Part shown: positions 1-64,000 of the stretch, piece after piece | Layout of the letters: the number at the start of each line of letters is the position of its first letter | Position numbering within the stretch: the stretch's first letter is position 1 | Sequence record: NC_055721.1 | From: Escherichia phage EcS1 | Length of the DNA stretch: 64,000 bases | Reading direction: 5' to 3' (one strand) | Program-made: the position numbers and the translations under genes | The notes under the pieces: model-generated | Seen by the model: only the letters and a program-made list of their open reading frames with translations | The model's database searches: none | Told to the model about the DNA's origin: nothing

Positions 1-599
1 CTGGTGAAACAGATAAAGGCATTCTTGATTTAACTACTGTTGAAGACCCGTTAGCTGGACGTAAATTGTATCGTATGGTATGTGAAATCAATTCGCATAT
101 TCAAAGAACAACTTCTTATTCAGGAACTTATGTCGTTGCATCAACTCGTGTCGCTGCTGTATTAGCTTCTTCAGGTTGGTTAAAACATAAGCCAGAAGAT
201 GACCAATATCTGTCACCGGCTGCATATGGATTCTTGGCTAATGGTCTGCCACTTTATTGTGATGCAAGTTCACCATTAGATTATGTTATTGTTGGTGTTA
301 AAGAGGACTTTGGTGAACTAGAAATGGTTGGCTCATTGTTCTATGCGCCGTATACTGAAGGATTGGATTTAGAAGACCCTGAACACGTAGGTGCGTTTAA
401 GGTAATTGTTGACCCGGAATCTTTGCAACCATCTGTTGCATTACTGGTTAGATATGCTCTGTCAGCGAACCCTTATACAGTAGCTAAAAACGAGGCTGAT
501 GCTCGTATTATTGATGCTACTGATATGGATAAAATGGCAGGTCAAAGTGATATGTCTGTATTGCTTGGTGTTAAGTTACCGAAGTTAATTGCAGGCTAA
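1..599 (+). CDS. 24: Capsid protein of gp23/gp24 family, C-terminal fragment (5' end outside window); likely prohead vertex protein gp24
   Basis: Frame is open from window start; stop at 597-599; followed by convergent rnlB as in T4 (24 then rnlB). Cannot distinguish gp23 from gp24 by eye. Confidence 0.55.
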   Translation, partial: GETDKGILDLTTVEDPLAGRKLYRMVCEINSHIQRTTSYSGTYVVASTRVAAVLASSGWLKHKPEDDQYLSPAAYGFLANGLPLYCDASSPLDYVIVGVKEDFGELEMVGSLFYAPYTEGLDLEDPEHVGAFKVIVDPESLQPSVALLVRYALSANPYTVAKNEADARIIDATDMDKMAGQSDMSVLLGVKLPKLIAG

Positions 600-633
600 A
601 AAAAAAAGGGAACCATATGGTTCCCTTTTTTTG
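598..633. terminator. Bidirectional intrinsic terminator (A-run, GGGAACC-ATAT-GGTTCCC, T-run)
   Basis: Perfect 7-bp stem with 4-nt loop flanked by A10 and T8, between convergent genes 24-like and rnlB. Confidence 0.8.
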
Positions 634-636
634 TTT

Positions 637-1641
637 TTATACTACTTCATGCCATTTTTCACGAATGGTAGCCATTACTATTTGCTGAAGTTCTTTCTTA
701 ACTAAGTTCGGTTGGTCAGCATCGATAAGTACGATACCTTCACGTTCTGCTTCGACAAAAATATCTTGCATAGTAAGACCCATTACCTTACCGAAGTCTT
801 TAGCTGTCACTTCACCAATATGACTCAAAACGTTGGACACACGGTTCCAGGTACTATATTCAGCTAATGTAGACAGTGCAACCTTATCTTGGTCGCTTAA
901 TACCGCAGCCGGCTTAATAGGCTTATCAGATTTAGCCTTTTCACTGAACTTAGAGTTCTTACATTTAATAGCAACACGATTACCGTTAGCTAAAATCACT
1001 GGATAACAAGGCTTCAGAACATAGCCTTCTGCGATATTCTTTTCACCATGAGGCAAGAAACCAAAGTGAGCTATGTTAGCATATTCAATACCGTTGGCCA
1101 CAGCAAGTTCATTATAATGATTAACTACAGAATCAAAGTCATTAACTAACTGAGATAATTCTTCGAAAGAGCCACGAGCTATTAGTGGTGCTACTTTAAA
1201 ACCAAAGGTACAGCACATACGTTCAACCATGAAATCATCAGCATAAGTGCCTTCTTGGTCGTGTTCTGACTTAATTAAGATATCGAATACGTAGAAGTCT
1301 TTCTCACCGTAATCCATACCTTTTTGAATTCCACCACCTGCGAACTCGCCGAAAATTTGATACGAAGATGCTGTACCACAGATAGAGTCTTGAAGAAACT
1401 TAATAGACTTATCATATTTCTTCATAATAATTTCATGAGCAAAGAAACTTTCACCGGGCAGAATAGGTCCTGTCCGCTTACACGGAGTGACTGCGTCACG
1501 ACTAATAATTAGAGAGAAGTTTGTACCATGAATCTTTTCACGTGCTACCCATACGCCAGTGTCATTACCAGAGAAACGAATCTTCTCGATGAACTTACCG
1601 TTGTAATGATTCTCTAAAGAGGAGTACTTTTCAAATGTCAT
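637..1641 (-). CDS. rnlB: RNA ligase 2 (Rnl2)
   Basis: 334 aa, same length as T4 Rnl2; N-terminus and KIHGTNFS lysine-adenylation motif closely match T4 gp24.1 as recalled; position after gene 24. Confidence 0.9.
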
Positions 1642-1739
1642 AAATCACCATATTAAAATAATTAATCTTCTAGCCCCAGGCTTATAAATAGGCCTCTGAA
1701 CCATTATATCGAATATATCACATATATTCTTAAAGCATA

Positions 1740-2012
1740 TTAGAACTTAATTTCAACCCATTCGCCATCACGTTGACAACTACGCCATTTGGCTTCAATA
1801 CCTTCATCTTCGAGCCATTTAAGGAAAACGTCTTTATATTTCGAGAATTTTGAAACATTCTTCAAAGGATAATAATGGAATTCTCTGCGTCCTTGTTTAG
1901 CAACATCAGTGATACACTTTTCAAAGTCTTTTTTAAGTTCAGTGTATTCTGAACTTGAAATAGAATCGGCAATAGCACCATAGTAAGTAGCTAATTTAGT
2001 AGTACGTGTCAT
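1740..2012 (-). CDS. Hypothetical small protein (24.2/24.3-like position)
   Basis: ORF in track; probable start at internal Met (MTRTTKL); no recognisable motif. Confidence 0.4.
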   Translation of the reverse strand: MTRTTKLATYYGAIADSISSSEYTELKKDFEKCITDVAKQGRREFHYYPLKNVSKFSKYKDVFLKWLEDEGIEAKWRSCQRDGEWVEIKF

Positions 2013-2013
2013 T

Positions 2014-2265
2014 TTAGGCCTCGGTTTTGGATAAGGTAGCGTGTGCATTGATATTTTTAACCAATTTTTTGTGATGCAAAGTTGATGTAGTCATTCGCTT
2101 GCGATAAACAACTTTCTCGCGTGATTTGAATTTGATTTTAAGCTTTTCACCTTCAGCCCAATGTTTAGCAGCTTCTCGAGCTGAAATACCTAATTTTTCA
2201 GCTACATCACCAAATGTCATTTTTAAATCTTCAATCATTGTATAAATTTGAACAGCAATATTCAT
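2014..2265 (-). CDS. Hypothetical small protein
   Basis: ORF with GAGGTG RBS before internal ATG (MNIAVQ...). Confidence 0.4.
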   Translation of the reverse strand: MNIAVQIYTMIEDLKMTFGDVAEKLGISAREAAKHWAEGEKLKIKFKSREKVVYRKRMTTSTLHHKKLVKNINAHATLSKTEA

Positions 2266-2349
2266 AGTCACCTCATGTTTGTAGGTCAATTATACTCAAT
2301 ATTCTTATAGCATAAATACACTATATTTCATAATAAGAGGACACATCTT

Positions 2350-3687
2350 ATGGCTATTCCTTCAGTAACGATTACCCCAGTTAATGCCTCACCACAACTT
2401 GGTCAGACATTAACTATCAATTCAGTAGTTGAATTCGACCCAACAGATGTTTATACATCGTATAAATGGGAACTTTCTGGCGCAGATACAGGCGTTACTA
2501 CTGCAACATACACTAAAGCCAATATCACAAGTGCTGATGCTGGTTCTTACGTATTAAAAGTTATGCATGGTGTTGATGCAGGTTCTGCAACTGAAACCGC
2601 TTCAAGTCCTGCCGTTATTACTACTTTACCGGCAACAACTGTTTCTATTGTTTCAACCACTACTGACATTTATGTCGGTGATACATTAACTATTACTGCT
2701 ACCCCAACTGGTGTTCCTTCTGGCGCAACAGTAGGCGCATATGAATGGTCTAAAGGTGGTACTGTAGTTTCGGGCCAAACTACTTCTACATTGACTAAAA
2801 CAGTTGCGGCTGGCGATGCCGGTTCTTATACTGCTAAAGTATCTTATACTGTAACAGGCCAAGCACCAATTAAAACTGCTGCATCTAATGCTATCTCTGT
2901 TACTGTTGGACCTGCATTAGCATTTGCTACTAACCTTAATGCAACAGCTTCTGTATCAACAGGCCAAGCTCTTACCCTAACTGTAGCAGCATCCGGTGGT
3001 AAATCTCCATATACATATCAATGGAAGAAAGGAAGTGCTAACATAGGAACTAATTTAAATACATTTATAGTTCCTTCTGCGGATTCAACAACTGCAGGAA
3101 CTTATACTGTTGAAGTGACAGATGCTGCAAGTCATAAAATCACATCAGCTTCTTGTGTTGTTACAGTGGTGCCTGCTTTATCTTTGAGCACCGATTTGTC
3201 TGCGACTAAATCAGTTGTTTCAGGTAAAACTCTTACTCTAACTATTGTTGCAGCTAATGGCAAAACGCCTTATACATATCAATGGAAAAGAGCTGGCGTT
3301 GAAATCCCAAGTGAAACAGCTGCTACATTTACTAAATCTGCGTCACCAGCGGACGCAGGTACGTATACATGTGAAGTGACAGATGATAATAACGATAAAA
3401 TCACATCTAATACATGTGTTGTAACTGTTAGTTTATTGCCTGATTTAGAAGTTCTTTGGACTGTACATCCTATCCCATGGCGAGATACAAGTTTCACTCC
3501 GTTAGGTTATTGGGTATTAGATGAAATCTTACTTCAAAAAGCTGATGGCAAAGACTGGAAAACTGATTACGCTACTTATCATTACACAGAAGAAGTTCAA
3601 ACTATTTTAGAAGCATTTAATGCTATGGGTGAAGTTGAAATTCAAGACTCGCGTAATGGGTATATCCACAAAATGAGTTTAATTTAA
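2350..3687 (+). CDS. hoc: Hoc-like outer capsid decoration protein: four Ig-like repeats plus C-terminal capsid-binding domain
   Basis: Four ~90-aa repeats, the last two ending in AGTYTVEVTD / AGTYTCEVTD with internal YTYQWK (Ig-like signature); C-terminal ~80 aa (HPIPWRDTSF...) non-Ig domain; T4 hoc position. Confidence 0.7.
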   Translation: MAIPSVTITPVNASPQLGQTLTINSVVEFDPTDVYTSYKWELSGADTGVTTATYTKANITSADAGSYVLKVMHGVDAGSATETASSPAVITTLPATTVSIVSTTTDIYVGDTLTITATPTGVPSGATVGAYEWSKGGTVVSGQTTSTLTKTVAAGDAGSYTAKVSYTVTGQAPIKTAASNAISVTVGPALAFATNLNATASVSTGQALTLTVAASGGKSPYTYQWKKGSANIGTNLNTFIVPSADSTTAGTYTVEVTDAASHKITSASCVVTVVPALSLSTDLSATKSVVSGKTLTLTIVAANGKTPYTYQWKRAGVEIPSETAATFTKSASPADAGTYTCEVTDDNNDKITSNTCVVTVSLLPDLEVLWTVHPIPWRDTSFTPLGYWVLDEILLQKADGKDWKTDYATYHYTEEVQTILEAFNAMGEVEIQDSRNGYIHKMSLI

Positions 3688-3696
3688 GAAGGTTTT

Positions 3697-4194
3697 ATGG
3701 CTGATAAATGGACAACAGTTAACCCAATCCCGTGGCGAGATACAAGTTTTACGTATCTCCCTTACTGGCTTTACGATATTATAGTTAAAGCCTTTAAAGA
3801 CGGTAATGATTGGCGTGATTATTCTGAAACGAAATACAAATTAGAATTTGATACCTTGATTCAAGCATTCGAAGACTACGATGACATTTCAGTTATTGAA
3901 TCACGTAATGGTAATCTACATGATTTATCTAATTTTACACCAGTAACAATCACAGCTAAATCACCTGTGCCAGCTTTTAAAGTTGGTGACCCAGATTTAG
4001 TTATCAGCGCATTGTTCACAATTGATCCAGTTAAATTAGGGCAGCATGCAGTGTTATCTGTTGATGCTTCTGGACATGCTGTATTAAGCAGCAGTGCTGT
4101 ACCATCCGTTAAGGCTGTTTCGGCTGGGACAACTGTGGTGACATGTACTATTGGTGATGTATCAGAAACAATTAGTTTAGTTGTAACTGTATAG
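3697..4194 (+). CDS. Hoc-related protein with inverted architecture: N-terminal capsid-binding-like domain plus C-terminal Big_2-like Ig domain
   Basis: N-terminal 80 aa (NPIPWRDTSFTYLPYW...ESRNGNLH) paralogous to Hoc C-terminal domain (HPIPWRDTSFTPLGYW...DSRNGYIH); C-terminal part resembles a bacterial Ig-like group 2 domain. Confidence 0.6.
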   Translation: MADKWTTVNPIPWRDTSFTYLPYWLYDIIVKAFKDGNDWRDYSETKYKLEFDTLIQAFEDYDDISVIESRNGNLHDLSNFTPVTITAKSPVPAFKVGDPDLVISALFTIDPVKLGQHAVLSVDASGHAVLSSSAVPSVKAVSAGTTVVTCTIGDVSETISLVVTV

Positions 4195-4231
4195 CAAAAA
4201 GGGAGAGCTTACGCTCTCCCTTTTTTATTTT
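4195..4231. terminator. Bidirectional intrinsic terminator (GGGAGAGC-TTAC-GCTCTCCC with A/T runs)
   Basis: 8-bp GC-rich stem flanked by A5 and T-run between convergent hoc-related gene and inh-like gene. Confidence 0.8.
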
Positions 4232-4938
4232 ATAACTTGGAAACTTGAATTACGCGTTTCACGAACGCGAACTAACCCATCACGCTTAATGTAATATAAA
4301 AGACTTAATATCGTATCAATACCGTAGTGGTGTGGGAACGAATGCGGATTCACTTTCCATTCTGGGTTCTTTGTAATCCATTCATAAATCCACCAAGGTA
4401 GAGTTACATAAGTTAATCCACGTCCAATTTGAGCTAATGTAGGACTGAAATCTTTTGGAAGCTCAAATACCTTTTCAGATTCAATAATCTGTTCAATAGC
4501 TTTTTCAAGAGCAGGGAGATCTTCTTCAGTCATAGGCTTGGTTGGGATAGTTTCAATGCCTTCGCTATGAATAACTGTAACAACTTCACCAATTGGAGCT
4601 TGAATAGAGTTAATGATTTTAGCTTCAACGGAAGGAGCTCCGATAGAATCGATCAAAAGTGTCTTGGCTTCATCTTTAGCTTCATCTTTAAAAACAGAAG
4701 TGCCAGTGAGTTCATCATCAGCTTGAATCAAATCAGAGATACTCATTCCGCCAATATCTTCAGGCATTGGTTCAGAAGCAAGTTTTTTCATTTCTTCTGA
4801 CAAGTCAGCAACCATGTTATCAAATGACTTAGTTTTCTTTAAAGTTATGTTGAAAGTAAGAGCGTAGTCGGCCAGTTTTTCTTTGGCTTCTTTTTTGTCT
4901 AGCTCACGAAGTTCGTCAATATAAATTTTATCAATCAT
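4225..4938 (-). CDS. Hypothetical protein, possibly Inh (prohead protease inhibitor) by synteny
   Basis: 237 aa acidic protein at the T4 inh position (hoc-inh-uvsW); no motif verified. Confidence 0.4.
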   Translation of the reverse strand: MIDKIYIDELRELDKKEAKEKLADYALTFNITLKKTKSFDNMVADLSEEMKKLASEPMPEDIGGMSISDLIQADDELTGTSVFKDEAKDEAKTLLIDSIGAPSVEAKIINSIQAPIGEVVTVIHSEGIETIPTKPMTEEDLPALEKAIEQIIESEKVFELPKDFSPTLAQIGRGLTYVTLPWWIYEWITKNPEWKVNPHSFPHHYGIDTILSLLYYIKRDGLVRVRETRNSSFQVIK

Positions 4939-4953
4939 AGTATAGCCTCAGTG

Positions 4954-4961
4954 TATAAATA
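4954..4961 (+). promoter_or_regulatory. T4-type late promoter box TATAAATA upstream of uvsW
   Basis: Exact TATAAATA about 30 nt upstream of uvsW start; random matches are expected in AT-rich DNA, so the call rests on position. Confidence 0.5.
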
Positions 4962-4990
4962 TATCTATATTTATTACTTAGGAATCTCTC

Positions 4991-6490
4991 GTGGATATCA
5001 ATGTACATTTTGAAGATTATAGTCATGTTCTGATTGAATGCTCAGAGAGCATCTTCTTTGAACTAAGAGACTACTTTTCATTTGAAGCTGATGGCTTCAA
5101 ATTTAACCCACAATACAAATATGGTCATTGGGATGGACGAATTCGCCTTTTAGGTTATGACCGTCGTTTGCCATTTGGACTAGTTGGATTCATCGATAAA
5201 TTTGCTTCCAATATGGATTACAAAGTAGCAATTGACCCTAAAATCAATGAGAAAGAAGATATCGCTCGTGTTGATTTTGATAATTGGTTGAATGCTCTTG
5301 AAATTTATTCTGGGTCTACCAAGATTGAGCCACATTGGTACCAGAAGGACGCCGTGTACACTGGCCTGATGAATCGTAGAAACATTCTTAATTTACCTAC
5401 TTCCGCAGGTAAGTCATTGATTCAGGCGCTCCTGGCACGTTATTATGTTGAGAACTATGTTGGTAAGATTTTAATCATTGTTCCAACAACAGCTTTAGTT
5501 GATCAAATGATTGACGATTTTGTTGATTATCGTTTGTTCAATCGTAAGAATATGCTAGGCATTCGTGGTGGTACAGCTCGTGATTCTGACGCAGAGATTT
5601 ATGTTGCTACTTGGCAAACTGCTGTTAAACAACCTAAAGAATGGTTCAGTCAGTTTGGTATGATGATGAACGACGAATGTCATCTTGCTACAGGCAAAAG
5701 TATTTCATCTATTATTGCAGGCTTAAATAATTGTGCTTTCAAATATGGTCTTTCTGGTTCTTTAAAAGATGGTAAAGCCAATTTGATGCAATATGTAGGT
5801 ATGTTTGGTAATGTTTTTAAGCCTGTGTCAACATCACAGCTTATGGAAGATGGTCAAGTAACTGATTTGAAAATCAACTCTATTTTCTTACGTTACCCTG
5901 ATGAATTCTGTGCTCAAATGAAAGGCAAAGATTATCAGACAGAAATTAAGGTTATCCAAAAAGCTAAGAAACGAAATCTTTGGGTCTCTAAGCTTGCTGT
6001 TAAATTAGCTAAAAAAGAAGAGAACGTTTTCTTGATGTTCAAGAATGCCGAACATGGTAAAGAACTTTTCCAAATGGTTAAAGACCTTGAGCATAAAGAA
6101 GTATTCTTCGTAAATGGTGAAGTTGATACTGATACTCGTAATGCATTGAAAGTAATGGCTGAAAATGGCAAGGGTATTATTGTTGTCGCTTCATACGGCG
6201 TATTCTCTACCGGCATCAGTGTTAAAAACTTACATCATATTATTTTTGCACACCCGGTAAAATCAAAGATCATTGTGCTTCAGACTATTGGTCGTGTACT
6301 TCGTAAACACGTAAGTAAAACAACGGCTCAAGTCTGGGACATTATAGATGATATGGGTGTTAAACCTAAGTCTGCTAATGCTAAAAAGAAATATGTTCAT
6401 TTGAATTATGCATTAAAACATGCTCTTGAACGTATTCAACGTTATGCAGAAGAAAAATTCAATTATGTAATGAAACAGGTAGACTTATGA
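4991..6490 (+). CDS. uvsW: UvsW RNA-DNA and DNA-DNA helicase
   Basis: Close colinear match to T4 UvsW as recalled, including Walker A LNLPTSAGKS and DECH box; GTG start (VDINVHF vs T4 MDIKVHF). Confidence 0.9.
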   Translation: MDINVHFEDYSHVLIECSESIFFELRDYFSFEADGFKFNPQYKYGHWDGRIRLLGYDRRLPFGLVGFIDKFASNMDYKVAIDPKINEKEDIARVDFDNWLNALEIYSGSTKIEPHWYQKDAVYTGLMNRRNILNLPTSAGKSLIQALLARYYVENYVGKILIIVPTTALVDQMIDDFVDYRLFNRKNMLGIRGGTARDSDAEIYVATWQTAVKQPKEWFSQFGMMMNDECHLATGKSISSIIAGLNNCAFKYGLSGSLKDGKANLMQYVGMFGNVFKPVSTSQLMEDGQVTDLKINSIFLRYPDEFCAQMKGKDYQTEIKVIQKAKKRNLWVSKLAVKLAKKEENVFLMFKNAEHGKELFQMVKDLEHKEVFFVNGEVDTDTRNALKVMAENGKGIIVVASYGVFSTGISVKNLHHIIFAHPVKSKIIVLQTIGRVLRKHVSKTTAQVWDIIDDMGVKPKSANAKKKYVHLNYALKHALERIQRYAEEKFNYVMKQVDL

Positions 6491-6714
6491 TTGACTTCAA
6501 ACAATTTGTTCATGAAGCAGCAATCGAAACCTTTATGTCTAAAATAGGGTCTTGTATGACCCTTGATGGACTTAAAGAACTCGAAGGCTATTACAAGAAA
6601 CGTTCAGGTGAAACTGAATTAGGTGATTCAGACGACATCAGTATTCGTGATGCATTGGCAGGCAAGCGTACAGAGCTTGAGTCGATGGATGATGAAGAAG
6701 ATGAAGATTTTTAA
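6487..6714 (+). CDS. uvsW.1: UvsW.1 small acidic protein
   Basis: 75 aa, overlaps uvsW stop, same size and position as T4 UvsW.1. Confidence 0.7.
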   Translation: MIDFKQFVHEAAIETFMSKIGSCMTLDGLKELEGYYKKRSGETELGDSDDISIRDALAGKRTELESMDDEEDEDF

Positions 6715-6748
6715 TACAAAAAAGCCCCGACCATAAGGAAGGGGCAAA
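6715..6748 (-). terminator. Intrinsic terminator for minus strand (GCCCC...GGGGC stem followed by U-run on minus-strand RNA)
   Basis: 5-bp GC stem with 12-nt loop; T-run on minus strand; downstream of small minus-strand ORF. Confidence 0.5.
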
Positions 6749-6775
6749 ACCAACAAAGTGGCTATCAACACTAGA

Positions 6776-6940
6776 CTAAATTAAAAGTTGCGTTTCGTTC
6801 AATTGCTCTTGTGTGTCTTCAGTGACAGGCAATTCACACGCATAATTATAGCAAGGACCTGGATGAACCAGACCTTTGTCTGATTGAACAACCAATGCCG
6901 AATCGATTGGTGTTTTACAGACGACACAAATCTCAGACAT
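6776..6940 (-). CDS. Small Cys-containing protein (54 aa), not in ORF track
   Basis: ATG with GGAG RBS; MSEICVVCKT...PGPCYNYAC (CxxC...C....C); late promoter box upstream. Confidence 0.4.
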   Translation of the reverse strand: MSEICVVCKTPIDSALVVQSDKGLVHPGPCYNYACELPVTEDTQEQLNETQLLI

Positions 6941-6969
6941 AATTGTCTCCTTGGTTGTCGTTACATATC

Positions 6970-6977
6970 TATTTATA
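6970..6977 (-). promoter_or_regulatory. Late promoter box TATAAATA (minus strand)
   Basis: Plus-strand TATTTATA about 30 nt upstream of the 6940 start. Confidence 0.4.
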
Positions 6978-7188
6978 TTTGCTTTCTGGCTTTAGCTTTA
7001 AAGTCTCGCATATGCATGTCTATGCCCATTTGTGTTTCGTAGAAATACTCATCTATATACCCAGCAAACTTGCCTTTAATATAAAGAACATCTTCACCAC
7101 ACGGATGATCAGGTACAATACGGATATCTGAATCGGAAATTCCATGCTTTTTCTTTAAGAACTTTATCTCTTCTTCAAACTCTTCCAT
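6973..7188 (-). CDS. Hypothetical small protein (uvsY.-2-like position)
   Basis: 71-aa ORF immediately downstream of uvsY. Confidence 0.4.
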   Translation of the reverse strand: MEEFEEEIKFLKKKHGISDSDIRIVPDHPCGEDVLYIKGKFAGYIDEYFYETQMGIDMHMRDFKAKARKQI

Positions 7189-7622
7189 TACTTACCACCA
7201 GCTTCAAATACTCTGATATCAAGAATATGTTTAATGCTGAAACCACGAGCCTTTACAGCGTCCATAGCACTTGAACAGAATTCAAGCAGAATAGCCCAAT
7301 ATTGCAATTGAGTTTCTACTTTCAACACATTGCTGTCTGCCGACAGAACCATTTTCATTTCTGACTTCTCATATTGGTCCATACTCACAGCTTCACCTGG
7401 CTCACCACGACCGGTATAAAAATCCAATCGCTTCTTAAGCGCAGTCTTTTTCTGCGCTTCAATTCTTAATATCTCTTTTCGACAAGTCGAATGCAGACGC
7501 AACCACTTCCCGTATAAAACAGGATTATTAGCAGCTTCATACTGTAACTTGGTTGAATCTATCTTTAAATCCTTATCTAACTCATCTTGAAACGACTCTA
7601 ATTTAAACTCTAATCCACTCAT
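7188..7622 (-). CDS. uvsY: UvsY recombination mediator
   Basis: Strong match to T4 UvsY as recalled (IDSTKLQYEAANN, LRIEAQKK, YEKSEMK, SIKHI). Confidence 0.9.
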   Translation of the reverse strand: MSGLEFKLESFQDELDKDLKIDSTKLQYEAANNPVLYGKWLRLHSTCRKEILRIEAQKKTALKKRLDFYTGRGEPGEAVSMDQYEKSEMKMVLSADSNVLKVETQLQYWAILLEFCSSAMDAVKARGFSIKHILDIRVFEAGGK

Positions 7623-7679
7623 TAATGTTCCTTAGCAATAAACCCGTAACCCATTATACACACCTTCAAAAGAAAGCGT

Positions 7680-8078
7680 TTAACGAGCTGAATTACTAAG
7701 TTGAAGCTTGATTTGTTCAACGGTATCCGGGTTGTCTATAATACTAAATTGAACTGTCACAATAAGCGTATAACTATCATACAACGGTGTAACATCAACT
7801 AATAGTTTATCAATACGAGGTTCAAAGTTACGAATAGCAGATATGATATTACGCTGAGTTGTATCTGCTGTAAGTGGTGTCATGTTTTCAAAAAGCTGAT
7901 CAGACAACTCACATCCAAATTCTGGATTAAAGGGTCGAGACCCTTTACGAGTCGTAATAATGCCTAACAAACTGTTTTTAACTGCACGAGACCCAGTGGC
8001 TTTAGAAATATCGCGATCCCAAGCCATATTCATCTCGGGATCGATATCAGAGTATAATTGATTTATGTTTTTGATCAT
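7680..8078 (-). CDS. 25: Baseplate wedge protein gp25
   Basis: 132 aa, same length as T4 gp25; conserved LYSDIDPEM, LLGIITTRKGSRPF, PEFGC, DQLFENMTPLTAD. Confidence 0.9.
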   Translation of the reverse strand: MIKNINQLYSDIDPEMNMAWDRDISKATGSRAVKNSLLGIITTRKGSRPFNPEFGCELSDQLFENMTPLTADTTQRNIISAIRNFEPRIDKLLVDVTPLYDSYTLIVTVQFSIIDNPDTVEQIKLQLSNSAR

Positions 8079-8707
8079 TATAGTAGCTTAAAGAATTCTT
8101 TAAGTCCTTTAATTACATGAACACTGGTTTCGCCACATTCACATGAAATAGGCACTGCTAATACTACTTGTGGTTTTAATAGCATAGCGGTAATGTCTTT
8201 TAGTGCTTCACTAGAGATAGCAGCATAAAGATCATCTAATTCTAAATCTGAAAGATCATCTACTTTAATGACTGAACCATCAACATCAATGAACTCAATA
8301 CACTTAGCAACCATCATAGCCATATTAGAGTCATCAAAAAGTTTAGGGTATTTGAACTTGACCTTAAAGTTAGTGAATTCCCACACCAGGGGCTCAGAGG
8401 GAGCATCAATTTGTGCATGTGTAAAGTTAAGTGGCACCTCTTGTTCCCGCTTACAGGCACACACCCACGTATGCTCATGATTAACTTCACCTAATGAATG
8501 AGCCCAAAGTTTAATGACAAGCAATTCAGATTCTTGGCGATTAAGGTTATCAGCATCAGTACAGTTTTTAATCAGTTCTACGATGGCTAAGTCTAATGTT
8601 CCCTTAAGCTTTGCATGCATAAGGTCTTTATATTCTCTAAGAGTAAATGCTCGGCAATTAACCACTTTACCTGAGACATGTACTGTAAATTTATATTCAA
8701 AGTTCAT
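8078..8707 (-). CDS. 26: Baseplate hub protein gp26
   Basis: 209 aa at the T4 gene 26 position and size; start codon overlaps gp25 stop. Confidence 0.65.
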   Translation of the reverse strand: MNFEYKFTVHVSGKVVNCRAFTLREYKDLMHAKLKGTLDLAIVELIKNCTDADNLNRQESELLVIKLWAHSLGEVNHEHTWVCACKREQEVPLNFTHAQIDAPSEPLVWEFTNFKVKFKYPKLFDDSNMAMMVAKCIEFIDVDGSVIKVDDLSDLELDDLYAAISSEALKDITAMLLKPQVVLAVPISCECGETSVHVIKGLKEFFKLL

Positions 8708-8729
8708 AAAATAGTTCCTCTTATATGTG

Positions 8730-8741
8730 TATTTATAAATA
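8730..8741. promoter_or_regulatory. Overlapping divergent late promoter boxes (TATTTATAAATA) for gene 26 (minus) and gene 51 (plus)
   Basis: TATAAATA on plus at 8734-8741 and on minus at 8730-8737, in the 50-bp divergent intergenic region. Confidence 0.55.
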
Positions 8742-8757
8742 GATGAAAGGAGATACT

Positions 8758-9510
8758 ATGGCTAATATCGTACGTTGCAATTTGCCTGATGGTACTCATC
8801 GTTTCAAGCCGTTCACAGTCGCAGATTATCGAGATTTCTTGTTAGTTCGAAATGACATGAACACTAAATCAAAAGAAGAACAAATCGAATTGCTTGACGA
8901 TCTCTTAGATGATTATTTCGATGAATATCCTAAATCATGGCGCCCTTACATTTTTATTTCAGTTTTTACTTCATCTATCGGTAAAACAAAAATACCTGTA
9001 GCATATGAATGTTCTAAATGTGGTAACACAAAACGATTCATGATTAACCTGGCCCAACCGCCATTAACAGCTCCAACCATTGAATGCTCAGGTGTCAAAA
9101 TCAAATTCAAATACCCAAATGAATTCACTGATGACTTAGTCCAATTAGTCGCTGACAATATCGATTCAGTCGAAGACAGTGAAGCTGTTTATAAGTGGGA
9201 TGAACTTGATAATGAAACTAAAGTTCAAGTGATTGATTCTATTGATTACAAATCATTTGAAGCTCTTATCAAGAAAATGAAACCACTTTATATAGAAGTT
9301 AATTACGGCTGCTGTACAAAACACCAATATGTTTATGATTCATTAGTAGATGTATTTAAATTATTATTGAACCCAGATGAAGTCTTTTCTTTTTATCAAG
9401 TGAATCATCTTTTAGTTAAAAGTCATTATGACTTAAATTCTGTTATGAGTATGATTCCAATTGAAAGAAGTATTGCTTTATCATTAGTCGAAAAGGACCT
9501 TAAGAAATGA
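8758..9510 (+). CDS. 51: Baseplate hub assembly protein gp51
   Basis: Second ATG with AAAGGAG RBS; ~250 aa as in T4 gp51; synteny. Confidence 0.65.
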   Translation: MANIVRCNLPDGTHRFKPFTVADYRDFLLVRNDMNTKSKEEQIELLDDLLDDYFDEYPKSWRPYIFISVFTSSIGKTKIPVAYECSKCGNTKRFMINLAQPPLTAPTIECSGVKIKFKYPNEFTDDLVQLVADNIDSVEDSEAVYKWDELDNETKVQVIDSIDYKSFEALIKKMKPLYIEVNYGCCTKHQYVYDSLVDVFKLLLNPDEVFSFYQVNHLLVKSHYDLNSVMSMIPIERSIALSLVEKDLKK

Positions 9511-10715
9511 CCAAAACAGTCCAGATGGCTGGGTATCCTAATATTAGTATCAAGCTATATGAAAACTATGATGCTTGGCTTGAAAATAGATTTGTTGAAC
9601 TTGCTGCTACATTCACTACACTCACAATGAGAGATGGACTTTATGGAAACAATGAAGGCCTTCTTCAGTTCTATGATAACAAGAATCTCCATACTAAAAT
9701 GGATGGTGAACAAGTCATTCAGATTTCTGTAGCTAATGCTAACACTCAAAGAACATTATCTCGTATCTATGGATGTAAACACTTTGCTGTAGGTGTTGAC
9801 TCTAAAAGTGATAACATCATTACGATTCAATTAGCACCAATTCATATTTTAGAAGACTTGAAATTCTCAAGAACATTTTTTGCTAATGCCTCACAAAGTA
9901 TTAACGAAATGATTAACGTCATCTATCAAGACCGACCGTTAATTGCACCACCCGTTGAATCACTTAACATATATGTTCCTAAGGTTCCATGGTGTGGCAA
10001 TGTTCCTAAATACTATGACTTCGTTCGCGATACTGGGTTAGCTGTTGATTCTGACCAATTCGTTTTTGTTTGGGAAGATATCCAAGGCATCAGGTTCATG
10101 GATTATCAACAAATGACTGCTCAAGAAGCTAAAACATTTGTTGTTGGTGAACCAAGACTAATTGGACAATATGTTAATCAATTAGAAACACCTATCGCAT
10201 TTGACTTTGAATGGCTAACTAAAGCTAACCAACACACACGTAAGCCAATGACTAACGTTACGATATATGCTCATTCATTTATGGATAAAGAGGTTACTCG
10301 TATTGTTGTTGGTGAAGGACAAAATAGTGTATTAGTTTCACGTTCAGGTGCTTATGCTGAACAGATTTATCGTAACGGTTATGAAGAAGCATTGCGATTA
10401 GGAACAATGGCTCAATACGATGGTTATGCTCACGTGAAGGTATACGGTGACTTTGAATTATGCCCAGGTCAAAAATTAAACTTTGCTGATATTAAGAACC
10501 AATTCGTATCTGATTTTTATATTGATGAAGTGATTCATGAAATAAGCAATAATCAATCAATCACTAACATCTATGCATTTACAAATGGTAAGCCGATTAC
10601 ACCGGTAGAACCAATTAAGGTGAAAAATGAACTTAAAACTTATAATCCCGATGAAGACATTGAAACTGAATGGGAAGGACCTCAAGATCCCGAAACTGGG
10701 ACTGAAACACCATAA
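9507..10715 (+). CDS. 27: Baseplate hub protein gp27
   Basis: 402 aa; position and size as T4 gp27 (391 aa). Confidence 0.7.
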   Translation: MTKTVQMAGYPNISIKLYENYDAWLENRFVELAATFTTLTMRDGLYGNNEGLLQFYDNKNLHTKMDGEQVIQISVANANTQRTLSRIYGCKHFAVGVDSKSDNIITIQLAPIHILEDLKFSRTFFANASQSINEMINVIYQDRPLIAPPVESLNIYVPKVPWCGNVPKYYDFVRDTGLAVDSDQFVFVWEDIQGIRFMDYQQMTAQEAKTFVVGEPRLIGQYVNQLETPIAFDFEWLTKANQHTRKPMTNVTIYAHSFMDKEVTRIVVGEGQNSVLVSRSGAYAEQIYRNGYEEALRLGTMAQYDGYAHVKVYGDFELCPGQKLNFADIKNQFVSDFYIDEVIHEISNNQSITNIYAFTNGKPITPVEPIKVKNELKTYNPDEDIETEWEGPQDPETGTETP

Positions 10716-11169
10716 ACTAGTTCGTGATGTCCGCGGCCCAGATGAGAATCTTAAAATACTAATGGATTCTATATGTCCTGGTTTAACGGCTGCTGAAACA
10801 GATTTCGTTGCTCTTCATGTATTAGCATTTAATAATCGTTTGAAAGATGAAGTCACAATAGATGGCTTCACTTATAAATTGAATGACATTTATATTTGTC
10901 AACGATTAGAACAACAATTTGCTGGTCATACATTCTATTTCAGGTCTAATAAGCCATTTGAACAGTTCGGACCAGTCGATGATGTATTAGAGAAATGTTT
11001 CTTAAAAGTAGATAATTCTACCGAATGCCCTGATTTCATGGGTATGCCTGCATTTGTTTCTAAATGGGCTGATGATATTACTTCGACTGTAGCTATTCCT
11101 GGTCCTAATGGCCCTATCAAAGGAATAATACCTATTATGGACATTTTAAATGATTCAACCAAACAGTGA
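10627..11169 (+). CDS. 28: Baseplate hub distal subunit gp28 (start uncertain; overlaps gp27 3' end in another frame)
   Basis: 180-aa ORF at T4 gene 28 position; 89-nt overlap with gene 27. Confidence 0.55.
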   Translation: MNLKLIIPMKTLKLNGKDLKIPKLGLKHHKLVRDVRGPDENLKILMDSICPGLTAAETDFVALHVLAFNNRLKDEVTIDGFTYKLNDIYICQRLEQQFAGHTFYFRSNKPFEQFGPVDDVLEKCFLKVDNSTECPDFMGMPAFVSKWADDITSTVAIPGPNGPIKGIIPIMDILNDSTKQ

Positions 11170-12916
11170 TAAAACTACATTACGTCGTAAGAAAAAAATA
11201 GAAGATGGCGAACCTGAGCGTAAAGCTCAGGGGGCAGCATCAGATCAAACTGTTGTCCTTAATGATATATCTGCTAAATTAACCGACGTACAAGCAGCAA
11301 CTGAACTAATTTCAGATACGGTTGAAGCTAAAGGTAATCAAATATTAGGAAGCATTGATGGGCTTTCTAAAGGTCTAGAAAATGTAGAAGCGGCCTCAGA
11401 ATTAGCGGCTGAAGCTTCAGAGAAAACAACTGAACAAGTTTCTAAACTCAATGATGTTGCTTCAGCTATTTCAGATAAATTAGCTAAGCTTTCAGAGATG
11501 TTCGAGCATAAGCTTTTTGGTGCATCTGATTTTGTTGGCCCACAACCTTCAGCATCTCCTGATTCATCTTTACTTGAAGCAATTAAAGCTGCAATGCCTC
11601 TTGAAGTAATTCAGCCATCGTTGAATGAATTACTTGAAAAACTATTACCAGGAGGACAACCGCCAGAACCGCCAACTCCTCCACCTGAAGACCCTCCTGC
11701 AGAAGAGAAACCTTCTAAAGAAAAACCAGGTAAGAGTGAAGATTCTAAATTAGATGATTTGATTAAAATCACTAAAGGAGGATTCAAAGCTTCAGTAGGT
11801 GTGTCTGACAAAATTGCTGGTATGTTGTTCAAATATACATTGACAGCAGCAGCCGAAGCAGCTAAATTAGCCGGGATGATGTTTGCACTTATTTTAGGTA
11901 TTGATCTTATTAGAATTCATTTCAAATATTGGAGCGATTTGTTTAATAAGAGTTTTGAAGAGTTCTTTGCTAAAGCTGAAGAATGGGGACCTTTAATTCA
12001 ATCAGTTGTTGAGATGGCTAAAAATATTTCTACAATGTGGGACGAAAAGAATTGGTCTGGTCTTGCAGGTGCTATTATTAAAGGCATCGGTGATATTACT
12101 ATTGCATTAGCTGATTTAATGTTCTTAGGCATCACTAAAATTACGGCTGCAATGCTTCGTGCAATGGGTATGGATGATAAAGCCTTAACTGTAGAAGGTT
12201 ATGGTTTAGAACAATTCCAAAAATCAGGTGCAGTTCTTGATGAACAAGACCAAGATACTTTGGCTCGTTATCAAGATCGTAATATGCAAAAAGATACTAA
12301 GAAAAAAACTGAAACAGCTGAAAGGTACAAAAATAGCAAAGCGGCTCGTGAACAAGCAGTTAATTATGGGTCTCTGACAAAAGAAGAAGCTGCTCAAATC
12401 GAAGCTGGTACTTATGGCAAAGAGAATGAAATTGCTAATCTTCCTGAAGATCAACGTATTAAAGCTATCAAGGCTCGTAATGAAACTCAAGCTGCATTAA
12501 AACGTACTAATGATTTAACAGCGACAACTCGAAGCAGTGATACTTCGCGCATCGAAAATCTCGATAAATCTATTGACTCAATTGGTAAGCGTTTAGCTGA
12601 TCCTGCATTAGCTAAAACACCTAAGCTTCGTAAAGACATGGAAGGCGAATTAGGTAAATTAACGGCTGCAGTAGATAAGCTTAAAGCAGATGCTAAGGTA
12701 GCTCCAGCTCCGGTTGAAGAACAAGAAGATACTCAAAAATCTAATCGTATTGAACAACAGAAACGAGCTAATGAAGCAGCTAAAAATGCTCCAGCATCAA
12801 ATGCTCAAGTCACTAACAATACTGTTGTAAATAAGACTAGTAAAACCAATGTTACTGTGCCACCTACAAGTTCAACTCCTGCTCCAGGCATGGGTGGCTC
12901 ACGAAGGGTTAATTAA
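11150..12916 (+). CDS. 29: Tail tube tape-measure / baseplate hub protein gp29
   Basis: 588 aa (T4 gp29 ~590), Ala/Lys-rich coiled-coil-like composition; synteny. Confidence 0.7.
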   Translation: MIQPNSDKTTLRRKKKIEDGEPERKAQGAASDQTVVLNDISAKLTDVQAATELISDTVEAKGNQILGSIDGLSKGLENVEAASELAAEASEKTTEQVSKLNDVASAISDKLAKLSEMFEHKLFGASDFVGPQPSASPDSSLLEAIKAAMPLEVIQPSLNELLEKLLPGGQPPEPPTPPPEDPPAEEKPSKEKPGKSEDSKLDDLIKITKGGFKASVGVSDKIAGMLFKYTLTAAAEAAKLAGMMFALILGIDLIRIHFKYWSDLFNKSFEEFFAKAEEWGPLIQSVVEMAKNISTMWDEKNWSGLAGAIIKGIGDITIALADLMFLGITKITAAMLRAMGMDDKALTVEGYGLEQFQKSGAVLDEQDQDTLARYQDRNMQKDTKKKTETAERYKNSKAAREQAVNYGSLTKEEAAQIEAGTYGKENEIANLPEDQRIKAIKARNETQAALKRTNDLTATTRSSDTSRIENLDKSIDSIGKRLADPALAKTPKLRKDMEGELGKLTAAVDKLKADAKVAPAPVEEQEDTQKSNRIEQQKRANEAAKNAPASNAQVTNNTVVNKTSKTNVTVPPTSSTPAPGMGGSRRVN

Positions 12917-12924
12917 GGAATATT

Positions 12925-13983
12925 ATGGACATCAAAATTTTAGATGATTTCAAAGATAAGTTTGATTCACTTATTGGCGAAAAAACATCTGCCGGACAAA
13001 GTAAAGTTCAACCAATGAGAAAAACCATTAGCGCTCAATATCCGGCTGAGCGCGCCTCAGGCAATGATGGTATAGACGATTTACGCATTAACGATCTTTA
13101 TAAAAATGGGCTGTTATTTACAGCCTATGATTATAAATCAAGAACAACTCCTGATTTACGTTCAATGCGTTCATCTGTTATTGAAAGTGTTCGTAATAGT
13201 TTTGACCCTGTGAAAGGCACCACTGTTGGTGCCGGAACTCAATTCGATAAGAATCCTATTGCTAATATATTGTTACCACGTTCTAAATCTGACACCGATT
13301 CTATTTCGCATAAGTTCAATGATGTGGGTGAATCACTTATTACTCGTGGTGCAGGGACGGCCACTGGTGTTTTAAGTAATGTCGCTTCTACCACAGTATT
13401 TGGTGCCATTGAATCAATTACTCAAGGTTGGATGTCAGACCATGGTGAACAGATTTATAACACAGCACGTTCAATGTATGCTGGCCCTGATAATAGAAGC
13501 AAAGTATTCACGTGGGACTTAACCCCACGAAATGTTCAAGACTTAATTCAAATCATTAACATCTATGAGACCTTTAACTATTTCTCATATGGTGAAACAG
13601 GCAATAGTAATTTTGCTGCTGATTTGAAAGAACAGATTGACTCATGGTACAAAACCACATTCATTAATAATCTGACACCAACAGGAGCTGACACTTCAAA
13701 TACGATGATGGAACAAGTTACTTCGTTCTTGAGTAATGTCATTGTTGTGAGTAATCCAACAGTTTGGTTTATTCGTAACTTTGGTAAAACATCATCGTTT
13801 GACGGTCGCCCAGATGTGTTTGGGCCTTGTCAAATACAAAGTATAAGATTTGATAAGTCACCAAATGGTAATTTTAATGGATTGGCTATTGCTCCTAACT
13901 TACCAAGTTCATTCGTATTGGAAATCACTTTCCGTGAAATCTTGACATTGAACCGTGGAACTCTTTATAATGGAGCTCTATAA
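12925..13983 (+). CDS. 48: Baseplate tail-tube junction protein gp48
   Basis: 352 aa; synteny 29-48-54. Confidence 0.7.
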   Translation: MDIKILDDFKDKFDSLIGEKTSAGQSKVQPMRKTISAQYPAERASGNDGIDDLRINDLYKNGLLFTAYDYKSRTTPDLRSMRSSVIESVRNSFDPVKGTTVGAGTQFDKNPIANILLPRSKSDTDSISHKFNDVGESLITRGAGTATGVLSNVASTTVFGAIESITQGWMSDHGEQIYNTARSMYAGPDNRSKVFTWDLTPRNVQDLIQIINIYETFNYFSYGETGNSNFAADLKEQIDSWYKTTFINNLTPTGADTSNTMMEQVTSFLSNVIVVSNPTVWFIRNFGKTSSFDGRPDVFGPCQIQSIRFDKSPNGNFNGLAIAPNLPSSFVLEITFREILTLNRGTLYNGAL

Positions 13984-14948
13984 TGTTTACATTAGAAGAA
14001 TTTAAAAACCAAGCTGGGAATATAGATTTTCAGCGTACCAACCTTTTTAGTGTAGTCTTCGCGACTACACCATCAAGTAAATCACAACAACTGCTCGATC
14101 AATTTGGCGGCATGATATTCAACAACATTGCATTAGATTCTGATTGGTTAGGGTTAAAGCCTGGAGATATTACTCAGGCAGTAACGTCTATAGCCGTCGC
14201 TGGCGGTCAGCAATTGATTCGTAAGTCAGGTATAAGTAAATATCTGATTGGTGCGATGTCCAACAGGGTTGTGCAGAGCTTACTAGGTGAGTTCCAAGTA
14301 GGAACTTATCTTTTGGACTTCTTCAATATGGCATTCCCTACTTCAGGTTTAATGGTATCAGCAGTCAAATTGCCTGAGAACCAATTACAACATGAAATGG
14401 ATTTGAATCATAATGCGCCAAACATTAGAATCACTGGTCGTGATTATACTCCTTTGATTCTTACATTCCGTATGGACCCTGAAGCAAGTAACTTTCGTGC
14501 AATGCATGATTGGGTGAATGCAGTCCAAGACCCAGTAACAGGTTTACGAGCTTTACCTGAAGATGTTGAAGCTGATATTCAAGTTAACTTACACGCACGT
14601 AATGGTTTACCACATACCGTAGTAATGATGCAAGGGTGTGTGCCTGTGGGCGTAGGAGCCCCTGAATTAACTTATGATGGTGATAATCAGATAGCTATTT
14701 TCGATGTGACCTTCGCATACAGAGTGATGTCTGTTGGTGCTGTAGGACGTCAAGCCGCATACGATTGGTTAGAAGATAAAGCCATAAACGTTATAACTGG
14801 TATCAATGGCGATATGAGTATGAATTCATTACTTCCAAGATTAAGTCGCTTAGGCGGAGCAGGAGGTGGTATAAGTCAGATAGTTACTGGCGCAGGACGA
14901 GCTACAGGAGCATGGAATACTCAGTCGAGGATTTTAGGCGGGATATAA
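13983..14948 (+). CDS. 54: Baseplate tail-tube initiator gp54
   Basis: 321 aa (T4 gp54 320 aa); synteny. Confidence 0.7.
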   Translation: MFTLEEFKNQAGNIDFQRTNLFSVVFATTPSSKSQQLLDQFGGMIFNNIALDSDWLGLKPGDITQAVTSIAVAGGQQLIRKSGISKYLIGAMSNRVVQSLLGEFQVGTYLLDFFNMAFPTSGLMVSAVKLPENQLQHEMDLNHNAPNIRITGRDYTPLILTFRMDPEASNFRAMHDWVNAVQDPVTGLRALPEDVEADIQVNLHARNGLPHTVVMMQGCVPVGVGAPELTYDGDNQIAIFDVTFAYRVMSVGAVGRQAAYDWLEDKAINVITGINGDMSMNSLLPRLSRLGGAGGGISQIVTGAGRATGAWNTQSRILGGI

Positions 14949-14972
14949 AAAAAGGGAGAGCTAAGCTCTCCC
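14947..14972. terminator. Intrinsic terminator hairpin GGGAGAGC-TAA-GCTCTCCC preceded by A-run
   Basis: 8-bp stem; U-run on minus-strand RNA; between convergent gene 54 and minus-strand gene. Confidence 0.7.
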
Positions 14973-14980
14973 TTCAGGGT

Positions 14981-15292
14981 TTAGTTACGGAAACCAATGA
15001 AAGCTGGAATTTCAAGGAACAAACTTGTGAATTGCTCTTTACCTTCAAGAGATTTATGGAAGAACTTCACTGATACTGGGAATTCACCTTCAATTTTGCC
15101 ATGAAGGATACCGTCAACAATTGTTTCAGATTGTTCTTCTTTACCAAAGATTTCTTGAGGAATCATTAGAACATCATATTGCTCAGGTGATTTAAAAATC
15201 TGAGATGAGGCTTTTAATGCAAACTCATCAGAAATAGGAGTAACATTTTCAACAACGATTTCAGTTTGGTTAATACGTAAGATAGATTTCAT
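14981..15292 (-). CDS. Hypothetical protein (alt-downstream gene)
   Basis: 103-aa ORF with GAGGA RBS; own early-type promoter upstream. Confidence 0.45.
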   Translation of the reverse strand: MKSILRINQTEIVVENVTPISDEFALKASSQIFKSPEQYDVLMIPQEIFGKEEQSETIVDGILHGKIEGEFPVSVKFFHKSLEGKEQFTSLFLEIPAFIGFRN

Positions 15293-15320
15293 AATAAGTT
15301 CCTCATGTGATTGAGGTTCT

Positions 15321-15349
15321 ATAGTACCACATCCTTGTGGTGTTGTAAA
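15321..15349 (-). promoter_or_regulatory. Early sigma70-type promoter (-35 TTTACA, 17 bp, -10 TACTAT)
   Basis: Read on minus strand; matches T4 early promoter pattern; immediately upstream of 14981-15292 gene. Confidence 0.5.
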
Positions 15350-17413
15350 CTACCCTTGAATAAAACGTTCTGGGATTTCTTGGATGTCTATTAAAGAAGC
15401 TAAAAGAGCTAGTCCTTCTTTGTTAGGATTAGGCTTTGAAGCCTTCACAAATGAGGTAAAGTTCAATGGTTCAGAAGTGTCCATAGCAACAAGTTCACCA
15501 TTCTCAAACAATGCATCACCATCATACACTATAGTAGATTCTTCAATTTGTTCTGAAGTCATGATTTCAGCTTGAATGAACTTTTGGTTACTATATTGAA
15601 TACCGTCATTATAAGAAGCATCAGTTATAGAATTAATGGATACCATTGTTCCACGAGGTAAAATGATTTCCATTTCAGAAGGCATATTACTCAAATCACC
15701 AGGGAAGATGACGTTAATTTTATGACCACCATCAATAGCCCAACCAACTGTAACTCTGATATCATTTTCAAATTGGCCTGGCATATCTTTTGCTTCTTCG
15801 GAACCTGCATCAATGTTAAGTTCACTACGAACTTCTTCAGGAGCTAAACCAATAGCCGAATTTCCTTTCCAACCACCAAAGATGATAGGAGCTAATGAAG
15901 TAGAAACATAATTACGGAAATAGAATACACGGTTTTTAATCAATGATTCCCAAATAGGCTTACGTATAGTTTGAGAACGCCATAACGTAATATTTTCTGG
16001 GATGCGGTCACCACGTTCAAAAGCAGCATCAATTCCATCAATAGCTTCTAAGACTTCATAGCGATTCATTATATTGCTACTTTGCTCAGACCAACGGCCA
16101 AGCAAATAATCATTAATATCATGATAACCAGAACCAACATATTCTCTGATACCACGTTGCTCTTTTACTGGATATTGTAAAGGAGTACGAGAGCCAGCTA
16201 TACCATTAATATTATCTGATACGTTTTTGGCATAGTTTTGAAGTGATTCTTTGATGAACTTAGTTCTTAACATAGTCCATTCAGCTTGAGCACGTTCTTT
16301 TGACATGCCATAATTATCATCCAATTGTTTATCTATAAAATCTTCTTTAAAATCTTCAGTCATATCCATGCATAATTTAGCATATTCTTGCATACTTTTA
16401 ACAGAAGTTAAAGGAGCTTGACCTATATTTTTAATTAAAACTTCAGTCATTCGATCTGACATTCTAGCAATAGTATCTTCATCAATAAATCTTAAATTTT
16501 TTAATCTATAACCAATACCGTTGACGGCTCTTTCTGCTGATCTTGTTCTAGCAGCCTTAGAAGTTAGCACCAATTCTAATTCGCGTGCTTCTGGGACTAA
16601 ATTAGCAGTTGCCGGCTTATTAAACTTAGAAGCTCTGGCTTCAATTTCATCCCATTTAGGGTCACTAAATGAATCCGTAGCCATTGATTGGGATGCAGCT
16701 ACTTGTCGGCGCGAAACCTTAGTACGATTAATTACTGAACGATCTGAACGATCTTTTTCAATTTCAGCAATAGAACCAGCAAAAGCTTCATCTTTAGTTA
16801 CATTTTCGCCTGTTTTCTTAGAAACATACACATCGCCGACCTTAGATTCAACCTTAGTGTATAGCTCAGAATTGATTTCAGGGATGCCAGAGATATCCTC
16901 TAGACCACGAGACTTACGATAGATAAGAATATATGCGTGCTTTGAAGTAAATGTATAGAGCGCATCCAGGACTTTAAATTGACCACCTGTACGAGCCATT
17001 ACCAGACGTTGCATGATGCGTTGAACAGTTCGTTCTTGGCCTTTCATTTTCTTGGCCGGGAAACGGAACATCACAGCATCCATACGGTTCTTTTTAACTA
17101 CTGAATACACAGTGTCGAAGATAGTATTCAATGCACCTACAGGATCGGAACCTAATCCACCTTTAAGTTCAGCAGGTGTTCCTTTATCACTTAGTGACAT
17201 CAGAATAACGTGTGCGTATTTGTCGCCTTGTTTAATCTGTTTAGTCGCATCACCTTGAGACAAATATGAAACCATACGAGCAACTAGCTTATCATTACCT
17301 GGAACTTTAATAGACCAGAGTTGTGGAACTTTTGCTTTTGGGTTCAAATCAATGACTGGATATCCATTTTCGGATTCGCTGTCAAAAACTTCAACCAATA
17401 AATTATCAGTCAT
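15350..17413 (-). CDS. alt: Alt ADP-ribosyltransferase (packaged, modifies host RNA polymerase)
   Basis: 687 aa (T4 Alt 682); position between 54 and 30; ART-like STS (YVSTSL) and ExE (SEMEI) motifs. Confidence 0.75.
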   Translation of the reverse strand: MTDNLLVEVFDSESENGYPVIDLNPKAKVPQLWSIKVPGNDKLVARMVSYLSQGDATKQIKQGDKYAHVILMSLSDKGTPAELKGGLGSDPVGALNTIFDTVYSVVKKNRMDAVMFRFPAKKMKGQERTVQRIMQRLVMARTGGQFKVLDALYTFTSKHAYILIYRKSRGLEDISGIPEINSELYTKVESKVGDVYVSKKTGENVTKDEAFAGSIAEIEKDRSDRSVINRTKVSRRQVAASQSMATDSFSDPKWDEIEARASKFNKPATANLVPEARELELVLTSKAARTRSAERAVNGIGYRLKNLRFIDEDTIARMSDRMTEVLIKNIGQAPLTSVKSMQEYAKLCMDMTEDFKEDFIDKQLDDNYGMSKERAQAEWTMLRTKFIKESLQNYAKNVSDNINGIAGSRTPLQYPVKEQRGIREYVGSGYHDINDYLLGRWSEQSSNIMNRYEVLEAIDGIDAAFERGDRIPENITLWRSQTIRKPIWESLIKNRVFYFRNYVSTSLAPIIFGGWKGNSAIGLAPEEVRSELNIDAGSEEAKDMPGQFENDIRVTVGWAIDGGHKINVIFPGDLSNMPSEMEIILPRGTMVSINSITDASYNDGIQYSNQKFIQAEIMTSEQIEESTIVYDGDALFENGELVAMDTSEPLNFTSFVKASKPNPNKEGLALLASLIDIQEIPERFIQG

Positions 17414-17456
17414 AGTGTTACCTTTAGCAGTTTATTATATTCTAGTATTTATGCCC

Positions 17457-17476
17457 AAAAGGAGCCCGAAGGCTCC
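17457..17476 (-). terminator. UUCG-tetraloop hairpin (GGAGCC-UUCG-GGCUCC on minus RNA) with U-run
   Basis: Plus strand GGAGCCCGAAGGCTCC preceded by AAAA. Confidence 0.6.
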
Positions 17477-17671
17477 TTAAGCTGCAGATATTGGCAATAA
17501 CGTACGATAGACTTCAAAATACGGTGCTTTTTCATATGAGTCTAAAGTGTTATCTCTGAATTCACGATAAGCAGTCATATCAAAAAAATCAAGAATAATT
17601 TGAGAACAAGAGGTGGAAACATCTCCACCTTCTTTACGAGCGATAACAACTGTTTCTAAGTAAGCTTTCAT
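17477..17671 (-). CDS. Hypothetical small protein
   Basis: 64-aa ORF between ligase and alt. Confidence 0.35.
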   Translation of the reverse strand: MKAYLETVVIARKEGGDVSTSCSQIILDFFDMTAYREFRDNTLDSYEKAPYFEVYRTLLPISAA

Positions 17672-19182
17672 TTTATACCTGTTGTTTCAGTGAAATTACC
17701 AAACACTTCGTCAAAGGTATCAGCTTTAGTTTTATCAAAACGGAAGCCTTTAATAATCGGTAAGAAGATACCAACAGTACCATCTTTACGACCTTCAGAC
17801 GTTACCCAACCATTACATTCGCAGTCAGCAATACGTCCTACTAATTTACCTTCACGAGCCAGTTTCATTAGATATTCACGGTCCATCTCGTTACGAGCTT
17901 CGATTGGAATATCTACCCAGTCTTTTGTCTTCTTATCACGAACTCTTGTTGTGTCAGTAAAACCAGAACCACAATCAGATGTAATACGTCCACACGCAGA
18001 ACGAAGACGAACACCACCTAATTTGTTAGGCTCTTTAGAGTGCTCATAGTAATCTACTATTTCAAGAGCAATATCAATTACTTCTTTGAACTTAACTAAG
18101 TTCTTAGAGCGCTTGTTTTCCCAATAAGAACCCATGTTCTTCAGGATAATACCTTCAAGCTTCATATCTACATAACGTTTGTAGATTTTAGCTGCTTCGT
18201 CAAGATTATTAACCCAATGGTTCTCAATCAGAATAACAGAATCAAAGCCATGTAATACTAGAGCTTCATTAATCATTAACTCAAGAGCTTTGAAACGTAC
18301 GTCGTATTTGAAGCCTTTAATCTGACCTTCAGAATAAACTTCATCAAGTGGAACAAGGTCCCAAACCTGGAACTTCATGCCAGCAGCTTCATCAGAAGTA
18401 ATAGAACCCTTTAGAGATTTATTTGCTAGCCCATTAGAAGTACTACGGTCGACAACGGCTTCATCTGTTTCTTCATCACCAAATAAGAAGTCAAGAGATG
18501 TGTCAGAAGATTTTTTAGCCGGAGCATGATAAACTAACTCACCATCTACCATTACGCCATTAGGATGTTTCAGGCGTTCGTCTTTAGTCATAATCATCAG
18601 CTCACGAGCAAGCTTATTAAGACCTTGATATTCATTACCTGCACGACTAAAGAAAGTGACACCTTCATCACGAACTTCAGCGAAACAACGCGCACCATCA
18701 GCTTTTAATTGAGCATAAGCAGGGAACTTGATATGCTTTTTAATGAGCTTTTCATCATAAGCTGAAGCCAACATTTGCGGCTGTTCTGGAATTAAATTCT
18801 TCCAGACTTTATTCGCAATAGTAGGACCAGCACCACATTCAAGGTCACGCATCATTACGCGCCGCAATACTTCTTCTTCGCCTGGTTCTTTAAATTGAAT
18901 ATCACTAATAAGCATACCCAATTGACGGATAGCTTCATGACCACTGAATACTCGAGTAGCTAATTTAGTTTCAATGAAATCTAATGCGTCTGCTAAACTA
19001 CGCGAGCCACGACATTCAATAACGTCAGGCCACTTTTTGATACCATAGTTGAATCGTTTAGAATAAGCCATCAAGAATACACGACGCAAGAGGTCATTAT
19101 CTTTATTTGCTTCAATGATAGCTTGTTTTTCTTTAGTTGAATCAGTTGCTTTAACTTTATTGAGGATTGCTAAAATACTCAT
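17668..19182 (-). CDS. 30: ATP-dependent DNA ligase gp30
   Basis: 504 aa; KADGARC adenylation motif I (KxDG); T4 gene 30 position. Confidence 0.9.
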   Translation of the reverse strand: MSILAILNKVKATDSTKEKQAIIEANKDNDLLRRVFLMAYSKRFNYGIKKWPDVIECRGSRSLADALDFIETKLATRVFSGHEAIRQLGMLISDIQFKEPGEEEVLRRVMMRDLECGAGPTIANKVWKNLIPEQPQMLASAYDEKLIKKHIKFPAYAQLKADGARCFAEVRDEGVTFFSRAGNEYQGLNKLARELMIMTKDERLKHPNGVMVDGELVYHAPAKKSSDTSLDFLFGDEETDEAVVDRSTSNGLANKSLKGSITSDEAAGMKFQVWDLVPLDEVYSEGQIKGFKYDVRFKALELMINEALVLHGFDSVILIENHWVNNLDEAAKIYKRYVDMKLEGIILKNMGSYWENKRSKNLVKFKEVIDIALEIVDYYEHSKEPNKLGGVRLRSACGRITSDCGSGFTDTTRVRDKKTKDWVDIPIEARNEMDREYLMKLAREGKLVGRIADCECNGWVTSEGRKDGTVGIFLPIIKGFRFDKTKADTFDEVFGNFTETTGIK

Positions 19183-19402
19183 TAAATTCGTCCATCAGTT
19201 CGTTGAAGGTTTTGTGATATCTTACCATACCATCGATACTGCAAAGCCATAATTCATTCTGAGCTACACAGTCTTTGAATATTGGATTCGCCGAATTCGA
19301 GAATACATGGCTACCTGTTGCTCTTAAAAACTTAATAGGCGTTTGATAATATTCAGTTTCAAGAGTATCTTTTTGTAGACAATAATTATGAACGTTAAAC
19401 AT
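19157..19402 (-). CDS. Hypothetical protein (30.1-like)
   Basis: Small ORF downstream of ligase, start adjusted to avoid overlap. Confidence 0.35.
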   Translation of the reverse strand: MFNVHNYCLQKDTLETEYYQTPIKFLRATGSHVFSNSANPIFKDCVAQNELWLCSIDGMVRYHKTFNELMDEFNEYFSNPQ

Positions 19403-20241
19403 TACCAACGGTCCTTATCAAAAGTATAATGACATTTAAAGGGTCCAATTAATGGTTGAGCAAAGTCATGATCAACTATTTTAGGATGATTATTCATCCA
19501 TTCAGCTCGGAGTATAGAATCACCTTTACCAACATAAGACTTTCTTGCTTCTTCCATGATACCCATTCTCAACATGGCATCTTCCATAGAACTCATGATA
19601 TCCTTTACGGATTTAGAATTAAGTTCTTTAGCTAGATGTTCCCAATCATTAACAGCGTCATAAGATTTAAGATTAGGAGCAGTACGTTGACCACGTGGCA
19701 TGTGATACGAAACAACATCAGTTCCTTCAAATACTTTAACTGCAGATTCGATATGTGAACCAAGATCGTCTACATAGCAAACAACACGATCACCATATTT
19801 TTCTTTTACTTTTTCAAGCAGAACATCTTTTGATTCGTTGAAGTCGCAAACCATGATGTCTTTAAATGCACCTGGGAACAATGCGTTCAAATTGAATTGT
19901 CTATTCAAATGAGCGTCAACACTATTGCCTAATGCAGTCACGGCCACAAAGTCGTATTCTTTCTTAAGTTCATTAACCCATTTCACAGCATCATCATATG
20001 GCGCCAAATAACGAATGAAATCTGAGTTGTTATATTTCAAAAGAAGTTTAACGGCAAACTCTTCATCACATCCGAAGATTTCACCAGGCGGAACAAACTT
20101 ATCATCCACTAAAAAGTCTAAAATACCTTCAATAGGCAATTGATACTTCTGAGCGAAATAAGGCAGACCAGATTGCCATTTAACTAAGATGCCATCAACA
20201 TCTGTAGCAATTACTTTACGTTCTTTTTTCTGAGTCAGCAC
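19402..20241 (-). CDS. HAD-superfamily hydrolase-like protein (30.2-like)
   Basis: N-terminal VIATDVDGIL resembles HAD motif I (DxDG). Confidence 0.45.
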   Translation of the reverse strand: MLTQKKERKVIATDVDGILVKWQSGLPYFAQKYQLPIEGILDFLVDDKFVPPGEIFGCDEEFAVKLLLKYNNSDFIRYLAPYDDAVKWVNELKKEYDFVAVTALGNSVDAHLNRQFNLNALFPGAFKDIMVCDFNESKDVLLEKVKEKYGDRVVCYVDDLGSHIESAVKVFEGTDVVSYHMPRGQRTAPNLKSYDAVNDWEHLAKELNSKSVKDIMSSMEDAMLRMGIMEEARKSYVGKGDSILRAEWMNNHPKIVDHDFAQPLIGPFKCHYTFDKDRW

Positions 20242-20384
20242 GTTTTTGAGCCTCTAAAAAATAAATAGCGAAATTTGTTTTAGGGAAAGGATTGTTAGGA
20301 GCCGCAATCAATGATATCTCACCAAGAGCAAATCCACCTTTAATAGGCATAGTTACTTTTGGCCACACTAATGATGGCCAAGGA

Positions 20385-20585
20385 TTAGGCATCATATTGC
20401 ACCTCAAATACACCATAATTTGAAATGGCAACATTGACATGACAATACTCACCTTCATCAGTAAGAACTAAAGCCATAGCACCATTCGGTGAAACCTTCT
20501 CAATTTGATAAAGCTTCCCTTCAGTGAAAAGTTCATCATATGGAGGGAACACACGTTTAGCAAGCAGGTTCGTAGCAATCATCAT
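20385..20585 (-). CDS. Hypothetical small protein (30.3-like region)
   Basis: ORF only; overlapping alternative ORFs make gene structure uncertain. Confidence 0.3.
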   Translation of the reverse strand: MMIATNLLAKRVFPPYDELFTEGKLYQIEKVSPNGAMALVLTDEGEYCHVNVAISNYGVFEVQYDA

Positions 20586-20781
20586 TTGCAGCCTTTAAAA
20601 GGGTTAATTCTGATTCCATGTGAACAGATTCAGTACCATCTGACCATGAAACTTCATATGCTGGTTCAACCTTGTATTTCAGGATTCCAGGTGTATACAT
20701 TATAACCACACCCGGGATAAATCCTGAAATATGCTGAACTGGGGTTCCTAGTTCAAATTTCACTTTATAACCTTGACCCAT
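20557..20781 (-). CDS. Hypothetical small protein
   Basis: ORF only. Confidence 0.3.
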   Translation of the reverse strand: MGQGYKVKFELGTPVQHISGFIPGVVIMYTPGILKYKVEPAYEVSWSDGTESVHMESELTLLKAANDDCYEPAC

Positions 20782-20926
20782 TCTGGGAATTCGATGAAAT
20801 CAGGAGCGTCAATTTCACAAATCATCATACCTGCATTCACAGTAATATTACCTACTTCAATCATAGGATTTGATTGAAGGCTTTGTGATAAGCGTTTTGC
20901 ATCAGAAACTTGCACGAAAAGAATCA

Positions 20927-21376
20927 TTATTTCACCCCATAAGAAACGAAAGCTTCGCCAGTCTTTTTGACCACAATAACTCGTACACCATCAGAAGCAT
21001 TTCTGAGTTGACTTACCGCAAAGTCTTTAGCTTCTTGTTCAGTAAAAGGACCATTTGGTAGAGGCAGATTGCTTTTGCTTGTAGGAATAGTGATAGTCCA
21101 GAAATCTTGTTCAGTATCAACACGAATAAACTTCTTAGATATTTCATTCTGTAAGAACATACACCAAACGTTGTCGAACTCGCCTTCATTTGCTTTGAAG
21201 GTGCCTTTATCAGTACGAACTGCAATGATGTTTCCATCCTTATCTAGTTCAGCAACTTCAAACTCACCGAAACCTATTAAACGTTTCCATGCAGAAGCAA
21301 AGCCTGCACTACGGTCTTCCATGAATTGTTTACCAGCTTCAGTCCATTTGTAAACGATTTTTTCAGACGTCAACAT
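20927..21376 (-). CDS. Hypothetical protein
   Basis: Start at internal ATG (MLTSEK) preceded by GAGGAAATTG RBS and a UUCG hairpin. Confidence 0.45.
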   Translation of the reverse strand: MLTSEKIVYKWTEAGKQFMEDRSAGFASAWKRLIGFGEFEVAELDKDGNIIAVRTDKGTFKANEGEFDNVWCMFLQNEISKKFIRVDTEQDFWTITIPTSKSNLPLPNGPFTEQEAKDFAVSQLRNASDGVRVIVVKKTGEAFVSYGVK

Positions 21377-21394
21377 AACAATTTCCTCAGAGTA

Positions 21395-21408
21395 GGGCCC
21401 GAAGGCCC
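21395..21408 (-). promoter_or_regulatory. Intercistronic UUCG-tetraloop hairpin (GGGCC-UUCG-GGCCC)
   Basis: Plus strand GGGCCCGAAGGCCC between stop at 21417 and start at 21376. Confidence 0.6.
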
Positions 21409-21416
21409 ATTTTAGA

Positions 21417-21779
21417 TTAGATAGTGAATTCAGATGAAACGATATCCCATAATGCTTCACGCTGCTCATCAGTAGTTTTCATACTTAACACATGACGCAA
21501 CCATAACTTAACTAACATTTTGCGATTAGAACCGTTCCAAGATGGATGAGTACCTAAATCTCGAGTACGAACATCATCATGAAAACCAACTTTAATTACT
21601 GAACCTTTCAAAGAAACATCCAGCGTAATCCCGTTTTCGAAAGCAACATGAACATAGTTATCTTCCCAATACATGTTGATATCACACACTGTACCGTTTT
21701 CATGTTTCCATAAACATACAGTAGAAACATCCCATGCATTAGCTTTAACATATTTACGTTCGAAGTTTAAGTAGTTCAT
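21417..21779 (-). CDS. Hypothetical protein
   Basis: ORF; start placed at Met downstream of the promoter at 21811-21839. Confidence 0.4.
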   Translation of the reverse strand: MNYLNFERKYVKANAWDVSTVCLWKHENGTVCDINMYWEDNYVHVAFENGITLDVSLKGSVIKVGFHDDVRTRDLGTHPSWNGSNRKMLVKLWLRHVLSMKTTDEQREALWDIVSSEFTI

Positions 21780-21810
21780 TTTGTTATCCAAGTTTGCTGA
21801 TTGAGTGTAC

Positions 21811-21839
21811 ATAATACCACACTCAATCAGCGTTGTAAA
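21811..21839 (-). promoter_or_regulatory. Early promoter (-35 TTTACA, 17 bp, -10 TATTAT) embedded in 13-bp inverted repeat
   Basis: Arms GCTGATTGAGTGT (21796-21808) and ACACTCAATCAGC (21819-21831) flank the -10. Confidence 0.5.
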
Positions 21840-21842
21840 CAC

Positions 21843-22346
21843 TTAGAACGAACTTTTTACTACTTGTGGTTCTTTAACGAGTTTGAAACGAGAAATGCCT
21901 TTAAAAACAATAACTTCATCATAAGTATTTTCATGAAGCCATGCTGCAGCCCACTCTTCTGCTTGTTTTTCGCTCAAGTTTTTCGCACGAATCAAGAAAT
22001 CGGTATCTTCTTCTCTAGCAACAAGACAACCATAGTCTAAATCTTCTAGAACTGGTTCAACTTCTTTTTCTGGCTCGTAGTCTTTAACTTCTGTGAAGTA
22101 CTGGTATTCGTTTCCATAAATCCAGCAATCACCATACCCTTGTCTTGAGAACTGTCCAAGTTCATCTAAACGATAAAGCTCTTTCTTACCATCAAAGCTG
22201 ATTTTTAGAACATCAGTGTTATTAACTAGTTCAGTAATCATAAACGGTTTATTGCTGAGATAGTTTGCAACTGCAGTATTGATAGTAGGCGCTTCTTCAA
22301 CAAATTCAGCCGCGTCAGCTAGTTTGTACCAGTGGTTTAATTCCAT
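21843..22346 (-). CDS. Hypothetical protein
   Basis: 167-aa ORF preceded by UUCG hairpin and GAGGAAATT RBS. Confidence 0.45.
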   Translation of the reverse strand: MELNHWYKLADAAEFVEEAPTINTAVANYLSNKPFMITELVNNTDVLKISFDGKKELYRLDELGQFSRQGYGDCWIYGNEYQYFTEVKDYEPEKEVEPVLEDLDYGCLVAREEDTDFLIRAKNLSEKQAEEWAAAWLHENTYDEVIVFKGISRFKLVKEPQVVKSSF

Positions 22347-22361
22347 AATTTCCTCAAAGTA

Positions 22362-22375
22362 GGGCCCGAAGGCCT
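22362..22375 (-). promoter_or_regulatory. Intercistronic UUCG-tetraloop hairpin
   Basis: Plus strand GGGCCCGAAGGCC between adjacent minus-strand genes. Confidence 0.55.
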
Positions 22376-22380
22376 AGTTA

Positions 22381-22746
22381 TTAAGCGATTGTGGTCCAGT
22401 TATCTAAATTGATAACACCTTTATCTTTCATTTGTTGAATCAATGCTTCAGCACGAGTACGACCATTTTCATACCATGTGCAATCTTCATCATCATAAGT
22501 CTCAGAACGAATGCGACCTAAGATGACAGTTTTCAGAACATATTCTTCACCAGTAAACCAGTTAGTCAAACGAATTTTCCAAGAGAAATCATCTGACTGA
22601 CCATCAGGAGTCATGCAATAAACCAGTTCAAATTGCTCCATAGATAATCCCCACTGAAGTTCTTTAACTGATTGAGCTTTGTAGCCATCATGATCTTTGC
22701 ATTTGATGAAAGCGTTCAGATTAATAGTTTTCATTTTATTCTCCAT
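22381..22746 (-). CDS. Hypothetical protein
   Basis: ORF; start at ATG 22746 or 22734 (GGAG RBS); promoter upstream. Confidence 0.4.
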   Translation of the reverse strand: MENKMKTINLNAFIKCKDHDGYKAQSVKELQWGLSMEQFELVYCMTPDGQSDDFSWKIRLTNWFTGEEYVLKTVILGRIRSETYDDEDCTWYENGRTRAEALIQQMKDKGVINLDNWTTIA

Positions 22747-22763
22747 TTGTTGATTGAGTGTAC

Positions 22764-22791
22764 ATCTTAACACAATCCTAGGAGAAGTAAA
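22764..22791 (-). promoter_or_regulatory. Early promoter (-35 TTTACT, 16 bp, -10 TAAGAT)
   Basis: Minus-strand reading; initial transcribed sequence shares TGATTGAGTGTACA with promoter at 21811. Confidence 0.45.
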
Positions 22792-22795
22792 CACC

Positions 22796-22990
22796 TTATT
22801 TTACATGACTGAATTCTACATCAGACCAGATGCCGAAAGGCGGAAGATTAGGTTCTTCTTTAAAGGCTAACTTTTTGACATCAGTCCAAGGCCAACAGCA
22901 AACTTCGTGCTCGTATAACCAGCATGTTCCTTGCAAAGGACTCTCAGGATGCATTTCTATAATTTTATAAACCAAAGTTTTCTTGAACAT
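22796..22990 (-). CDS. Hypothetical small protein
   Basis: Start moved to internal ATG with GAGGTG RBS; the track start lies inside the terminator hairpin. Confidence 0.35.
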   Translation of the reverse strand: MFKKTLVYKIIEMHPESPLQGTCWLYEHEVCCWPWTDVKKLAFKEEPNLPPFGIWSDVEFSHVK

Positions 22991-23015
22991 ATTCACCTCA
23001 TACAGATACAAAAAT

Positions 23016-23033
23016 GGGAGACCGAAGTCTCCC
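23016..23033 (-). terminator. UUCG-tetraloop terminator (GGGAGAC-UUCG-GUCUCCC then AUUUUUGU)
   Basis: Plus GGGAGACCGAAGTCTCCC; member of a dispersed repeat family. Confidence 0.7.
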
Positions 23034-23038
23034 ATAAC

Positions 23039-23218
23039 TTATGCTACAGCTCGCGGCTTTCCAAAACGAGAAGCATCGTCGCGTAACACGGCTCGTGCAC
23101 GACGCATAATCTTCTCAACTGTCTGATTAATACGCTTGTTCGACCCACGCTTATATTTCGCGCGTTTAGAGGTACCAACTACTTCTTTAACTGCTTGTTT
23201 CTTAGCTTGCTTAGCCAT
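23039..23218 (-). CDS. Small highly basic protein (59 aa; MAKQAKKQAVKEVVGTSKRAKYKRGSNKR...), not in ORF track
   Basis: ATG to TAA ORF verified by manual translation; Lys/Arg-rich; followed by terminator. Confidence 0.4.
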   Translation of the reverse strand: MAKQAKKQAVKEVVGTSKRAKYKRGSNKRINQTVEKIMRRARAVLRDDASRFGKPRAVA

Positions 23219-23539
23219 TTTATTCTTCCAATCTTGGAGTAAAGTTAGCTCTATGACTTACGGTTTCCCTGCATAGAGCCGTTTTCTGTTTGGTCATTTC
23301 ATGGCAGACCTACCAGAAGGTTTCGTTTATTTTACGTCTAGATAACCTACAACTACGACATCATACTACTTCTATCTGTTGCACACCGTTAGCTGGCCAT
23401 AGGCTGGGTCCGGGTCAGATTTCTCTGGGATAGAATATACATCAATGACTGTATAGGCCATGAGGTCACTCGGATTGTGAATCATTGTCCATCCGGTAAC
23501 ATGCCCTTGCCGTAATATGAACAAGTCCTCAAGGGGTAC

Positions 23540-23788
23540 TTATTTCAAAGTCACGATGAAGTGACGGACTGCTTTACGAGCTGCAGAACACAATGGCTTA
23601 GCATATTTCAGTTCATCTTGAATAGCCAGTTCAGTAGCCAAAGCTTTCTGAGAAGGATTCAGATGTTTGAAATATTCCAGGATGTCGAGAGCTTCAGCTT
23701 TAACATCAATGGAAGCACCATAGTTATCATGGCCTGCATTCCAGGATTTACGTTGGATGTCGAGAATAGATTTGATTAGTTCTTGCAT
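23540..23788 (-). CDS. Hypothetical 82-aa protein, possibly RIII (lysis inhibition accessory) by size and position next to gene 31
   Basis: 82 aa as T4 RIII; adjacent to 31; sequence identity not verified. Confidence 0.4.
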   Translation of the reverse strand: MQELIKSILDIQRKSWNAGHDNYGASIDVKAEALDILEYFKHLNPSQKALATELAIQDELKYAKPLCSAARKAVRHFIVTLK

Positions 23789-23901
23789 TATAGAGCCTCA
23801 ATATGAGGTAAAAATTAGGAGACAATCATCGGTTAACTAAGGTCCGACTGCCATTATCTCCACATAGAAGTGATCCTGTTAATGGTCACCACTTCATAAA
23901 T

Positions 23902-24255
23902 TTATTTATACACTACGCCTAACGACTTATAATGCGCAGCTACAAATTTTTGTTTTACTTCTTTAGGTTGTTTAATACCTAAAGCAACAAGTGGATGAAT
24001 CACGTTTTTAAACGTTGGGTTACTTGCAAGATAAGGAACCAAATCACCTACTTCAATGAAACCAGTTGGAACTTCATCGCCAATGGAATGAACTTCCATT
24101 ACTTCTGGTAATTGACCTTGTGTTTCTTTGCCTAAAAAGATTCCAGATTCAGATGTTTTATCATCACCTGCTTGGGACGGTTCAGAGACAAAAATAATGT
24201 GCTCACCTAGAGCTTTAATTGGGAGTTCCATTTTATTACCTGTTTGGTAGACCAT
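23902..24255 (-). CDS. 31: Co-chaperonin gp31 (GroES-like, capsid folding)
   Basis: Matches T4 gp31 as recalled (LPIKALGE, VSEPSQAGD, HPLVALGIKQPKEVKQKFV, HYK). Confidence 0.85.
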   Translation of the reverse strand: MVYQTGNKMELPIKALGEHIIFVSEPSQAGDDKTSESGIFLGKETQGQLPEVMEVHSIGDEVPTGFIEVGDLVPYLASNPTFKNVIHPLVALGIKQPKEVKQKFVAAHYKSLGVVYK

Positions 24256-24287
24256 GAGTAAATAATATCACTCATGGTCTAAAGCAT

Positions 24288-24611
24288 TTAACCAACAAAC
24301 TTAACCAGATGTTCCATCTTCATTCCATTAAAGGAAACCAGTTTGTCGATGCTAAAGCCACGCCATTGTTTGATTTCAGTATCAAATGCTGGAACCATAT
24401 CTACAGCTTCTTTACGAGGCTTACTAGGATTCACATAGCTTTCATAGATTGCAGGGTCAACCAGTTTACCAATTACATCTTTATCACGAGAAGCTTTCAT
24501 TACACGCATGGTGCCATCAGCTTTTTCAAAGACTACTTCAGAAGTACCCATTGCCAGTTTAGTTTTCAAGACTTCACGCAGAGCTACTTTTTGATCTTCA
24601 GTTAATTTCAT
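24288..24611 (-). CDS. Hypothetical protein (31.1-like)
   Basis: 107-aa ORF between cd and 31. Confidence 0.4.
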   Translation of the reverse strand: MKLTEDQKVALREVLKTKLAMGTSEVVFEKADGTMRVMKASRDKDVIGKLVDPAIYESYVNPSKPRKEAVDMVPAFDTEIKQWRGFSIDKLVSFNGMKMEHLVKFVG

Positions 24612-25163
24612 TTATTCGATTCCACAAAAGTTTTCAATTCGATTCCAGTCAAGAGACTTCAAATTAGTACGAGAATATTCGATGACTTCAAGACCTGAAT
24701 CACGTAAGATGTCATCCCAATTATCAGGAGAACGATCATATTTTTCAGCATAAACAACTTTCTTAATACCTGACTGAGCAATAGCTTTAGAACAATCAGG
24801 ACAAGGAGAAGCTGTTACGTACATCGTGGCGCCATCAATAGACGAGCCATTACGAGCAGCAAACAAAATAGCATTCAATTCAGCATGGATTTCATTACGA
24901 GCAGACCAAGAACTATGGGCTACTCGATGTTCTGCTTTAAGACCTACTCGATGATGGCGTTCACCTGGAATAAGTTTACCTTTACCTAACCAACCTTGTT
25001 CTGCAGCATGGTCACAACAGTTTACACCACCAGATGGAGTGCCATTATAGCCAGTAGAAATGATGCGACCATTCTTTTCAATGACCGCACCTACCTTCCA
25101 AGAACAACATTTAGATTCTTGAGAAATCAGATATGCAATCTGAAGATAAGTGCTAGATTTCAT
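24612..25163 (-). CDS. cd: dCMP deaminase
   Basis: Zinc-binding cytidine/dCMP deaminase motifs HAE (VHAELNAI) and PCPDC. Confidence 0.85.
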   Translation of the reverse strand: MKSSTYLQIAYLISQESKCCSWKVGAVIEKNGRIISTGYNGTPSGGVNCCDHAAEQGWLGKGKLIPGERHHRVGLKAEHRVAHSSWSARNEIHAELNAILFAARNGSSIDGATMYVTASPCPDCSKAIAQSGIKKVVYAEKYDRSPDNWDDILRDSGLEVIEYSRTNLKSLDWNRIENFCGIE

Positions 25164-25507
25164 TAAATCACCAAGTAAGTTGAGCGTTTAGTAGAAACCA
25201 ATTTTAGTCCTTCAATTGGTTCGACAATATTCTTTACAGTACCAATTGTGATGAATTCTGCATCTTTAAAACGATTCTTTTTATCGTTAAAGACTGTACC
25301 CATGTATTGGTAACCTAATTCTACGCCATGATTGTTTACAGCAATCAATACTGCATCATATTCTTCATCAGGGACCATTGAGACTGCGTGGTCCATACGC
25401 AGTTCGGTTAACACTTCATCGATGCCTTTTTGAGATACTTCACCACGTATACCAATCAAGTTCGCACGAAGAATTTTATCAATCTTTTCTTTTAGCATAT
25501 TGATCAA
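25163..25507 (-). CDS. Hypothetical protein downstream of and overlapping DAHP synthase gene
   Basis: 114-aa ORF overlapping the DAHPS 3' end by 29 nt; no confident motif. Confidence 0.4.
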   Translation of the reverse strand: MINMLKEKIDKILRANLIGIRGEVSQKGIDEVLTELRMDHAVSMVPDEEYDAVLIAVNNHGVELGYQYMGTVFNDKKNRFKDAEFITIGTVKNIVEPIEGLKLVSTKRSTYLVI

Positions 25508-26489
25508 TCTCTGTTAGAGTTTTAACTGTTTGTTCCCAGCCGATGCAAGCATCAGTCACTGAAACACCATACTTCATGTCACGAGAAATTTTCTGAGAAC
25601 CTTCGTTCAGATGAGATTCTATCATAAAACCTTTAACTAATTGGAAACCTGCTTTCAATACTTCTTTAGCTACGCCTGGTTGACGCGTGAAGTCTTTTTC
25701 ACTGTTCGAGTGTGAGCAGTCAACCATAACTGATTGGTTCACACCTGCGTGATACAGGTCGTCTAAGACATCAACAATATCGTCTTCATGATAGTTAGGA
25801 CCCTTATCACCGCCACGTAGAACGATGTGAGTGTTCTTATTGCCTACGGCATGAACGATACCTACGTTTCCGTTGTTATCCATACCTAAGTAACGGTGTG
25901 GGAACGCAGCAGATTTCATAGCATCAATAGCTACTTGAGCAGAACCATTTGTTCCATTCTTGAAGCCAACACACATAGGCAGACCTGAAGCGATTTCACG
26001 GTGTGTCTGTGATTCAGTCGTACGAGCGCCGATAGCAACCCATGAGAAAATACCACTAAGATACTTAATCGTGAATGGGTCAAGCACTTCAGTCGCTAAT
26101 GGAAGGCCAATATCTAAAAGGTCTAAACATAAACGACGAGCACAATGAAGACCATAGTTCAAGTCAAATGTGTCGTTCAAATGTGGGTCATTTACATAAC
26201 CTTTCCAACCTACAGTCGTACGAGGCTTTTCAAAATAAACACGCATAACTAACAATACGTCAGGCAATTGTTTTTGCAATTCAGCCAGACGTTGGCCATA
26301 TTCTAAAGCAGCTTTAGGGTCATGAATAGAACATGGACCCACTACAACAAGCTTACGATGGTTTTCGCCACACATAATGCGATTAACTTCTTCGCGATGT
26401 TTTTCTACTTGTTCTTTATGTCCTGCATGAAATGGAAGTTCACGAGCAAGTTCATTAGGCGAATACAACTGTTCTACAACCAAATTCAT
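25479..26489 (-). CDS. 3-deoxy-D-arabino-heptulosonate-7-phosphate (DAHP) synthase, class I (AroG/AroF/AroH-like)
   Basis: Colinear with E. coli AroG as recalled: GPCSIHD, MRVYFEKPRTTVGWKG, GARTTESQTHRE, GFKNGT, ILRGG, ESHLNEG, TDACIGWE. Confidence 0.9.
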   Translation of the reverse strand: MNLVVEQLYSPNELARELPFHAGHKEQVEKHREEVNRIMCGENHRKLVVVGPCSIHDPKAALEYGQRLAELQKQLPDVLLVMRVYFEKPRTTVGWKGYVNDPHLNDTFDLNYGLHCARRLCLDLLDIGLPLATEVLDPFTIKYLSGIFSWVAIGARTTESQTHREIASGLPMCVGFKNGTNGSAQVAIDAMKSAAFPHRYLGMDNNGNVGIVHAVGNKNTHIVLRGGDKGPNYHEDDIVDVLDDLYHAGVNQSVMVDCSHSNSEKDFTRQPGVAKEVLKAGFQLVKGFMIESHLNEGSQKISRDMKYGVSVTDACIGWEQTVKTLTEIDQYAKRKD

Positions 26490-26719
26490 TAAATTTCCCC
26501 AAAGATATTATGCATTTCTACAAGCCCGTCACGAGCATGTAATAATTGTGTGTGTTTAGACTTATGACCTTGCTGAACAGAAATAATTACAGCACTAGGC
26601 ACTAATGGGTCCTGGCGAAGAACTACTTCTGCACCAGGGATACGATTCGCAATTTCTTGAGCAAAGTTCTGAACTTTAGTCATGAACTCTTCACGAGTAA
26701 TAGGAGTATCTGAAATCAT
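26489..26719 (-). CDS. Hypothetical small protein
   Basis: ORF, start adjusted to internal Met. Confidence 0.35.
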   Translation of the reverse strand: MISDTPITREEFMTKVQNFAQEIANRIPGAEVVLRQDPLVPSAVIISVQQGHKSKHTQLLHARDGLVEMHNIFGEI

Positions 26720-26720
26720 T

Positions 26721-27182
26721 TTAACCCCAGTAGAACGAATAGCGTACAAAGAGCTTTTCACTTAAATCAAGTTCAAGATCAAAGTCTACTTTAAAGGAGG
26801 AATAAGTAACATCTAATTTAAAGTTAGTATCTTTAAGCAGAATATTCAGTACACCTGCAACTTCACCATGAATTTGTGCCTGAGTTCCAGGCTCATTAAT
26901 GTTTTCATAGAGATGATTAGAAATAACCTGTTTAACAACCAGTTCTAAGACTTCAGTGTAACGTGGGAACTGAGAAGACTTATCTTCATCCATAAAGCTA
27001 TTAATGAATTCCAGAGCTTGGTTTAAATTCACATGACCTGAATAAAAGCGTTCACGTGTTGTACGGTTAATAGCTACAATATAAGCTTTATCAACTGATG
27101 CTGTTTCATCAATATTAAAAGCAAATTTATTTTGCTTTTCTACAAGTGATTTAGCACCATATAAGGTTTCAAAGGTAATCAT
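26721..27182 (-). CDS. Hypothetical protein
   Basis: 153-aa ORF in the cd.x-like variable region. Confidence 0.4.
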   Translation of the reverse strand: MITFETLYGAKSLVEKQNKFAFNIDETASVDKAYIVAINRTTRERFYSGHVNLNQALEFINSFMDEDKSSQFPRYTEVLELVVKQVISNHLYENINEPGTQAQIHGEVAGVLNILLKDTNFKLDVTYSSFKVDFDLELDLSEKLFVRYSFYWG

Positions 27183-27382
27183 AGGTAATTTTCCTCTACG
27201 TATTTGAATACGCTTTTGTGTGTAAAGTGTCCACCATCAACAGTCTCTTCAGTATCGTAATCACGAATATCTAAAGCAACACCGTCTTCATTATGATGGA
27301 CAACAAAGATGAAACATTTACGTTCTTCGATTTCTTCAATCAAATCGTAGAGCTCACTAATATCTTCTAAATAGTCACACAT
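27179..27382 (-). CDS. Hypothetical acidic small protein
   Basis: 67-aa ORF overlapping pseT stop. Confidence 0.35.
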   Translation of the reverse strand: MCDYLEDISELYDLIEEIEERKCFIFVVHHNEDGVALDIRDYDTEETVDGGHFTHKSVFKYVEENYL

Positions 27383-28281
27383 TAAAAGTCACCATGAGCC
27401 ACTTGCCAACATTCAACACCGATACGACGCCACATTTCTACTACCTGTGCACGGTCATCGACAGCCAGAACTACATCATAATCTTGGACAATATCGTTCC
27501 AGAAGATTTCTTCTTTCACAACGTCATCTTTACGTGGGTCGCCTTGCTTGCGCTGGAAATGCTTTTCAGTCTGAATCATGTTTTCGTTTAGCCAATTGAT
27601 AGTAGCCACACGATGTTTCAGAGGCTCATCTTTGTTACCTGATTCACGTCCAGAGACGGTAAGGATTTTAAACCCTTGTTGTTGCAGCAATTTAAGAAGC
27701 AGTACAACCATCTCACGAGGAGTATCGTCACAGAGCTTATCAAGGTCGTAAGGAGAGCGGTGTTCGTTATCGGCTAATGTTCCATCAAGGTCAAAGATAA
27801 CCGCTTGAGGGCGCCCTTCAGGATAATCAGCGGATACATATTTCATTGGAACAGACATCTTAGCGTACATAGAACGTAAGACATCAATTGGAACAGCCTT
27901 TTCACCACGATACTGGTTACGTTTCAGAAGCTCGGTCCATGGAATATCAAAACGTTCGATTTCAAGCTTAGTTTCATGTTTAACAGAGAATTCTTGCCAC
28001 ACTTTCAGAGTAGTAGGGTTCAAGTTCGTATCGGCAATGATTACGCCTTTACATCCATCAAGAGCTAACAATGTTTGAGCTGAAGAGAATTGTACTTTAG
28101 AGACAGCTTTCTCTTTTTGCTTTGTATATTTGTATTGGTTACGATATTCGAGCCCAAACAACTTTTCACGGAAGTCATCACGTGACAGGATATAGAAGCC
28201 AGGGTTCTTAGCAACATATTCATTAGCCCAAGTAGTTTTACCTGAACCTGGAGCACCTTGAGTCAAAATAATCTTTTTCAT
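27382..28281 (-). CDS. pseT: Polynucleotide kinase / 3'-phosphatase
   Basis: Near-colinear with T4 Pnk as recalled: P-loop GAPGSGKTT, phosphatase DLDGTLA, C-terminal VVEMWRRIGVECWQVA. Confidence 0.9.
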   Translation of the reverse strand: MKKIILTQGAPGSGKTTWANEYVAKNPGFYILSRDDFREKLFGLEYRNQYKYTKQKEKAVSKVQFSSAQTLLALDGCKGVIIADTNLNPTTLKVWQEFSVKHETKLEIERFDIPWTELLKRNQYRGEKAVPIDVLRSMYAKMSVPMKYVSADYPEGRPQAVIFDLDGTLADNEHRSPYDLDKLCDDTPREMVVLLLKLLQQQGFKILTVSGRESGNKDEPLKHRVATINWLNENMIQTEKHFQRKQGDPRKDDVVKEEIFWNDIVQDYDVVLAVDDRAQVVEMWRRIGVECWQVAHGDF

Positions 28282-28490
28282 TCTTTCACCAATGATTTAA
28301 TAAAGTCTTGGAGTTCTTTAGAAGCACGACCCCAGTTTTCATGATATCTTAAAGTATGCGCTTCTAAAATAGAAGCCATTTTATGAGAATCACATGATTG
28401 CTGTCGTTCTAGGTGCCGGCCATAAATTGTTGCTCTGACTTCTGATTCATAAATCAGCCCACGAAGTTGCTCTAGATGTTCAAGAGTCAT
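28278..28490 (-). CDS. Small protein, member of a tandem paralogous family (P3)
   Basis: Shares MTLE.., GL(F/I).(A/E), G.H.., MAS with 28480-28662 ORF. Confidence 0.4.
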   Translation of the reverse strand: MTLEHLEQLRGLIYESEVRATIYGRHLERQQSCDSHKMASILEAHTLRYHENWGRASKELQDFIKSLVKE

Positions 28491-28662
28491 TAGTCACCTG
28501 TAGCTCTACAAAAGTCATTAAGGCGGTTCTAGCCGAGCTTGCCATGCCGTATAGCTCTTGAACACGTGAGCTACGCATATGCAAACCTAAATTCAAAGCG
28601 CGTTGTGCCTGTTCATAAGCTTCAAACAGCCCTTTCCATACGTTATATTGTTCAAGAGTCAT
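28480..28662 (-). CDS. Small protein, tandem paralog (P2)
   Basis: See P3; overlapping start/stop arrangement. Confidence 0.4.
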   Translation of the reverse strand: MTLEQYNVWKGLFEAYEQAQRALNLGLHMRSSRVQELYGMASSARTALMTFVELQVTNDS

Positions 28663-28898
28663 AGTTTGTCAATCTCATTGAATATATTAAGCAAAGTTTT
28701 GTTAAGTTCGTATTCACTTAAATCGATTTCTTCAATTCCGTCTTTACGGCTAATAGACCCAGACCGAATACGATTAGTGGTTATCTGATTAACCCCGCCT
28801 GTGCATTTTGCACTTTCACATAAAGAGTACATCTTTGCTTTTAATTGAGTTTTTAGGTCCGGCGAATTAATCATATGTACAAAATCAAGACCAGTCAT
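28659..28898 (-). CDS. Hypothetical small protein
   Basis: 79-aa ORF. Confidence 0.35.
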   Translation of the reverse strand: MTGLDFVHMINSPDLKTQLKAKMYSLCESAKCTGGVNQITTNRIRSGSISRKDGIEEIDLSEYELNKTLLNIFNEIDKL

Positions 28899-29064
28899 AA
28901 CTTAATTCCTTATACAAAGCTTCGCGAGCAGCCTTAAGTTCTTTGGCTGATTCATATGCACATTTATCGTCGATTAATGACATTGCAACTTGTGTCTGAC
29001 GTTGACCATGTAGTTTGGCTTTGAGTTCATAAGCTGCAAACAAATCTTTCAATTTATCATTCAT
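28885..29064 (-). CDS. Small protein, tandem paralog (P1; 59 aa, not in ORF track)
   Basis: Manually translated: MNDKLKDLFAAYELKAKLHGQRQTQVAMSLIDDKCAYESAKELKAAREALYKELSYDWS; resembles P2/P3. Confidence 0.4.
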   Translation of the reverse strand: MNDKLKDLFAAYELKAKLHGQRQTQVAMSLIDDKCAYESAKELKAAREALYKELSYDWS

Positions 29065-29558
29065 ACGTCAAGTTCCTTATACAAGTCTTCACGAGCTTCT
29101 TTCAGAATTTTACCTGTTTCGCGTAAGAATGGTTCTACTTTTTCACCAGTAACGCGTCCAGAATTAACTAATGATAAATGACGACCATGACGTAAAGCAG
29201 CTTGTTCAAAGGCATGAACAATACTACGCTTACGGTCTCGTTCAAGGACTTCTTCTTCGAAGATAGGATAGTCATTAACAGAAGACATAATGGAGTACCA
29301 ATCGCGTAAAGGAATCTGAGTTTCTTCGTTCAGTTCAAATGTACGATCTACTGTATCACTATTAGGCGAATAGTATTCTACACGATGGACCATATCGCCA
29401 CCGTCTGTGAGATGCCAGATATAACAAAATGTTGCTTTCTTTTCAAGAGGTGTACGAATACAAGAACCAAGCTGCATAAGCTTACGAAGCTCAGCATTTT
29501 TGATTTTGGTAAGACGTTCAGGTGAAGAGACAAAACTGTTATAACGTGGAGCAGCCAT
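29061..29558 (-). CDS. Hypothetical protein (pseT.1-like position)
   Basis: 165-aa ORF; GAGGA RBS; preceded by UUCG hairpin. Confidence 0.4.
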   Translation of the reverse strand: MAAPRYNSFVSSPERLTKIKNAELRKLMQLGSCIRTPLEKKATFCYIWHLTDGGDMVHRVEYYSPNSDTVDRTFELNEETQIPLRDWYSIMSSVNDYPIFEEEVLERDRKRSIVHAFEQAALRHGRHLSLVNSGRVTGEKVEPFLRETGKILKEAREDLYKELDV

Positions 29559-29587
29559 AATAATATCCTCAAATTTAATTATCCCAT

Positions 29588-29603
29588 AGAGCCCGAAGGC
29601 TCT
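29588..29603 (-). promoter_or_regulatory. Intercistronic UUCG-tetraloop hairpin (AGAGCC-UUCG-GGCUCU)
   Basis: Plus AGAGCCCGAAGGCTCT. Confidence 0.55.
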
Positions 29604-29760
29604 AAGATTTTAAAATCAGTTTAATAGCTTTATATGCAAAGATTAATATCATACCAAATGCTATTAAGCCAGTCATACCACTAGCACAACCAACGCTGCA
29701 ACGCATGCAAGCAGAGCAACAACCAATCCTGCACAAAACAATGTAGCGCCTAAAGTCATT

Positions 29761-30057
29761 TTACTTTTCACACTTCACTTCCTTCAAAGGAGCTCGATAA
29801 TAACAAATGACACCGTTAGCATCTTTTACATAACGATTAACGTCATTCAACCATACTCTAAATTCCTGTGATTCATTATATGGCATTCCTACGAAAGCAA
29901 CACCATCAATCACTTTAACTTGCCATTGACCTGTCCAAGGTTTAATCGGGTCAGGCCAACTTGGGTCAACACGTTGCACAGGTTGTAGCTCAGGGACACT
30001 CTGGGAGCATCCAACCAAAAAGATAGATAAACATATGGCTAGAGATTTAAGTTTCAT
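29761..30057 (-). CDS. Outer-membrane spanin lipoprotein (o-spanin; T4 pseT.3 equivalent)
   Basis: Signal peptide with lipobox LVGC; overlaps the upstream i-spanin gene; position next to pseT. Confidence 0.7.
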   Translation of the reverse strand: MKLKSLAICLSIFLVGCSQSVPELQPVQRVDPSWPDPIKPWTGQWQVKVIDGVAFVGMPYNESQEFRVWLNDVNRYVKDANGVICYYRAPLKEVKCEK

Positions 30058-30410
30058 CTGGTCGCCTCCTGCATATCCTGAGCGAACTTATTGAAGCTGT
30101 CATTGATTTGTTTCTCAACCAATTTAGGCTTCTTAGCTACTGTATCACTTCTTTTTGCGTCTGTAAACATCTTAGCATCAGACGTATCTCTTGCTAGACG
30201 ATTTGCCTTACGTTCATCATCTAAAGCACTAAGACGAGTGAATCCATCTTTCAAATCTGTTATCTGCTTATCTTGTTCTTTAACAGTTTGTTCAACATGA
30301 GTTAAAGATTCTTTTAAGTTATCGATACGGGCTTCTTGAATCTTTACAAAAGCAAAGACACTAAGAACACCTAGTATCAACAACATGTATCCACCATTTA
30401 TAGTAGGCAT
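30054..30410 (-). CDS. Inner-membrane spanin (i-spanin; T4 pseT.2 equivalent)
   Basis: N-terminal TM helix followed by charged coiled-coil-like region; 4-nt overlap with the o-spanin gene. Confidence 0.7.
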   Translation of the reverse strand: MPTINGGYMLLILGVLSVFAFVKIQEARIDNLKESLTHVEQTVKEQDKQITDLKDGFTRLSALDDERKANRLARDTSDAKMFTDAKRSDTVAKKPKLVEKQINDSFNKFAQDMQEATR

Positions 30411-30904
30411 AATTTAACGATTGTCTCAAAGATATCGTCTTGAGTCATATTGTTGATAAGAATATGATGGGGTGAATCAGAAGCTGAAATCTTAAAGCAA
30501 GTTTCAACCATTGAAGCCATTTCGTCAGCAGTTAAACGAGAATGCTGGATTCCAAGACGATGATTACCATAGATTGGGTCAACAATAATGTAACATTTGT
30601 TGCCACTCAGATGGACATTAGGCTGGCTGATGTTAATGAACACTTCAGCGCCATATTTACCCAACTGGTTTTCAAGGAAGCTCTTCATTTCTTCTACTGC
30701 GTCAGGCATAGCATCACGACGAGCTTCAGTGACTTTGTTGTTGTATTCTTTTTGCTTTTTACGTTTAGAAAGATTACGTGCCATGGCAATACGAAGATCG
30801 GTGATGTAACCAATAGTCTTAGAACCTTTAAAGATACTGATTCCATCATGACGATCACCGTATTGAGCCATAACCATTTCATTTGTAATAAGTTGCATAT
30901 TCAT
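30398..30904 (-). CDS. alc: Probable Alc (host transcription shutoff protein) by synteny and size
   Basis: 168 aa from ATG 30904 (T4 Alc 167 aa); between rnlA and spanins as in T4; sequence not verified. Confidence 0.45.
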   Translation of the reverse strand: MNMQLITNEMVMAQYGDRHDGISIFKGSKTIGYITDLRIAMARNLSKRKKQKEYNNKVTEARRDAMPDAVEEMKSFLENQLGKYGAEVFINISQPNVHLSGNKCYIIVDPIYGNHRLGIQHSRLTADEMASMVETCFKISASDSPHHILINNMTQDDIFETIVKLCLL

Positions 30905-30933
30905 TTTAATATCCTCATTTTGTTGGTAGGAGA

Positions 30934-30962
30934 ATCTTATCACAACAAAATGAGGATGTAAA
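30934..30962 (-). promoter_or_regulatory. Early promoter (-35 TTTACA, 17 bp, -10 TAAGAT) inside 13-bp inverted repeat
   Basis: Arms CCTCATTTTGTTG (30913-30925) and CAACAAAATGAGG (30943-30955); the downstream arm contains the alc SD (GAGG). Confidence 0.55.
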
Positions 30963-32135
30963 CTACTCTTGTTCGATTACAATTTCTTTCTTATATTCGT
31001 CTGGAACGAAGAACTTGTGATTCTTGTTAAAAGCTTCGTTAAGCTGTGGAATTAACTTATCTAGGTCTAAACCACCTGTGAACGCTTTCATCAGAATTGG
31101 GAACAGATAAGAACGGTCTGCATCTTTAAAGATTGTTTGAGCAGAGATAGCGAAGTCTTTACGGTCACGACCAGCTAGTTGCTTATAAGTTGTTTGAACT
31201 AAGTCTAATGCATGACGCAAGAACTCTAAATGAATAGTTTCAAACTTATCAATCTTAGTGATAGCCCATTCATCGCCTGCGAACATAGAACGAAGGTCAT
31301 CAGAACCACCAGACACGACAGATTCGAAGAGAGCTTCGTTTTTAGTGATGGAATCTTTAGTACGATGCAAAGCAACATACCAATCAGTTTTGAGCTTAAA
31401 GTTCAAACCGTTTTCCATTACAAAAACATAACCTTCTACACCTTCTTTGGCGCGAATGCCAGGCACAAATCGTTCATCGGCAGGAACATTAAATGCTTCT
31501 ACCAAATGAGGACGAAGCATTGCATCTTTAAACAATTCTTCATATGGAACATATTCACCAGTCTTATTTTCACGAACATTCAGAAGAATCAGGTCACGTT
31601 TACTATAAGCCAGAACGATACGGTTATCTGGTGCAACGTATTCCATGTTACAAGTGAAGCCATCTTTAGTAAGTTGAGTCACACGTTTCAAGAATTTTTC
31701 ATAACGTGGACCATTGATAACTTGTAGTGCTGCATAAGCTTGTTCAGAAGAAATAGAAGCCTTAGACTTCAAGAACAGTTGGTCGTTATCTACAAAGCTA
31801 GAGATTAGAGAACCATCAGCCTTATCCATCATCAATTTGATTTTAGTAAGGTCCAAGTTCATGGTAAATGGAGTTTCATCTAAGTTAAAGAATTTTTCCA
31901 TCGGACGAGCTGCAATACGAGTAGGCTTACCATCGACCATTTCAAACATAATGCCGCGGCACTCTAGAGCGTCAGGCAGAAGCCAATCAGAGTAAGATGC
32001 ATAGTTATAACTGAAGATACGATACTCACCACCAAACGGCGTCTGGTAGTCACGGAAATAGAATTTAGACTGGTCTTTTGGGTCAGTCAATTTCATCAGG
32101 TTTTTGTACAAATCATGTTCTTGTTTAGTAATCAT
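30963..32135 (-). CDS. rnlA: RNA ligase 1 (tRNA repair)
   Basis: Matches T4 gp63 as recalled: YRIFSYNYASYSDWLLPDALECRGIMFEM, RPMEKFFNL, adenylation motif KADGSL. Confidence 0.9.
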   Translation of the reverse strand: MITKQEHDLYKNLMKLTDPKDQSKFYFRDYQTPFGGEYRIFSYNYASYSDWLLPDALECRGIMFEMVDGKPTRIAARPMEKFFNLDETPFTMNLDLTKIKLMMDKADGSLISSFVDNDQLFLKSKASISSEQAYAALQVINGPRYEKFLKRVTQLTKDGFTCNMEYVAPDNRIVLAYSKRDLILLNVRENKTGEYVPYEELFKDAMLRPHLVEAFNVPADERFVPGIRAKEGVEGYVFVMENGLNFKLKTDWYVALHRTKDSITKNEALFESVVSGGSDDLRSMFAGDEWAITKIDKFETIHLEFLRHALDLVQTTYKQLAGRDRKDFAISAQTIFKDADRSYLFPILMKAFTGGLDLDKLIPQLNEAFNKNHKFFVPDEYKKEIVIEQE

Positions 32136-32545
32136 TTCTTAACCTTGTGCTGGACATTCCAGGGTGGATTGAATAGTTTAATGAACATCGGTTCTTCAAG
32201 GTCCATAGTGGCAACGGACATTGTGCCTAATTCGTTTGTCATGCTCAAATTAAAACATTGACGTGCGTAGAAGTCTACTTTCTTGTTATCCATCAAAGCT
32301 TCATGAATAAACACTGATTTAGTAGAATCACTAGTTGGATTGCTTCGATTTATAGCTGTACGATAATAATTGATTCGTTTACGTAAGTTTTTTGTCTTAC
32401 CAATATACACTAATTCATCATCTACAGCAATTGCATAGATTACGTTTGATTTATTTGGAACTGAAAGTAGTTCAATTTCTCCATTATTATTCATTTCGAG
32501 TGAAGCATATTTTATAAAAGAAAATTCATCTGCGAATGGTTTCAT
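32132..32545 (-). CDS. denA: Endonuclease II
   Basis: Near-colinear with T4 DenA as recalled (VIYAIA..DELVYIGKTKNLRKRINYYRTAINR, YARQCFNLSMTNELGT, FIKLFNPPWN). Confidence 0.85.
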   Translation of the reverse strand: MKPFADEFSFIKYASLEMNNNGEIELLSVPNKSNVIYAIAVDDELVYIGKTKNLRKRINYYRTAINRSNPTSDSTKSVFIHEALMDNKKVDFYARQCFNLSMTNELGTMSVATMDLEEPMFIKLFNPPWNVQHKVKK

Positions 32546-32554
32546 TACGATAAA

Positions 32555-32568
32555 GGGGCCGAAGCCCC
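32555..32568 (-). promoter_or_regulatory. Intercistronic UUCG-tetraloop hairpin (GGGGC-UUCG-GCCCC) between nrdB and denA
   Basis: Plus GGGGCCGAAGCCCC. Confidence 0.55.
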
Positions 32569-32573
32569 ATCCT

Positions 32574-33752
32574 TTAGAGATATTTACGGAAGTCGGTTAG
32601 AACGCTCTCGTCTACGTCGTTATCAATCTGTGCTACAAGATAAGAAGACAAATCGACTTCTTGTGGAGCAGACTGAACCATATCACTATTTAAGTATTCG
32701 CGAATCCAAGATAATGGATGACGTACAGGAGCATCCTTAATTGGACAAGGGAGTCCACAAGAATTCATACGTGATACTGTGAGGTAGTCAATAAAGTCGC
32801 TCAGGATTTTAACGTTTAACCCAGGCATACCACCATTACGGAACAAGTGGACGGCCCACTCTTTTTCCTGGCGGTTGACTTCCATGAAAATATCTACTGC
32901 TTCTTGTTCACACTCTTTAGCAATTTCTACCCATTCATCACCGTCAGTACCCATCTGCCATTGACGAATAATGAATTGGGTCCCTTTAAGGTGAAGCTGT
33001 TCATCACGGGCAATGAACTTCATAATCTTACTGTTGCCTTCCATGATTTCCATATTCTTATGGAAGTTGAAAGTACAAGCGAAAGATACATAAAAACGTA
33101 TTGCTTCAAGGGCATTGATAACATGCATGCACAAATAGAGCGCTTTCATCAAGTTGTGTTTAGCAATTTCTTCAGATTGTTCAGCAACACAGTATGAATC
33201 ATAATCGTTACCTTGGACTTTATACCACTTTGTTTCTTCTTTAGCATTTTCCCACAAGCGGGTTTTAGTCAGAACATCATCATAATAAACACCAATAGAT
33301 TCTGCACGTTTCATGATGGCTTCATCAAGAACGATTTCATCAAAAATCTTAGTTGGATCATTAAACAGGTTACGCATTATGTGTGTATATGAACGAGAGT
33401 GAATTGTTTCACTGAACGTCCAGGTCTGGTTCCAAGTATCAAGACTTGGGTCAGAAATCAGAGCAGATAATACTGCTGCTGGTGCACGACCTTGGATGGT
33501 ATCAAGCAATGATTGATACTTCAGGTTGTTGATGAATATTTCTTTTTGGTGTTCTGGGAGCTTTTCATATTGAGCACGGTCCATCATCAGGTTAACTTCT
33601 TCAGGCCGCCAAAAAAACGATAACTGCTTTTCAATTAGGTCTTCAAATGTTTTATGATGCTGGATGTCATAACGGGCAATACTTAGTCCTGAACCCAAGA
33701 ACATTGGTTCATTCAAGACATCTACTTGTTCTTTATTAAAAACTGTACTCAT
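32574..33752 (-). CDS. nrdB: Ribonucleotide reductase small subunit (class Ia), uninterrupted
   Basis: 392 aa (T4 NrdB 388); ferritin-like composition; adjacent to nrdA; no intron gap. Confidence 0.85.
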   Translation of the reverse strand: MSTVFNKEQVDVLNEPMFLGSGLSIARYDIQHHKTFEDLIEKQLSFFWRPEEVNLMMDRAQYEKLPEHQKEIFINNLKYQSLLDTIQGRAPAAVLSALISDPSLDTWNQTWTFSETIHSRSYTHIMRNLFNDPTKIFDEIVLDEAIMKRAESIGVYYDDVLTKTRLWENAKEETKWYKVQGNDYDSYCVAEQSEEIAKHNLMKALYLCMHVINALEAIRFYVSFACTFNFHKNMEIMEGNSKIMKFIARDEQLHLKGTQFIIRQWQMGTDGDEWVEIAKECEQEAVDIFMEVNRQEKEWAVHLFRNGGMPGLNVKILSDFIDYLTVSRMNSCGLPCPIKDAPVRHPLSWIREYLNSDMVQSAPQEVDLSSYLVAQIDNDVDESVLTDFRKYL

Positions 33753-33937
33753 AAGGTGTAAGTCCTGTTTAGCATTTCAGGTGTCATTATTTGGGCTTTG
33801 CGTTCTTGTTCCATCTTTTCAGACAATTTAGCAAACGAGCGTTTTAATCGTTTAGTATATTCAGCTTTAAATTCAGGGTCTTTTAAAAGAAGATGATATG
33901 CTTCAATATCATAGTCAATCATTTTTAACTTCCTCAT
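33749..33937 (-). CDS. Hypothetical small protein between nrdA and nrdB
   Basis: 62-aa ORF. Confidence 0.35.
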   Translation of the reverse strand: MRKLKMIDYDIEAYHLLLKDPEFKAEYTKRLKRSFAKLSEKMEQERKAQIMTPEMLNRTYTL

Positions 33938-34118
33938 ATCTGAAATCTACGCTAGTGTATTCTTTAGGTGCAAAGGCTGTACCAATCCTGATACCTTCTA
34001 GCATATTGTATAATGCAGAATGTTCGTTACGTTTGATTGGTACAGATTTTAATTTTGCTATGGTAAATAAACGCTCATTTTGTCGTGAAAATTTGATATA
34101 GATTTTGTATTCTTTCAT
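33915..34118 (-). CDS. Hypothetical small protein between nrdA and nrdB
   Basis: 67-aa ORF. Confidence 0.35.
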   Translation of the reverse strand: MKEYKIYIKFSRQNERLFTIAKLKSVPIKRNEHSALYNMLEGIRIGTAFAPKEYTSVDFRYEEVKND

Positions 34119-34156
34119 TTTGTTTTTCTCAGAAGGACATCCGTGTCCTCATTATA

Positions 34157-36418
34157 TCAAAGTTTACAAGAAGAGCAATCTTCTTCTTTTGGAACTTCGA
34201 TTTCATAATCATCAGTACCAGAACCATCACGAGTATTATGATAGTAAGCTGTCTTACCACCGAAGTACCACAGATGAAGCATATCATCCATCATGACTGA
34301 CATCGGAACCTTACCTTTAGGGTAGTTCTGTGGGTCATAGTACATGTTAGTAGAAATAGACTGACATACGAATTTCTGCATAATTGCTACTTGATTCAAG
34401 TAACCTTTATTACCAGATTTCGCTAACTTCCAAGCATAATCATAAAGATCAACATTAGTATCAACATTAGGCACAACTTGGTTAAAGGAACCTTCTTTCG
34501 ATTCTTTAACACTTACAGGCCCACGTGGCGGCTCGATACCATTAGTGCTATTTGATACCTGGCTCGAAGATTCACAAGGCATGAGCGCGGATAAGGTACT
34601 GTTACGGATACCGTAACTTCTGAGGTCTTCCCGCAACTGTTCCCAGTCACAAACGTACGATGGGGCTGCGAGTTGGTCAATCTTTTTATTGTACCAGTCG
34701 ATAGGTAACTCGCCTCTAGACCAACGAGTGTCTGAATAATACTCGCAATGGCCTTTTTCTTTCGCTAATTTGACTGATGCTCTGATGAGTGCATATTGAA
34801 GTCTTTCCATCATTTCGTGAGTTAAATCGTTTGCATCATTATATGATGCAAAGTTATCAGCTAACCAAGCAGCATAGTTCGTGATACCAACACCGAGTGC
34901 ACGACGTTTTTTAGCTTTCAAAGCTTCCGGGACAGGATAACCTTGATAGTCTAATAAATTATCTAAAGCACGAACTTGTACTTCGGCTAATTCGTTAATT
35001 TCGTCTTGGTTCTGCCAATCGAAGTTACCGAGTACATAAGCAGATAAAGTGCAAAGTGCGATTTCTGGGTCTTCACCACCAACGTCTTTAGTAGGAAGCG
35101 CGATTTCACAGCACAAGTTTGATTGCTTAACCGTAGCCACATCACGAATAAAAGGACCATACTCACCGACGTTATCTACAAAGTAAGGGTAAATACGAGC
35201 CGTACCTGAACGTTCAGTAAAGAACAATTCGAAGAGCTCGCGAGCTTTAATTCGTTTCTTACGAACCGTAGGATCTTTTTCTAAAGCTTCATAGAAATTA
35301 CGGAACTTCAGAGGGTCAGCAAAATACGCTTCGTAAAGTTCGCCTTTCATGATGTCAGGACTGAACAACGTGATGTAATCATTTTTAACCAAACGTTCAA
35401 ACATCAGGTCATTAATCTGAACACCATAGTCTAGATGACGAATACGGTTTTCATCTACACCTTTGTTGTTCTTCAGAACTAACAGGTTTTCCACTTCAAG
35501 ATGCCATATCGGATAATACAACGTTGCTGCACCACCACGTACGCCACCTTGTGAACAACTCTTCACTGCGGTTTGGAAATGTTTCCAGAATGGAATCACC
35601 CCAGTATGTTTGACTTCACCATGACCAATCTTAGAACCTTCAGCACGAATCATACCACCATTAATACCAATACCAGCACGTTTACTGATATAACGAATAA
35701 TAGCTTCTGCACCTTTGTTAATTGATGTCAGTGAATCACCACTTTCAATAACAACACAAGAACTAAACTGACGAGTTGGAGTACGAACACCTGCCATAAT
35801 AGGAGTAGGCAACGAAACCTTACGAGTTGAAACAGCATCATAAAAACGAACTACGTTCTTAATACGATGTTCACCATCATCTTGGTGCAAACACATACCG
35901 ATAAGCATGAATGCAAATTGAGGCGTTTCATAAATCTTGCCAGTTGAACGATCTTTGACTAGGTATTTTTCGATTAACTGCATCGTACCAGCATAAGTGA
36001 ATTCAAAGTCACGGTCGTGTTTGATTTGAGATTCAAACAACTGGATTTCTTCTGCAGACCATTTGCTTAGGATTTCGGTGTCATAAAGACCTGCGTTAAC
36101 TACTGAAGAGATGTGGTCGATAAACCGAGGTGGTTCGAATTGATTGAAAACATCTTTACGAAGACCAAACATAGCTAGATTACTTGCTACATATTGATAA
36201 TCTGGTTCGTCAACTGTAATACGGTTAGCAGCAACTTTAATAACTGCTTTATGAATTTCTTTAGTGGTCATTCCATCACGCAGATGACTTTTAACTTCTT
36301 CATAAAGGTCATAAGGGTTAACGGCTATAGATGTACTTGCGCACGACCATTCAAGGACTTGGATGATTTTACTTGGTGTAAAATCTTGACTAACGCCTGA
36401 ACTTTTTATTACTTGCAT
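34157..36418 (-). CDS. nrdA: Ribonucleotide reductase large subunit (class Ia)
   Basis: Start at MQVIKSSGVSQ (T4 NrdA starts MQLINVIKSSG); active-site NLCCEI; ~753 aa. Confidence 0.9.
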   Translation of the reverse strand: MQVIKSSGVSQDFTPSKIIQVLEWSCASTSIAVNPYDLYEEVKSHLRDGMTTKEIHKAVIKVAANRITVDEPDYQYVASNLAMFGLRKDVFNQFEPPRFIDHISSVVNAGLYDTEILSKWSAEEIQLFESQIKHDRDFEFTYAGTMQLIEKYLVKDRSTGKIYETPQFAFMLIGMCLHQDDGEHRIKNVVRFYDAVSTRKVSLPTPIMAGVRTPTRQFSSCVVIESGDSLTSINKGAEAIIRYISKRAGIGINGGMIRAEGSKIGHGEVKHTGVIPFWKHFQTAVKSCSQGGVRGGAATLYYPIWHLEVENLLVLKNNKGVDENRIRHLDYGVQINDLMFERLVKNDYITLFSPDIMKGELYEAYFADPLKFRNFYEALEKDPTVRKKRIKARELFELFFTERSGTARIYPYFVDNVGEYGPFIRDVATVKQSNLCCEIALPTKDVGGEDPEIALCTLSAYVLGNFDWQNQDEINELAEVQVRALDNLLDYQGYPVPEALKAKKRRALGVGITNYAAWLADNFASYNDANDLTHEMMERLQYALIRASVKLAKEKGHCEYYSDTRWSRGELPIDWYNKKIDQLAAPSYVCDWEQLREDLRSYGIRNSTLSALMPCESSSQVSNSTNGIEPPRGPVSVKESKEGSFNQVVPNVDTNVDLYDYAWKLAKSGNKGYLNQVAIMQKFVCQSISTNMYYDPQNYPKGKVPMSVMMDDMLHLWYFGGKTAYYHNTRDGSGTDDYEIEVPKEEDCSSCKL

Positions 36419-36437
36419 TTTTGTCCCATATTGTGAA

Positions 36438-36445
36438 TATAAATA
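36438..36445 (+). promoter_or_regulatory. Late promoter box TATAAATA upstream of GIY-YIG endonuclease gene
   Basis: Exact box 26 nt upstream of ATG 36471, followed by GAGGAG RBS. Confidence 0.5.
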
Positions 36446-36470
36446 CCAAAATATAGAGGAGTTACCCCAC

Positions 36471-37229
36471 ATGAAATCAGGCATTTATAGAATAATTAAC
36501 ATTAATAATAACAAATCTTACGTTGGCAGCACTATAGACTTCCAAGCAAGATGGAAACGACATTTTTCGGATTTGAAGAACGGGTGTCATTCTTCAATCA
36601 AACTCCAACGTTCATACGATAAACATGGTAAAGATTCATTCGTTTGTGAAATAGTTGAGCAGACTCCATATGATGAATCTATAATTTCATTAGAAGATTA
36701 TTATATCATCTATTTTGATTCAAAACAAAACGGATATAATATTGCTAACGCAGCATTTGGCGACACTTTATCGCACCACCCTAACAAAGAAGAAATATTT
36801 AAGAAAATAAGCATTTCTCTTAGAGAAAACAATGAAAAACTTTCTGAAGAAGAAAGGAAAAATAAATTTGGAAGTAAAAGTTGTAAGAAAGGTAAAAGCT
36901 ACGAAGAATTTTACGGAGCTAAAAAGGCTCAAGAAATAGGTCTTAAACTTTCAGAAAGCAATTATAATAGACAAATGTCTGGAACTAATAATCCATTCTT
37001 TGGTAAGACACATAGTGACGAAGTTAGAAAGAGAATTTCTGCCACACAGAAAGGACGTAAGAAACCTCATGTTAAATTAAGTATAGAAGGAACTATTTAT
37101 CAATCAGTGGCAGAAGCAATGAAAGCCACAAATCTTTCTCGTAAAGTTATAGAAAGACGTTGTGGCTCTGAATTATTCATAGATTGGTTTAGACTTCATA
37201 TAGCCATTTTACCTTTAATTGGAGGGTGA
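36471..37229 (+). CDS. Free-standing GIY-YIG homing endonuclease (I-TevI/Seg-like)
   Basis: N-terminal GIYRIININNNKSYVGST...RWKRH GIY-YIG module; repeated basic NUMOD-like linker (GKTHSDEVRKRIS); opposite strand to flanking td and nrdA; 3' end overlaps td 3' end. Confidence 0.85.
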   Translation: MKSGIYRIININNNKSYVGSTIDFQARWKRHFSDLKNGCHSSIKLQRSYDKHGKDSFVCEIVEQTPYDESIISLEDYYIIYFDSKQNGYNIANAAFGDTLSHHPNKEEIFKKISISLRENNEKLSEEERKNKFGSKSCKKGKSYEEFYGAKKAQEIGLKLSESNYNRQMSGTNNPFFGKTHSDEVRKRISATQKGRKKPHVKLSIEGTIYQSVAEAMKATNLSRKVIERRCGSELFIDWFRLHIAILPLIGG

Positions 37230-38059
37230 CTTTCATAATTTTTCAAAACAAAGTCTTCATGCATTGTCATTTCAGTTACCCAAGTCAATTGAGCATGAGT
37301 TGTAGACACGTCAAAGTTAGAAGGTAGACCTTTGATTTCTAACTGACACAGCTCTTTAGGTTCACGTCGTAGAATTTCTTTACACTGTTCTACATGGTTC
37401 AAATAGATGTGTGTATTGCCGCCTGAGAACACTAAGTCACCTGGAATAAGATTACACATCTTCGCTACGATATGCACAAGAGCGGCGTATGACGCAATAT
37501 TAAATGGCAATCCTAAGAACACGTCAACACTTCGTTGATACCATTGCAAGTCTAGGTGGCCTTCACGCACGTTGAACTGATAGAACATATGACAAGGTGG
37601 AAGAGCCATCTTATCAATTTCAGCTGGGTTCCATGCTGAAACAATTTGACGACGATCATTAGGCATAGCCTTGATACGCTCAATTGTTTTAATTACCTGG
37701 TCGACGCCACCGAAATCTCGCCATTGCTTCCCATAAACAGGACCAAGTTCGCCACCAGAATAGCCAAGGTCTTTTGCTTGGTTTTCATAGTTATCGTCCC
37801 AAATAGTGTTACCGTCAAGATAAGAACCATGTGTACGGAATCGAAGGTCATTGACATTTGTAGAACCAGACAAGAACCACAGAAGCTCAGAGATACAGGC
37901 TTTCCATGCTAATTTCTTAGTCGTTACAGCTGGAAAACCTTTAGTCAGGTCCCAGCGTAGTTTAGTACCGAACAATGCTATCGTACCAGTTCCAGTACGA
38001 TCATCAGTTTCATAACCATTAGTCAAAATGTGTTGAATCAGATGTTGATATTGCTTCAT
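37196..38059 (-). CDS. td: Thymidylate synthase, uninterrupted
   Basis: 287 aa (T4 Td 286); conserved active-site region LPPCHMFYQF; no intron. Confidence 0.9.
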   Translation of the reverse strand: MKQYQHLIQHILTNGYETDDRTGTGTIALFGTKLRWDLTKGFPAVTTKKLAWKACISELLWFLSGSTNVNDLRFRTHGSYLDGNTIWDDNYENQAKDLGYSGGELGPVYGKQWRDFGGVDQVIKTIERIKAMPNDRRQIVSAWNPAEIDKMALPPCHMFYQFNVREGHLDLQWYQRSVDVFLGLPFNIASYAALVHIVAKMCNLIPGDLVFSGGNTHIYLNHVEQCKEILRREPKELCQLEIKGLPSNFDVSTTHAQLTWVTEMTMHEDFVLKNYESHPPIKGKMAI

Positions 38060-38469
38060 TAATAATTCTCTTGTAAAGGATAAAAGAGGATTTCACGTCC
38101 ATTCTTTTCGAATCGACCAATCATGATAACAGAATCAGAAGTATACTCTATATTTCCTAAAGCAGAGGCCTTTACAAGTTGTCCGTAATGAGGACAAACT
38201 TTCATACGTCCTTGGTCGAATACACCTGGACCACCTGCATAACAATAGAAATAGTCAGAACCACCACGAATAGCTTCTACGGCTACTTCTATTTTGTAGA
38301 TTCCATGTTCAAAAATATCAGCGGCATATCGTTGTGGGTCTTTTTTATATTCAGCAATTGTTGGTGCTGAAATCAAAGGACATAATGGCCAGTTCTTTTG
38401 TTCTTCACGTTTAAGTAATGTTAGGAGCATAATGTTCTTCCAGTGGATTGATATAAACTTCTGAGCCAA
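38059..38469 (-). CDS. Hypothetical protein, tandem paralog of 38411-38758 (frd.x-like); start uncertain
   Basis: C-terminal 80 aa align with upstream paralog (HGIYKIEV...IGRFEKNGREILFYPLQENY vs HGIYRVEI...TGRFYKIGSEVYINPLEEHY). Confidence 0.45.
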   Translation of the reverse strand: MAQKFISIHWKNIMLLTLLKREEQKNWPLCPLISAPTIAEYKKDPQRYAADIFEHGIYKIEVAVEAIRGGSDYFYCYAGGPGVFDQGRMKVCPHYGQLVKASALGNIEYTSDSVIMIGRFEKNGREILFYPLQENY

Positions 38470-38758
38470 TTTTGTAGAATCGACCAGTGATAACCATCAC
38501 AGGACCATTCTCTGAATCATTATAAGTCACATTACCTGCAGCATGACCTAAGAACCATGTTTTAGTAGAAGTGCCGATATAAACAGGCTCATTGCCTTTA
38601 TTGTTATACATGCAGCAGTCTTTAGACCATTGGTACAATTCATTGACTGGAATTTCTACACGATAGATTCCATGCTCGTGACGCCAATTCTTCCAGACTT
38701 TTTGTTTCTTGTCTGCTTCAAGAAGAGTTAAGTTATACCCCAGTTTTGACATATACAT
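38411..38758 (-). CDS. Hypothetical protein, tandem paralog (frd.x-like)
   Basis: See above. Confidence 0.45.
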   Translation of the reverse strand: MYMSKLGYNLTLLEADKKQKVWKNWRHEHGIYRVEIPVNELYQWSKDCCMYNNKGNEPVYIGTSTKTWFLGHAAGNVTYNDSENGPVMVITGRFYKIGSEVYINPLEEHYAPNIT

Positions 38759-39341
38759 CCTCGCTGATATTTGTTACTGCATCAATATGATAATAGTGAG
38801 ATTCTTTAAACAAGAAACCAGAGTCTTCGCGCGCTGGAGCAACAATAAAGCTCATTGGCAATTGAGTGTCAGAGTTCACCCTGTGACGTTTACGGATAGA
38901 GGTTTGTATTACCTTATCTGAGAATGGATAAGCTTGCTGAAGTAGTCCTGCACCACCTATCACTGAATATACACCTTCTTCACGACTAAAGATAGCATTG
39001 AAATCAGCATTAGGGCTAGAAACTTGAAGTTCATGACCGTTCAGGAATTTATCGAATTGATAGTCACTTATATAAAAGTGAGCCAATGAGCCATCTTGAG
39101 TTGTAGGATAGTCACGAGACAAATCGCAAACAACTACATGAGGGCGTCCTACTAGTGGCTTAGGGAAACTAGAAAACGTCTTAGCTCCCATAATTAAAGT
39201 AGTGCCTTCAGTACGAGCTTTAAAGTTTTTAAGGTCTTGAGGAATATGGCCCCATGGTAACCCACCATTTATTCCAAATGCAAATTCATTTTCGCCTGAA
39301 ACAGTTTTAGTCCCAGCATAAGCATAAATTAATTGAATCAT
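38733..39341 (-). CDS. frd: Dihydrofolate reductase
   Basis: DHFR signature GINGGLPW; start at MIQLIYAYA; position upstream of td. Confidence 0.85.
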   Translation of the reverse strand: MIQLIYAYAGTKTVSGENEFAFGINGGLPWGHIPQDLKNFKARTEGTTLIMGAKTFSSFPKPLVGRPHVVVCDLSRDYPTTQDGSLAHFYISDYQFDKFLNGHELQVSSPNADFNAIFSREEGVYSVIGGAGLLQQAYPFSDKVIQTSIRKRHRVNSDTQLPMSFIVAPAREDSGFLFKESHYYHIDAVTNISEDVYVKTGV

Positions 39342-39574
39342 TGATTTTCCCACCATTCAATAGCTTTTTTAACATCACAAAAATAATCAGAATTAATGCA
39401 ACCACCGAATTCATCGTATAGGCACACTTCAATGAAACTAAGGCGTAAATGACAATCTGATTCATGCATAGCTTGTTCTGCATGCATCTCAAAAATAGAT
39501 AAATCTGATGATGTGAATGCACAATGGAGAAGATAATTATGGTCTTCGCCTTTGTATGAAATTGTTGTAATCAT
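39338..39574 (-). CDS. Hypothetical small protein
   Basis: 78-aa ORF. Confidence 0.35.
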   Translation of the reverse strand: MITTISYKGEDHNYLLHCAFTSSDLSIFEMHAEQAMHESDCHLRLSFIEVCLYDEFGGCINSDYFCDVKKAIEWWENQ

Positions 39575-39774
39575 CGACGTACCTCTTCAGCCATTTCTTC
39601 GAGAGCAGGGATTAGTTTGCGGGAGAATTCAATATTAGGGCCGCGGCCTATACGAGAAAAGAAGCCTGAAGTCATTTCTTTATGAGCCTGACGCATTGCA
39701 TCGCGTACCAATAAGACTCCTTCAGCACGAGCATCTTTAAGCAGTTTATCAAGTTCTTCTTTACTAATTTCCAT
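39571..39774 (-). CDS. Hypothetical small protein
   Basis: 67-aa ORF. Confidence 0.35.
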   Translation of the reverse strand: MEISKEELDKLLKDARAEGVLLVRDAMRQAHKEMTSGFFSRIGRGPNIEFSRKLIPALEEMAEEVRR

Positions 39775-39868
39775 AGCCTTGCCTCATTCCACATTGAATA
39801 CACTTGCCACCAGCGAACATAAGTCCACACCCACAATACTTACATTCCCAATCAGTCAGAATTCTCAT
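39764..39868 (-). CDS. Candidate zinc-ribbon mini-protein (34 aa; CxxC-x10-CxxC), not in ORF track
   Basis: Manually translated MRILTDWECKYCGCGLMFAGGKCIQCGMRQGYGN; ATGA overlap with upstream stop and 11-nt overlap with downstream start. Confidence 0.3.
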   Translation of the reverse strand: MRILTDWECKYCGCGLMFAGGKCIQCGMRQGYGN

Positions 39869-40143
39869 TTTGTTTTCTTAGCAATTTTCCAGGCAGCTTT
39901 GAAAGCTTCGACTTCTTCAATTTCAATCCAAAAACCAGAACCAAAGCCATCGTCATAACAAGGACAGCCGTCGCAATAGTCTTCCCAAGTAAGATCACGA
40001 CCGCCAAGAGAAGAACCAGTTTCCATTGCACGCAGACGAATTTCAGCAGCTTCAATAGCTTCAGGGTCGTTACCTTCAATAGTGAAGTACCATTTTCCAC
40101 GATATTCATTACCTAAGTTGATTGAGTTACGTTTAAGTTTCAT
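39865..40143 (-). CDS. Hypothetical small protein
   Basis: Start at ATG 40143 with GGAG RBS downstream of promoter 40170-40198. Confidence 0.4.
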   Translation of the reverse strand: MKLKRNSINLGNEYRGKWYFTIEGNDPEAIEAAEIRLRAMETGSSLGGRDLTWEDYCDGCPCYDDGFGSGFWIEIEEVEAFKAAWKIAKKTK

Positions 40144-40169
40144 TTTATTCTCCTTGTTGGTGTAGAAGC

Positions 40170-40198
40170 ATAATACCATACCTCTACACCGTTGTACA
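40170..40198 (-). promoter_or_regulatory. Early-type promoter (-10 TATTAT, -35-like TGTACA) flanked by inverted repeat GGTGTAG/CTACACC
   Basis: Cassette nearly identical over ~45 bp to the one at 58003-58042. Confidence 0.45.
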
Positions 40199-40537
40199 CT
40201 ACTTATTGAAAGTCTTTTTGATCAATGCAATCATTTCTTCTGCATTGCCTTCGTAGACAGTCAAAGTTATCGACTCATCTTTTATTTTTTCAAAGTATTT
40301 GAATTCACCTTGTGCTAGTTCAAAGTAAGGGACAAAACCACCTGAACCTGCAACTTGCCCATTGGCAAACTCGATTTCATCTACATAAAGGTCATAATCA
40401 CATTTACTAACATTTCGAACAGTGAACCAACCACCATTCTTATCGATCAAACGAACCATTTCATTGTTACAATGAGCATTTTCCATGAAAGCTGAGGTGC
40501 ACTCTTCTTTCAAGCGATATTTTTTATCAACTTGCAT
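40199..40537 (-). CDS. Hypothetical protein
   Basis: 112-aa ORF. Confidence 0.4.
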   Translation of the reverse strand: MQVDKKYRLKEECTSAFMENAHCNNEMVRLIDKNGGWFTVRNVSKCDYDLYVDEIEFANGQVAGSGGFVPYFELAQGEFKYFEKIKDESITLTVYEGNAEEMIALIKKTFNK

Positions 40538-40539
40538 TT

Positions 40540-40770
40540 TTATTCACCTGATTCAACAATTGTATCAAAAAGTTCTTCAATCATTTCTGGGTACATGCCA
40601 ACACAGTACTCACGGTTTAGATAAAGATTGATAGTACGACGGTCACCTTCAATAGTGATTTCCATACTGTAACCATTAGTAACACATTCAACTTCTTTAA
40701 GATTGTACTTATCAAGACAAGTCTCTTTGAAATAAGCATAATCGTAGATATCAATAGTTACTTTAGCCAT
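40540..40770 (-). CDS. Hypothetical small protein
   Basis: 76-aa ORF with GAGGAAAAC RBS; early promoter upstream. Confidence 0.4.
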   Translation of the reverse strand: MAKVTIDIYDYAYFKETCLDKYNLKEVECVTNGYSMEITIEGDRRTINLYLNREYCVGMYPEMIEELFDTIVESGE

Positions 40771-40800
40771 TTTGTTTTCCTCACTTGTTTGTAGGAAAAC

Positions 40801-40829
40801 ATCTTACCACATCTAAATGAGGTTGTAAA
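40801..40829 (-). promoter_or_regulatory. Early promoter (-35 TTTACA, 17 bp, -10 TAAGAT)
   Basis: Immediately downstream of gene 32 terminator. Confidence 0.5.
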
Positions 40830-40842
40830 CAGATACAAAAAT

Positions 40843-40860
40843 GGGAGACCGAAGTCTCCC
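40843..40860 (-). terminator. UUCG-tetraloop terminator after gene 32 (GGGAGAC-UUCG-GUCUCCC then AUUUUUGU)
   Basis: 34-bp sequence identical to the element at 23002-23035. Confidence 0.7.
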
Positions 40861-40867
40861 ATCATTA

Positions 40868-41773
40868 TTACATACCTGCTAACAGAGCATCTAAGTCGTC
40901 TTCATCAGCACCACTTGGTGTGGTATCACGAGATTGGACATTAGTACGAGCTGTATCAGTAAAGTCTTTCATATCTTGGTCGAAGGCATCAAGTGAATCA
41001 CCGATTGCATCAGCCTGAGCAGAAGCTTTAGCGGCAGCACCACCAAGTGCAGCGATACCAAATACTTGTTCAAATTTCTTCTGGTTTACATCCAGAGTTT
41101 TGAACTTATCTTTAGAAGTCAGTTCGCTCAAATCAGACATATTGTCATTGAGGAATGTCTGGAACGTTTCGTCGTTGATATTAGGGATTTCAGATTGACC
41201 TAAGAATTTAGAGTCATCATAGTTCTTGAAATCACCGACTTTCTTAGTTTTCAGTACGAAGTTCGCACCATCGAAAGGACATGTCACATCGACTGGAGTT
41301 TCACCGATAGAGGTATCAACTTCAACCATTGCTGTGATTTTGTCGTATACTTTCTGACCAAAACGGAACTTGAATACTTTACCTTCTGTTTCTGGGTTAG
41401 CTTTATCTTGAACAACCAAGATGTTAGCCCAGTATGAAGTCTTACGCTTCAGGAGTTGGTATTCAGGCTTATTCGTATTGTACGAATCATTTTTAGACAG
41501 ATATTGGCAAACTGGACAGTTATCAAAGTCACCATGAGTAGAAGTACAGTTTTCGATGTACCATTTACCATTTTTCTTGAAACCGTGATTCACCAGCTTA
41601 GCAAACGGAAGACCTTCATCACCTTTACCTGGAAGGAAACGAATAACAGCCATGCCATTACCGTTGTCGTCTTTCAATTTCCATTCATTCTTATCGTCAG
41701 AAGAGAAACCTTGACCACCTTTCAGAGAAGCCAGTTGTGCTTGAAGAGCTGCAGGATCTTTACGCTTGAACAT
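40868..41773 (-). CDS. 32: Single-stranded DNA-binding protein gp32
   Basis: 301 aa as T4 gp32; near-colinear ([45 protein letters not shown]). Confidence 0.9.
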
Positions 41774-41849
41774 ATTTTATTACCTTATTTAAATTAACAG
41801 TTTATTTTATTAGTTGATGTGACATAATGCCTCACATCTGGCATACTGA

Positions 41850-41857
41850 TATTTATA
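41850..41857 (-). promoter_or_regulatory. Possible late promoter box TATAAATA (minus) upstream of gene 32
   Basis: Exact 8-mer ~77 nt upstream of start; could be chance. Confidence 0.3.
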
Positions 41858-41858
41858 A

Positions 41859-42512
41859 TCAGATTTTGCAACTCTTGATAGTTTGTATAAAGAGCGTTTT
41901 AGCTTCCAAGGGATTAATATTCAAAATCTTCTTGTAAGCTTTCAATTTAATCGAATAATTCGACCAAACTAAATCAGTAGACAGTTCGTCATGTTTATCT
42001 ATTATATCCAAAAAAGAATCAAGCAAAATAAACGTTTCAAAACTGATAACGTTTGATTGGAGAAGCTTGAAGATATAACTCGAGCTGACGTTCTTATTAT
42101 ACACAAATAATTCGTTAAGCGAATTGGTTTCAACTTTCTGAGCGAAGTAATACATGTTCTTAATATCATCTTCGAACACGGTTTTAACTCGTTTCAGTTT
42201 ACCAATATATTCACGATAAAATACTAACGCGTCAGCATCACTGATGTCGCCAATCCATGCATCTTGGTTAGCAACCAAGTTACTCATGAATATTAATGTT
42301 AGTTCTTTAAGAGTGTATTTGTCAGCTAGTTTTTCAAAGAAATACTTGTCACGACGTTTGTTATAGGCTGCGTCAGAAATTCGCATGGTCCAATTATACT
42401 TTATAACGTCGTAACGACCATTAAAGTGCTGTTTGAGCATCAAATACAACATATAAACTGATTTACCATTTATATGTCGTGTATTATTAGGAGGCATGCG
42501 AATTTGAATCAT
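41859..42512 (-). CDS. 59: Helicase loader gp59
   Basis: 217 aa as T4 gp59; strong match (GKSVY.LYLM.KQH.NG.YDVIKYNW, ANQDAWIGDISDADALVFYREYIG). Confidence 0.9.
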   Translation of the reverse strand: MIQIRMPPNNTRHINGKSVYMLYLMLKQHFNGRYDVIKYNWTMRISDAAYNKRRDKYFFEKLADKYTLKELTLIFMSNLVANQDAWIGDISDADALVFYREYIGKLKRVKTVFEDDIKNMYYFAQKVETNSLNELFVYNKNVSSSYIFKLLQSNVISFETFILLDSFLDIIDKHDELSTDLVWSNYSIKLKAYKKILNINPLEAKTLFIQTIKSCKI

Positions 42513-42817
42513 AGCAAGAAATCCAGGGTATTTGTTCGTTGAGTACGAGCCATAGATGGACGAAGAAGATTATCGTCAATGGCTTCGCTCATAATTTTAT
42601 CAATTATACCAGTCGGAATGAATCGAGCAAATTGACCTTCTGGAACAGAGTTTTCTTCAAGCCAGGCAGTCGTTACTTCAAGATAAGAAGAACCGGTTTT
42701 AGCAACCAGTTTTTCAATATCGAAGCCATTTTGTTGTTTATCTAAAGAAGTATTGATATCATCTTTAGTAATAGGGGCGCCAGCCCCATCATCATTTAGC
42801 AGGGAAAATTGAGTCAT
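42509..42817 (-). CDS. 33: Late transcription co-activator gp33
   Basis: Start at MTQFSL as in T4 gp33; conserved C-terminus (LEENS.PE.QFA.FIP.GII.KI.SEAID.NLLRPS...TNTLDFLL). Confidence 0.8.
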   Translation of the reverse strand: MTQFSLLNDDGAGAPITKDDINTSLDKQQNGFDIEKLVAKTGSSYLEVTTAWLEENSVPEGQFARFIPTGIIDKIMSEAIDDNLLRPSMARTQRTNTLDFLL

Positions 42818-43082
42818 ACAGTTCAACAACCTCTTCTTTCTCAGATTCAAAACGATCACGTGTACCTTTGTGATGCAGAGAGAACACTTGGCCAAACATT
42901 TTACCGTCTACACCAAGTTCTTTCTTAGCTCGAGTTTTGATTTCTTTAATTTGGTCGCCATAAGCTTCCATTTTCAATTTAATATCAGAAGCTTCTTTAA
43001 CCATTTTAGCCAAGTCAGCACCATGGACAGCTTCGTCAAATTCAACTTTAAATTCTTTCTTTTCTTTAACTTCTTTAGACAT
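42792..43082 (-). CDS. dsbA: Double-stranded DNA-binding protein DsbA
   Basis: Matches T4 DsbA as recalled (EFDEA.HG.DLAK..KEASD.KLK, ELGVDGKMF, EEVVELYD). Confidence 0.8.
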   Translation of the reverse strand: MSKEVKEKKEFKVEFDEAVHGADLAKMVKEASDIKLKMEAYGDQIKEIKTRAKKELGVDGKMFGQVFSLHHKGTRDRFESEKEEVVELYDSIFPAK

Positions 43083-43090
43083 TATTCACC

Positions 43091-44032
43091 TCAAAAATCA
43101 TTCAGATTATTCATTAATTTAGATAGACCAGATTTCACGAAGTAAGAATAAATTCGTGAACGTGGTGGGACCTTGTAGCTATTATAACGTTCCATAATTA
43201 AAGCTTTAATGTCAGGACGAATGAAATCCATATCGATAAGAATACGGTTTTCTTTAAATCGTTCGAACTGAACAGGAGTCAATAGAGATTCAATTTTTTC
43301 TAAGTCATAATAATGTTCAGCGATATCTTCAAGTTCTTTTTGCTTAGTAGGAGGAGTACGTTCACCTTCCACTTTAGTCAACCAGAAATCACCACGAACT
43401 TTGATACTTGCGACGTTATCTTTCTTATCGCCTTTAACTACTTTAGTTACACAATCGAGTAATGGAGAACCAGTTTTAGATTTTACCCATTTCTTGAACA
43501 TTGGTGCCCATTGCTTCAGATTAGGCAATTTATGTAACTGAGTGAAGTCACCATCTGATGAACAAACTACAACTGGATGGCCAAGGAAAGTCAAATATTG
43601 AGACAAGATAGCAATATGATCATCAGCCTCTATTGTGTCAATATTCATGACAATATAAGGCATATATTTTTCAAGTTCATCAACTACTATATGTAGAGCT
43701 TCAAATAAACCAGCCCAATCAAACATGGACTCTTCACGGTCCAATGCGCGGTTTTTCTTATAGTAGTGAGCTTCTTGACGGCGCCAATACCCTGATTTAG
43801 AGTTATCAACACACACAATAAGATGTTCATAGCCTTGTTTACGGAACATCATTTTATTCTTACGCATAGATTGCAGAACTAAATGACGTAACATAGGAAC
43901 AGTTACTTTTGGAAATTTATTAGCTTCACCAAATTCAGTGAATGCAGCAGCCATAATAATCTGACTGAAGTCCATAAGGACAAAACCTTCTTTAGGACGA
44001 TCTTCTTCAGGAAGTAAAAAATCTAAACTCAT
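43091..44032 (-). CDS. rnh: RNase H / 5'-3' flap exonuclease
   Basis: 313 aa (T4 Rnh 305); position between dsbA and 34. Confidence 0.75.
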   Translation of the reverse strand: MSLDFLLPEEDRPKEGFVLMDFSQIIMAAAFTEFGEANKFPKVTVPMLRHLVLQSMRKNKMMFRKQGYEHLIVCVDNSKSGYWRRQEAHYYKKNRALDREESMFDWAGLFEALHIVVDELEKYMPYIVMNIDTIEADDHIAILSQYLTFLGHPVVVCSSDGDFTQLHKLPNLKQWAPMFKKWVKSKTGSPLLDCVTKVVKGDKKDNVASIKVRGDFWLTKVEGERTPPTKQKELEDIAEHYYDLEKIESLLTPVQFERFKENRILIDMDFIRPDIKALIMERYNSYKVPPRSRIYSYFVKSGLSKLMNNLNDF

Positions 44033-44093
44033 TTCAATGAACCCTGTTCAATTAGTCAACTCAGTTATTCTAACATGTCATATGGACAGCGTT

Positions 44094-44101
44094 TATAAAT
44101 A
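44094..44101 (+). promoter_or_regulatory. Late promoter box TATAAATA for gene 34
   Basis: Exact box ~32 nt upstream of ATG 44133. Confidence 0.55.
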
Positions 44102-44132
44102 ACTCTATACTCTAGACCTAAGGAAAATTAAT

Positions 44133-47100
44133 ATGGCCGATATTTTAAAACCTGCTTTCCGTGCCACATCCGGCCTTGATGCAGGTGGCGATAAAGTTAT
44201 CAACGTTGCGAAAGCTGATTTCGACGTTTTAAGTGATGGTGTTAACGTTGATTTCTTCATTGAAGAAAACACCATCCAAGAATATATTGAAACACGTGCA
44301 TACCGTCAAAACTTTGCTGTTATGTTTGATGGACGTATCTGGACTGCTAAAGCTGATATTGCTTCACCTTCAGGGCCATTCCAAGAAGCACGTTGGACTG
44401 CATTACGTACTGACCCAAAATGGAAATATGTTACTTCAGGGGCGAACAATGCTCTTAATTCAGGCGATACCATTTCTGTTACTACTGAATTAGGCGATGT
44501 TGGATTCATTTTACCAAATGATCCACAAGATGGCGACACCATTGTAATTAAAGATGTCGGTGCGAAGGTTGGTTACAATTCACTTAAAGTAAAAGTATCA
44601 AACCAACAGATCGTTAATTTAGGTAACAAAGTAAATGAACTTCTGATTACCAAACCACGTTCAGAAAACGTGTTTATTTTTAGTAATCGTTTATGGTATT
44701 TTTATGCTGCTGAAGAAAGTATTCATGCAACTCAAATCACTGTAGCAAATAACGAATATCGTGCATCGGCTAGTGAACGTATCTTCCGTACTCACTCAGC
44801 GCCAGGTGCAATCATTGTTGTTCTGCCTAAATACGCAAACAATGGTGATATCATTTATTTCACTGACCTTGATGGGTTAGCTCCGTTACAACATTTAATT
44901 GTTAAGACATTTGATAACACTTCAAGTATTGGTAAAGCTGGACAATATCAGATTGAATCACGTACTTCGGCCGATGGCTTAGTTATCTACGATGCATCTA
45001 CTAAAGTATGGAAGATTTGGGACGGCGATATCAGACAACGTCTTCGTATTATTCGTGATGACGTAAATCTGTTAGCCAATGAAAGTGTCATGGTTTTTGG
45101 TGTTAATAACTCAGTTCAAAAAACAATTAACATTAAATTACCTGCTGGCGTTGCGATCGGTGATAAAGAACGTATCGCAATGAACTATATGCGTAAAGGT
45201 CAGAAAGTAATTATTACCGCTGCAACTGGCGATAAAATTGCTACTTCTAAAACTTTGCTTCAGTTCCCTAAACGTTCTCAGTATCCACCTGATGTTGAAT
45301 GGGTTAAAGTCGATTCATTAGAATTTGATGGTACCATTGATTATGTTCCTATTATGGAATTATCTTATGTGGAAGATGGTGCTGAAAAGTATTGGGTTGT
45401 TTCTACTAATGATCCGACAGTAGAACGTGTTGATGCAACTAGTGATGCTAATAGACAACGTTTAGGTGTTATTGCTCTGGCAAGCCAGGCGCAAGCTAAT
45501 GCGAACCATGAACAGACTCCTGAAAAAGAATTAGCTATTACTCCAGAGACTTTAGCTAACAGAACAGCTACTGAAACTCGTCGTGGTATAGCACGTGTAG
45601 CAACAACAGCTGAAGTTAATAAATTAACGACTGACACTTATGCTGATGATACTATTATTACACCTAGAAAGTTAAATGAACGTTCAGCTACTGAAACTCG
45701 TCGTGGACTTGCTGAAATTGCAACTCAGCCTGAAACTAATGCCGGAACAGATGATACAGTCATTATAACGCCGAAAAAACTAGAAGCACGTCGTGCAACT
45801 GAAACTATGGCTGGTATTGCGCCTTTAGTTGTTTCAGGTGGTATTCCAGGTATTGACCGTGATACTGTAGGAACTGGCATTTACGAACGTACTGAACATA
45901 CTCGTCAAGTAACGCCTAAGACCTTGTTTGAAAATAAGGCTACTCAGACGGCGCAAGGTGGTGTTTGGATGGCAACTGGCAATGAAACTATTGCTGGGGT
46001 AGTTGATACTCCTGCGATGCCTCTAGCTGTGTCTCCTGAACAACTACATAAAAAGACTGCTACTGAAACTCGTATTGGTTTTACCGAAATTGCTACACAA
46101 CCGGAAACTGATGCTGGGACTGATGACTTCAGATTCATTACGCCTAAGAAATTAAATAACCGTAATGCTACCGAAACTTTGACAGGTATATCGCGTGTCG
46201 CGACACAAGTGGAATTTGATGCTGGTACTTTAGATAATGTTATTTCAACTCCGTTGAAAATTAAAACTAGATTTAATGATACCGCTCGTACTTCTGTTAT
46301 CCCAGCCAGTGGTTTAACTGAATCAGGAACTCTCTGGAACCATTATACACTGGATATTCGAGAAGCATCTGAAACACAACGTGGTACAGCTCGTTTAGCG
46401 ACTCAACTTGAAGTAAATACTGGTACAGATGATAAAACAATTGTTACTCCTTTAAAACTTCATAGCAAAAAAGCTACTGAATCTTCTGAAGGTATTATCC
46501 AAGTAGCAACTCAGGCTGAAACAGTTACAGGCACATCTCCAACTAAAGCAATATCGCCTAAGAACTTCAAATATGTTGTTCAACAAGAAACGACTTGGGA
46601 AGCAAGTCCAACCACTCGTGGTTTTGTTAAGATTTCTGAAAATGCTATTACTTGGGTAGGTAATAATACAGCTGGGTCTACTAAACCATTAGACCAATAT
46701 GTGAAATCTGGGTATGCTATTTCTCCATATGAGTTGAATAAAACTCTGGCTAATTATTTGCCATTAATGGCTCAAGCTGAAGATTCACGTAATTTAGATG
46801 GACTTGATTCACTTCAATTCATCCGTCGTGATATCGACCAAACTGTGAATGGCAAATTAACTCTGACCAAAGAGTTAGTGACTTCTGCTGCTATTACTTC
46901 AACTGCCGCTGCAACATTTGATTCAGTATTAAGTATCAAAACAGTGACAATTGGTAATAATACAGGTAATGCTATTTTCAATATGGCTGGGACCACGAAC
47001 CCATGGGCTATTTCTGCATTATCATCTAAAGATACTATTGAATTCAAGTCTGGTACTTCAGCTAATGCTTTAGTATTGAATAAGAATGGTGATACAACAA

Positions 47101-47909
47101 TTGCTGGACAAATTACTGCACCGAATATCAATATAACTTCAGCATATAAAATGAATGGTGTTAACATCATTGCTGCTGAAACAATTGGTTCAACTCCAGT
47201 AGTTGCAATTGGTTCGACTACCCAAAAGATGGCTGTTAAAAGTGTTGATGCTGCTAATATCGATGTATACGATAAAGACTCACCATCTGCGCCGTATAAG
47301 ATATTAACATCTAAAAATGCTGTGGATATTGTAGGTCAAAACTTCGTTAAGAAGATTGGCGATACAATGTCTGGACGTTTAACTATTAATGCCGCGATGT
47401 CTGTTATCATGGACCAAGACAAAGCTATGGGTGCATTGACTGCCGAAACAATAGGTACTTGGTCAACCGAAATAACTAAACAAGCATTGTATAACACTTT
47501 GCCTGGTTATGTCGTTCCAGTATTTGTTAAAGATGACCAAGGACAAAGCACTCCTATTGTAGAAAGTTATACCGAAGTTAAGTCAATCGGTACAATGTCT
47601 CAATTTGGTGTATCGTCAGCTTACACGTATCGTATTTGGACTCCTCGTCCTCAAACGGTTCAAGCTAACCATAGTCCAGTTTCAATGTATACTCAGATTT
47701 GGGATTCAGCTCGTAACGTATGGGGTCAATGGTCTCGTATGTTCACCTCTGAAGCGCCTCCAACGGCTGCTGACATTGGTGCTGTTTCTACTGCTGGTTC
47801 TGCATTCGATAACCTGACAATACATAAGTGGCTTCAGATTGGCAATGTTCGTATTGAGCCAGATGATGTTACTCGTACAGTTAAATTCACTTGGATTGAT
47901 ACTCCATAA
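44133..47909 (+). CDS. 34: Long tail fibre proximal subunit gp34
   Basis: 1258 aa; N-terminus (RATSGLDAGGDKVINVAKAD) and repeated RxATETxxG(I/V)A motifs match T4 gp34. Confidence 0.9.
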   Translation: MADILKPAFRATSGLDAGGDKVINVAKADFDVLSDGVNVDFFIEENTIQEYIETRAYRQNFAVMFDGRIWTAKADIASPSGPFQEARWTALRTDPKWKYVTSGANNALNSGDTISVTTELGDVGFILPNDPQDGDTIVIKDVGAKVGYNSLKVKVSNQQIVNLGNKVNELLITKPRSENVFIFSNRLWYFYAAEESIHATQITVANNEYRASASERIFRTHSAPGAIIVVLPKYANNGDIIYFTDLDGLAPLQHLIVKTFDNTSSIGKAGQYQIESRTSADGLVIYDASTKVWKIWDGDIRQRLRIIRDDVNLLANESVMVFGVNNSVQKTINIKLPAGVAIGDKERIAMNYMRKGQKVIITAATGDKIATSKTLLQFPKRSQYPPDVEWVKVDSLEFDGTIDYVPIMELSYVEDGAEKYWVVSTNDPTVERVDATSDANRQRLGVIALASQAQANANHEQTPEKELAITPETLANRTATETRRGIARVATTAEVNKLTTDTYADDTIITPRKLNERSATETRRGLAEIATQPETNAGTDDTVIITPKKLEARRATETMAGIAPLVVSGGIPGIDRDTVGTGIYERTEHTRQVTPKTLFENKATQTAQGGVWMATGNETIAGVVDTPAMPLAVSPEQLHKKTATETRIGFTEIATQPETDAGTDDFRFITPKKLNNRNATETLTGISRVATQVEFDAGTLDNVISTPLKIKTRFNDTARTSVIPASGLTESGTLWNHYTLDIREASETQRGTARLATQLEVNTGTDDKTIVTPLKLHSKKATESSEGIIQVATQAETVTGTSPTKAISPKNFKYVVQQETTWEASPTTRGFVKISENAITWVGNNTAGSTKPLDQYVKSGYAISPYELNKTLANYLPLMAQAEDSRNLDGLDSLQFIRRDIDQTVNGKLTLTKELVTSAAITSTAAATFDSVLSIKTVTIGNNTGNAIFNMAGTTNPWAISALSSKDTIEFKSGTSANALVLNKNGDTTIAGQITAPNINITSAYKMNGVNIIAAETIGSTPVVAIGSTTQKMAVKSVDAANIDVYDKDSPSAPYKILTSKNAVDIVGQNFVKKIGDTMSGRLTINAAMSVIMDQDKAMGALTAETIGTWSTEITKQALYNTLPGYVVPVFVKDDQGQSTPIVESYTEVKSIGTMSQFGVSSAYTYRIWTPRPQTVQANHSPVSMYTQIWDSARNVWGQWSRMFTSEAPPTAADIGAVSTAGSAFDNLTIHKWLQIGNVRIEPDDVTRTVKFTWIDTP

Positions 47910-47917
47910 GAGGTATT

Positions 47918-49066
47918 ATGTCTAATATTATGGCTGGTTTCGGTAATGGATTTGTCGAAACCCAAATCATATCAGAAAATAATGCTGTAAGATATAAACT
48001 GTCAATAGCGGCCGGACTTAAAAAGTCCGTGCCTGCTATAGGTTATGTTTTATTGCAAGATAAACCGTTAGGCCCGCAAGAGAGTCCTCCTGGATTAACC
48101 GTTAGAGAATTTAATGTTGCAACAAATACAATTGCATCATCTAAATTATTTGAATTTAAAAATGGTGAAGCAGGCGGAGCTTCTCAAGCATTTGTGGATT
48201 ATATTACGGCCTTATCTTCTAAACCTAATGTAATTGTTATTCTTACATCAGGTGATAGATTATATTCTAATGCGGCAATTGATACATGGTTTTTAAATGC
48301 ATCAGCAACAAGTTGGCCAGGCACATGGAGGTGTTCTAAATTCCCATGCTCTTACGTTGCTTTTTATTCTCCACTTTATAAAAAGATAGTTCAAGAACAT
48401 GCTACTTATAGCGATGATATTTTAAGACAGGAAGATGTCAGAGCTCAATTAGAAATTGTTTATGATAAGTTCAATGATATAGGCGCTACTGGATTTTCTA
48501 AACGTTCTATAGAAGACCCTACTGAATATTCAAGTAGCACTGAGTTTGACTTTGTACGATATCCTATCGGTGCGCCTATTATCGCACCAATGGCTGACTA
48601 TTCATTGAGAGCTGGTTCAAAGGTAAAGGTATCGTTTGAATTATATGCTTCAGCCGATTTATTAGCTACAGGTCAAACAGTCCGTATTAGTTTTCGTTGG
48701 TTTAAAGATACCGCTATTCTTACGTCTCAGACGAATGAGGTGGCACTCGGACAAGCCGATAGATGGATAAAGTACGAACGGGTTCTAGATGTCCCTGCCA
48801 CCGCTGACGGCTTCACAATCATTGTTTCTAGATATCCTCGACAACCTGAACCTGGGCTTGGAGCTATCAAGAATTTAATTATGACAGAAGTCTCAAGACA
48901 AGATGAAGCATTAACTCGTCCTGCTGAATTTGGTGTCAATGGTATAAGAATGAACAAAGCTATAGATGGAACTGTGTCTGAATTGTTGATTCTTGCTGAT
49001 ACTAGCGATGATCCGTCAGGACAAGTTGAATCAGTTGAGTTCAGAGAACTTAAGAAAGATGTATAA
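47918..49066 (+). CDS. 35: Long tail fibre hinge protein gp35
   Basis: 382 aa; synteny 34-35-36-37. Confidence 0.7.
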   Translation: MSNIMAGFGNGFVETQIISENNAVRYKLSIAAGLKKSVPAIGYVLLQDKPLGPQESPPGLTVREFNVATNTIASSKLFEFKNGEAGGASQAFVDYITALSSKPNVIVILTSGDRLYSNAAIDTWFLNASATSWPGTWRCSKFPCSYVAFYSPLYKKIVQEHATYSDDILRQEDVRAQLEIVYDKFNDIGATGFSKRSIEDPTEYSSSTEFDFVRYPIGAPIIAPMADYSLRAGSKVKVSFELYASADLLATGQTVRISFRWFKDTAILTSQTNEVALGQADRWIKYERVLDVPATADGFTIIVSRYPRQPEPGLGAIKNLIMTEVSRQDEALTRPAEFGVNGIRMNKAIDGTVSELLILADTSDDPSGQVESVEFRELKKDV

Positions 49067-49070
49067 TATT

Positions 49071-49088
49071 GGGAGACTTCGGTCTCCC
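49071..49088 (+). terminator. UUCG-tetraloop hairpin (GGGAGAC-UUCG-GUCUCCC then AUUUUAG) after gene 35
   Basis: Same repeat family as 54632; directly followed by late promoter box. Confidence 0.6.
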
Positions 49089-49095
49089 ATTTTAG

Positions 49096-49103
49096 TATAA
49101 ATA
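49096..49103 (+). promoter_or_regulatory. Late promoter box TATAAATA for gene 36
   Basis: Exact box ~25 nt upstream of ATG 49128. Confidence 0.55.
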
Positions 49104-49127
49104 CGCTTATTAATAAGGGGACCCAAT

Positions 49128-49775
49128 ATGGCCGATTTAAAAGCTAGTTCTACAGTTGGAGGAGCCGTTATTTGGCACCAAGGAAACTTCCCGTTGTTCC
49201 CAACTGGTGACTCTCTTCTCTACAAAACATATAAAGTTTATTCTGAAAAGGATAAGCCGCAAGCAGTAGATAATGACTTTGTTTCAAAAGCAAACGGAGG
49301 CGATTATCTTAAAAGTGTTAACTACACTGAAGGTTTAACATTAAATGATTCTGCTGGGTATAAAGTTAAATTTGGCAAGCCTATTTCTACAGACCCAAAT
49401 ATAATCTATACAGCTTCACTTCAAATCCAATCTCCATTTGGGTTAGAAACCGCGGCTGGGCAGCCATTCATTATATTTGACCCAACAACTGAACCGACTA
49501 CACCTCGTTTAACTGTAATGGGTAAAGTAATTGCTGGGCAATTGTGGGATACTAATACACGTGTATACTCACCTATAAACCCGCCAAAACCAGTTGATGT
49601 TGGATTAGGCAATGTAACTAATGATGCTCAAGTTAAAAAAGCTGGTGATACAATGACAGGTCTTTTAACTGCACCCAATTTTATTTCATCAAATATTGCA
49701 TCTCGTTCTGATCATGTGCCTCAATATGGACAAGTAATTGCTAAAAACACTGAAATAGATTTTGGCACTTATTGA
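49128..49775 (+). CDS. 36: Long tail fibre distal subunit gp36
   Basis: 215 aa (T4 gp36 221); synteny. Confidence 0.7.
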   Translation: MADLKASSTVGGAVIWHQGNFPLFPTGDSLLYKTYKVYSEKDKPQAVDNDFVSKANGGDYLKSVNYTEGLTLNDSAGYKVKFGKPISTDPNIIYTASLQIQSPFGLETAAGQPFIIFDPTTEPTTPRLTVMGKVIAGQLWDTNTRVYSPINPPKPVDVGLGNVTNDAQVKKAGDTMTGLLTAPNFISSNIASRSDHVPQYGQVIAKNTEIDFGTY

Positions 49776-49807
49776 TCATAAATAAAGATATCGAATAAGG
49801 AAAAACT

Positions 49808-52741
49808 ATGGCCGATTTATCAAGAATTAAATTTAAACGCTCTTCTGTCGCAGGTAAACGTCCATTACCTGCCGATATCGCTGAAGGCGAATTAGCGATT
49901 AACTTAAAAGATCGTATGATCTTTACAAAAGATGACCAGAATATGATTGTCGATTTAGGCTTTGCTAAAGGCGGCAATGTTGATGGCAATATTAACCAAG
50001 TTTCTGGTAACTTTAAAACAGCAGGTAATGTTGAAGGTAAAAACTTTGATATCACAGATACTGCTAAATTTAATAATTCGACAAAAACAAAATATCTTAC
50101 TATTGGAACAGAAAGTGAACCTGTTTTAAATGGTGTATATCGTTATTGGGGTTCAGCTACCCGTGGTTCTGTCCATGAATTTGGCTTCGCTGATTCCACA
50201 TATGGTATGTATGTTCAGAAGTCTCCTACAGGTGATGTAGATGCTGCTATAAATGGTAAACTTAATGTTGCAAGTACTATAACAGGTAAATGGGACCTTA
50301 AATTAGAAGGTCCAACACAACATGTAGTTCATACCAACTGGGGCGACATGACATCTAGATCGATGTTTATTGATGCTCGTGGTACAGTTGCTGATAATGT
50401 GAATTATTCATTTTCTACAGGAACTTCTGCAGGTGCCTCTAAGAATGTTATTCTTACAATGCGTGAAGTTAAAACAACTGGTGCCTTGAGAACACAAATC
50501 AATGGTCAAACATACATCAATGGTAATGGTACCCAAGATTTTAACCCATTAATTTTTGTGGGACCAAATAATAAATCAATCATTAACCGAATTGCCGACG
50601 GTAAATATTATATGTTGGCTGGCGAAGGTGATGCCTTCGGTGCAGACCGCCCATTTGTTTACGATTATGCGACTGGTTTAGTTTCAAGTGGAACTAATTT
50701 CTCTATTAATAAAACAGGGACTAGAATAACAGTTGGGACCATTGATACAACTGCCATAGGAACTGGTATTTCAATAGGTGACGGCGGTACAGGTATCACA
50801 TATAATGGCACCGGTAATATGGCATTAATGTCTGCTGGTAATGAATTTTTAAATATTGGTTTCAGTAATAGAATAACATCATTACGCCAATTCCGTTTAG
50901 TCGTTCCTTTAGATAATATCCCTACAAATAATTCTATTTTAACTGTTGATACTTCTCTTGATGGTAATGCTAATCAAGGTGATGGTATGACTCATATCGG
51001 ATATCTTGATGTAGACAAAAAGTTTAGTCATTTTTTCAGAGGAACTGGTACAACATATGTTAGTTCTGATGGTGGTCTTTATGTCCAGAAATTAACTACA
51101 TTAGCAGGTGCATTAAATGTTTCAGGCATAACTAATATTGGTGTTGCAGGAAATGCAAATTTAAACATTGGTGATAATGATACTGGATTCACTTCAGGTG
51201 GCGATGGTATCTTGAATTTAAGAGCCAATAGTGTGAATACAATGCAATTCCAGTATAATGTTATTACAGCTCACCAACAATTTAGACTTAATCAAGGTAG
51301 CGAAACTTCATATAAAGCTTATGGAGTTTACGATTCTACAAGTTTAGCCCAGTGGGCTGCTACTCCTGAAACAGCTAATGGTGTAAACCATTTACGTAAA
51401 ATGCGTGGACATAGTGCAGCAACTATTTTCCATGAAATTGCTGCTGGTAATGAAATATCTTGGTGGCATGGTAATGGACCTGAAAATAAAATATTTTCAT
51501 TTAATGGTGCTAATGGCGGTACTCTTTATGTGGGTGGAGAAAGTAGCTTTTCTCAATATCGTGCTGATGGTAATATCTTAGGTCCTACTTGGACCAATGG
51601 AAATCTGAAAGTTCATATTGATACCTTTGTGCCTAAATCTGGCGCTATAATGATCGGGGACTTAGCTTCTCCTTCATTTATTTCTATGAATGGTTCTTTA
51701 ATTACTAAAGGAGCTAATACTGCTAGTAATTGTCATGTTTGGTTCCAAAATTCAGATGGTACTGAACGCGGTGTTCTTTGGGGATCCCCTGATGGCATGA
51801 TGAATCTTAGAGCTAACAATGTAAGCCAGACCACATGGAAAATTGGTGCTGGCATGATTCTGATGCAAGATACTGTTACCGGTTCTGAACGTGCTTTGAT
51901 TCGTGGTACTGTTGATGGTGGTGGTCATGTAGATTGGAGAAACCGCTCTTCAGGACTTCAATTAGATTGCCCTAATTCAGATACATCAGCATATAACGTT
52001 TGGAAAGCTACTAAATGGGGTGCAAACCATTTAGCCGCAATGGATGTTCATGCAGCTAATGGTGACATGAATGGTGTTACTACTCGTTTAATAAATGGTA
52101 ATCATGTATTCACTTTTGGTGGACCTTCATTTACAGCCCCAGGAACTATATCAGCACCTAATGTTACTTCAACAGGCAGCCTTTATGCAGCTGATCATGT
52201 TTACGCAGGCAACACATCATCTTATCTTCGTAATGATGGCATGATTGCTGGTCCTGTATGGGGTGGGCAGATAGATAATTGGATTTCTAGTAACTTTGCT
52301 CGTAAAAACCAGGCAGAAACATTCCAAGGTAATGTAAACGTAAATGGTGACTTGAACCAGGCTTCAGATTCGTTCTCATTATATTGTCGTGACCTTTATG
52401 TACGTTCTGATATAAGAGTTAAAAAAGACCTGAAACGTTTTATCAAACCTTCTGAAACCTTATCTAAACTTGGTGGATACTTGTATCTCCAGAAGAAAGG
52501 ACAAAATGAAGATGGTTCTGATAAATATATCCAGTCAGCTGGTTTAATTGCTCAGGAAGTTCAAGACGTATTACCTGAATTAATTTCAGTAGATGATACA
52601 GATGAAGCTCTTCTTCGTTTGAACTATAATGGTATCATTGCTTTAAATACAGCAACCATTAATGAACATACTGAAACAATAGCTACTCTGACAGCATTAG
52701 TTGAAAAACTAACAGCTCGTTTAGAAAAATTGGAAAAATAA
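49808..52741 (+). CDS. 37: Long tail fibre distal subunit gp37 with C-terminal intramolecular chaperone (peptidase S74-like) domain
   Basis: N-terminus matches T4 gp37 (KRS.AG.RP....AEGELAINLKDR.IFTKDD...I.DLGFAKGG); C-terminal ~111 aa begin with SDIRVKKD autoprocessing-like motif. Confidence 0.85.
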   Translation: MADLSRIKFKRSSVAGKRPLPADIAEGELAINLKDRMIFTKDDQNMIVDLGFAKGGNVDGNINQVSGNFKTAGNVEGKNFDITDTAKFNNSTKTKYLTIGTESEPVLNGVYRYWGSATRGSVHEFGFADSTYGMYVQKSPTGDVDAAINGKLNVASTITGKWDLKLEGPTQHVVHTNWGDMTSRSMFIDARGTVADNVNYSFSTGTSAGASKNVILTMREVKTTGALRTQINGQTYINGNGTQDFNPLIFVGPNNKSIINRIADGKYYMLAGEGDAFGADRPFVYDYATGLVSSGTNFSINKTGTRITVGTIDTTAIGTGISIGDGGTGITYNGTGNMALMSAGNEFLNIGFSNRITSLRQFRLVVPLDNIPTNNSILTVDTSLDGNANQGDGMTHIGYLDVDKKFSHFFRGTGTTYVSSDGGLYVQKLTTLAGALNVSGITNIGVAGNANLNIGDNDTGFTSGGDGILNLRANSVNTMQFQYNVITAHQQFRLNQGSETSYKAYGVYDSTSLAQWAATPETANGVNHLRKMRGHSAATIFHEIAAGNEISWWHGNGPENKIFSFNGANGGTLYVGGESSFSQYRADGNILGPTWTNGNLKVHIDTFVPKSGAIMIGDLASPSFISMNGSLITKGANTASNCHVWFQNSDGTERGVLWGSPDGMMNLRANNVSQTTWKIGAGMILMQDTVTGSERALIRGTVDGGGHVDWRNRSSGLQLDCPNSDTSAYNVWKATKWGANHLAAMDVHAANGDMNGVTTRLINGNHVFTFGGPSFTAPGTISAPNVTSTGSLYAADHVYAGNTSSYLRNDGMIAGPVWGGQIDNWISSNFARKNQAETFQGNVNVNGDLNQASDSFSLYCRDLYVRSDIRVKKDLKRFIKPSETLSKLGGYLYLQKKGQNEDGSDKYIQSAGLIAQEVQDVLPELISVDDTDEALLRLNYNGIIALNTATINEHTETIATLTALVEKLTARLEKLEK

Positions 52742-52746
52742 GAGAA

Positions 52747-52760
52747 GGGGCTTCGGCCCC
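52747..52760 (+). promoter_or_regulatory. UUCG-tetraloop hairpin (GGGGC-UUCG-GCCCC) between gene 37 and first gp38-like gene
   Basis: Plus GGGGCTTCGGCCCC. Confidence 0.55.
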
Positions 52761-52772
52761 TTAAGGATTAAT

Positions 52773-53273
52773 ATGGCAGTAACAGGTCCTTGGATAGGTA
52801 GTTCAGCCGTAGCTGAAACAGGCCAAAGATGGTTAATTAATGCAGCAACAGCATTAAGATTAGGAACTCCGTTTTGGGCTTCTTCATTATCTGGAAGATC
52901 ACGATCATTCTTTATAACAGTAGGTCAATATACAGCTTATGCTATATTAGCTGGTGAACCTGATTATAGAGGTGCCGGTGGTGTCATGTATAATAACAAA
53001 AACACTAGCCTACAAAATAGCCCTTTTGGTGCTCTTGATGCAAATGGTATATGGGGTGGTGCGACTCGAATAGAAGTAGTAAGAAGTAGAGTTTCAACGT
53101 TTGGACAAATCATTGGTAATCTTGAACAAAGAAATCTCATTTTAAATATAGGCGGAACTAATTTTCAATTCAATTATACAAATGGGTATTGGGAATGTAC
53201 AGACCCTAATGGATTATATGATTTTTTAGGAGCAAGAATTGGTTGGCGATTAGAATGTATTCCTCAAAACTAA
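52773..53273 (+). CDS. 38: gp38-like tail fibre adhesin (T2-type), paralog A
   Basis: N-terminus MAVTGPWIGSSAVAETGQRW resembles the conserved gp37-attachment N-terminus of T2-type gp38 as recalled; immediately downstream of 37. Confidence 0.6.
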   Translation: MAVTGPWIGSSAVAETGQRWLINAATALRLGTPFWASSLSGRSRSFFITVGQYTAYAILAGEPDYRGAGGVMYNNKNTSLQNSPFGALDANGIWGGATRIEVVRSRVSTFGQIIGNLEQRNLILNIGGTNFQFNYTNGYWECTDPNGLYDFLGARIGWRLECIPQN

Positions 53274-53415
53274 GTTATTAATTTATCCTTTTAATAAATA
53301 AACCTATACCACATTTTGGGTTTCATCAAAATGGGACAATTTTTTATTTATTACGCCGCGCGCAACGATGCTCACACATCGCCGCTACCGTGGCCTTTTA
53401 AAAGAGGCTAAATCA

Positions 53416-53934
53416 ATGGCAATTGCAGGTCCGTGGATAGGAAGCTCTGGTGTCGCAGAGACTGGTAAAAGATGGATGCAAGAAATTGGTGCTGCAGTAA
53501 GAATGCCGGCTCCATTCTGGGCATCTAATTTAGGTGGTAGAAGTGTTTATAATATATCATTTGGTGTCTATGAACGTATGTATAATAATGTGCGTTATAG
53601 AGGTCAATGGGGCGTTGGTTGGAGTTATCCTTTTTCTAAACCTTCTGGGTATGGTAATGTCGGGGGTAGTTTTGAAGGTAATGCATTTGGGACACTTGTT
53701 GCAATAGGCTCATCACTAGCTGATAACAGGGGTGGTAACGTATTATCTATCCAAAATGGGCCTGTAACTAATTTAACCCTTACTACAGATGACGGCGCTG
53801 TGTTTTATTTTAATAACACAGAGCGTTTTGATAGTGGTTATCGACAATATGATTGTACTGACAGGGCTGCATTATATAATTATCTAAATGCTCGTGTAGG
53901 ACAAACCCGACAAGGATTAGTTACTAGACGATAA
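53416..53934 (+). CDS. gp38-like tail fibre adhesin, paralog B
   Basis: Start at MAIAGPWIGSSGVAETGKRW with AAGAGG RBS; shares N-terminal ~45 aa and C-terminal CTD...LY.(F/Y)L.AR(I/V)G with paralog A; central region divergent. Confidence 0.55.
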   Translation: MAIAGPWIGSSGVAETGKRWMQEIGAAVRMPAPFWASNLGGRSVYNISFGVYERMYNNVRYRGQWGVGWSYPFSKPSGYGNVGGSFEGNAFGTLVAIGSSLADNRGGNVLSIQNGPVTNLTLTTDDGAVFYFNNTERFDSGYRQYDCTDRAALYNYLNARVGQTRQGLVTRR

Positions 53935-53966
53935 GCATAAATACCTCAGTAAAAAGAGGAATTTAT

Positions 53967-54626
53967 ATGGCCACTCCAAGAACACCAATCCCAATAGCAG
54001 ATATTCTATTTGGTGTTCTGGACAGACTCTTCAAAGACAACGCCACAGGACGAGTTCTAGCTTCTAGAGTTCTAACTGTGATTATCTTATTCATTTTATG
54101 CCTAATTTGGTACAGAGGCGATGCGTTCATGCAGACTTATAAAGAGTCTCGTTATGATACGTATTCTGAAGTACTTCAAAAGGATCGTGATGTTAAATTT
54201 GAGACTTCTGCTCTAGAACAACTTCAAATAGTGCATGTATCAAGCGGTGCTGATTTTTCAGCGATATATTCATTTAGACCTAAAAATTTAAATTACTTTG
54301 TGGATTTAATAGCGTACGAAGGGAGACTTCCATCTACAGTTAATGAAAAAAACTTAGGTGGATATCCAGTAGATAAGACTTCAGGGGAGTATTCAGCTCA
54401 TTTGAATGGTGCGTATTTTACATCATCAATAGAGTATGTTTTCTTGCCAACGAAGAAGAAAAATGAAGAATTAAAATATATGTTTTCTTGCCCATATTTT
54501 AATTTAGATAACGTTTATTCAGGAACTGTTTCAATGTACTGGTATTCTGGTAAACCACACATCGTTGATTCAAGATTAAACGCTATCTGTCAACAGGCTG
54601 CTCGTACTTTAGGCAGAGCTAGATAA
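53967..54626 (+). CDS. t: Holin T
   Basis: 219 aa; near-colinear with T4 holin T as recalled (DILFGVLDRLFKDNATG.VLASRV, LEQLQIVH.SS.ADFSA.YSFRPKNLNYFVD.IAYEG.LPST, CPYFNLDN.Y.GT..MYWY). Confidence 0.9.
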   Translation: MATPRTPIPIADILFGVLDRLFKDNATGRVLASRVLTVIILFILCLIWYRGDAFMQTYKESRYDTYSEVLQKDRDVKFETSALEQLQIVHVSSGADFSAIYSFRPKNLNYFVDLIAYEGRLPSTVNEKNLGGYPVDKTSGEYSAHLNGAYFTSSIEYVFLPTKKKNEELKYMFSCPYFNLDNVYSGTVSMYWYSGKPHIVDSRLNAICQQAARTLGRAR

Positions 54627-54631
54627 TATTT

Positions 54632-54649
54632 GGGAGACTTCGGTCTCCC
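54632..54649. terminator. UUCG-tetraloop terminator between convergent t and asiA
   Basis: GGGAGACTTCGGTCTCCC followed by ATTTTAG. Confidence 0.65.
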
Positions 54650-54652
54650 ATT

Positions 54653-54925
54653 TTAGTTTGCATTATGCATCGCTAGATGGCGATAAATGTCTTCGAAACC
54701 TTCATTAAACTCTTCAACTAGACTCAAACGTTCTTCATCAGTGAGTCCATCAATCATCTTCTTAAAGTTAGCAAGATTCAATTCACGTCCATGCTCATTA
54801 CGCAACCCAAGTTCATTCAAAAATGCAATAAATGTTTCACGTTTCTCGAGAATGTCTTCACAAGAAGTTTTAATCAGAATAGAAGCAACAGTAATAATTT
54901 CACGAACGATTTCAATTTTCAACAT
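54653..54925 (-). CDS. asiA: Anti-sigma70 factor AsiA
   Basis: 90 aa as T4 AsiA; matches (VREIITVASILIK, FIAFLNE.G, L..EFNEGFE..YR.L). Confidence 0.9.
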   Translation of the reverse strand: MLKIEIVREIITVASILIKTSCEDILEKRETFIAFLNELGLRNEHGRELNLANFKKMIDGLTDEERLSLVEEFNEGFEDIYRHLAMHNAN

Positions 54926-54965
54926 TATTTTTCCTACGACTTAAATGGAGTATTTCAATAGAACT

Positions 54966-54994
54966 ATTCTATCATGTTATAATTGGATTGTAAA
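54966..54994 (-). promoter_or_regulatory. Early promoter for asiA (-35 TTTACA, 17 bp, -10 TAGAAT)
   Basis: Minus-strand reading upstream of asiA start. Confidence 0.5.
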
Positions 54995-55315
54995 CCCGTT
55001 ATCTTGAACTACCGCTTCAATGAATCGCATCGCGTTCAGAAGTTCCGATGCTGTTTCTGATTTAATTTCAAAGTCAGTGTTAATCTTGCCTAGAAGAACA
55101 TTTTTGTATTCACCAATAGACTTCATACAATTAAACCGATTGATGACATCATTAGCTGCTACGTACGCAGGAACGTTGGCTGCGACAGTTTTCTTTAGAC
55201 TGAATACAATACTATATGTCGTCTTAATAGCTTCAAAGGTGCGGCAATAGTGCTCGTAGACATTACGTTCTAATTCGAGTTTAGACTCGAGGACATTCTC
55301 AAGATTATGACTCAT
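54977..55315 (-). CDS. Hypothetical protein (arn region of T4 map)
   Basis: 112-aa ORF. Confidence 0.35.
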   Translation of the reverse strand: MSHNLENVLESKLELERNVYEHYCRTFEAIKTTYSIVFSLKKTVAANVPAYVAANDVINRFNCMKSIGEYKNVLLGKINTDFEIKSETASELLNAMRFIEAVVQDNGFTIQL

Positions 55316-55590
55316 AGATAATCCTCAAAATCGCAGACTTGAATTTCATGTTCAATCATAGCAACAACTTCAGCTTCACTTATTGTTGATGTGGTTATCA
55401 CGACAGTAATTGTGCCATTATCCCACAAGTAGACTAACCAATCAGGTCCAGCAGAATCTTTTAAACGCGCATCGAGTTCATCCATTAAACCAGACATAGT
55501 ATAACTATTAATGTCGTTTTTCTCAATGACTTTCTTTATAAGTTCACATTCATAAATGAATGCTTGTGCTTGATATCGTTGTTTAATCAT
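55312..55590 (-). CDS. Hypothetical small protein
   Basis: 92-aa ORF, overlapping start/stop with neighbours. Confidence 0.35.
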   Translation of the reverse strand: MIKQRYQAQAFIYECELIKKVIEKNDINSYTMSGLMDELDARLKDSAGPDWLVYLWDNGTITVVITTSTISEAEVVAMIEHEIQVCDFEDYL

Positions 55591-55853
55591 TTCAAGTTAT
55601 CCTTCAAGTATTGGTTAAATTCGTTAAACGCTACTTCAAGTGAAGATGAATCACGAGAAATGAAACGAAAACCACCTGCTGTAAACTCTAGTTCTTCAAT
55701 AAAGACATGATGGTCATCCCAGACCTTTTTGCGAGCATTAGCAACAACACTTGTGTTATGGAAGATGCTAGAGCGAGCATAGCCAGCAATAACTTCTTTA
55801 GATGTAAAATTGTAGACATATTCTACTTTAACTTCTTCAGGATTAAATTTCAT
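55587..55853 (-). CDS. Hypothetical small protein
   Basis: 88-aa ORF. Confidence 0.35.
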   Translation of the reverse strand: MKFNPEEVKVEYVYNFTSKEVIAGYARSSIFHNTSVVANARKKVWDDHHVFIEELEFTAGGFRFISRDSSSLEVAFNEFNQYLKDNLK

Positions 55854-55960
55854 TTAATTTACCTTTGTGCTTCTGTTTACGTTTAGATTCTTCTTGTGTT
55901 TTCTTTTTATTTTTATGAACAGAAGCACGATTAAAATCATTTTTAGCAACCCAGTTTCTT

Positions 55961-56248
55961 TCATTCATTTTCAATTTTCTCAAGTTTTTGTTCAAGGCGT
56001 TTAATCATATCAGCAGTCATTTGGATATAAAGTTCCATAAGCAAAGGCTTTAACTGACCGTTAATAGGTGGAGTAAATGGACAAACATAATCAGTTTCTA
56101 ATAATTGTTTAGCTAAGCTCGAATCACAGAATTGGAACCCAGCTTGATTAGCATATTCACCCCAACCTTCTTTCATCATTTCAATAGCTCGTTTCAGAGC
56201 ATTGATTTGATTGTTCAGAGCATCGATTTGAAGAAGTTTAATGTTCAT
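55961..56248 (-). CDS. Hypothetical small protein
   Basis: 95-aa ORF. Confidence 0.35.
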   Translation of the reverse strand: MNIKLLQIDALNNQINALKRAIEMMKEGWGEYANQAGFQFCDSSLAKQLLETDYVCPFTPPINGQLKPLLMELYIQMTADMIKRLEQKLEKIENE

Positions 56249-56589
56249 TAGTAAAGGTCCTCGCTGAATAACATTGTTTCAGGTCCGCATCGATCAATTT
56301 TAACCTGACCTGCGTGTGTAGCAATAACCATAGCTTCTTCACGAGTCCAATAGTTTGAATATTGGTCAATGAAACCTTGATTAGGTTCAACAACATGACG
56401 TGTCTTGATAATACCTTTCAAAGCAGTCAAAATAGGATGATGTTCTTTAGAGTAATGTCTGACACATGGTATAACTAAAGGCTCACCATTTTGAAGTTCA
56501 TAACGGTTTGCAGCGCTTACAATACGACGTTGATATTTCTCATCATTGTTCCAATGAGCTACTTGCCAACAGATTTCAGGGATACTCAT
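56248..56589 (-). CDS. Hypothetical protein
   Basis: 113-aa ORF. Confidence 0.35.
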
Positions 56590-56945
56590 TTAAACCAACC
56601 TTTAATTTTCTGCCACATAGACTTAGGTTCGCGAATACCAATCTGCTTAATGTCAGGAGTATTGTTCAATGCTTCACGCATCACAATAGTAAGTTTCTCA
56701 TTATGAATTTTTATAGCACCTGAAACGAATGAAGAAATAGCAGCCATGAAGTTATCACGTCGCCCAATTAATGAATCGCATTTAGTACTACGAATACAAG
56801 CATAAGAATTGTCTAAGTTCTTCATACGAGTAATTTCACCAAGATATTCACCTTTATACCAAATATCCCAGACTTTATCACCCCATTTATCGATACGAGT
56901 TTCAGCACAGCGACGAAGTTCGTTAATGATTTCAAGTTTATTCAT
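56586..56945 (-). CDS. Hypothetical protein
   Basis: 119-aa ORF. Confidence 0.35.
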
Positions 56946-56959
56946 GATATTTTCCTCAA

Positions 56960-57595
56960 TTAAGCCAGAACTTTAAGCATAGTTTGAACTTCAACCAATG
57001 AAGCAGTAGAAGTTGTGTCGATGTAAACGTTTTTGCCACCAATTTTAGTTGCAAAACCTGCATCAGAGAAAGCTTTAACCAGAGCTTCATCCATATTGTA
57101 ACCAAAGATACGAACCTTACCATCACGACGAACTTCGATCTGACGAATACCTTTAGTACGTTTGACCAAGCGAACTTCTAAGTTACTACGGTTTTCAGCG
57201 ATTTCTTTAACTTCAAATTCAGCGGCTTCCATTGCAACTTTAACTTCATCAGCCATTTTAGTCATTTCTGAAGTCACACCACGAGCACTACGTGTTTTAC
57301 GTACTTTAGTTAACTCAGGTTTTTCTTCGGCTGCATAGATGTCAGCAGCTTTGTTGATGATATCCATACCATCTTCAGTTACCATCAAACCATCAGCCGA
57401 TTTTTCGATGAAACCTTTTTTAATCAGAACACCAATGTTAGAGTTCACTGAAGAAGCATTAATTGTTTCAGCCAGGTTTTCACGGATTTCAGCTGAAGTG
57501 ATGAAGTTCTGCTTAACAACTTGAGTCAAGATTGCAGCAGTTTTTTCGTTCAGAGAATCTTCGGAAGCTTTGATGATATAAGTAATTTTAGACAT
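56960..57595 (-). CDS. motA: Middle-transcription activator MotA
   Basis: Start MSKITYIIKAS (T4 MSKVTYIIKAS); conserved NSNIGVLIKKG and C-terminal IFGY.M region. Confidence 0.9.
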   Translation of the reverse strand: MSKITYIIKASEDSLNEKTAAILTQVVKQNFITSAEIRENLAETINASSVNSNIGVLIKKGFIEKSADGLMVTEDGMDIINKAADIYAAEEKPELTKVRKTRSARGVTSEMTKMADEVKVAMEAAEFEVKEIAENRSNLEVRLVKRTKGIRQIEVRRDGKVRIFGYNMDEALVKAFSDAGFATKIGGKNVYIDTTSTASLVEVQTMLKVLA

Positions 57596-57638
57596 TTGAA
57601 ACTCCATTATGTTTTAATCAATTTGTTGGTGTAGGAGT

Positions 57639-57667
57639 ACTATACCATGTTTTGATGCTGTTGTAAA
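57639..57667 (-). promoter_or_regulatory. Early promoter for motA (-35 TTTACA, 17 bp, -10 TATAGT)
   Basis: Minus-strand reading; preceded by GAGCTCTT/AAGAGCTC hairpin at 57679-57698. Confidence 0.55.
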
Positions 57668-57709
57668 CACTTTATTTTGAGCTCTTTTTCAAGAGCTCTG
57701 GTAAAATGC

Positions 57710-57973
57710 TTATGCGTTATACTGTTTTGTTACTTCGTTTTGAATCGCTTTATGGTTTACTCTGAATTGTTCAGCTGTATTAACTGCAAAACCTGCAAGT
57801 GATGAAATGTTAGAACGAAGACCGGTTACTTCAAGAGAAATCATATCTTTTGAAACTGATTTGCTTTCACCAAATGTAAGTGTGAAGTTTTCAGCAGTGT
57901 CTGAATTAATTTTTTTGCAAAGAACCAGTAAAGTAACAGTGATTTCGTTTACGTTATCGTTAAAAGTATTCAT
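57710..57973 (-). CDS. Hypothetical small protein
   Basis: Start at internal ATG with GGAG RBS downstream of promoter. Confidence 0.35.
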   Translation of the reverse strand: MNTFNDNVNEITVTLLVLCKKINSDTAENFTLTFGESKSVSKDMISLEVTGLRSNISSLAGFAVNTAEQFRVNHKAIQNEVTKQYNA

Positions 57974-58013
57974 TTTGTATCTCCAGTTTGTTTCATTTTG
58001 TTGGTGTAGAAGC

Positions 58014-58042
58014 ATAATACCATGTTCCTACACCGTTGTACA
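58014..58042 (-). promoter_or_regulatory. Early-type promoter cassette (duplicate of 40170-40198) with GGTGTAG/CTACACC inverted repeat
   Basis: ~45 bp near-identical to 40151-40198. Confidence 0.45.
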
Positions 58043-58044
58043 TA

Positions 58045-58698
58045 CTAAAGTGAAAAAGATTTGCAAAGTTTCCACTGAATTTCTGCATAAGCATATTTGT
58101 AGCCTAAATCCATCATTTCACTGATGAAGTAAGACTTGTTATCACGATTCAATGTATAAAGTCCTACAGCCAATTTAGTAGGCTTAGCAACACGTTTCAC
58201 TTCACCGCCAAAGTTAGGTGAAGAAGGCTTTTGAGAACGTGGTAGTTCTTGGTTAGTGAAAGCAGCTACATCGAATTCTGATTCTTGACGAGTATGGCCA
58301 GCATTAATCATCCAAGATTCATTGAACCCAAAACGACCTTTTATTGGCAGTTTAGCACGAGCATGTTTGTCACCAAGCTCAAGAGCTTTAGCACGCCATA
58401 CTTTATCGTGTCCATGACCTTCAGTTAATGCATGAGCTAGTTCATGAAGAATAATTTCTTCAACACATTCAGCTGGGATAGCAAAGAACCAATGCGCTTG
58501 AAAAGCAATTAGCTTTTTGCGATAGCTGCAATGAGCAATTTCATGTTTACGAGTAGAAGAAACTATTTTGAAGTCCCATCCATCTAAACCGTGTTGCTTA
58601 CACTTGGCTTCAAAGAAACCTTTAGCTGAATCCACTGAGTGGAATAAAACTCCATTGTGATAAAAAGCTTTGGAAGCGATACGTTCGATAAGATTCAT
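58045..58698 (-). CDS. Putative zinc metallopeptidase-like protein (HExxH motif; SprT/Wss1-like)
   Basis: ILHELAHALTEGHGHD contains HExxH plus downstream His; family assignment tentative. Confidence 0.4.
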   Translation of the reverse strand: MNLIERIASKAFYHNGVLFHSVDSAKGFFEAKCKQHGLDGWDFKIVSSTRKHEIAHCSYRKKLIAFQAHWFFAIPAECVEEIILHELAHALTEGHGHDKVWRAKALELGDKHARAKLPIKGRFGFNESWMINAGHTRQESEFDVAAFTNQELPRSQKPSSPNFGGEVKRVAKPTKLAVGLYTLNRDNKSYFISEMMDLGYKYAYAEIQWKLCKSFSL

Positions 58699-58726
58699 TT
58701 TGTTTCTCCATGTTGGTAGGATTGCT

Positions 58727-58754
58727 ATCTTATCATGTCTAGAGCAAAAGTAAA
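58727..58754 (-). promoter_or_regulatory. Early promoter (-35 TTTACT, 16 bp, -10 TAAGAT)
   Basis: Upstream of ATG 58698 (GGAG RBS). Confidence 0.45.
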
Positions 58755-58869
58755 CAGCCAATAAAAATATTTTTGGATGCGTAGGACAACGCCAGGGAGA
58801 TTTAATTTGAGAGGATGTAGAAACATAAAAGGGGCCCCTTTCGGAGTCCCTGCGCGTATCTGGCTAACC

Positions 58870-60243
58870 TTATTTGATTTCTTTAAGGTCTTTGGTGTAT
58901 TCAGTAACGACATCAGTCGTCTTCCAATACTCATGTTCTTCTTTTTTAGCTTTAGCTTCAAGTGCAAGCTTCTTGGCTTCATCAGAAGTAATATGATAGA
59001 TGTTCATTGCAACAAGTTTATCAGCATAATCAGGCCAAGTCTGAGAGACTTCTTCTAACAACTCTTTACGAGTCTTGCCTTGTAATACGATCTTACCATC
59101 AATAACTGTTTTAATGAATTGAGCCTTAGCCAAAGCTAATTTAAAGGCTTCTTCAGTTTCACAGATTTTAAGGTCAATACGTTTTTGAATATAAACTTTA
59201 CGAACATCGACGAATCGACGAATCAAATCAGAAGCACATGTGAATTCTTCTAATTTACCCTTCTCATTAATTACTGTAATGTTCTGGGTACGTCGTTCAA
59301 CAAGCCCAAAGTCTTTCATGATTTTTTCATGTCGTTGTTCTTCATCTTCACTAAGAATATATTCTTTACGAAGTTTAACCTTGAAGCCAAAACCGGTTTT
59401 AGAACAATCATCATCATATGTAATGAAACCAGCATCTTCAAGTGGGTCAAGAATCTTGGTTACATATTTTTCACGGTCCCACTTATATGGAACTTCACTG
59501 ATATAAAGCTGAGTTCGTGAAGTGAATTTATACTTACCACGAATTTCATATTTACCTGGCTCAGTTGTAATAACTTCACCTTCGAATCGTGGGAAAACCA
59601 CATCAGGTTCTTTATTCAACTTACCTTTAAGAGCTAGTTTAGTACACTCAACAACAGATGCTAAACCATGCGGCATGATGTTAGTAGCATACCCTGTAGC
59701 GATACCAGACACACCATTCAAAAGAACAGTTGGAATCACAGGCAAATAAAAACGTGGTGGGATATGTTCTTTATCTTCGTGTTCAGGAGCATATTCAGAG
59801 TCTTTATAAATGTGATAGAAGTTCTCTGAAACTCGCCCGAAAATATAACGTGATGCTGCCGCTTCTTGAACTAATCGAGAACCAAAGTTACCTTCGCCAT
59901 CTAGCATTGGAAGATTATTGTTCCAATCGTTCGCCATTAATGCGCCTGCATCTTGGGCTGAACCTTCGCCATGGTGATAACCCAAGTCGGCTACGCCACC
60001 TGCAATAGAAGCAAGTTTATGGAACTTAGTTTTATTACCACGAGCTAAATCTAATGCACGATGGACCACAAATCGTTGGACTGGTTTAAAGCCATCAATC
60101 ATATTAGGAATGGCCCGGTTTTCAACCGTATACATTGCATAAGCTAAGGCTTCGTTATCGATAATACTTTTTAGACCACGAATATTCAATGAATCTAAAG
60201 TATCTGTTGTTTGCTTAAAAACAATATCTAAAATATCTGCCAT
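58870..60243 (-). CDS. 52: DNA topoisomerase II medium subunit gp52
   Basis: 457 aa (T4 gp52 442); GyrA/ParC-like N-terminal region; position after motA. Confidence 0.8.
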   Translation of the reverse strand: MADILDIVFKQTTDTLDSLNIRGLKSIIDNEALAYAMYTVENRAIPNMIDGFKPVQRFVVHRALDLARGNKTKFHKLASIAGGVADLGYHHGEGSAQDAGALMANDWNNNLPMLDGEGNFGSRLVQEAAASRYIFGRVSENFYHIYKDSEYAPEHEDKEHIPPRFYLPVIPTVLLNGVSGIATGYATNIMPHGLASVVECTKLALKGKLNKEPDVVFPRFEGEVITTEPGKYEIRGKYKFTSRTQLYISEVPYKWDREKYVTKILDPLEDAGFITYDDDCSKTGFGFKVKLRKEYILSEDEEQRHEKIMKDFGLVERRTQNITVINEKGKLEEFTCASDLIRRFVDVRKVYIQKRIDLKICETEEAFKLALAKAQFIKTVIDGKIVLQGKTRKELLEEVSQTWPDYADKLVAMNIYHITSDEAKKLALEAKAKKEEHEYWKTTDVVTEYTKDLKEIK

Positions 60244-60378
60244 TTTAAAATCCTAGTAATGAACCGATGTTTAGTATAACATCAAATAAGAATAGCATAA
60301 TAGAAATAACTCCATAAGATATCCCTATACATATTGCCAAAAAGAGCACCACAAGGGTGTCCATAATAGTTGTTAGTT

Positions 60379-60537
60379 TCATGAATTAGCGTGTCTAATC
60401 CAACCACAGAAAGAAGAAATAACCCAAACGATTAAGAATCCACCAATTGCAAAGGCCGAAGGAACCCATGCACCAGCGAAATACATTGTTGTCATAATGA
60501 TAGCTAAAATAAATTCAAGAAAATAAATTAAGACCAT
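60379..60537 (-). CDS. Small hydrophobic membrane peptide (52 aa), one of four tandem tiny ORFs (ac-like region)
   Basis: Manually translated MVLIYFLEFILAIIMTTMYFAGAWVPSAFAIGGFLIVWVISSFCGWIRHANS; not in ORF track. Confidence 0.3.
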   Translation of the reverse strand: MVLIYFLEFILAIIMTTMYFAGAWVPSAFAIGGFLIVWVISSFCGWIRHANS

Positions 60538-60661
60538 GATTAATCCTTGATACTTAGTAAGAGAATCAATGCCAAAGAACCTTGAGCTACACTTTGCGAA
60601 ATTACAGTAGCTTCACCAGTATGAAGAGTCCAGAAACATAGACCAGCCCAAATGCAAGCAC

Positions 60662-60825
60662 AAATACCTTTTACCATTTAATCACCCCACAGAGAATAGC
60701 TAGACGTTCGAAGCCGATAAATGCAACACTAAAACAAATAACGGCAACAACGGTAGAAGTAACTGGGAGACCTGCCCATAAGAAGGTTCCCATACAAGTC
60801 ATAACGGCTGTCATAAAAAGATAGC
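60662..60825 (-). CDS. Small hydrophobic membrane peptide (~54 aa)
   Basis: Manually translated MLLGYLFMTAVMTCMGTFLWAGLPVTSTVVAVICFSVAFIGFERLAILCGVIKW; coordinates approximate. Confidence 0.3.
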
Positions 60826-60848
60826 CTAATAGCATTATATCTCGCATA

Positions 60849-61310
60849 TTAACTCTGCAGAATAAAGTTAAAATTATCGCCTAACATCAAGTTCATTTCT
60901 GTGATGTTCTGATATTCTTCATTATGGCGACGAGTGAAAGCTAAAGCCAATTGACCTTTGCCAAAACCAGTAGTCAATGGTTTCATTTTTTCGATTGGTA
61001 GATAAAGCACTTCATACAGAACACCATTGTAGTGCATGGTACGGTTTGCTTGGCTACGGTCAGAACGAATGTTACTAAGTACACCACGGAAGCCATGACC
61101 AGAACGTTGACGACCAATTGCAAAACGAGCAGCAACTTGACGATAACCCATAGCGCCTTTAACAACAAAATAAAAACCAGGCTGAGCTAGCACTTCATTA
61201 TCTACATAACCAACTGTTTCGCCATTACGGATAAAACAAACAGTAGTAGCGCCAACATCTTTCAGAATATCACGGGTCATATTTGTACGGGTCATATTTG
61301 TACGGGTCAT
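60849..61310 (-). CDS. ndd: Nucleoid disruption protein Ndd
   Basis: Matches T4 Ndd as recalled (PGFYF, KMKPLTTGFGKGQLALAFTR identical, NFKF.LQ); start at first ATG after GAGGAA RBS, inside a 15-bp tandem repeat. Confidence 0.85.
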   Translation of the reverse strand: MTRTNMTRTNMTRDILKDVGATTVCFIRNGETVGYVDNEVLAQPGFYFVVKGAMGYRQVAARFAIGRQRSGHGFRGVLSNIRSDRSQANRTMHYNGVLYEVLYLPIEKMKPLTTGFGKGQLALAFTRRHNEEYQNITEMNLMLGDNFNFILQS

Positions 61311-61313
61311 ATT
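61272..61313 (-). repeat. In-frame 15-bp tandem repeat (ACGGGTCATATTTGT x2.8) encoding MTRTN-MTRTN-MTRD at the ndd 5' end
   Basis: Two perfect copies plus 12-bp partial copy; each unit carries an ATG on the coding strand. Confidence 0.85.
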
Positions 61314-61452
61314 AATTTCCTCAATAAGTTTAAGTTTTATACTCCACGGACATTTTAACATGTCCGGTTTAAAGCTTACCACCATCCAAAGTACTGTGGA
61401 GCCATTAGTCCAATTAAAAAGAAACCAATCATCATTAAAATACGGTCATAAT

Positions 61453-61641
61453 TCATTTGTTAGCCCCATTCCAGATAACTTCTACGACTGATTTTAAACC
61501 TTCTTTTTGAACAGCATCAACAAGATTGTATGCAACCCAACCTTGGAAAGCCCATGAAGCCAAAATCGCTACAAGTACAAAACCAAAGAACCACGGGAAC
61601 ACTTTAGAAATCCATGAACCTTGACGATTAAGTTTACGCAT
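61453..61641 (-). CDS. Small membrane protein (ndd.x-like)
   Basis: 62-aa ORF with central hydrophobic helix (WFFGFVLVAILASWAF). Confidence 0.35.
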   Translation of the reverse strand: MRKLNRQGSWISKVFPWFFGFVLVAILASWAFQGWVAYNLVDAVQKEGLKSVVEVIWNGANK

Positions 61642-61791
61642 ATTTTCCTCAGAAATAGTAATTAAAAGTTATCCAGAATAAATCCCAACACAACACTGTA
61701 ACAGCAGTTAAAGATAGTGCTAAGCAAACTAAGATGTTTCGAAGCCAAATCTTTAAAGTTTTCATAAGTACTCCCATGTTTGTGTAGGAGT

Positions 61792-61820
61792 ACTATACCA
61801 TGTTAATCAGACGTTGTAAA
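61792..61820 (-). promoter_or_regulatory. Early promoter (-35 TTTACA, 17 bp, -10 TATAGT) overlapping 3' end of denB-like gene
   Basis: Cassette similar to motA promoter; drives tiny TM ORF at ~61649-61765. Confidence 0.45.
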
Positions 61821-62444
61821 CACCTTACATGCACATGAGTCTTCCCAGCCCCAATCAACACGTCCTGAGATATACCAACCAGTGAAATTACTCTTTGCAA
61901 CTAATCCGGCTTCCTTTTTGAATGCCATCTTGTCTGCAAGTACGTAAGGGATAAGCCTGTACGCGCCAGGACCCATCTTCTCAACACGGAATATAATTAT
62001 AACGTCTGATACAGAGAATTCAATGAACGGCCCCAGGTTAATCCCATAACCACCTGGATATCGTCCGAACTGACCAGTTGTACATCCTACCCACTGTTTC
62101 TGACCTATACGTTCAGGGTTCAACATACTTGTCTTAACTTCAACTCGCAATCCAGAATACTTAGGATGAGCCAGCACATCGTATGCATACGTGTAAGGGT
62201 CTTTGAGATTTTCGCCACCATGATTAATGTAGCCATCAAGATGGTCAGCTACATAACGTTCGGCAATGATAGCTGGGATACAACGATCAGTAACTTCTTC
62301 GAGGTCTTGTTCAGGGTCTTGAGACATCGAATAACGAACAGTGTCTTTAATCTTTACTTTATCTTCAGGACTCAAATCCTTGACCGTGAAAGTCTGTGTC
62401 TTCAATTCGCTCAATCGGACCCAGCCCGGATTCGTCAGTTCCAT
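61803..62444 (-). CDS. Hypothetical protein, possibly endonuclease IV (DenB) by synteny; start uncertain
   Basis: Position between ndd and rIIB as T4 denB; N-terminal 80 nt overlap with upstream ORF. Confidence 0.35.
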   Translation of the reverse strand: MELTNPGWVRLSELKTQTFTVKDLSPEDKVKIKDTVRYSMSQDPEQDLEEVTDRCIPAIIAERYVADHLDGYINHGGENLKDPYTYAYDVLAHPKYSGLRVEVKTSMLNPERIGQKQWVGCTTGQFGRYPGGYGINLGPFIEFSVSDVIIIFRVEKMGPGAYRLIPYVLADKMAFKKEAGLVAKSNFTGWYISGRVDWGWEDSCACKVFTTSD

Positions 62445-62706
62445 AAGTTACTTCACCTGTATCAAGTTTAACACATTTAACATAGATAACGCCGTAATAG
62501 ATTCGGTCGTCATGATTTAGTTTGTTACGATCTAATGCATCGATTTCTTCATCAGTTAAACCAACAAATAAATCTTTAACTACAAGAATACCATCATACT
62601 TCTCATCAAAAATCACATCTTTACAATATACGATATCTGCTTTATGATTACCATGAAGGAAAATCTTATTGATTTTCTTATCGCCTTCATTCATATAATT
62701 AATCAT
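62365..62706 (-). CDS. Hypothetical protein
   Basis: 113-aa ORF. Confidence 0.35.
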   Translation of the reverse strand: MINYMNEGDKKINKIFLHGNHKADIVYCKDVIFDEKYDGILVVKDLFVGLTDEEIDALDRNKLNHDDRIYYGVIYVKCVKLDTGEVTYGTDESGLGPIERIEDTDFHGQGFES

Positions 62707-62736
62707 TTGACCTCAATAAGGGCCGAAGCCCTTTAT

Positions 62737-62937
62737 TTAGAAATTTGCAATACGATCATCAAGACAATTTTCGTAAGCTTGCATTGCATCAAGCTGTAGC
62801 TGCATACGAATTCGTTCTTGTGGATTAACATTATCAAATGCAGCTGAAGCTACAAAGGTCATCAGTGCACGAACTTTAATATTAAGTTCATCACGTTCTT
62901 CTACTACACGCTGTTGATATGGAGCAAACATAAACAC
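62737..62937 (-). CDS. Hypothetical small protein
   Basis: 66-aa ORF flanked by UUCG hairpins. Confidence 0.3.
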   Translation of the reverse strand: MFMFAPYQQRVVEERDELNIKVRALMTFVASAAFDNVNPQERIRMQLQLDAMQAYENCLDDRIANF

Positions 62938-62974
62938 CTCTAAATGAAGAAGGAGACCGAAGTCTCCTTATGAA

Positions 62975-63976
62975 TTATAATGAACCAGCTTTGAAAGCTT
63001 CTGTTTTATCTTCAAGAACCAGATAACCCGTGGTACGCATTTTAGCATTGTGGTAATCAATGGGGATACTTACAACATCACGTGGGTGGACTTTAACAGA
63101 CACGACTTTGTTATTCGCACAGCCACCATAACTACCAAGGTAAGATTTAGAACAAACATGCAGACCATGAGAACAAGTACGGTTATCGTCTTCATCAACT
63201 TGGTTACGTGGAACGCTCAGAGTTTTACCTGGGCTATTGTCCATCTTACCGGTGTAGATATCTTTATAGTCTTCAGCTACTTTCTTCCAAGCGATGAAGT
63301 AACCATCAGCAGTGATTTGAATATCATTAGCTTCTAGGAAATCGTACAGACGATAAACAGCTTTACGGCTTGGGTTCAACATCAAGTTTTCAAGGAATGG
63401 CAACAAGAAGGTGAATTCTTTGCCTTCTTCCATCAGAGTCAGAATACGCTTAGTCAGACCAGAATCGATAGCTAGATCTTTATAAGTCAGTTCACCATCT
63501 TCAATTTTAACGTTACCTTTAACGAAGGCCTTTACAGCGCGTTCAACGTTAATCAGGTCAAGTGCAGCTTGAATATCACCATCAACCAGTTTCTGTAGAG
63601 CTTGTTTGAAATTAGGATGATCTTTATCTGCGTTCCAAGTTTCACGACCCTGAGAGATAGAGATGAACTTAGAGTTAGCATTCCAGATGAATTCAGGAGC
63701 ACGAGTAGCTAGATGATTTTTAAGTTTAGTTATGTCAACAGAACCATTCAAATAAACTGTGGTTGAAGCCGCTTTAGTCAAGGCTTCTTTAATCAAAGTT
63801 TTACCCGATTTGATTTCTACTTTAGTCAGAGTAGGTTCAACTTCTTTAATAACACGACGAATAGTGTCAGGCGATACACCATAATCACGAGCCAATTCAG
63901 ATTTATTTTTCAGACCTGACTTAAAGGTCTTCACGATTTTTGCTTTTTCGGTTTTAGAAAGAATTGATACAGCCAT
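62975..63976 (-). CDS. rIIB: rIIB lysis-inhibition / rapid-lysis protein
   Basis: Matches T4 rIIB as recalled (VSPDTIRRV, FLENL..NPS.KAV.RL.DFL.ANDI.IT.DGYF.AWK, CS.GLHVCSKSY, VKVHPRDVVSIPIDY..AKMRT). Confidence 0.85.
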   Translation of the reverse strand: MAVSILSKTEKAKIVKTFKSGLKNKSELARDYGVSPDTIRRVIKEVEPTLTKVEIKSGKTLIKEALTKAASTTVYLNGSVDITKLKNHLATRAPEFIWNANSKFISISQGRETWNADKDHPNFKQALQKLVDGDIQAALDLINVERAVKAFVKGNVKIEDGELTYKDLAIDSGLTKRILTLMEEGKEFTFLLPFLENLMLNPSRKAVYRLYDFLEANDIQITADGYFIAWKKVAEDYKDIYTGKMDNSPGKTLSVPRNQVDEDDNRTCSHGLHVCSKSYLGSYGGCANNKVVSVKVHPRDVVSIPIDYHNAKMRTTGYLVLEDKTEAFKAGSL

Positions 63977-64000
63977 TATATTTACCTTTAGTAGGGGCTC

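Follow-up and report, generated by a model that had tools for sequence, protein, structure and literature searches.

The distal end of the long tail fibre of Escherichia phage EcS1 raises the question of how its tip is made, and of which protein at that tip is responsible for receptor binding. The locus was analysed within a window of 64,000 nucleotides from sequence record NC_055721.1, in which gp37, the precursor of the long tail fibre distal subunit (977 aa, 104.9 kDa, YP_010090965.1), is an open reading frame at 49808..52741 on the + strand. It is identified by PHROG matches (35830/1699 'long tail fiber protein distal subunit', E 5e-159 and 4e-145) and also by synteny in the order gp34-gp35-gp36-gp37-gp38-t. 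The EcS1 genes are already annotated, and the tail of gp37 is a typical example of the familiar self-cleaving intramolecular chaperone (IMC) domain. The combination of an IMC-bearing gp37 with gp38 has likewise been published for T2, T6 and S16, and the paradigm of such a gp37 capped by gp38 is given explicitly in a preprint (bioRxiv 10.64898/2026.05.12.724579).

The IMC of EcS1, recognised by Pfam, profile, AlphaFold and Foldseek, sits at the extreme C-terminus of the distal subunit (52406..52738, + strand), where residues 867-977 make up the final 111 of 977 residues, or 12.4 kDa. Codons read from the sequence place Ser867 at the TCT of 52406-52408 and the TAA stop at 52739-52741, and the interval 52406-52741 holds exactly these 111 residues and the stop. 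The original prediction had recognised a self-cleaving C-terminal chaperone here from a tail opening with SDIRVKKD and from further motifs downstream; these (LSKLGGYLY, AQEVQDVLPEL and LTALVEKLTARLEKLEK) are all present in the gp37 translation, and the family assignment withstood a search with the Peptidase_S74 model PF13884, which matched the 111-aa tail at 39.5 bits (E 7e-10) and whole gp37 at 35.1 bits, both above the gathering score of 22. The Pfam core lies at 52406-52582 (+ strand), with model positions 1-56 spanning residues 867-925 and position 1 falling on Ser867.

Searches beyond Pfam led to the same family. In phmmer against PDB sequences the S16 gp37 construct of PDB 6F45 was matched at E 2.2e-35, and tblastn found the domain in 980 phage records. 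A profile built from 10 IMC sequences and run against PDB sequences retrieved 6F45_A (1.6e-38), 7DC3 from the MyRF ICA (2.5e-9), the phage tail fibre 8JOV (4.9e-7) and the GA-1 neck-appendage IMC 3GUD (0.007), and did not reach the K1F endosialidase 3GW6. A MAFFT alignment including K1F endosialidase was dropped, the longer endoNF IMC (154 aa, motif SNGERK) having been misaligned. Across 10 diverse phage IMCs the residues S1, D2, K6, G24, Y27, G46, A49, Q50, P57 and L80 are invariant, and the alignment shows all ten to be intact in EcS1, whose IMC is 68% identical to that of Merlin, 53% to that of S16 and 27% to that of T2.

The IMC fold is also shown by the predicted structure. An AlphaFold model of the domain as a monomer (pLDDT 93.8) has an alpha/beta body followed by a long C-terminal helix, and its top Foldseek matches in the PDB were 7DC3 (E 2e-5, TM 0.70), 3GUD (E 0.03) and 3GW6 (prob 0.92-0.96), the link with the endoNF IMC 3GW6 being a weak one made by the fold search and not by sequence. 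The C-terminal stretch proposed to be helical is indeed modelled as such, at a pLDDT of about 96-98: DSSP helix 74-110 of the domain corresponds to residues 940-976 (52625..52735, + strand). By analogy with T5 and K1F, whose IMCs have a trimeric coiled coil at their centre (PMC4690869), this helix is expected to form a trimeric coiled coil.

The residues predicted to act in self-cleavage can be placed in the sequence. The scissile bond is predicted to be Arg866^Ser867 (52403..52408, + strand), where Ser867 (52406-52408), Pfam position 1 and invariant in the 10 IMCs, is the predicted nucleophile, and Lys872 (52421..52423, + strand), at Ser +5 and aligned with the invariant K6, is the predicted general base. 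This S-x4-K dyad is intact within SDIRVK; its equivalent in endoNF is the SNGERK motif, with K916 as the lysine. T5 pb1 uses a Ser-Lys mechanism in which the bond Thr1263^Ser1264 is cleaved, Lys1269 is the counterpart of Lys872, and replacement of Ser1264 by Ala blocks cleavage (PMC4690869). S16 gp37 is reported to autocleave at DLNVS^SDRRIKK and then to bind gp38 (PMC7917993), and EcS1 gp37 reads DLYVR^SDIRVKK at the same position. The S16 IMC is cited as 113 residues long; 112 are counted here from the S^S site.

A mature end near residue 866, as originally proposed, would thus coincide by homology with the cleavage positions reported for T5 pb1 and S16 gp37. Cleavage there would convert the 104.9 kDa precursor into products of 92.5 and 12.4 kDa, and the predicted mature gp37 (49808..52405, + strand; residues 1-866) would end in ...YCRDLYVR, a position taken from the S16 and T5 sites. 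The suggested accord with processing in T2 also held: T2 gp37 carries NVYIR^SDIRLK and then 99 residues, sharing the SDIR[LV]K motif, and PMC3157838 describes T2 and T6 gp37 as proteolytically cleaved and then gp38-capped. Just upstream of Ser867, EcS1 has Arg861, Asp862 and Arg866 in common with S16 and Merlin, a likeness seen at the level of sequence. An upstream 'folding sensor' of Arg/Asp occurs in T5 and K1F; in T5 pb1, Arg1250 and Asp1239 belong to the mature part and couple cleavage to correct trimer folding, the Arg coming from a neighbouring chain (PMC4690869).

The gp37 stop is followed by two gp38 genes, whose starts lie 31 nt and 674 nt downstream of it. The first, gp38_1 (52773..53273, + strand; 166 aa), encodes a Gp38_N attachment domain in residues 1-39 and, after it, a short C-terminal domain in which polyglycine motifs are absent; it matches Pfam PF21721 at 78.8 bits (cut-off 25 bits) and PHROG 1121 'tail fiber adhesin'. 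The second, gp38_2 (53416..53934, + strand; 172 aa, YP_010090967.1 'tail fiber adhesin'), matches PF21721 at 74 bits in residues 17-55 of the mechanically called ORF, which begins at 53368; the annotated protein and its Gp38_N match begin at 53416. Both proteins fall in PHROG 1121 (~180 aa) and not in PHROG 2056, and Trp7, Trp20 and Trp35 are invariant in the Gp38_N of both. The similarity of gp38_1 to S16 gp38 (61% identity) is confined to residues 1-46, and past residue ~46 neither EcS1 protein resembles S16 gp38. The polyglycine (GRM/HVS) receptor-binding domain was not found in either, there is no run of three or more Gly, and Gly content is 13-15%, against 22-23% in the gp38 of T2, S16 and Merlin. 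The claim that the tip is capped by a gp38-like adhesin therefore stands in so far as Gp38_N is present in both genes, but 'adhesin-type' applies to the first ~45 residues only; because the polyglycine receptor-binding domain is absent, the adhesin role of the two proteins is less secure than that claim implied. Short gp38 proteins form a widespread class, often as tandem paralogues with a common docking domain.

Subtypes of the gp37 tip and of the gp38 N-terminus reportedly match each other as lock and key, a scheme attributed to Trojet et al. 2011. Compared at the level of sequence, the pairing in EcS1 is suggestive of such a match: an S16/Merlin-type tip (RDLYVR^) occurs together with S16/Merlin-type N-termini (MAxxGPW) in both gp38 proteins. 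The backbone relatives X20, CBH8, PEi20 and KLB31 have the T2 type of both tip and N-terminus. Tip type agrees with N-terminus type in 9 of the 11 phages compared, a small and phylogenetically non-independent sample. A strict covariation rule was rejected, the pattern being broken by the two exceptions, PKO111 and Phynn.

With an identified IMC, intact catalytic residues, paired gp38 genes and a matching tip and N-terminus at one locus, we consider it highly probable that the IMC folds the fibre, autocleaves and leaves a tip for a separately encoded gp38 adhesin, as in T2 and S16. By homology with those systems, three gp37 chains would associate through their IMCs, by way of the alpha/beta body and the long coiled-coil helix, and the IMC would act as the template on which the distal fibre, with its chains intertwined, folds. 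Correct folding of the tip would be followed, in each chain, by attack of Ser867 on the Arg866-Ser867 bond, with Lys872 activating the serine, and the 12.4-kDa IMC would be set free. A gp38-type protein would then dock on the exposed tip, capping it and supplying receptor binding.

The last of these steps could be read otherwise, with the IMC folding and cleaving gp37 as above but with the gp38-like proteins acting as assembly factors and receptor binding residing in mature gp37. To this we give a low probability. Homologues are labelled 'distal long tail fiber assembly catalyst' in the records of CHI14, CBH8, PEi26 and leB, the EcS1 proteins, at 166 and 172 aa, are short and have no polyglycine motifs, and their C-terminal domain has no recognised fold, an AlphaFold prediction of the short gp38 on an 11-sequence alignment reaching a pLDDT of 61.6 and Foldseek finding no match in the PDB below E = 1. 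However, the 'assembly catalyst' label was apparently inherited from T4 gp38 nomenclature and RefSeq now gives 'tail fiber adhesin'; the first 39-45 residues form the attachment domain of adhesins (PF21721, 74-79 bits) and not one of T4 gp38/Tfa type, and the docking tryptophans are conserved in both proteins. A second chaperone would moreover be redundant, because the IMC already gives the folding function. Hypervariability and exchange between genera, both seen in the C-terminal domains, are what one expects of receptor-binding modules: the domain of gp38_1 is 54-56% identical to its counterpart in Winklervirus/Kanagawavirus relatives, and that of gp38_2 shares 64% identity with the adhesin of Cronobacter phage leB, which has only one.

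It is very improbable that the gp37 IMC is a relic, or a non-cleaving variant kept on the mature fibre so that the IMC itself forms the tip. Sequence alone cannot show that an IMC is active, but the Ser nucleophile and its Lys at +5 are in place, as are all ten family-invariant residues, and the identities of 68% and 53% are to the IMCs of Merlin and S16, where cleavage is reported. A retained IMC would also occupy the very surface that is matched to both gp38 attachment domains, and in T5 an uncleaved IMC hides the receptor-binding tip (PMC4690869). A T4-type tip, with a receptor-binding gp37 and a Tfa-type chaperone, was rejected in view of the IMC and of Gp38_N in the downstream genes.

The reading with a self-cleaving IMC and a gp38 cap leaves two candidate caps for each fibre, and non-coding elements lie ahead of both genes. 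In the gap that separates the stop of gp37 from the ribosome-binding site of gp38_1, a stem-loop scan located a GC-rich C(UUCG)G hairpin (52745..52762, + strand), which is present in 10 of the 11 phages compared with differing stem sequences. Sequence comparison and folding point to a conserved, structured spacer between gp38_1 and gp38_2 (53274..53415, + strand), in which TAATAAATA resembles a late promoter, a hairpin and one GC-rich repeat unit are present, and the 5' end forms a helix with the gp38_2 SD/AUG; the fold of 53270-53425, the spacer with a few flanking bases, has an MFE of -41.5 kcal/mol (z = -5.0). An Rfam scan of 52700-54000 gave a single chance-level match (SCARNA7 at E 0.34), and counts in a sigma-70 promoter and terminator scan were no higher than in shuffled controls. 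We propose, tentatively and with more doubt than conviction, that the two paralogues compete for one docking site per gp37 trimer, giving virions in which two tip specificities are mixed; judged from sequence, the competitors share the S16-type attachment domain and have C-terminal domains from different phage lineages. The structured spacer could set the ratio of specificities with its putative internal late promoter and with its helix, which on read-through mRNA would mask the ribosome-binding site of gp38_2. If so, mixed tips might be one of the reasons why EcS1 is reported to be polyvalent (E. coli, Shigella, Salmonella).

The value of these results is mainly one of annotation, the mature C-terminus of gp37 being placed, as a prediction, at Arg866. 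The mechanism is known from K1F endosialidase, T5 pb1, T2 and S16, and EcS1 gp37 adds nothing to it. For the engineering of host range it is useful that, on this reading, its determinants in EcS1 should be looked for in the gp38 pair and not in gp37. The leads are the receptor-binding fold of the short gp38, the tandem paralogues and the RNA-structured spacer, none of which was found in the literature searched; searches for tandem or short gp38, including Winklervirus gp38, returned nothing relevant.

Among known systems, the self-cleaving domains of K1F endosialidase (3GW6), GA-1 (3GUD), T5 pb1 (4UW8) and the MyRF ICA (7DC3) resemble that of EcS1 in that they begin with a Ser, have a Lys at +5 and consist of an alpha/beta body that leads into a long helix; each of them forms the very C-terminal end of a trimeric fibre or spike. 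The endoNF IMC, at 154 aa with its SNGERK motif, is longer than that of EcS1, and the receptor-binding or enzymatic function of endosialidase and T5 pb1 belongs to their own mature chains, whereas the EcS1 tip is a predicted docking platform for gp38. Yersinia phage TG1 has a T4-type arrangement and shares with EcS1 only part of gp37, in which the 5' end is included; the match consists of 3 pieces with 91% nt identity and covers 16% of the locus.

Winklervirus (Serratia phages X20, CHI14 and CBH8) and Kanagawavirus (PEi20 and KLB31) resemble EcS1 in having a gp37 with an IMC, two short polyglycine-free gp38 genes separated by a conserved spacer, and a holin. They differ in their T2-type tip and IMC (about 30% identity to the EcS1 IMC) and T2-type gp38 N-termini, and the C-terminal domain of EcS1 gp38_2 resembles that of leB rather than their gp38_2. 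In T2 itself, as in EcS1, SDIR[LV]K opens a C-terminal tail of ~100 aa and the gp38 gene follows directly downstream, then holin t. However, the 'NVYIR' tip and 'MAIVGVPGW' gp38 N-terminus of T2 are the other lock-and-key subtype, its gp38 has 262 aa with polyglycine motifs, and IMC identity is only 27%. For C-terminal processing of T2 gp37 and for the gp38 adhesin, PMC3157838 cites Drexler et al. 1986 and Riede et al. 1987.

The S16 system, in which the tip that gp37 and gp38 form on the long tail fibre (PDB 6F45) was described by Dunne et al. 2018 according to PMC7917993, has a single gp38 gene and a gp37 of 749 aa, unlike EcS1 with its two gp38 genes, both without the GRM/HVS polyglycine domain, and its gp37 of 977 aa; the shafts are largely unrelated. 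The tips are alike. The IMC has 111-112 aa in both, the cleavage context CRDLxVx^SDxRxKKD is identical, and the gp37 proteins are 51% identical over the final 137 residues (51-53% for tip and IMC). In both phages the (first) gp38 gene also lies 27-31 nt downstream of gp37 behind a GC-rich hairpin, and encodes an attachment domain of equal length, 61% identical, with a 'GPW' start.

The segment at 52406-52741, which the original prediction had assigned to the C-terminus of gp37 (the distal subunit of the long tail fibre), corresponds exactly to codons 867-977 and the stop codon of that gene, and each of the amino acid strings quoted in its favour is found in the gp37 translation. When the proposed HMM check was run, residues 867-925 matched Pfam Peptidase_S74 (PF13884, 'chaperone of endosialidase') with an E-value of 7e-10, past the curated threshold, and position 1 of the model aligned to Ser867. 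Among proteins represented in the PDB, the nearest is the S16 distal gp37, from a Salmonella phage (6F45 construct, E 2e-35); the two sequences read CRDLYVR^SDIRVKKD (EcS1) and CRDLNVS^SDRRIKKD (S16) across the cleavage site predicted for EcS1 and reported for S16. A profile built from ten diverse phage C-terminal intramolecular chaperone domains (IMCs), taken from T-even relatives, T5-like L-shaped fibres, a Drexlerviridae lateral fibre, Pseudomonas phage PA5oct and a Vibrio phage, matched the MyRF ICA domain 7DC3 (2.5e-9), the phage tail fibre 8JOV (4.9e-7) and the GA-1 neck-appendage chaperone 3GUD (0.007) among PDB entries. EcS1 gp37 keeps all ten residues that are invariant in this alignment (S1, D2, K6, G24, Y27, G46, A49, Q50, P57 and L80). 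The AlphaFold model of the 111-residue tail is confident (pLDDT 93.8) and consists of a small alpha/beta body with a 37-residue C-terminal helix; the PDB structures that it resembles most are 7DC3 (TM 0.70), 3GUD and 3GW6, the chaperone of K1F endosialidase. Four independent lines drawn from sequence and modelling (Pfam, the S16 match, the profile and the predicted fold) thus agree that the gp37 tail is an IMC, and by each feature tested it is a member of Peptidase_S74. The domain was read correctly and is an ordinary feature, carried by 980 records of the phage collection searched.

The mechanism of cleavage is known structurally from T5 pb1, which is cut at Thr1263-Ser1264, before the conserved Ser; a Lys five residues downstream activates the Ser hydroxyl, and an Arg from the neighbouring chain ties cleavage to correct folding of the trimer (PMC4690869). 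Replacement of the Ser by Ala blocks cleavage, leaving the chaperone covering the receptor-binding tip (PMC4690869). The S16 IMC is reportedly cut between both serines (DLNVS^SDRRIKK), which is described as exposing a surface where gp38 docks via conserved tryptophans (PMC7917993). C-terminal cleavage of gp37 followed by capping with gp38 is likewise reported for T2 and T6 (PMC3157838; bioRxiv 10.64898/2026.05.12.724579), and T2 gp37 reads NVYIR^SDIRLK followed by 99 residues. The catalytic residues are intact in EcS1 gp37, where Ser867 and Lys872 would cut at Arg866^Ser867, converting the 104.9 kDa precursor into a mature chain of 92.5 kDa and a released domain of 12.4 kDa. By analogy with these phages, we infer that the EcS1 protein is cleaved and its IMC released.

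The domain lies within a long-tail-fibre module of T4 type on the + strand, comprising gp34 (44133-47909), gp35 (47918-49066), gp36 (49128-49775), gp37 (49808-52741, 977 aa), two gp38-like genes, gp38_1 (52773-53273, 166 aa) and gp38_2 (53416-53934, 172 aa), and holin t (53967-54626). In the existing annotation of EcS1 (Kagamiyamavirus ecs1), gp37 is named 'long tail fiber protein distal subunit' and both gp38 genes 'tail fiber adhesin'. The suggestion that these are adhesin-type gp38 genes holds in part: both carry the S16-type attachment domain Gp38_N, with its three invariant tryptophans (78.8 bits in gp38_1 and 74 bits in gp38_2, against a Pfam cut-off of 25), but the polyglycine receptor-binding domain is absent. 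Neither product contains glycine runs or shows similarity to S16 or T2 gp38 past residue ~46, and both belong to PHROG 1121, distinct from the long polyglycine adhesin family. No fold could be assigned to the short-form C-terminal domain from its AlphaFold model (pLDDT 61.6), so the support for calling these proteins adhesins comes from the attachment domain, the name used in databases and the pattern of variability. For gp38_2, a mechanical ORF begins at ATG 53368, 16 codons upstream of ATG 53416; the latter start is backed by the Gp38_N match, a Shine-Dalgarno sequence (AAAGAGG) and the RefSeq protein, and the extension at 53368-53415, which overlaps a GC-rich repeat of the intergenic spacer, is probably untranslated.

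The short form is common, with at least 80% of gp38_1 covered in 122 phage records, and tandem pairs are also found in Winklervirus and Kanagawavirus. Hafnia phage Zyzzx (L014, 3-1276), an FelixO1-like member of the Ounavirinae and not T4-like, carries a long polyglycine gp38 (255 aa) in tandem with a short one (160 aa), their N-terminal attachment domains being much alike; the tandem-adhesin arrangement therefore spans phage families. Sequence comparison indicates that gp38 modules are shuffled. The N-domain of gp38_1 is nearest to Merlin (73%) and S16 (64%) and its C-domain to gp38_1 of Kanagawavirus and Winklervirus (54-56%), while the C-domain of gp38_2 most resembles that of Cronobacter phage leB (64%), which has one adhesin only; the two C-terminal domains come from different lineages.

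The gp37 gene is likewise a mosaic. Over the rest of the genome, EcS1 is nearest to Winklervirus (phages of Serratia, Erwinia and Kosakonia; about 82% identity across the backbone), with which its IMC has just ~30% in common. Three stretches, which take in the gp37 5' end and together make up about 16% of the gp37-gp38 locus, have 91% DNA identity to TG1 and phiR1-RT, two Yersinia phages (Tegunavirus, with a T4-type tip). The last ~130 residues of gp37 (the distal tip and IMC) match Citrobacter phage Merlin at 74% identity and S16 at ~51%. Across eleven phages compared, the tip 'RDLxVx^SD' is paired with gp38 N-termini 'MAxxGPW' in EcS1, Merlin and S16, and 'NVYIR^SD' with 'MAxVGVPGW' in X20, CBH8, PEi20, KLB31, T2 and leB. 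EcS1 therefore departs from Winklervirus jointly in tip/IMC and in both gp38 N-termini, a difference in sequence that matches the lock-and-key prediction attributed to Trojet et al. (2011). This constitutes supporting evidence rather than a test, because PKO111 and Phynn (two of the eleven) break the simple pairing rule.

The 31-nt gap that separates the gp37 stop from the Shine-Dalgarno sequence of gp38_1 holds a hairpin of C(UUCG)G type (GGGGC-UUCG-GCCCC, 52745-52762). In a comparison of 11 T-even-like phages, 10 had an equivalent tetraloop hairpin, with a different stem sequence, at this position. The 142-nt spacer between gp38_1 and gp38_2 (53274-53415) is more conserved with Winklervirus and Kanagawavirus than is the flanking coding DNA, and is the only megablast match to Winklervirus within the gp38 region (86% identity). 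Its elements are TAATAAATA, which resembles a late promoter, a hairpin (~53309-53335) in which one change is compensatory, and CGCCGCGCGCAACGATGCTCACACAT, a GC-rich unit present in 1.2 copies in EcS1 and as a tandem repeat of 2.2 copies in X20/CBH8. The spacer has no match in Rfam. The fold of 53270-53425 has an MFE of -41.5 kcal/mol (z = -5.0). RNAalifold predicts a helix of 17 pairs between the 19 nt 3' of the gp38_1 stop and the gp38_2 Shine-Dalgarno/AUG, which lacks covariation evidence because all 17 pairs are invariant; such a helix may make the ribosome-binding site of gp38_2 inaccessible on read-through mRNA.

IMC release would expose a single site, and the two paralogous short adhesins might compete for it, giving fibres of mixed specificity, although we consider such competition rather unlikely. 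EcS1 is listed as polyvalent on E. coli, Shigella and Salmonella (PMC9041489), which is compatible with such fibres yet provides no evidence for them. The IMC/gp38 paradigm is already published and the EcS1 genome already annotated. One defining feature of the S16/T2 gp37-gp38 system, a polyglycine gp38 domain, was sought in EcS1 and is missing there; by analogy, the EcS1 gp37-gp38 pair would otherwise operate like that of S16 and T2.

Follow-up and report, generated by a model that had tools for sequence, protein, structure and literature searches.

The eukaryotic relatives Spartan (SPRTN; PDB 6mdx and 6mdw; Pfam PF10263) and Wss1 (WLM family, PF08325; PDB 5xbn and 5ln5) are central enzymes in the repair of DNA-protein crosslinks. 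The third zinc ligand of Spartan lies in the context E-G-H-G-P-E-F, and the second and third histidines of SPRTN are spaced by 15 residues. The minigluzincins (selecase MJ1213, 4qhf; proabylysin, 4jiu; projannalysin, 4jix) have a minimal zincin scaffold of roughly 100-110 residues, with an HExxH and a histidine in the helix after it; they come from archaea, occur on their own without any additional domain, and behave as zymogens or oligomeric switches. In the searchable literature we found no biochemical or genetic evidence on any phage or bacterial SprT-like protein, which are mentioned only in genome annotations.

Here we describe a gene of Escherichia phage EcS1 (Kagamiyamavirus, Tevenvirinae; genome of 175,437 bp), found in a stretch of 64,000 nucleotides of record NC_055721.1 (the window). 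By computation, its product, small and basic (pI 9.2), is shown to belong to the SprT-like, or Spartan-Wss1, branch of the zincins and is a predicted zinc metalloprotease. The product is 100% identical to KNT65_gp161 (YP_010090979.1, UniRef100_A0A2Z5ZD02), which NCBI names hypothetical and UniRef names "SprT-like domain-containing protein". The family assignment is already public, both in this UniRef name and as "sprT-like protease" in the records of KLB31, Entb_45 and UPEC03, and the EcS1 gene is a correctly recognised, ordinary member of an annotated family.

With Spartan, the EcS1 protein shares the HExxH, the histidine ligand in an E-G-H-x-x-x-[FW] context, a conserved cysteine in the C-S-Y strand motif (aligning with GICSY of Spartan 6mdx) and its basic character. 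However, it lacks the zinc-binding subdomain, the basic region and the PIP, SHP and UBZ motifs, has just 217 residues with an unrelated three-helix C-terminal domain, and spaces its second and third histidines by 8 residues. Its similarity to Wss1 falls below the Pfam cut-off (18.9 bits against a gathering score of 26 for PF08325), and no SUMO- or Cdc48-binding elements were found in it. With bacterial SprT (the E. coli SprT/YggI type) it has the Pfam family and the catalytic motif in common, but it is without the C-terminal Cys-rich zinc ribbon (CxxC...C) of many relatives and did not match the NCBIfam equivalogs PRK04860 and PRK04351 at E <= 0.1 (the RB16 homologue reaches 12.7-13.6 bits against cut-offs of 113-175), so that we rejected orthology with bacterial SprT. 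From the minigluzincins, at 17-19% identity, it differs in having a C-terminal domain, and no Pfam or other sequence assignment groups the two. [quoted passage not shown] The orthologues of PHROG 10840 (among them KLB31 XOA00295.1 'sprT-like protease', PEi20 gp165, PM2_283 and phiR1-RT g261), most of them annotated as hypothetical, do not differ in kind: they are 41-76% identical over their full length and have the same three-part architecture, position between gene 52 and motA, and promoter motif.

The locus and its expression signals

The coordinates of the gene, its neighbours and its predicted signals are collected in Table 1. A mechanically made list of open reading frames stretches the frame to a TTG at 58761, giving 238 residues; this longer version was rejected because the homologues begin with MNLIER (18/18 in the alignment) and because the promoter would fall inside the extension. 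The ATG was taken as the start since the homologues share this N-terminus and a GGAG precedes it. Farther upstream of gene 52 lie four small membrane ORFs, ndd and denB, and the order of the EcS1 locus is the usual one of the T4 early region. The initial annotation had placed the gene between motA and gene 52, had named no T4 equivalent there and had given it an early-type promoter of its own. ORF and Pfam calls on both neighbours agree with this position, and T4 has only the 49-aa motA.1 in the interval; the promoter, judged from its sequence, likewise holds up as a putative one, its consensus being over-represented in the window and recurring in front of orthologues.

Table 1. Positions of the SprT-like gene, its parts and its surroundings, in nucleotides of the window
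Feature	Position	Strand	Remarks
SprT-like CDS	58045..58698	(-)	217 aa; ATG at 58698; stop codon included
Zincin protease core, about residues 20-143	58270..58641	(-)	Predicted; backing helix, three-stranded sheet, active-site helix 76-91, helix 99-108
Catalytic motif H85-E86-L-A-H89 ... H97	58408..58446	(-)	Invariant in 18 orthologues and 66 diverse relatives
Second HExxH, HEIAH, residues 52-56	58531..58545	(-)	Not conserved; homologues have K-R-N-I-G-Y
Linker, residues 144-166	58201..58269	(-)	ELPRSKKPSSPNFGG; predicted disordered, sequence conserved
C-terminal basic three-helix mini-domain, residues 167-217	58048..58200	(-)	Predicted; pI 9.6; begins with invariant K-R-x-x-K-P-T
Shine-Dalgarno GGAG	58706..58709	(-)	7 nt 5' of the ATG; read off the sequence
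T4-type early (sigma-70) promoter-like site	58727..58755	(-)	GTTTAC, 17-nt spacer, TAAGAT; TG-type extended -10 context
Terminator-like hairpin and U run	58827..58851	(-)	AGGG-A-CUCC GAAA GGGG-C-CCCU; just after gene 52; predicted fold
Gene 52, topoisomerase II medium subunit	58870..60243	(-)	Upstream neighbour; Pfam DNA_topoisoIV 6.7e-76; PHROG 551
Orphan 87-aa ORF	57710..57973		Downstream of the SprT-like gene, with motA
Early promoter of motA	57668..57639		Matches the early-promoter pattern
motA	56960..57607	(-)	Downstream; Pfam MotA_activ 7.4e-33 and MotCF 1.8e-14

The promoter-like site, GTTTACTTTTGCTCTAGACATGATAAGAT (58755..58727), lies 28 nt 5' of the ATG. The pattern GTTTAC-N16-18-TAnnnT has 16 copies in the window where 3.0 +/- 1.5 are expected (five-fold), 12 of them on the minus (early-gene) strand and one preceding motA, and in X20, PWKp16, PM2, KLB31 and phiR1-RT the orthologue is preceded at 27-38 nt by the same motif, which in every case comes after a GC hairpin. 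A generic sigma-70 scan had skipped the site (8/12 matches to TTGACA/TATAAT), and it was found by a T4-specific pattern search. The TGCTCTA in the spacer raised the possibility of a MotA-dependent middle promoter, which was rejected because such a box needs to be about 11-13 nt from the -10, and here the distance is only 7 nt.

The hairpin that follows gene 52 was revealed by folding and had not been listed by a simple terminator scan; the folding z-score of the 76-nt stretch that holds it is only -0.58, and GC hairpins with T runs occur at the equivalent place in X20, KLB31, ZX14, phiR1-RT and MHG19. In T4-like phages, gene shuffling in hyperplastic regions is reportedly mediated by PeSLs (promoter-early stem-loops), composite elements of a stem-loop terminator and a TTTACW-N17-TAYWAT early promoter (PMC4122927). 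The EcS1 hairpin (58851..58830, with its U run) and promoter (TTTACT-N17-TAAGAT) resemble such a composite cassette in their arrangement, but the two parts lie about 70 nt apart and the -10 departs from TAYWAT at two positions. Since its own putative T4-type early promoter follows a terminator-like hairpin, the gene should form an early transcription unit, likely expressed within minutes of the start of infection by the RNA polymerase of the host.

Catalytic core, linker and C-terminal domain

The window has 91 segments that run for 100 codons or more without a stop, with 21,449 residues in all; HExxH occurs in them only twice, and both copies lie within the SprT-like ORF. The first in order, HEIAH, was rejected as the catalytic site because most homologues carry RNIGY there; it is a chance occurrence outside the active site. 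The second, HELAH (residues 85-89), is invariant throughout the family and opens the segment HELAHALTEGHGHD (residues 85-98; 58405..58446). Residues H85, E86, H89 and H97 are invariant in the 18 orthologues (57-76% identity); across 66 diverse SprT-like proteins, invariance is limited to C57, H85, E86, A88, H89, H97, W101 and G109. The initial annotation had seen the HExxH together with a third histidine six residues downstream; the motif and the presence of a downstream histidine stand, the residues being invariant, but the histidine at +6 (H95) is replaced by Glu in most homologues (PGEGHS), and the conserved ligand is H97, eight residues past H89 in an E-G-H-x-x-V-W context. Since H97 is invariant among the 66 relatives, H85, H89 and H97 would be the zinc ligands, with E86 as the predicted general base.

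The match to Pfam SprT-like (PF10263) covers residues 45-112 with E = 2.3e-6 and 27.8 bits against a gathering cut-off of 25.6, and the same family is precomputed for all 19 homologues. PHROG 10840, whose function is not annotated, is matched over the full length (1e-100), and YgjP-like/DUF45 (PF01863) stays below its gathering score with 16.4 against 26 bits. Sequence searches of the PDB returned nothing even at E <= 10 for the single protein or for the 18-sequence family profile. The diverse 66-sequence profile, on the other hand, had Spartan 6mdx_A as its top match (E = 6.5e-4; the alignment stops at the HExxH), followed by selecase and projannalysin.

An AlphaFold2 model built from the family alignment has a mean pLDDT of 80.9, with 85-95 across residues 11-130, and its alpha/beta core (strands 42-47, 55-58 and 63-67) is predicted to have a zincin fold like that of the solved SprT and WLM domains. 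In structural comparison the model scored highest with selecase 4qhf (10.2), proabylysin 4jiu (10.0), projannalysin 4jix (10.0) and Spartan 6mdx (9.2), and lower with Wss1 5xbn and 5ln5 (7.6 and 7.2), an HtpX domain (6.3) and ArdC 6sna (5.5); Foldseek yielded the same set. The small zinc peptidase of SprT/Wss1 type that had been proposed from the motif is therefore borne out, by a Pfam score above the cut-off, by invariant catalytic residues and by a predicted fold matching the zincins, Spartan and Wss1, and structure prediction, which had been suggested as a check, places the HExxH within a metalloprotease fold. Judged from sequence, the assignment as a SprT-like zincin with a predicted intact active site is confirmed.

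Beyond the core, pLDDT drops below 50 at residues 145-155 and 160-163, and a disordered stretch spans about 145-169. Residues F142, D143, A146, F147 and T148 around the linker are invariant, and since disorder together with conservation is typical of short interaction motifs, the linker is possibly one of these. The C-terminal 51 residues, folded alone, reach a pLDDT of 88.5, with the helices of the bundle spanning residues 175-216; in the model this domain can also be described as HTH-like. The module is not confined to the SprT-like gene: stand-alone phage proteins of about 50 residues share it, as in Escherichia phage C1 and relatives, where it is a 51-aa protein, and Shewanella phage Thanatos-1 has it at the end of a protein of 145 aa; KGB51_gp68 is one of the stand-alone homologues. 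Serratia phage LC53 has its SprT-like gene divided into ORFs of 146 and 48 aa, the latter corresponding to the module.

Distribution and position next to gene 52

Many phages carry SprT-like domains: a search with the family profile gave 4,404 representative clusters at E <= 0.001, and tblastn matched 489 phage records, including those of mycobacteriophages and other small phages. Full-length orthologues of the EcS1 protein were found in 54 phage records, and in all inspected records, from Kanagawavirus, Winklervirus, Marfavirus, Mosugukvirus, Tegunavirus and MHG19, they lie between gene 52 and motA. A second lineage, of SprT-like proteins of 180-184 aa that have only the core in common with the first, at 37% identity over 87 residues, immediately follows gene 52 in Pseudotevenvirus (RB16, UPEC03, SemperBestia) and Slopekvirus (P-KP2), where the gene order is 39-52-SprT-x-rIIA, as against ndd..52-SprT-motA in the EcS1 lineage. 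The proteins of both lineages are basic (pI 9.0-9.8). Gene 52 is directly upstream in 13/13 GenBank records inspected (Tevenvirinae genera including Marfavirus; Pseudotevenvirus; Slopekvirus). In an IMG/VR sample of 80 viral SprT-like loci, gp52 is encoded immediately upstream in 18, all from these two lineages, and nowhere within 6 kb in the other 62.

The relationship between the two lineages was considered by BLAST, in which many unrelated SprT-like proteins rank above the other gene-52 lineage, and by a neighbour-joining tree of 218 core domains, in which the two form an exclusive clade in 0/100 bootstraps. The median distance to all other sequences (1.32-1.37) does not exceed the distance that separates the two (1.37-1.57). 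By these comparisons the two lineages are not nearest relatives, which suggests that a SprT-like gene was acquired twice at one spot; as the tree is based on 99 columns only, an ancient common ancestry of the two is possible.

Elsewhere the context of SprT-like genes is varied. In Vibrio phage VS1 (Schizotequatrovirus) no gp52 homologue was present in the 16 kb examined around the gene. A metagenomic T4-like lineage (loci L066, L068, L077, L079 and L080) carries it 0.8 kb upstream of gp59-gp32, the helicase loader and the single-stranded DNA-binding protein. In 8 of the 80 viral loci the SprT-like domain is fused to a SNF2-family helicase/translocase, the fusion proteins having about 700 aa. 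A census of 150 ORFs around 41 non-T4-like viral SprT-like genes showed no recurrent partner family, the most frequent being DUF6011 (3/150) and the rest occurring at most twice. The interval between gene 52 and motA itself varies among ten relatives, from motA.1 alone in T4 to four ORFs in KLB31. In the searchable literature we came across no account of the gene's repeated position behind gene 52 in two lineages, of the orphan C-terminal mini-domain, or of the SNF2 fusions as a context for this clade; we regard all three as leads and not as results.

Possible roles of the EcS1 protease

The initial annotation had suggested two possible targets of an early phage protease, a host defence or DNA-protein crosslinks. 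The reading that we favour, with a probability of roughly 40%, is that the substrates of the enzyme are proteins bound or crosslinked to DNA. This DNA-linked role is suggested by the homology with Spartan and Wss1, the SNF2 fusions in relatives, the basic character of the protein, its HTH-like domain and its placement by replication genes, and the comparative evidence leans weakly towards it. The enzyme would work on DNA, as Spartan and Wss1 do: the basic three-helix domain and the conserved linker may anchor it on DNA, either directly or through a partner bound there, and the protease core could go on to break down proteins stuck to the replicating phage genome or trapped on it covalently. 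The leading candidate substrate would be the cleavage complex of the phage topoisomerase II, since in two lineages the gene comes immediately 3' of gene 52 and gp52 is the subunit of T4 topoisomerase II (GyrA/ParC family) whose tyrosine joins DNA covalently. The narrower proposal is of a Spartan-like protease reserved for the topoisomerase II of the phage itself; the enzyme would be made early, be tethered to DNA and digest trapped gp52 ahead of the forks. We consider this version rather unlikely as it stands. T4 processes such trapped topoisomerase complexes via gp46/47, and it gets by without a SprT-like gene. Against a role on DNA, moreover, the terminator and the gene's own promoter divide it from gene 52, so that the two are not one operon; VS1, the lineage with the gene near gp59-gp32, the 62 of 80 loci and the SprT-like genes of mycobacteriophages and other small phages are counter-examples; the neighbours in other phages are heterogeneous; and the protein has no zinc ribbon or zinc-binding domain of the kind used by bacterial SprT and Spartan. 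The adjacency to gene 52 could also reflect an insertion hot spot, because the interval is variable and a PeSL-like unit is present.

This last point leads to the possibility that the gene is an accessory, promoter-bearing cassette in a hyperplastic region with no tie to the topoisomerase, its adjacency to gene 52 coming from a hot spot or from shared ancestry, and its protease serving, for example, in the processing or turnover of a phage early protein. The terminator and early promoter upstream, as in the published cassettes (PMC4122927), the variable interval, the split gene of LC53 and the T4-like phages that hold the gene elsewhere all speak for such a cassette; the strong conservation of the whole protein, linker included, and the occurrence of two lineages that are not nearest relatives at the same spot despite differing flanks (motA or rIIA) speak against it. 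We consider it improbable as an account that leaves out the topoisomerase; it explains the origin of the gene and not its function, and could be combined with either functional hypothesis. The split in LC53, the lack of the gene in T4 and many other relatives, and the missing zinc ribbon, which many relatives have, could even be taken to indicate a decaying remnant, either a pseudo-protease with a binding function only or a gene that is being lost. This we regard as very improbable because the catalytic residues are invariant in orthologues and distant relatives alike; in addition, the ORF is intact, with a ribosome binding site and a promoter, and its fold is predicted with confidence.

Alternatively, the enzyme could be directed at the host, as an early protease for takeover or counter-defence that cleaves a restriction, defence or nucleoid protein. 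A proposed precedent is the metalloprotease domain of ArdC, which acts in plasmid anti-restriction (PMC7213743), and Iyer et al. have argued that host proteins are the targets of the SprT-like and ArdC-like peptidases found patchily among jumbo phages (PMC7824862). The early promoter would fit this role, as would the company of host-takeover genes (denB, ndd, motA and arn-like ORFs), the patchy distribution, with T4 lacking the gene and only some genera having one, and, in other phages, some neighbours characteristic of regions for anti-restriction or establishment (DUF932, DUF3846, RadC, DNA methylase). However, the model matches ArdC far less well in structure than it does Spartan or the minigluzincins, and neither PADLOC nor any other defence-related search matched the EcS1 protein, which excludes it as a known defence component; a target in the host would also leave the repeated placement after gene 52 and the SNF2 fusions unexplained. 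We therefore place a host-directed protease below a DNA-associated one, as a possible but somewhat doubtful role.

If the enzyme does attack host proteins, it would be a candidate early counter-defence factor. If, instead, its placement after gene 52 is functional, the proteolytic removal of trapped topoisomerases could be studied in T4-like phages as a simple genetic system, and this placement would account for differences among phages in their sensitivity to topoisomerase poisons. Should the topoisomerase prove to be the substrate, some T4-like phages would have gained a proteolytic route that is missing from T4, and the EcS1 protein would be the first protease for DNA-protein crosslinks from a prokaryotic virus, giving the large phage and bacterial SprT-like family its first functional assignment.

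Linker and C-terminal mini-domain of the SprT-like protein

For the SprT-like protein, we found that the linker (FD-x-x-AFT ... ELPRSKKPSSPNFGG) is nearly invariant despite its predicted disorder and resembles a short linear interaction motif. The three-helix mini-domain that follows is a member of no Pfam family and carries the signature K-P-T-K ... Y-A-x-x-Q-[WY]-x-L-C-K. It is also encoded on its own in Escherichia phage C1 and behind an HTH-like N-terminal region in Shewanella phage Thanatos-1. In Serratia phage LC53 the orthologue is divided between two ORFs, one of 146 aa for the protease and one of 48 aa for the mini-domain only; the split could be an error of sequencing, a sign of decay or a natural separation of the domains.

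SprT-like genes in viral metagenome contigs

Fusions of about 700 aa are encoded on viral metagenome contigs, with an N-terminal SprT-like protease domain followed by a Cys-rich segment and a SNF2-family helicase, the latter assigned by Pfam (SNF2-rel_dom and Helicase_C). In a metagenomic T4-like lineage, the SprT-like gene (PHROG 3768) lies about 0.8 kb upstream of the genes for gp59 (helicase loader) and gp32 (SSB). It is closely preceded by an endolysin-like ORF and a homing endonuclease of the GIY-YIG type.

Neighbouring ORFs and transcription signals

The orphan ORF between the SprT-like gene and motA had no match in PHROG, NCBIfam or PADLOC, its only Pfam match, DUF6145, being sub-threshold (E = 0.12; 13 bits vs a cut-off of 27); in related phages other small ORFs occupy this slot. 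The 5' portion of the ndd ORF contains a perfect tandem repeat (15-bp unit, 2.8 copies) that codes for MTRTN-MTRTN-MTRD. The ndd start codon is uncertain because the PHROG Ndd match begins only at residue 33, and the real start may lie inside or 3' of the repeat.

In RB16-type and Slopekvirus phages, gene 52 is separated from the SprT-like gene by a 72-bp spacer. This holds a GC hairpin and its T run, set within promoter-like hexamers (TTGCAT-17-TATAGT), and so forms a compact cassette of terminator and promoter. The T4-type early promoter motif, GTTTAC(A)-N16-18-(G/A)TG(G/A)TA(T/A)(A/G)AT, occurs at 16 sites in the window, a five-fold enrichment with a strong minus-strand bias, and could be used for mapping EcS1 early transcription units.

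Coordinates of the features (L numbers denote loci of other phages or viral metagenome contigs)
Feature	Position	Strand
Linker, residues 144-166	58201..58269	-
Mini-domain alone, KGB51_gp68 (51 aa), phage C1	L008:2498-2653	
Mini-domain, TH1_089, Thanatos-1	L009:2234-2671	
Split orthologue, LC53	L096:1059-1738	
SprT-like/SNF2 fusions	L029:2675-4795; L064:67-2220; also L035, L045, L050, L054, L058, L061	
gp59-gp32-linked SprT-like loci	L068:2968-5886; also L066, L077, L079, L080	
Orphan ORF, 87 aa	57710..57973	-
Sigma-70-like site noted with the orphan ORF, TGTACA-17-TATTAT	58042..58014	
ndd ORF	60849..61385	
Tandem repeat	61272..61313	
Gene 52/SprT-like spacers	L003:3872-3943; L004:2872-2943; L005:2876-2946	
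Early promoter motif, example sites	57668..57639; 61821..61792; 54995..54966; 40830..40801; 30963..30934

Follow-up and report, generated by a model that had tools for sequence, protein, structure and literature searches.

Four small predicted membrane protein genes in the ndd-gene 52 interval of Escherichia phage EcS1, a probable counterpart of the T4 52.1-ac-stp cluster

The T4 cluster and the EcS1 interval

Phage T4 carries three small genes, 52.1, ac, and stp, between ndd and gene 52. Small membrane proteins serve T4 in superinfection exclusion and lysis inhibition, and Stp targets EcoprrI and thereby triggers PrrC. AcrZ, a single kinked helix, is a small inner-membrane regulator of bacteria. 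The T4 gene ac was defined genetically, and its expression sensitizes Escherichia coli to acriflavine; the G38R change abolishes this effect and makes T4 acriflavine resistant (bioRxiv 10.1101/2025.06.30.662393). From phenotype and structure prediction, the same 2025 preprint put forward the hypothesis that Ac interferes with AcrAB-TolC efflux (bioRxiv 10.1101/2025.06.30.662393). The T4 deletion sa-delta-9, which removes 3.4 kb comprising 52.1, ac, stp, ndd, ndd.1-6, and denB and implicates no single gene, abolishes the phage-induced stimulation of phospholipid (phosphatidylglycerol) synthesis and gives a yield of 50% of the wild type (PMC6071114). In T4-like phages, this part of the genome has been described as a hyperplastic region with cassette shuffling (PMC4122927).

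A stretch of 64,000 nucleotides of the EcS1 genome (NC_055721.1), hereafter the window, includes the corresponding interval. The four-ORF array found there is an already known and ordinary feature, the T4-like 52.1/ac region, with families present in PHROGs and Pfam. Most probably, it corresponds in EcS1 to the T4 52.1-ac-stp cluster and encodes a set of accessory predicted inner-membrane proteins of 45 to 58 aa that would modulate the host envelope. The features discussed are as follows.

ndd (nucleoid disruption protein), 60849..61310, minus strand: 153 aa from the ATG; phrog_1102, E 1.1e-50; aligned with seven Ndd proteins; upstream flank
orfA, 60671..60847, minus strand: 58 aa, family A (phrog_5941), predicted as a two-helix hairpin; the tail ER...CGV.K is conserved
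orfB, 60540..60677, minus strand: 45 aa, homolog of T4 Ac (acridine sensitivity/'resistance'), phrog_2501
orfC, 60379..60537, minus strand: 52 aa, family C (phrog_9347), predicted as a two-helix hairpin; the turn G-x-W-x-P is conserved
orfD, 60245..60382, minus strand: 45 aa, homolog of T4 gp52.1 (DUF7396), start overlapping the orfC stop (ATGA)
gene 52 (topoisomerase II medium subunit), 58870..60243, minus strand: downstream flank, with gp52 at the syntenic position in Gravdalen, CHI14, and T4
orfE, 61649..61765, minus strand: 38 aa (42 aa with an upstream ATG as start), Ndd.4 homolog, Shine-Dalgarno (SD) sequence GGGAG before the 38-aa start
orfF, 61453..61641, minus strand: 62 aa, Ndd.2a homolog ('periplasmic protein'); phrog_2401, E 1.3e-20; Pfam DUF7248, 95 bits
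orfG, 61376..61456, minus strand: 26-aa hydrophobic ORF in the Ndd.2 position
post-o-spanin ORF, 29673..29771, minus strand: 32 aa, hydrophobic, GTG start, SD sequence AGGAAG, ATG at codon 5

The gap between ndd and gene 52 (605 nt) contains four minus-strand ORFs of 58, 45, 52, and 45 aa, which together tile 96% of the sequence separating the stop codon of ndd from the start codon of gene 52 and whose products are all strongly hydrophobic (GRAVY of 1.1 to 1.9). An earlier note on this DNA had described four consecutive hydrophobic minus-strand ORFs filling the gap, and the ORF listing agrees; all four are missing from the 60-aa ORF track because each is shorter than 60 aa. In 2,000 dinucleotide-preserving shuffles, a mean of 0.9 comparable ORFs was found, with a mean coverage of 23% and a maximum of 91%, and the observed 96% was never reached. 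The 5' end of the array lies at 60847 rather than at the 60825 given earlier, and family alignments favor the longest forms, of 58 and 45 aa, over the previous sizes of 54 and 39 aa.

Overlapping start and stop codons had also been described, and they are present at only two of the five junctions, orfA/orfB (7 nt) and orfC/orfD (ATGA), whereas the other three have spacers of 1 to 2 nt. SD sequences precede orfB (GGGGTGA), orfC (AAGGA), and ndd (GAGGA), and those of orfA and orfD are weak. The four genes, which run in the same direction as ndd and gene 52, would be translated as one unit, in which orfA and orfD would depend on coupling to the preceding gene; the 1- to 2-nt spacers or overlapping stop and start codons fit such an arrangement. 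The gap also contains out-of-frame ORFs of 20 to 40 aa.

Between positions 60245 and 60848, no site resembling a promoter or a terminator was reported. Upstream of orfE, a sigma-70/T4-early-like match at 61792-61820 on the minus strand (TTTACA-17-TATAGT with TG) is a candidate promoter for the unit from orfE to gene 52, and the total count of such matches in the window is not above that in shuffles. A MotA-type middle promoter match inside orfB (60660-60635) was rejected; the window contains 20 such patterns compared with 14 ± 4 expected, so the match is not evidence of a promoter.

Exact protein look-ups indicated that the EcS1 record contains three of the four ORFs, orfA (47 aa, from a shorter start), orfB ('Acridine resistance'), and orfC (hypothetical gp158), and that orfF is annotated as well. 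orfD is absent from the protein collection in both its 45-aa and its 39-aa form, and the gp52.1 homolog is therefore probably unannotated in EcS1.

Protein families, selection, and predicted structure

Each of the four proteins falls into a phage protein family. The PHROG profile search matched orfA to phrog_5941 (E 3.4e-23, residues 1 to 57 of 57). Homologs of orfA were found by tblastn in 294 phage records, adjoining ndd wherever it is annotated among the matches listed. Family A is present in 29 of the 50 surveyed loci, directly after the ndd stop except in two loci of the Gelderlandvirus type (L032/L033), where Ac comes first. orfB matches phrog_2501 (E 3.5e-13, residues 1 to 42 of 45), to which T4 Ac matches at 2.2e-25, confirming the earlier guess, made from T4, that an Ac homolog is part of the array. 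Like Ac of T4, it lies on the early strand in the ndd-gene 52 interval, and it carries W10 and SQSVAQG, an instance of the conserved SQxxAQG motif that includes the glycine equivalent to T4 G38 in the family alignment.

orfC matches phrog_9347 (E 1.1e-11, residues 1 to 52 of 53). Its tblastn matches at E<=1, weaker ones included, come from 111 phage records, with 86 covering at least 80% of the query, and among the records listed they also lie beside ndd. Family C is found in 25 surveyed loci, and in its turn the residues G22 and P26 are fully conserved and W24 almost so. orfD matches phrog_3595 (E 1e-10; T4 gp52.1, 1e-25) and Pfam DUF7396 (PF24129) with 36.7 bits compared with a gathering cutoff of 27. 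It lies directly upstream of gene 52 and has the N-terminal MK(K), YG, and LF-x-x-D/R-V-I motifs in an alignment of 31 unique members, with F in place of the terminal W of the gp52.1 family. In the survey, the 52.1 BLAST cluster comprises 44 ORFs, which sit immediately upstream of gene 52.

The four families are unrelated and do not form a duplicated array, since all-against-all hhalign probabilities among the ORFs were <=1%. No named function emerged for any of them; the PHROG matches are all labeled 'unknown function', and NCBIfam and PADLOC gave no matches. In Pfam, the array and its neighbors matched only DUF7396 and DUF7248. Profiles of Ac and 52.1 found no relatives among solved structures, with one spurious match (E 2.7), and for families A and C a function is assigned in neither the profile libraries nor the literature searched. 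No relevant publication on ribosome profiling of small proteins in T4 turned up in a literature search.

Conservation of the micro-ORFs in relatives, set beforehand as a test, was found by PHROG matching, tblastn, and synteny, and homologs are conserved in both length and position from genus to genus at 30 to 50% identity. Between EcS1 and Gravdalen, its closest relative, pN was 0.08 and pS 0.32 for orfA (pN/pS 0.25), 0.09 and 0.43 for orfC (0.21), and the pN/pS ratio for Ac was 0.63. The family median dN/dS ranged from 0.35 to 0.49. By these ratios, the ORF frames are under purifying selection, with pN/pS of about 0.2 to 0.6, and the expectation that some of the ORFs are real genes holds for all four. 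Ac and gp52.1 evolve fast, with pN/pS around 0.6 to 0.8 in some pairs, which points to weak constraint beyond hydrophobicity and a few motifs. In Gravdalen, 52.1 is a frameshifted and deleted pseudogene, in line with dispensability of this gene.

The strong hydrophobicity of the four products and the AlphaFold2 hairpins of A and C agree with the earlier description of small membrane proteins, for which insertion and topology are predictions only. The same description gave each protein a single transmembrane helix, whereas orfA and orfC are predicted to form two-helix hairpins, with helices at residues 2 to 25 and 31 to 52 for orfA (pLDDT 77) and at residues 2 to 21 and 28 to 51 for orfC (pLDDT 87.5). 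Both models have basic residues at either end and a neutral turn, suggesting an N-in/C-in topology. Conserved charged residues are predicted at or inside the membrane, namely, the ER pair in A and Glu8 in C.

The ndd-gene 52 slot and other small ORFs in related phages

A survey of 50 ndd-52 gaps, representing 48 distinct related loci, with ORFs clustered by BLAST, found one to five micro-ORFs per gap, which belong to a recurrent set of five families (A, Stp, Ac, C, and 52.1). At least four micro-ORFs are present in 10 of the 48 distinct loci, EcS1 included, so the number in EcS1, previously called unusual, is not; T4 has three in this gap and a JS98-like genome five. Judged by this gene content, the gap is a plastic slot, and the subset and order of the five families in it vary among T4-like phages.

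Compared with the T4 genes (NC_000866, T4p265-267), the EcS1 array has in common the slot, strand, tight packing, and Ac and gp52.1 families, and both sets include predicted membrane proteins of 45 to 51 aa. However, identity is low (24% for Ac and 32% for gp52.1), EcS1 has no stp, and it adds A after ndd and C between Ac and 52.1, both absent from T4. Stp (phrog_6763), a hydrophilic peptide of 25 to 26 aa after ndd, is found in the gap of T4 and in another 15 of the surveyed loci, where it may adjoin family A; no ORF in the window gap clusters with it, and none of the four ORFs matches phrog_6763. The JS98-like (Dhakavirus) locus (L021) has the order A-Stp-Ac-C-52.1, which is that of EcS1 plus Stp. 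Four ORFs in a gap of 608 to 611 nt, similar to the 609 nt given for EcS1 in this comparison, are found in Kanagawavirus (IME523 and CIP9) and Edwardsiella phage PEi20. The Kanagawavirus order is A-C-(Ac-like)-52.1, in contrast to A-Ac-C-52.1 in EcS1, and its Ac-like protein is very divergent and only tentatively assigned to the Ac family (hhalign E 0.002). The Ac-like form of the Moonvirus type (L038) matches phrog_2501 at E 0.05.

The T4 genes ndd.1-ndd.6, between denB and ndd, are of the same style, with overlapping tiny hydrophobic ORFs, and this interval contains three ORFs in EcS1 versus eight in T4. The earlier note had pointed to a micro-ORF of 38 aa at 61649-61765, which, as orfE, proved to have a good SD sequence (GGGAG) and to be a homolog of Ndd.4: it clusters with T4 Ndd.4 by BLAST in a family found in 36 of 45 loci. 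The CHI14/Gravdalen counterpart matches phrog_3098 (E 2e-13), and the orfE sequence of the window itself gave no direct PHROG match. orfF is an Ndd.2a homolog. orfG, a singleton in the clustering that is absent from Gravdalen and CHI14 and scores only 0.5 bits against the Ndd.2 family HMM, is possibly a truncated Ndd.2 remnant.

A further micro-ORF had been placed after the o-spanin gene at 29673-29759 with 28 aa. Its existence is borne out, with a match to phrog_26334 (E 1.8e-6) and a frame kept in Gravdalen (annotated, 33 aa) and CHI14, and it has a coding signature, with pS of 0.55 and pN of 0.15 in frame compared with pN and pS of 0.27 and 0.26 and of 0.34 and 0.00 in the other frames. Its length needs revision, as the start is likely the conserved GTG at 29771 (32 aa) and not the ATG at 29759.

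Possible roles of the micro-proteins

As the EcS1 version of the T4 cluster, the four genes would encode proteins that insert early during infection into the inner membrane of the host, where they would modulate envelope functions, with Ac leading to acridine accumulation in infected cells. The genes may be dispensable and host specific, which would account for their gain, loss, and decay among relatives. A membrane-targeted role in host interaction, as the earlier note had proposed, is plausible by analogy with the T4 Ac and sa-delta-9 phenotypes.

Like Stp, the micro-proteins might instead take part in phage-defense conflicts, each inhibiting or decoying a membrane-associated defense system of the host, which is considered unlikely. 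Such a conflict would explain rapid turnover; patchy presence and pseudogenization are typical of accessory counter-defense genes, the region is hyperplastic (PMC4122927), and Stp shares the gap. However, Stp, a hydrophilic peptide, has no relationship to the four families, and PADLOC, a library of defense rather than anti-defense proteins, gave no matches. It is quite unlikely that the products are superinfection exclusion or lysis-timing peptides that, like Imm and Sp or RI and RIII of T4, block secondary DNA entry or signal lysis inhibition. They are small membrane proteins of the early region, and rIIB, which is membrane associated and exclusion related, is nearby in relatives, but scans of PHROG, Pfam, NCBIfam, and PADLOC found no match to these exclusion and antiholin families, all PHROG matches being labeled 'unknown function'. 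In addition, the sole characterized member, Ac, has a drug accumulation phenotype, and T4 with the region deleted still reaches 50% of the yield, with no exclusion defect reported (PMC6071114).

A more specific proposal, that gp52.1 (orfD) is a phage mimic of host AcrZ that binds AcrB together with Ac and disables drug efflux, is very unlikely. AcrZ (PF10766) and the phage proteins are similar in size and hydrophobicity, with a weak motif likeness to gp52.1 and a conceptual link between Ac and efflux, since the adjacent ac is proposed to act on AcrAB-TolC (bioRxiv 10.1101/2025.06.30.662393). In a comparison picked after the resemblance had been seen by eye, aligning the 52.1 family with AcrZ of E. 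coli (sequence checked against PDB 4C48_C) by hhalign gave a score of 20.3 (P 3.5e-4, 31 columns) with the common pattern G.iYG...F.iFS, whereas 200 composition-preserving shuffles of AcrZ residues 1 to 38 gave a mean of 9.4 (sd 2.1) and at most 16.9, and reversing the sequence gave 8.9. The hhalign probability was only 25 to 37% and was not improved by the AcrZ family profile, Pfam PF10766 was not matched at E<=1, and a PDB-wide profile search did not return AcrZ at E<=10. Moreover, the invariant Pro16 of AcrZ has no counterpart in gp52.1, Ac shows no similarity to AcrZ, and the single kinked helix of AcrZ differs from the hairpins predicted for A and C, with no significant family match. The resemblance, above shuffled controls and far from significance in unbiased searches, may be taken as only a lead. 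The wider scheme, in which gp52.1 as a diverged AcrZ mimic and Ac would form a two-part module disabling AcrAB-TolC early while A and C would target other inner-membrane machines, is very improbable; phospholipid synthesis is named as an example of the latter because of the T4 sa-delta-9 phenotype.

Finally, chance open frames in a T-rich ndd-gene 52 spacer, hydrophobic because T-rich codons encode hydrophobic residues, would fit the very short ORFs, the absence of a good SD sequence before orfA and orfD, and the out-of-frame ORFs in the gap, but this explanation is effectively refuted by conservation, with homolog length and position kept across genera at 30 to 50% identity and a full-length PHROG match for each frame, and is further opposed by pN being below pS in the ORF frames, by the failure of all 2,000 shuffles to reproduce the tiling, and by the genetic definition of T4 ac.

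As an EcS1 version of the T4 cluster, the array carries little weight as a discovery and has modest practical value. The EcS1 annotation can be corrected by adding the gp52.1, Ndd.4, and post-spanin homologs and by extending orfA, which is currently 11 codons too short. More broadly, five micro-protein families recur in one slot across T4-like genera, and A and C match hundreds of genomes. Since they are widespread and have no assigned function, families A and C are reasonable targets for studying how T-even phages may remodel the host envelope, including drug efflux and phospholipid synthesis.

The micro-ORF array and its families

The minus-strand gap running from the ndd stop codon (60849-60851) to the start of gene 52 (60243) contains four consecutive micro-ORFs, each with a full-length match to a PHROG family.

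Micro-ORFs of the ndd-gene 52 gap (lengths from the ORF listing)
60671-60847, minus strand: orfA, 58 aa, phrog_5941 (family A), E 3.4e-23
60540-60677, minus strand: orfB, 45 aa, phrog_2501, E 3.5e-13
60379-60537, minus strand: orfC, 52 aa, phrog_9347 (family C), E 1.1e-11
60245-60382, minus strand: orfD, 45 aa, phrog_3595, E 1e-10

Together, these ORFs span 96% of the gap. Coverage by ORFs of ≥39 aa in 2,000 dinucleotide-preserving shuffles averaged 23% (maximum, 91%) and never matched the observed value (0 of 2,000). All four products are strongly hydrophobic (GRAVY, 1.1 to 1.9), which together with the shuffle result indicates that the array is real and excludes a chance effect, in agreement with the earlier note made from the sequence alone. 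The 60245 end given there stands, and the 5' end is corrected slightly from 60825 to 60847. Overlapping start and stop codons, described there for the array, occur at two of the five junctions, orfA-orfB (7 nt shared) and orfC-orfD (ATGA), and not at the others, which read TAA-T-ATG (ndd-orfA), TAA-TC-ATG (orfB-orfC), and TAA-A-ATG (orfD-gene 52). Shine-Dalgarno sequences are clear for orfB (GGGGTGA) and orfC (AAGGA); no clear one precedes orfA or orfD, which would depend on translational coupling.

phrog_2501 includes T4 Ac, and phrog_3595 includes T4 gp52.1; orfD also matches Pfam DUF7396 (36.7 bits; threshold, 27). Since 52.1, ac, and stp occupy the same gap in T4, orfB is the Ac homologue that the earlier note had guessed at, and orfD is the gp52.1 homologue. 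T4 lacks families A and C, both of which are present in EcS1. Family A was found by tblastn in 294 phage records, adjoining ndd in those listed, among phages of Klebsiella, Enterobacter, Escherichia, Salmonella, Citrobacter, Serratia, Erwinia, and other hosts, and family C was found in 111 records (E ≤ 1), 86 of them with at least 80% query coverage. Searched against the whole database, the family A profile matched only phage and metagenomic proteins of 35 to 61 aa, none bearing a meaningful name. Profile comparison revealed no relationship among the four families, which rules out duplication as the origin of the array.

Gap content, coding signature, and predicted topology

EcS1 belongs to the species Kagamiyamavirus ecs1. 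In the phage collection it is closest to Winklervirus phages, among them Erwinia phage Gravdalen at 83% nucleotide identity; an identical Ndd occurs in one 175,437-bp IMG/VR contig. The gap was delimited in 43 IMG/VR loci with the Ndd profile and seven annotated phage regions (48 distinct loci), and all coding-strand ORFs were clustered. The gaps range from 227 to 862 nt and hold one to five micro-ORFs from five recurrent families: A (29 loci), Stp (16 loci), Ac (15 loci, plus 8 with divergent Ac-like ORFs), C (25 loci), and 52.1 (a cluster of 44 ORFs). All five are present, ordered A-Stp-Ac-C-52.1, in a tentatively JS98-like genome, and the EcS1 order A-Ac-C-52.1 is the same without Stp. Other arrangements are A-Stp-Ac-52.1 in ime09 (Tequatrovirus), Stp-Ac-C-52.1 in a locus tentatively assigned to phage IME281, and A-C-(Ac-like)-52.1 in Kanagawavirus phages and PEi20 (gap, 608 to 611 nt). 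Four or more micro-ORFs occur in 10 of the 48 distinct loci, EcS1 included, so four is at the high end but not the unusual number it had been taken for.

Turnover is visible between close relatives. Phage CHI14 lacks Ac, and in Gravdalen 52.1 has become a pseudogene that has lost 27 nt and carries a 1-nt frameshift producing an early TGA; its remains are the supposedly intergenic 107 nt that separate the orfC homologue from gene 52 (record positions 167988-168094), where the C-terminal ...DDILNIGSLLGF can still be recognized. Such turnover agrees with published work that describes the region as hyperplastic in T4-like genomes, with exchanged cassettes such as the ndd.4/.5 swap between T4 and PST (PMC4122927).

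An ORF of 43 to 49 aa at the Ac position was observed in four Kanagawavirus loci, PEi20, and three tentative Moonvirus-type loci. Its resemblance to Ac is limited to the W, a TG...T..S core, and the general pattern (hhalign E 0.002 against Ac; phrog_2501 E 0.05 for one form), and in Kanagawavirus it follows rather than precedes family C; either Ac has diverged strongly in these loci or an analogous ORF has replaced it.

In codon alignments of EcS1 with Gravdalen, pN and pS were 0.08 and 0.32 for family A (pN/pS, 0.25), 0.09 and 0.43 for family C (0.21), and 0.27 and 0.43 for Ac (0.63); median dN/dS across the families was 0.35 to 0.49. ORF lengths, start positions, and several motifs are kept across genera: G..F...GLP....ERL...CGV.K in family A, W..T...SV.SQ.LAQG in Ac, F.E...I...F.G.W.P in family C, and KK...YYG...LFISDVI...W in 52.1. 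The Ac motif contains the glycine equivalent to T4 G38, whose change to arginine confers acriflavine resistance (bioRxiv 10.1101/2025.06.30.662393). The identity and coding status of orfA to orfD are well supported.

AlphaFold2 models built with family alignments predict two-helix hairpins for families A (residues 2-25 and 31-52; pLDDT, 77) and C (2-21 and 28-51; pLDDT, 87.5), and a published ESMFold model of T4 Ac also has two short helices (bioRxiv 10.1101/2025.06.30.662393), so the "single transmembrane helix" of the earlier note is not the best description. Basic residues cluster at the N-terminus and in the C-tail, with neutral turns between the helices, a pattern that by the positive-inside rule suggests N-in/C-in hairpins. 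In gp52.1, the N-terminus is basic, YYG lies centrally, and the second half carries a conserved acidic residue.

Expression and possible function

A sequence scan found no promoter-like or terminator-like site inside the array, and a T4-early-like promoter match, by consensus only, lies at 61820-61792 (minus strand), upstream of orfE in the denB-ndd gap. The simplest arrangement would be a single, translationally coupled early unit running from this candidate promoter and orfE through ndd into gene 52. Within orfB, TGCTTGCA-12 nt-TATGTT (60635-60660, minus strand) resembles a T4 middle (MotA-dependent) promoter and could drive orfC, orfD, and gene 52; with 20 occurrences versus 14 ± 4 expected, the window shows no enrichment for this pattern.

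T4 Ac expressed in Escherichia coli causes sensitivity to acriflavine and ampicillin, and T4 delta-ac is resistant to acriflavine; interference with AcrAB-TolC was proposed by the authors without direct evidence (bioRxiv 10.1101/2025.06.30.662393) and is restated as an assumption elsewhere (PMC13250531). T4 carrying the sa-delta-9 deletion, in which 52.1, ac, stp, ndd, ndd.1-6, and denB are all missing, loses the phage-induced stimulation of phospholipid synthesis but still reaches 50% of the wild-type phage yield (PMC6071114). The favored reading is that orfA to orfD encode inner-membrane micro-proteins, host-specific and not essential to the phage, that would alter functions of the host envelope early in infection; we would give this envelope-modulation mechanism a roughly even chance. 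Host interaction, as the earlier note suggested, is plausible; its other suggestion, superinfection exclusion, found no supporting match in any family scan (PHROG, Pfam, NCBIfam, and PADLOC).

Because Ac has been linked to AcrAB-TolC, the families were compared with the AcrB-binding micro-protein AcrZ (query checked against PDB 4C48_C). A relationship of gp52.1 to AcrZ is improbable: the hhalign score of 20.3 (P 3.5e-4; probability, 37%; 31 columns) exceeds those of 200 composition-preserving shuffles of AcrZ residues 1-38 (9.4 ± 2.1; maximum, 16.9), but the probability falls to 25% with the AcrZ family profile, gp52.1 does not match the Pfam AcrZ model, a PDB-wide profile search with gp52.1 did not return AcrZ, and the invariant AcrZ Pro16 has no counterpart. 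No similarity was found between Ac and AcrZ.

Neighboring small genes and the EcS1 annotation

The two further micro-ORFs pointed out in the earlier note, orfE near denB and one after the o-spanin, proved to be conserved; orfF and orfG lie between orfE and ndd.

61649-61765: orfE, 38 aa (Shine-Dalgarno GGGAG), clustering with T4 Ndd.4
61453-61641: orfF, Ndd.2a (DUF7248)
61376-61456: orfG, 26 aa, a clustering singleton with only faint Ndd.2 resemblance
29673-29771: likely post-o-spanin gene, 32 aa, phrog_26334 (E 1.8e-6)

Among the micro-ORFs of the denB-ndd gap, Ndd.4 is the best conserved (36 of 45 loci), and the CHI14/Gravdalen counterpart of orfE matches phrog_3098. The post-o-spanin ORF is kept in Gravdalen (annotated, 33 aa) and CHI14. 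Conservation holds only from a GTG start codon with a Shine-Dalgarno sequence (GAAGGAA/AGGAAG) ahead of it, hence the likely extent of the gene; pS is 0.55 and pN 0.15 in frame, and pN is not below pS in the other two frames.

At the ndd start (61272-61313, minus strand), a perfect 15-nt tandem repeat of 2.8 copies encodes MTRTN-MTRTN-MTRD at the Ndd N-terminus, with three in-frame ATGs, whereas the MTR motif is single copy in the Ndd of Gravdalen, CHI14, and T4. The repeat looks like a recent slippage duplication and possibly creates alternative initiation sites. A stem-loop in the orfG-ndd interval (61345-61375, minus strand), a short way before the Shine-Dalgarno sequence of ndd, contains CGGACAT-GTTAAA-ATGTCCG inside a longer fold (MFE, -21.8 kcal/mol; z, -2.7 versus shuffles); having no T-run, it is not a classic terminator and might serve in RNA processing or stability. 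Downstream of gene 52, where T4 has motA.1/motA, a 238-aa ORF (58045-58761, minus strand) carries a HELAHAL (HExxH-type) motif, which would suggest a putative zinc-metallopeptidase-like protein.

The genes are real, and the cluster is of a known kind in a known, annotated phage; what is added for EcS1 is small annotation corrections. In the public record, orfA is a 47-aa hypothetical protein starting 11 codons late relative to the 58-aa form (60814-60847 omitted), orfB is named "Acridine resistance," and orfC is a hypothetical protein. Neither the 45-aa nor the 39-aa form of orfD had an exact match in protein look-ups, which makes it probable that orfD is unannotated. On the evidence of exact-sequence look-ups and of alignments of the families, which also favor the longer orfA, the annotation appears to lack the homologues of gp52.1 (60245-60382), Ndd.4 (61649-61765), and phrog_26334 (29673-29771). 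It is also worth pointing out that families A and C, assigned no function in the libraries or literature examined, are widespread.

Follow-up and report, generated by a model that had tools for sequence, protein, structure and literature searches.

Introduction

Streisinger-type slippage between short direct repeats has classically been studied in genes of the phage T4. The locus described here, situated at the 5′ end of the gene ndd of Escherichia phage EcS1, resembles slippage duplications in its perfect head-to-tail copies with a partial copy at the end, in the existence of a shorter form in a relative and in the repeated indels at the same site; it differs from the typical ones in that the repeat includes the start codon, so that each copy adds an ATG, and the duplication event is read from the sequence rather than witnessed. 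Another known system is that of the SSR contingency loci, such as the tetranucleotide or pentanucleotide tracts in genes of Haemophilus and Neisseria, in which the tracts are far longer than 2.8 copies. A tandem repeat at the 5′ end and a gene product with strong effects on the cell are common to these loci and to EcS1, but the EcS1 unit is a multiple of 3, it is present in 2.8 copies and it does not separate promoter or SD elements. With the nested in-frame initiation in T4 genes, where internal starts yield shorter isoforms, the ndd gene of EcS1 shares, finally, the presence of several in-frame AUGs near the 5′ end, although its internal AUGs have no SD and some relatives have Leu at the corresponding codon.

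Concerning the gene itself, ndd of T4 is non-essential. The Ndd proteins from T4 and EcS1, ~55% identical to each other, both possess the full-length PF06591 domain and, ahead of Met-Thr and the core, a short leader, and their genes have in common the SD-AUG module and the denB...ndd...gene 52 neighbourhood. Their leaders are different, that of T4 being of 3 residues (MKY), whereas that of EcS1 has 10 and is internally repeated.

The ndd gene of EcS1 and its surroundings

The window analysed is a stretch of 64,000 nucleotides of the EcS1 genome (NC_055721.1), in which the genes of importance here are as follows:

60849..61310, minus strand: ndd coding sequence, 153 amino acids plus stop, from the first ATG of the repeat (Pfam, annotation identity)
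58870-60243, minus strand: gp52-like ORF
61803-62444, minus strand: DenB-like ORF

The 153-residue product matches the family PF06591 (Phage_T4_Ndd) with E = 4.1e-54 and 183 bits versus a cutoff of 25, its residues 11-153 being aligned with the profile positions 4-153 of 154, and it is 100% identical to the annotated 153-residue Ndd of Escherichia phage EcS1 (BBC78338.1 / YP_010090985.1). The gene order—a DenB-like endonuclease, small membrane ORFs, ndd, small ORFs and the topoisomerase gene 52—places ndd between the denB-like gene and gene 52, a position common to EcS1, T4 and Winklervirus. EcS1 is the sole member of the genus Kagamiyamavirus, with one genome for both the species and the genus; the nearest genomes in the phage collection are those of Winklervirus (matched were CHI14, CBH8, X20, LC53, Kc304, Virsaitis27, Gravdalen and Vettismorki), exhibiting ~84-85% identity over ndd.

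The tandem repeat at the 5′ end of ndd

The array and its units, all read in the sense of the gene, are located as follows:

61272..61313, minus strand: perfect 15-bp tandem repeat, 2.8 copies (TRF and self-match scan)
61310-61296, minus strand: first full unit, ATGACCCGTACAAAT
61295-61281, minus strand: second full unit, ATGACCCGTACAAAT
61280-61272, minus strand: partial unit, ATGACCCGT

The TRF row for 61272-61313, with period 15, 2.8 copies, 100% matches and a score of 84, is the top one of the 26 rows obtained for the 64-kb window. In our own scan of the window, the array gave a perfect self-match of 27 nt at offset 15, the runner-up being of 14 nt and 100 shuffles yielding a maximum of 14 and a mean of 10.9. 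The repeat is genuine and greatly exceeds the chance level, and its head-to-tail perfect copies, its terminal partial copy and its 27-nt self-match versus at most 14 nt correspond to a slippage duplication. The plus strand of the array reads ACGGGTCATATTTGT ACGGGTCATATTTGT ACGGGTCATATT and the minus strand, i.e. the mRNA sense, AAT-ATGACCCGTACAAAT-ATGACCCGTACAAAT-ATGACCCGT, followed by GAT...; the array is in frame with the ORF and encodes MTRTN-MTRTN-MTRD. An earlier, sequence-only reading of this DNA had described an in-frame 15-bp repeat at the ndd 5′ end, which TRF, the self-match and the minus-strand reading all recover, and the minus-strand sequence likewise bears out its remark that an ATG is supplied by each unit. 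It had also stated that a change in copy number would alter the N-terminal length of Ndd in 5-codon steps, which is right, the unit being equal to five codons. The IMG/VR copy of the 175,437-bp EcS1 genome carries the identical array; this is, however, the same record and hence not an independent confirmation.

The idea of iterons was rejected: no other copy of the 15-mer is present in the 64-kb window and, with up to 3 mismatches allowed, 1 extra match was found versus 1.8 expected.

The translation start of ndd

For the question of which AUG starts ndd, the elements are as follows:

61317..61322, minus strand: Shine-Dalgarno sequence GAGGAA, 6 nt 5′ of AUG1 (anti-SD duplex, conservation)
61310-61308, minus strand: first ATG of ndd (AUG1)
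61278..61280, minus strand: third ATG, the nearly invariant Met opening the conserved Ndd core, MTR... (family alignment)

The distance of 6 nt between GAGGAA (61322-61317) and the first ATG agrees with the earlier description. Among the three in-frame AUGs of EcS1 ndd, the SD is present at AUG1 only: the duplex with the anti-SD of the 16S rRNA amounts to -6.2 kcal/mol at AUG1 and to +0.6 kcal/mol at AUG2 and AUG3, which are 21 and 36 nt from the SD, respectively, so that neither internal AUG has a ribosome-binding site of its own. The module GAGGAAAUUAAU-AUG is invariant in eight genomes—EcS1 and seven Winklervirus—and occurs also in T4, while the metagenomic relatives have it with minor changes. 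At the position opening the core, Met is found in 97 of the 101 Ndd representatives and Leu in 3. In two relatives with the same SD-AUG1, the core Met codon is replaced by a Leu codon, CTA (P0003) or CTG (P0005); AUG1 must therefore be the start there, and the position of the third ATG is thus internal and not an obligatory start. From these comparisons, the translation of EcS1 ndd is predicted to start at AUG1, the second and third ATGs being internal Met codons, and AUG1 may be regarded as settled for the ndd start in the EcS1 clade.

It should be pointed out that the original GenBank entry of the Serratia phage CHI14 (MF036690.1; locus L002, 1566-1584) has the ndd CDS beginning at the second ATG (1584), whereas with the same leader the SD-proximal first ATG (1566) is used in Virsaitis27, Kc304, LC53, Vettismorki and Gravdalen, as well as in the RefSeq copy of CHI14. 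The start in the GenBank entry is probably a mis-call, i.e. an annotation inconsistency.

The N-terminal leader across the Ndd family

The two full repeat units constitute the N-terminal leader of EcS1 Ndd, which is given below together with the N-termini of its homologues:

61281..61310, minus strand: 10-codon N-terminal leader, MTRTN twice, the two full repeat units (Pfam boundary, AlphaFold2, homologues)
T4-type N-terminus: MKY-MTV
Winklervirus N-terminus: MTNRKA-MTRG
X20 N-terminus: MTN-MTRG
Further family leaders, among others: MTTDSRKY-, MTHQDVRNY-, MTNRNH-, MTKVN-, MRKY-

In the 101 Ndd cluster representatives, the leader preceding the core Met consists of 2-10 residues, the 10 residues of EcS1 being the longest true leader in the family; eight representatives with leaders of ~19 residues were set aside as over-extended ORF calls running through the SD. 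In the well-called genes of the family, the leader is never of zero length, and ‘MT’ recurs at its beginning. The DNA alignment of EcS1 with the seven Winklervirus shows that the upstream flank of ~60 nt, through GAGGAAATTAAY-ATGAC, varies hardly or not at all, that the same holds for the downstream part from ATGACCCGTG... onward, and that the segment between these flanks exists in three lengths of 3, 6 and 10 codons; the Winklervirus relatives thus keep the flanks but are without the repeat of EcS1. The comparison with the ndd 5′ ends of relatives, proposed in the sequence-only reading, has accordingly revealed a length-variable leader evolving by indels. Since the length of the leader in the relatives varies by indels, mutation and drift fit better than a programmed switch.

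Two relatives are of special value with regard to the origin of the array. The metagenomic relative P0015 (L015 1501-1527) has ATGACTCGT-CAATTT-ATGACTCGT at its start region, i.e. the codons ATG ACT CGT CAA TTT ATG ACT CGT GGT, encoding MTRQF-MTRGD. It exhibits the same 15-nt period as EcS1, with a direct repeat of 9-10 bp in ~1.6 copies, and its architecture corresponds, at the level of sequence, to the one-unit-shorter state expected as the precursor form of the EcS1 array. The phage X20 (L003 1563-1580), on the other hand, contains AATATGACT-AATATGACC, a two-copy repeat with a period of 9 nt that also includes the start codon. The repeats of X20 and P0015 suggest that duplication of the start region is recurrent in the ndd family, and the leaders beginning with MT would fit older, decayed duplications of this kind, although the lineages are not independent of each other. 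Both the shorter state and the other indels seen in relatives at the same site are in line with slippage.

Concerning the protein structure, a sequence search of the PDB found no solved relative of Ndd. The AlphaFold2 model of EcS1 Ndd, built from an alignment of 36 sequences, has a mean pLDDT of 77.5 and a pTM of 0.75; residues 1-6 remain under a pLDDT of 50 and residues 1-10 average 53, confident structure beginning from about residues 11-13. Taken with the Pfam boundary, the model indicates that the two full repeat units form a flexible tail which is not part of the Ndd fold.

In the same model, a pLDDT below 50 was observed also for residues 111-119 and 123-132, i.e. inside KMKPLTTGFGKGQLALAFT (residues 108-132, ~60915-60989, minus strand), the stretch with the highest conservation in the family, which is largely invariant in the 36 sequences. 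Being invariant yet not confidently folded in the model, this stretch may serve as a motif for interaction with DNA or with a protein of the host.

Origin of the repeat and alternative explanations

There is a high probability that the array is an ordinary recent slippage duplication at an indel-prone, unstructured leader translated from AUG1, and that it is probably near-neutral. Slipped-strand mispairing in the course of replication or recombination would have added one 15-bp unit in frame, starting from a likely precursor AAT-ATGACCCGT-ACA-AAT-ATGACCCGT with a 12-bp direct repeat at 15-bp spacing, and the product would consist of two full units and one partial. The duplication would be recent, since its copies are perfectly identical, and it would be lodged in a short leader that is outside the conserved fold and has drifted, in both length and sequence, among the members of the family. 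Initiation at AUG1 would then yield the 153-residue Ndd with the 10-residue leader MTRTN-MTRTN, and a unit might perhaps be lost or regained at a modestly raised rate without any regulatory switching. We infer both slippage as the mechanism and the neutrality of the duplication.

The sequence-only reading had taken the repeat for a possible phase-variable expression switch, in which slippage would also alter the RBS-to-ATG context. The latter part fails: because the array starts at AUG1 and extends 3′ of it, the arrangement GAGGAA-N6-AUG1 is fixed and remains untouched by the gain or loss of a unit, which would only move the downstream SD-less AUGs closer to the SD or farther from it. The switch itself is unsupported, since a 15-nt unit never causes a frameshift and thus offers no ON/OFF mechanism. 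In the folding of mRNAs with 0-5 leader units, for which a 5′ leader of 100 nt and a short one were used in turn, no trend of SD or AUG1 accessibility with copy number was seen, the probability of being unpaired ranging from 0.56 to 0.58 (long leader) and from 0.69 to 0.73 (short leader) for the SD and from 0.21 to 0.33 for AUG1. Contingency loci toggle by a frameshift or by the spacing of promoter or SD elements, neither of which is provided by a 15-nt unit in an array running from AUG1, and they have long homogeneous tracts, typically of at least 5-6 units, against the 2.8 copies observed here.

Among the alternatives to be weighed, the one closest to a switch assumes that frequent gain and loss of 15-bp units create a subpopulation of Ndd leader lengths as bet-hedging on the amount, stability or toxicity of Ndd. 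Perfect repeats are indeed slippage-prone in principle, the length of the leader has changed repeatedly in related phages, and codons just past the start are generally known to be able to affect expression; we nevertheless consider this quite unlikely, there being just 2.8 copies of a long unit, with all changes in frame, an unaffected SD-AUG1 context and a predicted TIR accessibility constant over 0-5 units. Moreover, it is not readily apparent why a gene that is non-essential in T4 should be under strong selection for a switch. The searches for copy-number variants point in the same direction, although they carry little weight, since EcS1 alone represents its species and genus: the IMG/VR and JGI metagenome contigs, searched with two exact patterns each, yielded only the EcS1 record, and no exact Ndd with 0, 1, 3 or 4 leader units was present among 15 billion proteins. 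The use of AUG1, AUG2 and AUG3 as stacked starts, giving nested Ndd isoforms of 153, 148 and 143 residues, would profit from the A/U-rich, weakly structured region in which the three in-frame AUGs are found, from the Met occupying the third position in nearly all homologues and from the original CHI14 annotation. It is made highly improbable by the distance of AUG2 and AUG3 from the SD and their unfavourable anti-SD duplexes, by the CTA and CTG codons that replace the ‘conserved Met’ in relatives with the same SD-AUG1, and by the SD-AUG1 module kept from T4 to EcS1.

The remaining two explanations concern the repeat as such. That it is a sequencing or assembly artefact, the true genome having fewer units, could be thought of in view of the single genome record, of which the IMG/VR copy is a duplicate; the 42-bp array is, however, shorter than any modern read, so that its copy number requires no guess by an assembler, the copies keep the frame and leave the ORF uninterrupted, and the independent relative P0015 has a precursor-like architecture, all of which leaves this explanation with a minimal probability. 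Equally remote is a cis-acting element overlapping the ndd start, in the form of iteron-like protein-binding sites or a regulatory RNA motif. Cooperative binding of a protein to three phased copies of a 15-mer would in principle be conceivable, but the predicted folding of the TIR is unchanged by the repeat and there are relatives without the repeat yet with the same flanks; Rfam, run over 61100-61700, returned only a chance match to U6 (E = 0.66).

Some points speak against the preferred explanation, i.e. a near-neutral slippage duplication. A leader is kept in every member of the family and may have a function, e.g. in translation efficiency or protein stability; the gain of five residues might not be strictly neutral, and the leader of EcS1, the longest one seen, could reflect selection rather than drift. 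A more far-reaching view, in which the SD-proximal ndd leader is a mutational hot spot with recurrent duplications and deletions, and the EcS1 leader is polymorphic in length within lysates and tunes the dose or kinetics of a host-lethal early protein to different hosts, is improbable. It should be noted that ndd has already been annotated and that a short in-frame tandem duplication is a textbook event; the specific repeat and the family-wide variable leader seem not to have been described before but are unsurprising. The feature, at first sight a contingency switch on a gene lethal to the host, is best seen as an in-frame slippage duplication of the ordinary kind, in a leader that seems dispensable. 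It represents a clean example of N-terminal extension by duplication of the start region with the SD-AUG module fixed, and the array may be used as a PCR-sized marker for slippage rates in a T4-like phage.

Elements upstream of ndd

The region preceding the repeat contains the following elements:

61335..61367, minus strand: conserved 5′ leader elements upstream of the repeat (RNA fold, comparison)
61367-61345, minus strand: inverted repeat CCGGACAU-N6-AUGUCCG(U)G (RNA fold)
61345-61335, minus strand: GGAGUAUAAAA, RegB/S1-like target directly 3′ of the hairpin (consensus match)
61357-61352, minus strand: -10-like TAAAAT, in the hairpin loop and 3′ arm (sequence reading)
61375-61370, minus strand: GCTTTA, MotA-box-like, 12 nt upstream of TAAAAT (sequence reading)

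The hairpin in the ndd leader of EcS1 has a folding energy of -11.7 kcal/mol (z = -3.4), and hairpins are found at the equivalent place in T4 (-15.3 kcal/mol), Winklervirus, P0003 and P0010; besides the window, the hairpin is recorded at L008 3560-3600 (minus strand), L010 1436-1475 and L001 1501-1545. The stem sequences differ among T4, EcS1/Winklervirus and the metagenomic relatives by compensatory changes. The consensus of the RegB/S1 target is GGAGRAYARAA (PMC1702504), with which the 11-mer of the ndd leader, composed of GGAG and an A-rich part, agrees in 10 of 11 positions. RegB could process the transcript at GGAGUAUAAAA, a candidate site lying ~20 nt before the SD of ndd.

As far as a promoter is concerned, Winklervirus has TGCTTTA-12-TACAAT/TATAAT at the same place, and (T)GCTTTA at 12 nt from a -10-like hexamer is shared by EcS1, Winklervirus and P0013, while P0003 and P0010 possess there TTTACA-17-TATAAT of the early type instead. 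The motif GCTTTA-12-TAAAAT resembles a middle (MotA-box) promoter of T4, the -10 element of which would apparently lie inside the inverted repeat. A generic scan for sigma-70 promoters and terminators gave nothing above the shuffle expectation at the ndd leader.

Immediately upstream, a small hydrophobic ORF of 26 codons, MNYDRILMMIGFFLIGLMAPQYFGWW, occupies 61376-61456 on the minus strand and is missing there in Winklervirus. The start codon of this ORF and the stop codon of the preceding one (61453-61641, minus strand) share an ATGA overlap, and the small ORF resembles the small membrane-peptide ORFs of the ndd.1-ndd.6 cluster of T4. On a larger scale, a megablast search with the part 40000-64000 of the window found three phage records at least 99% identical over some short part of the query, which might represent a mobile or recently exchanged segment.
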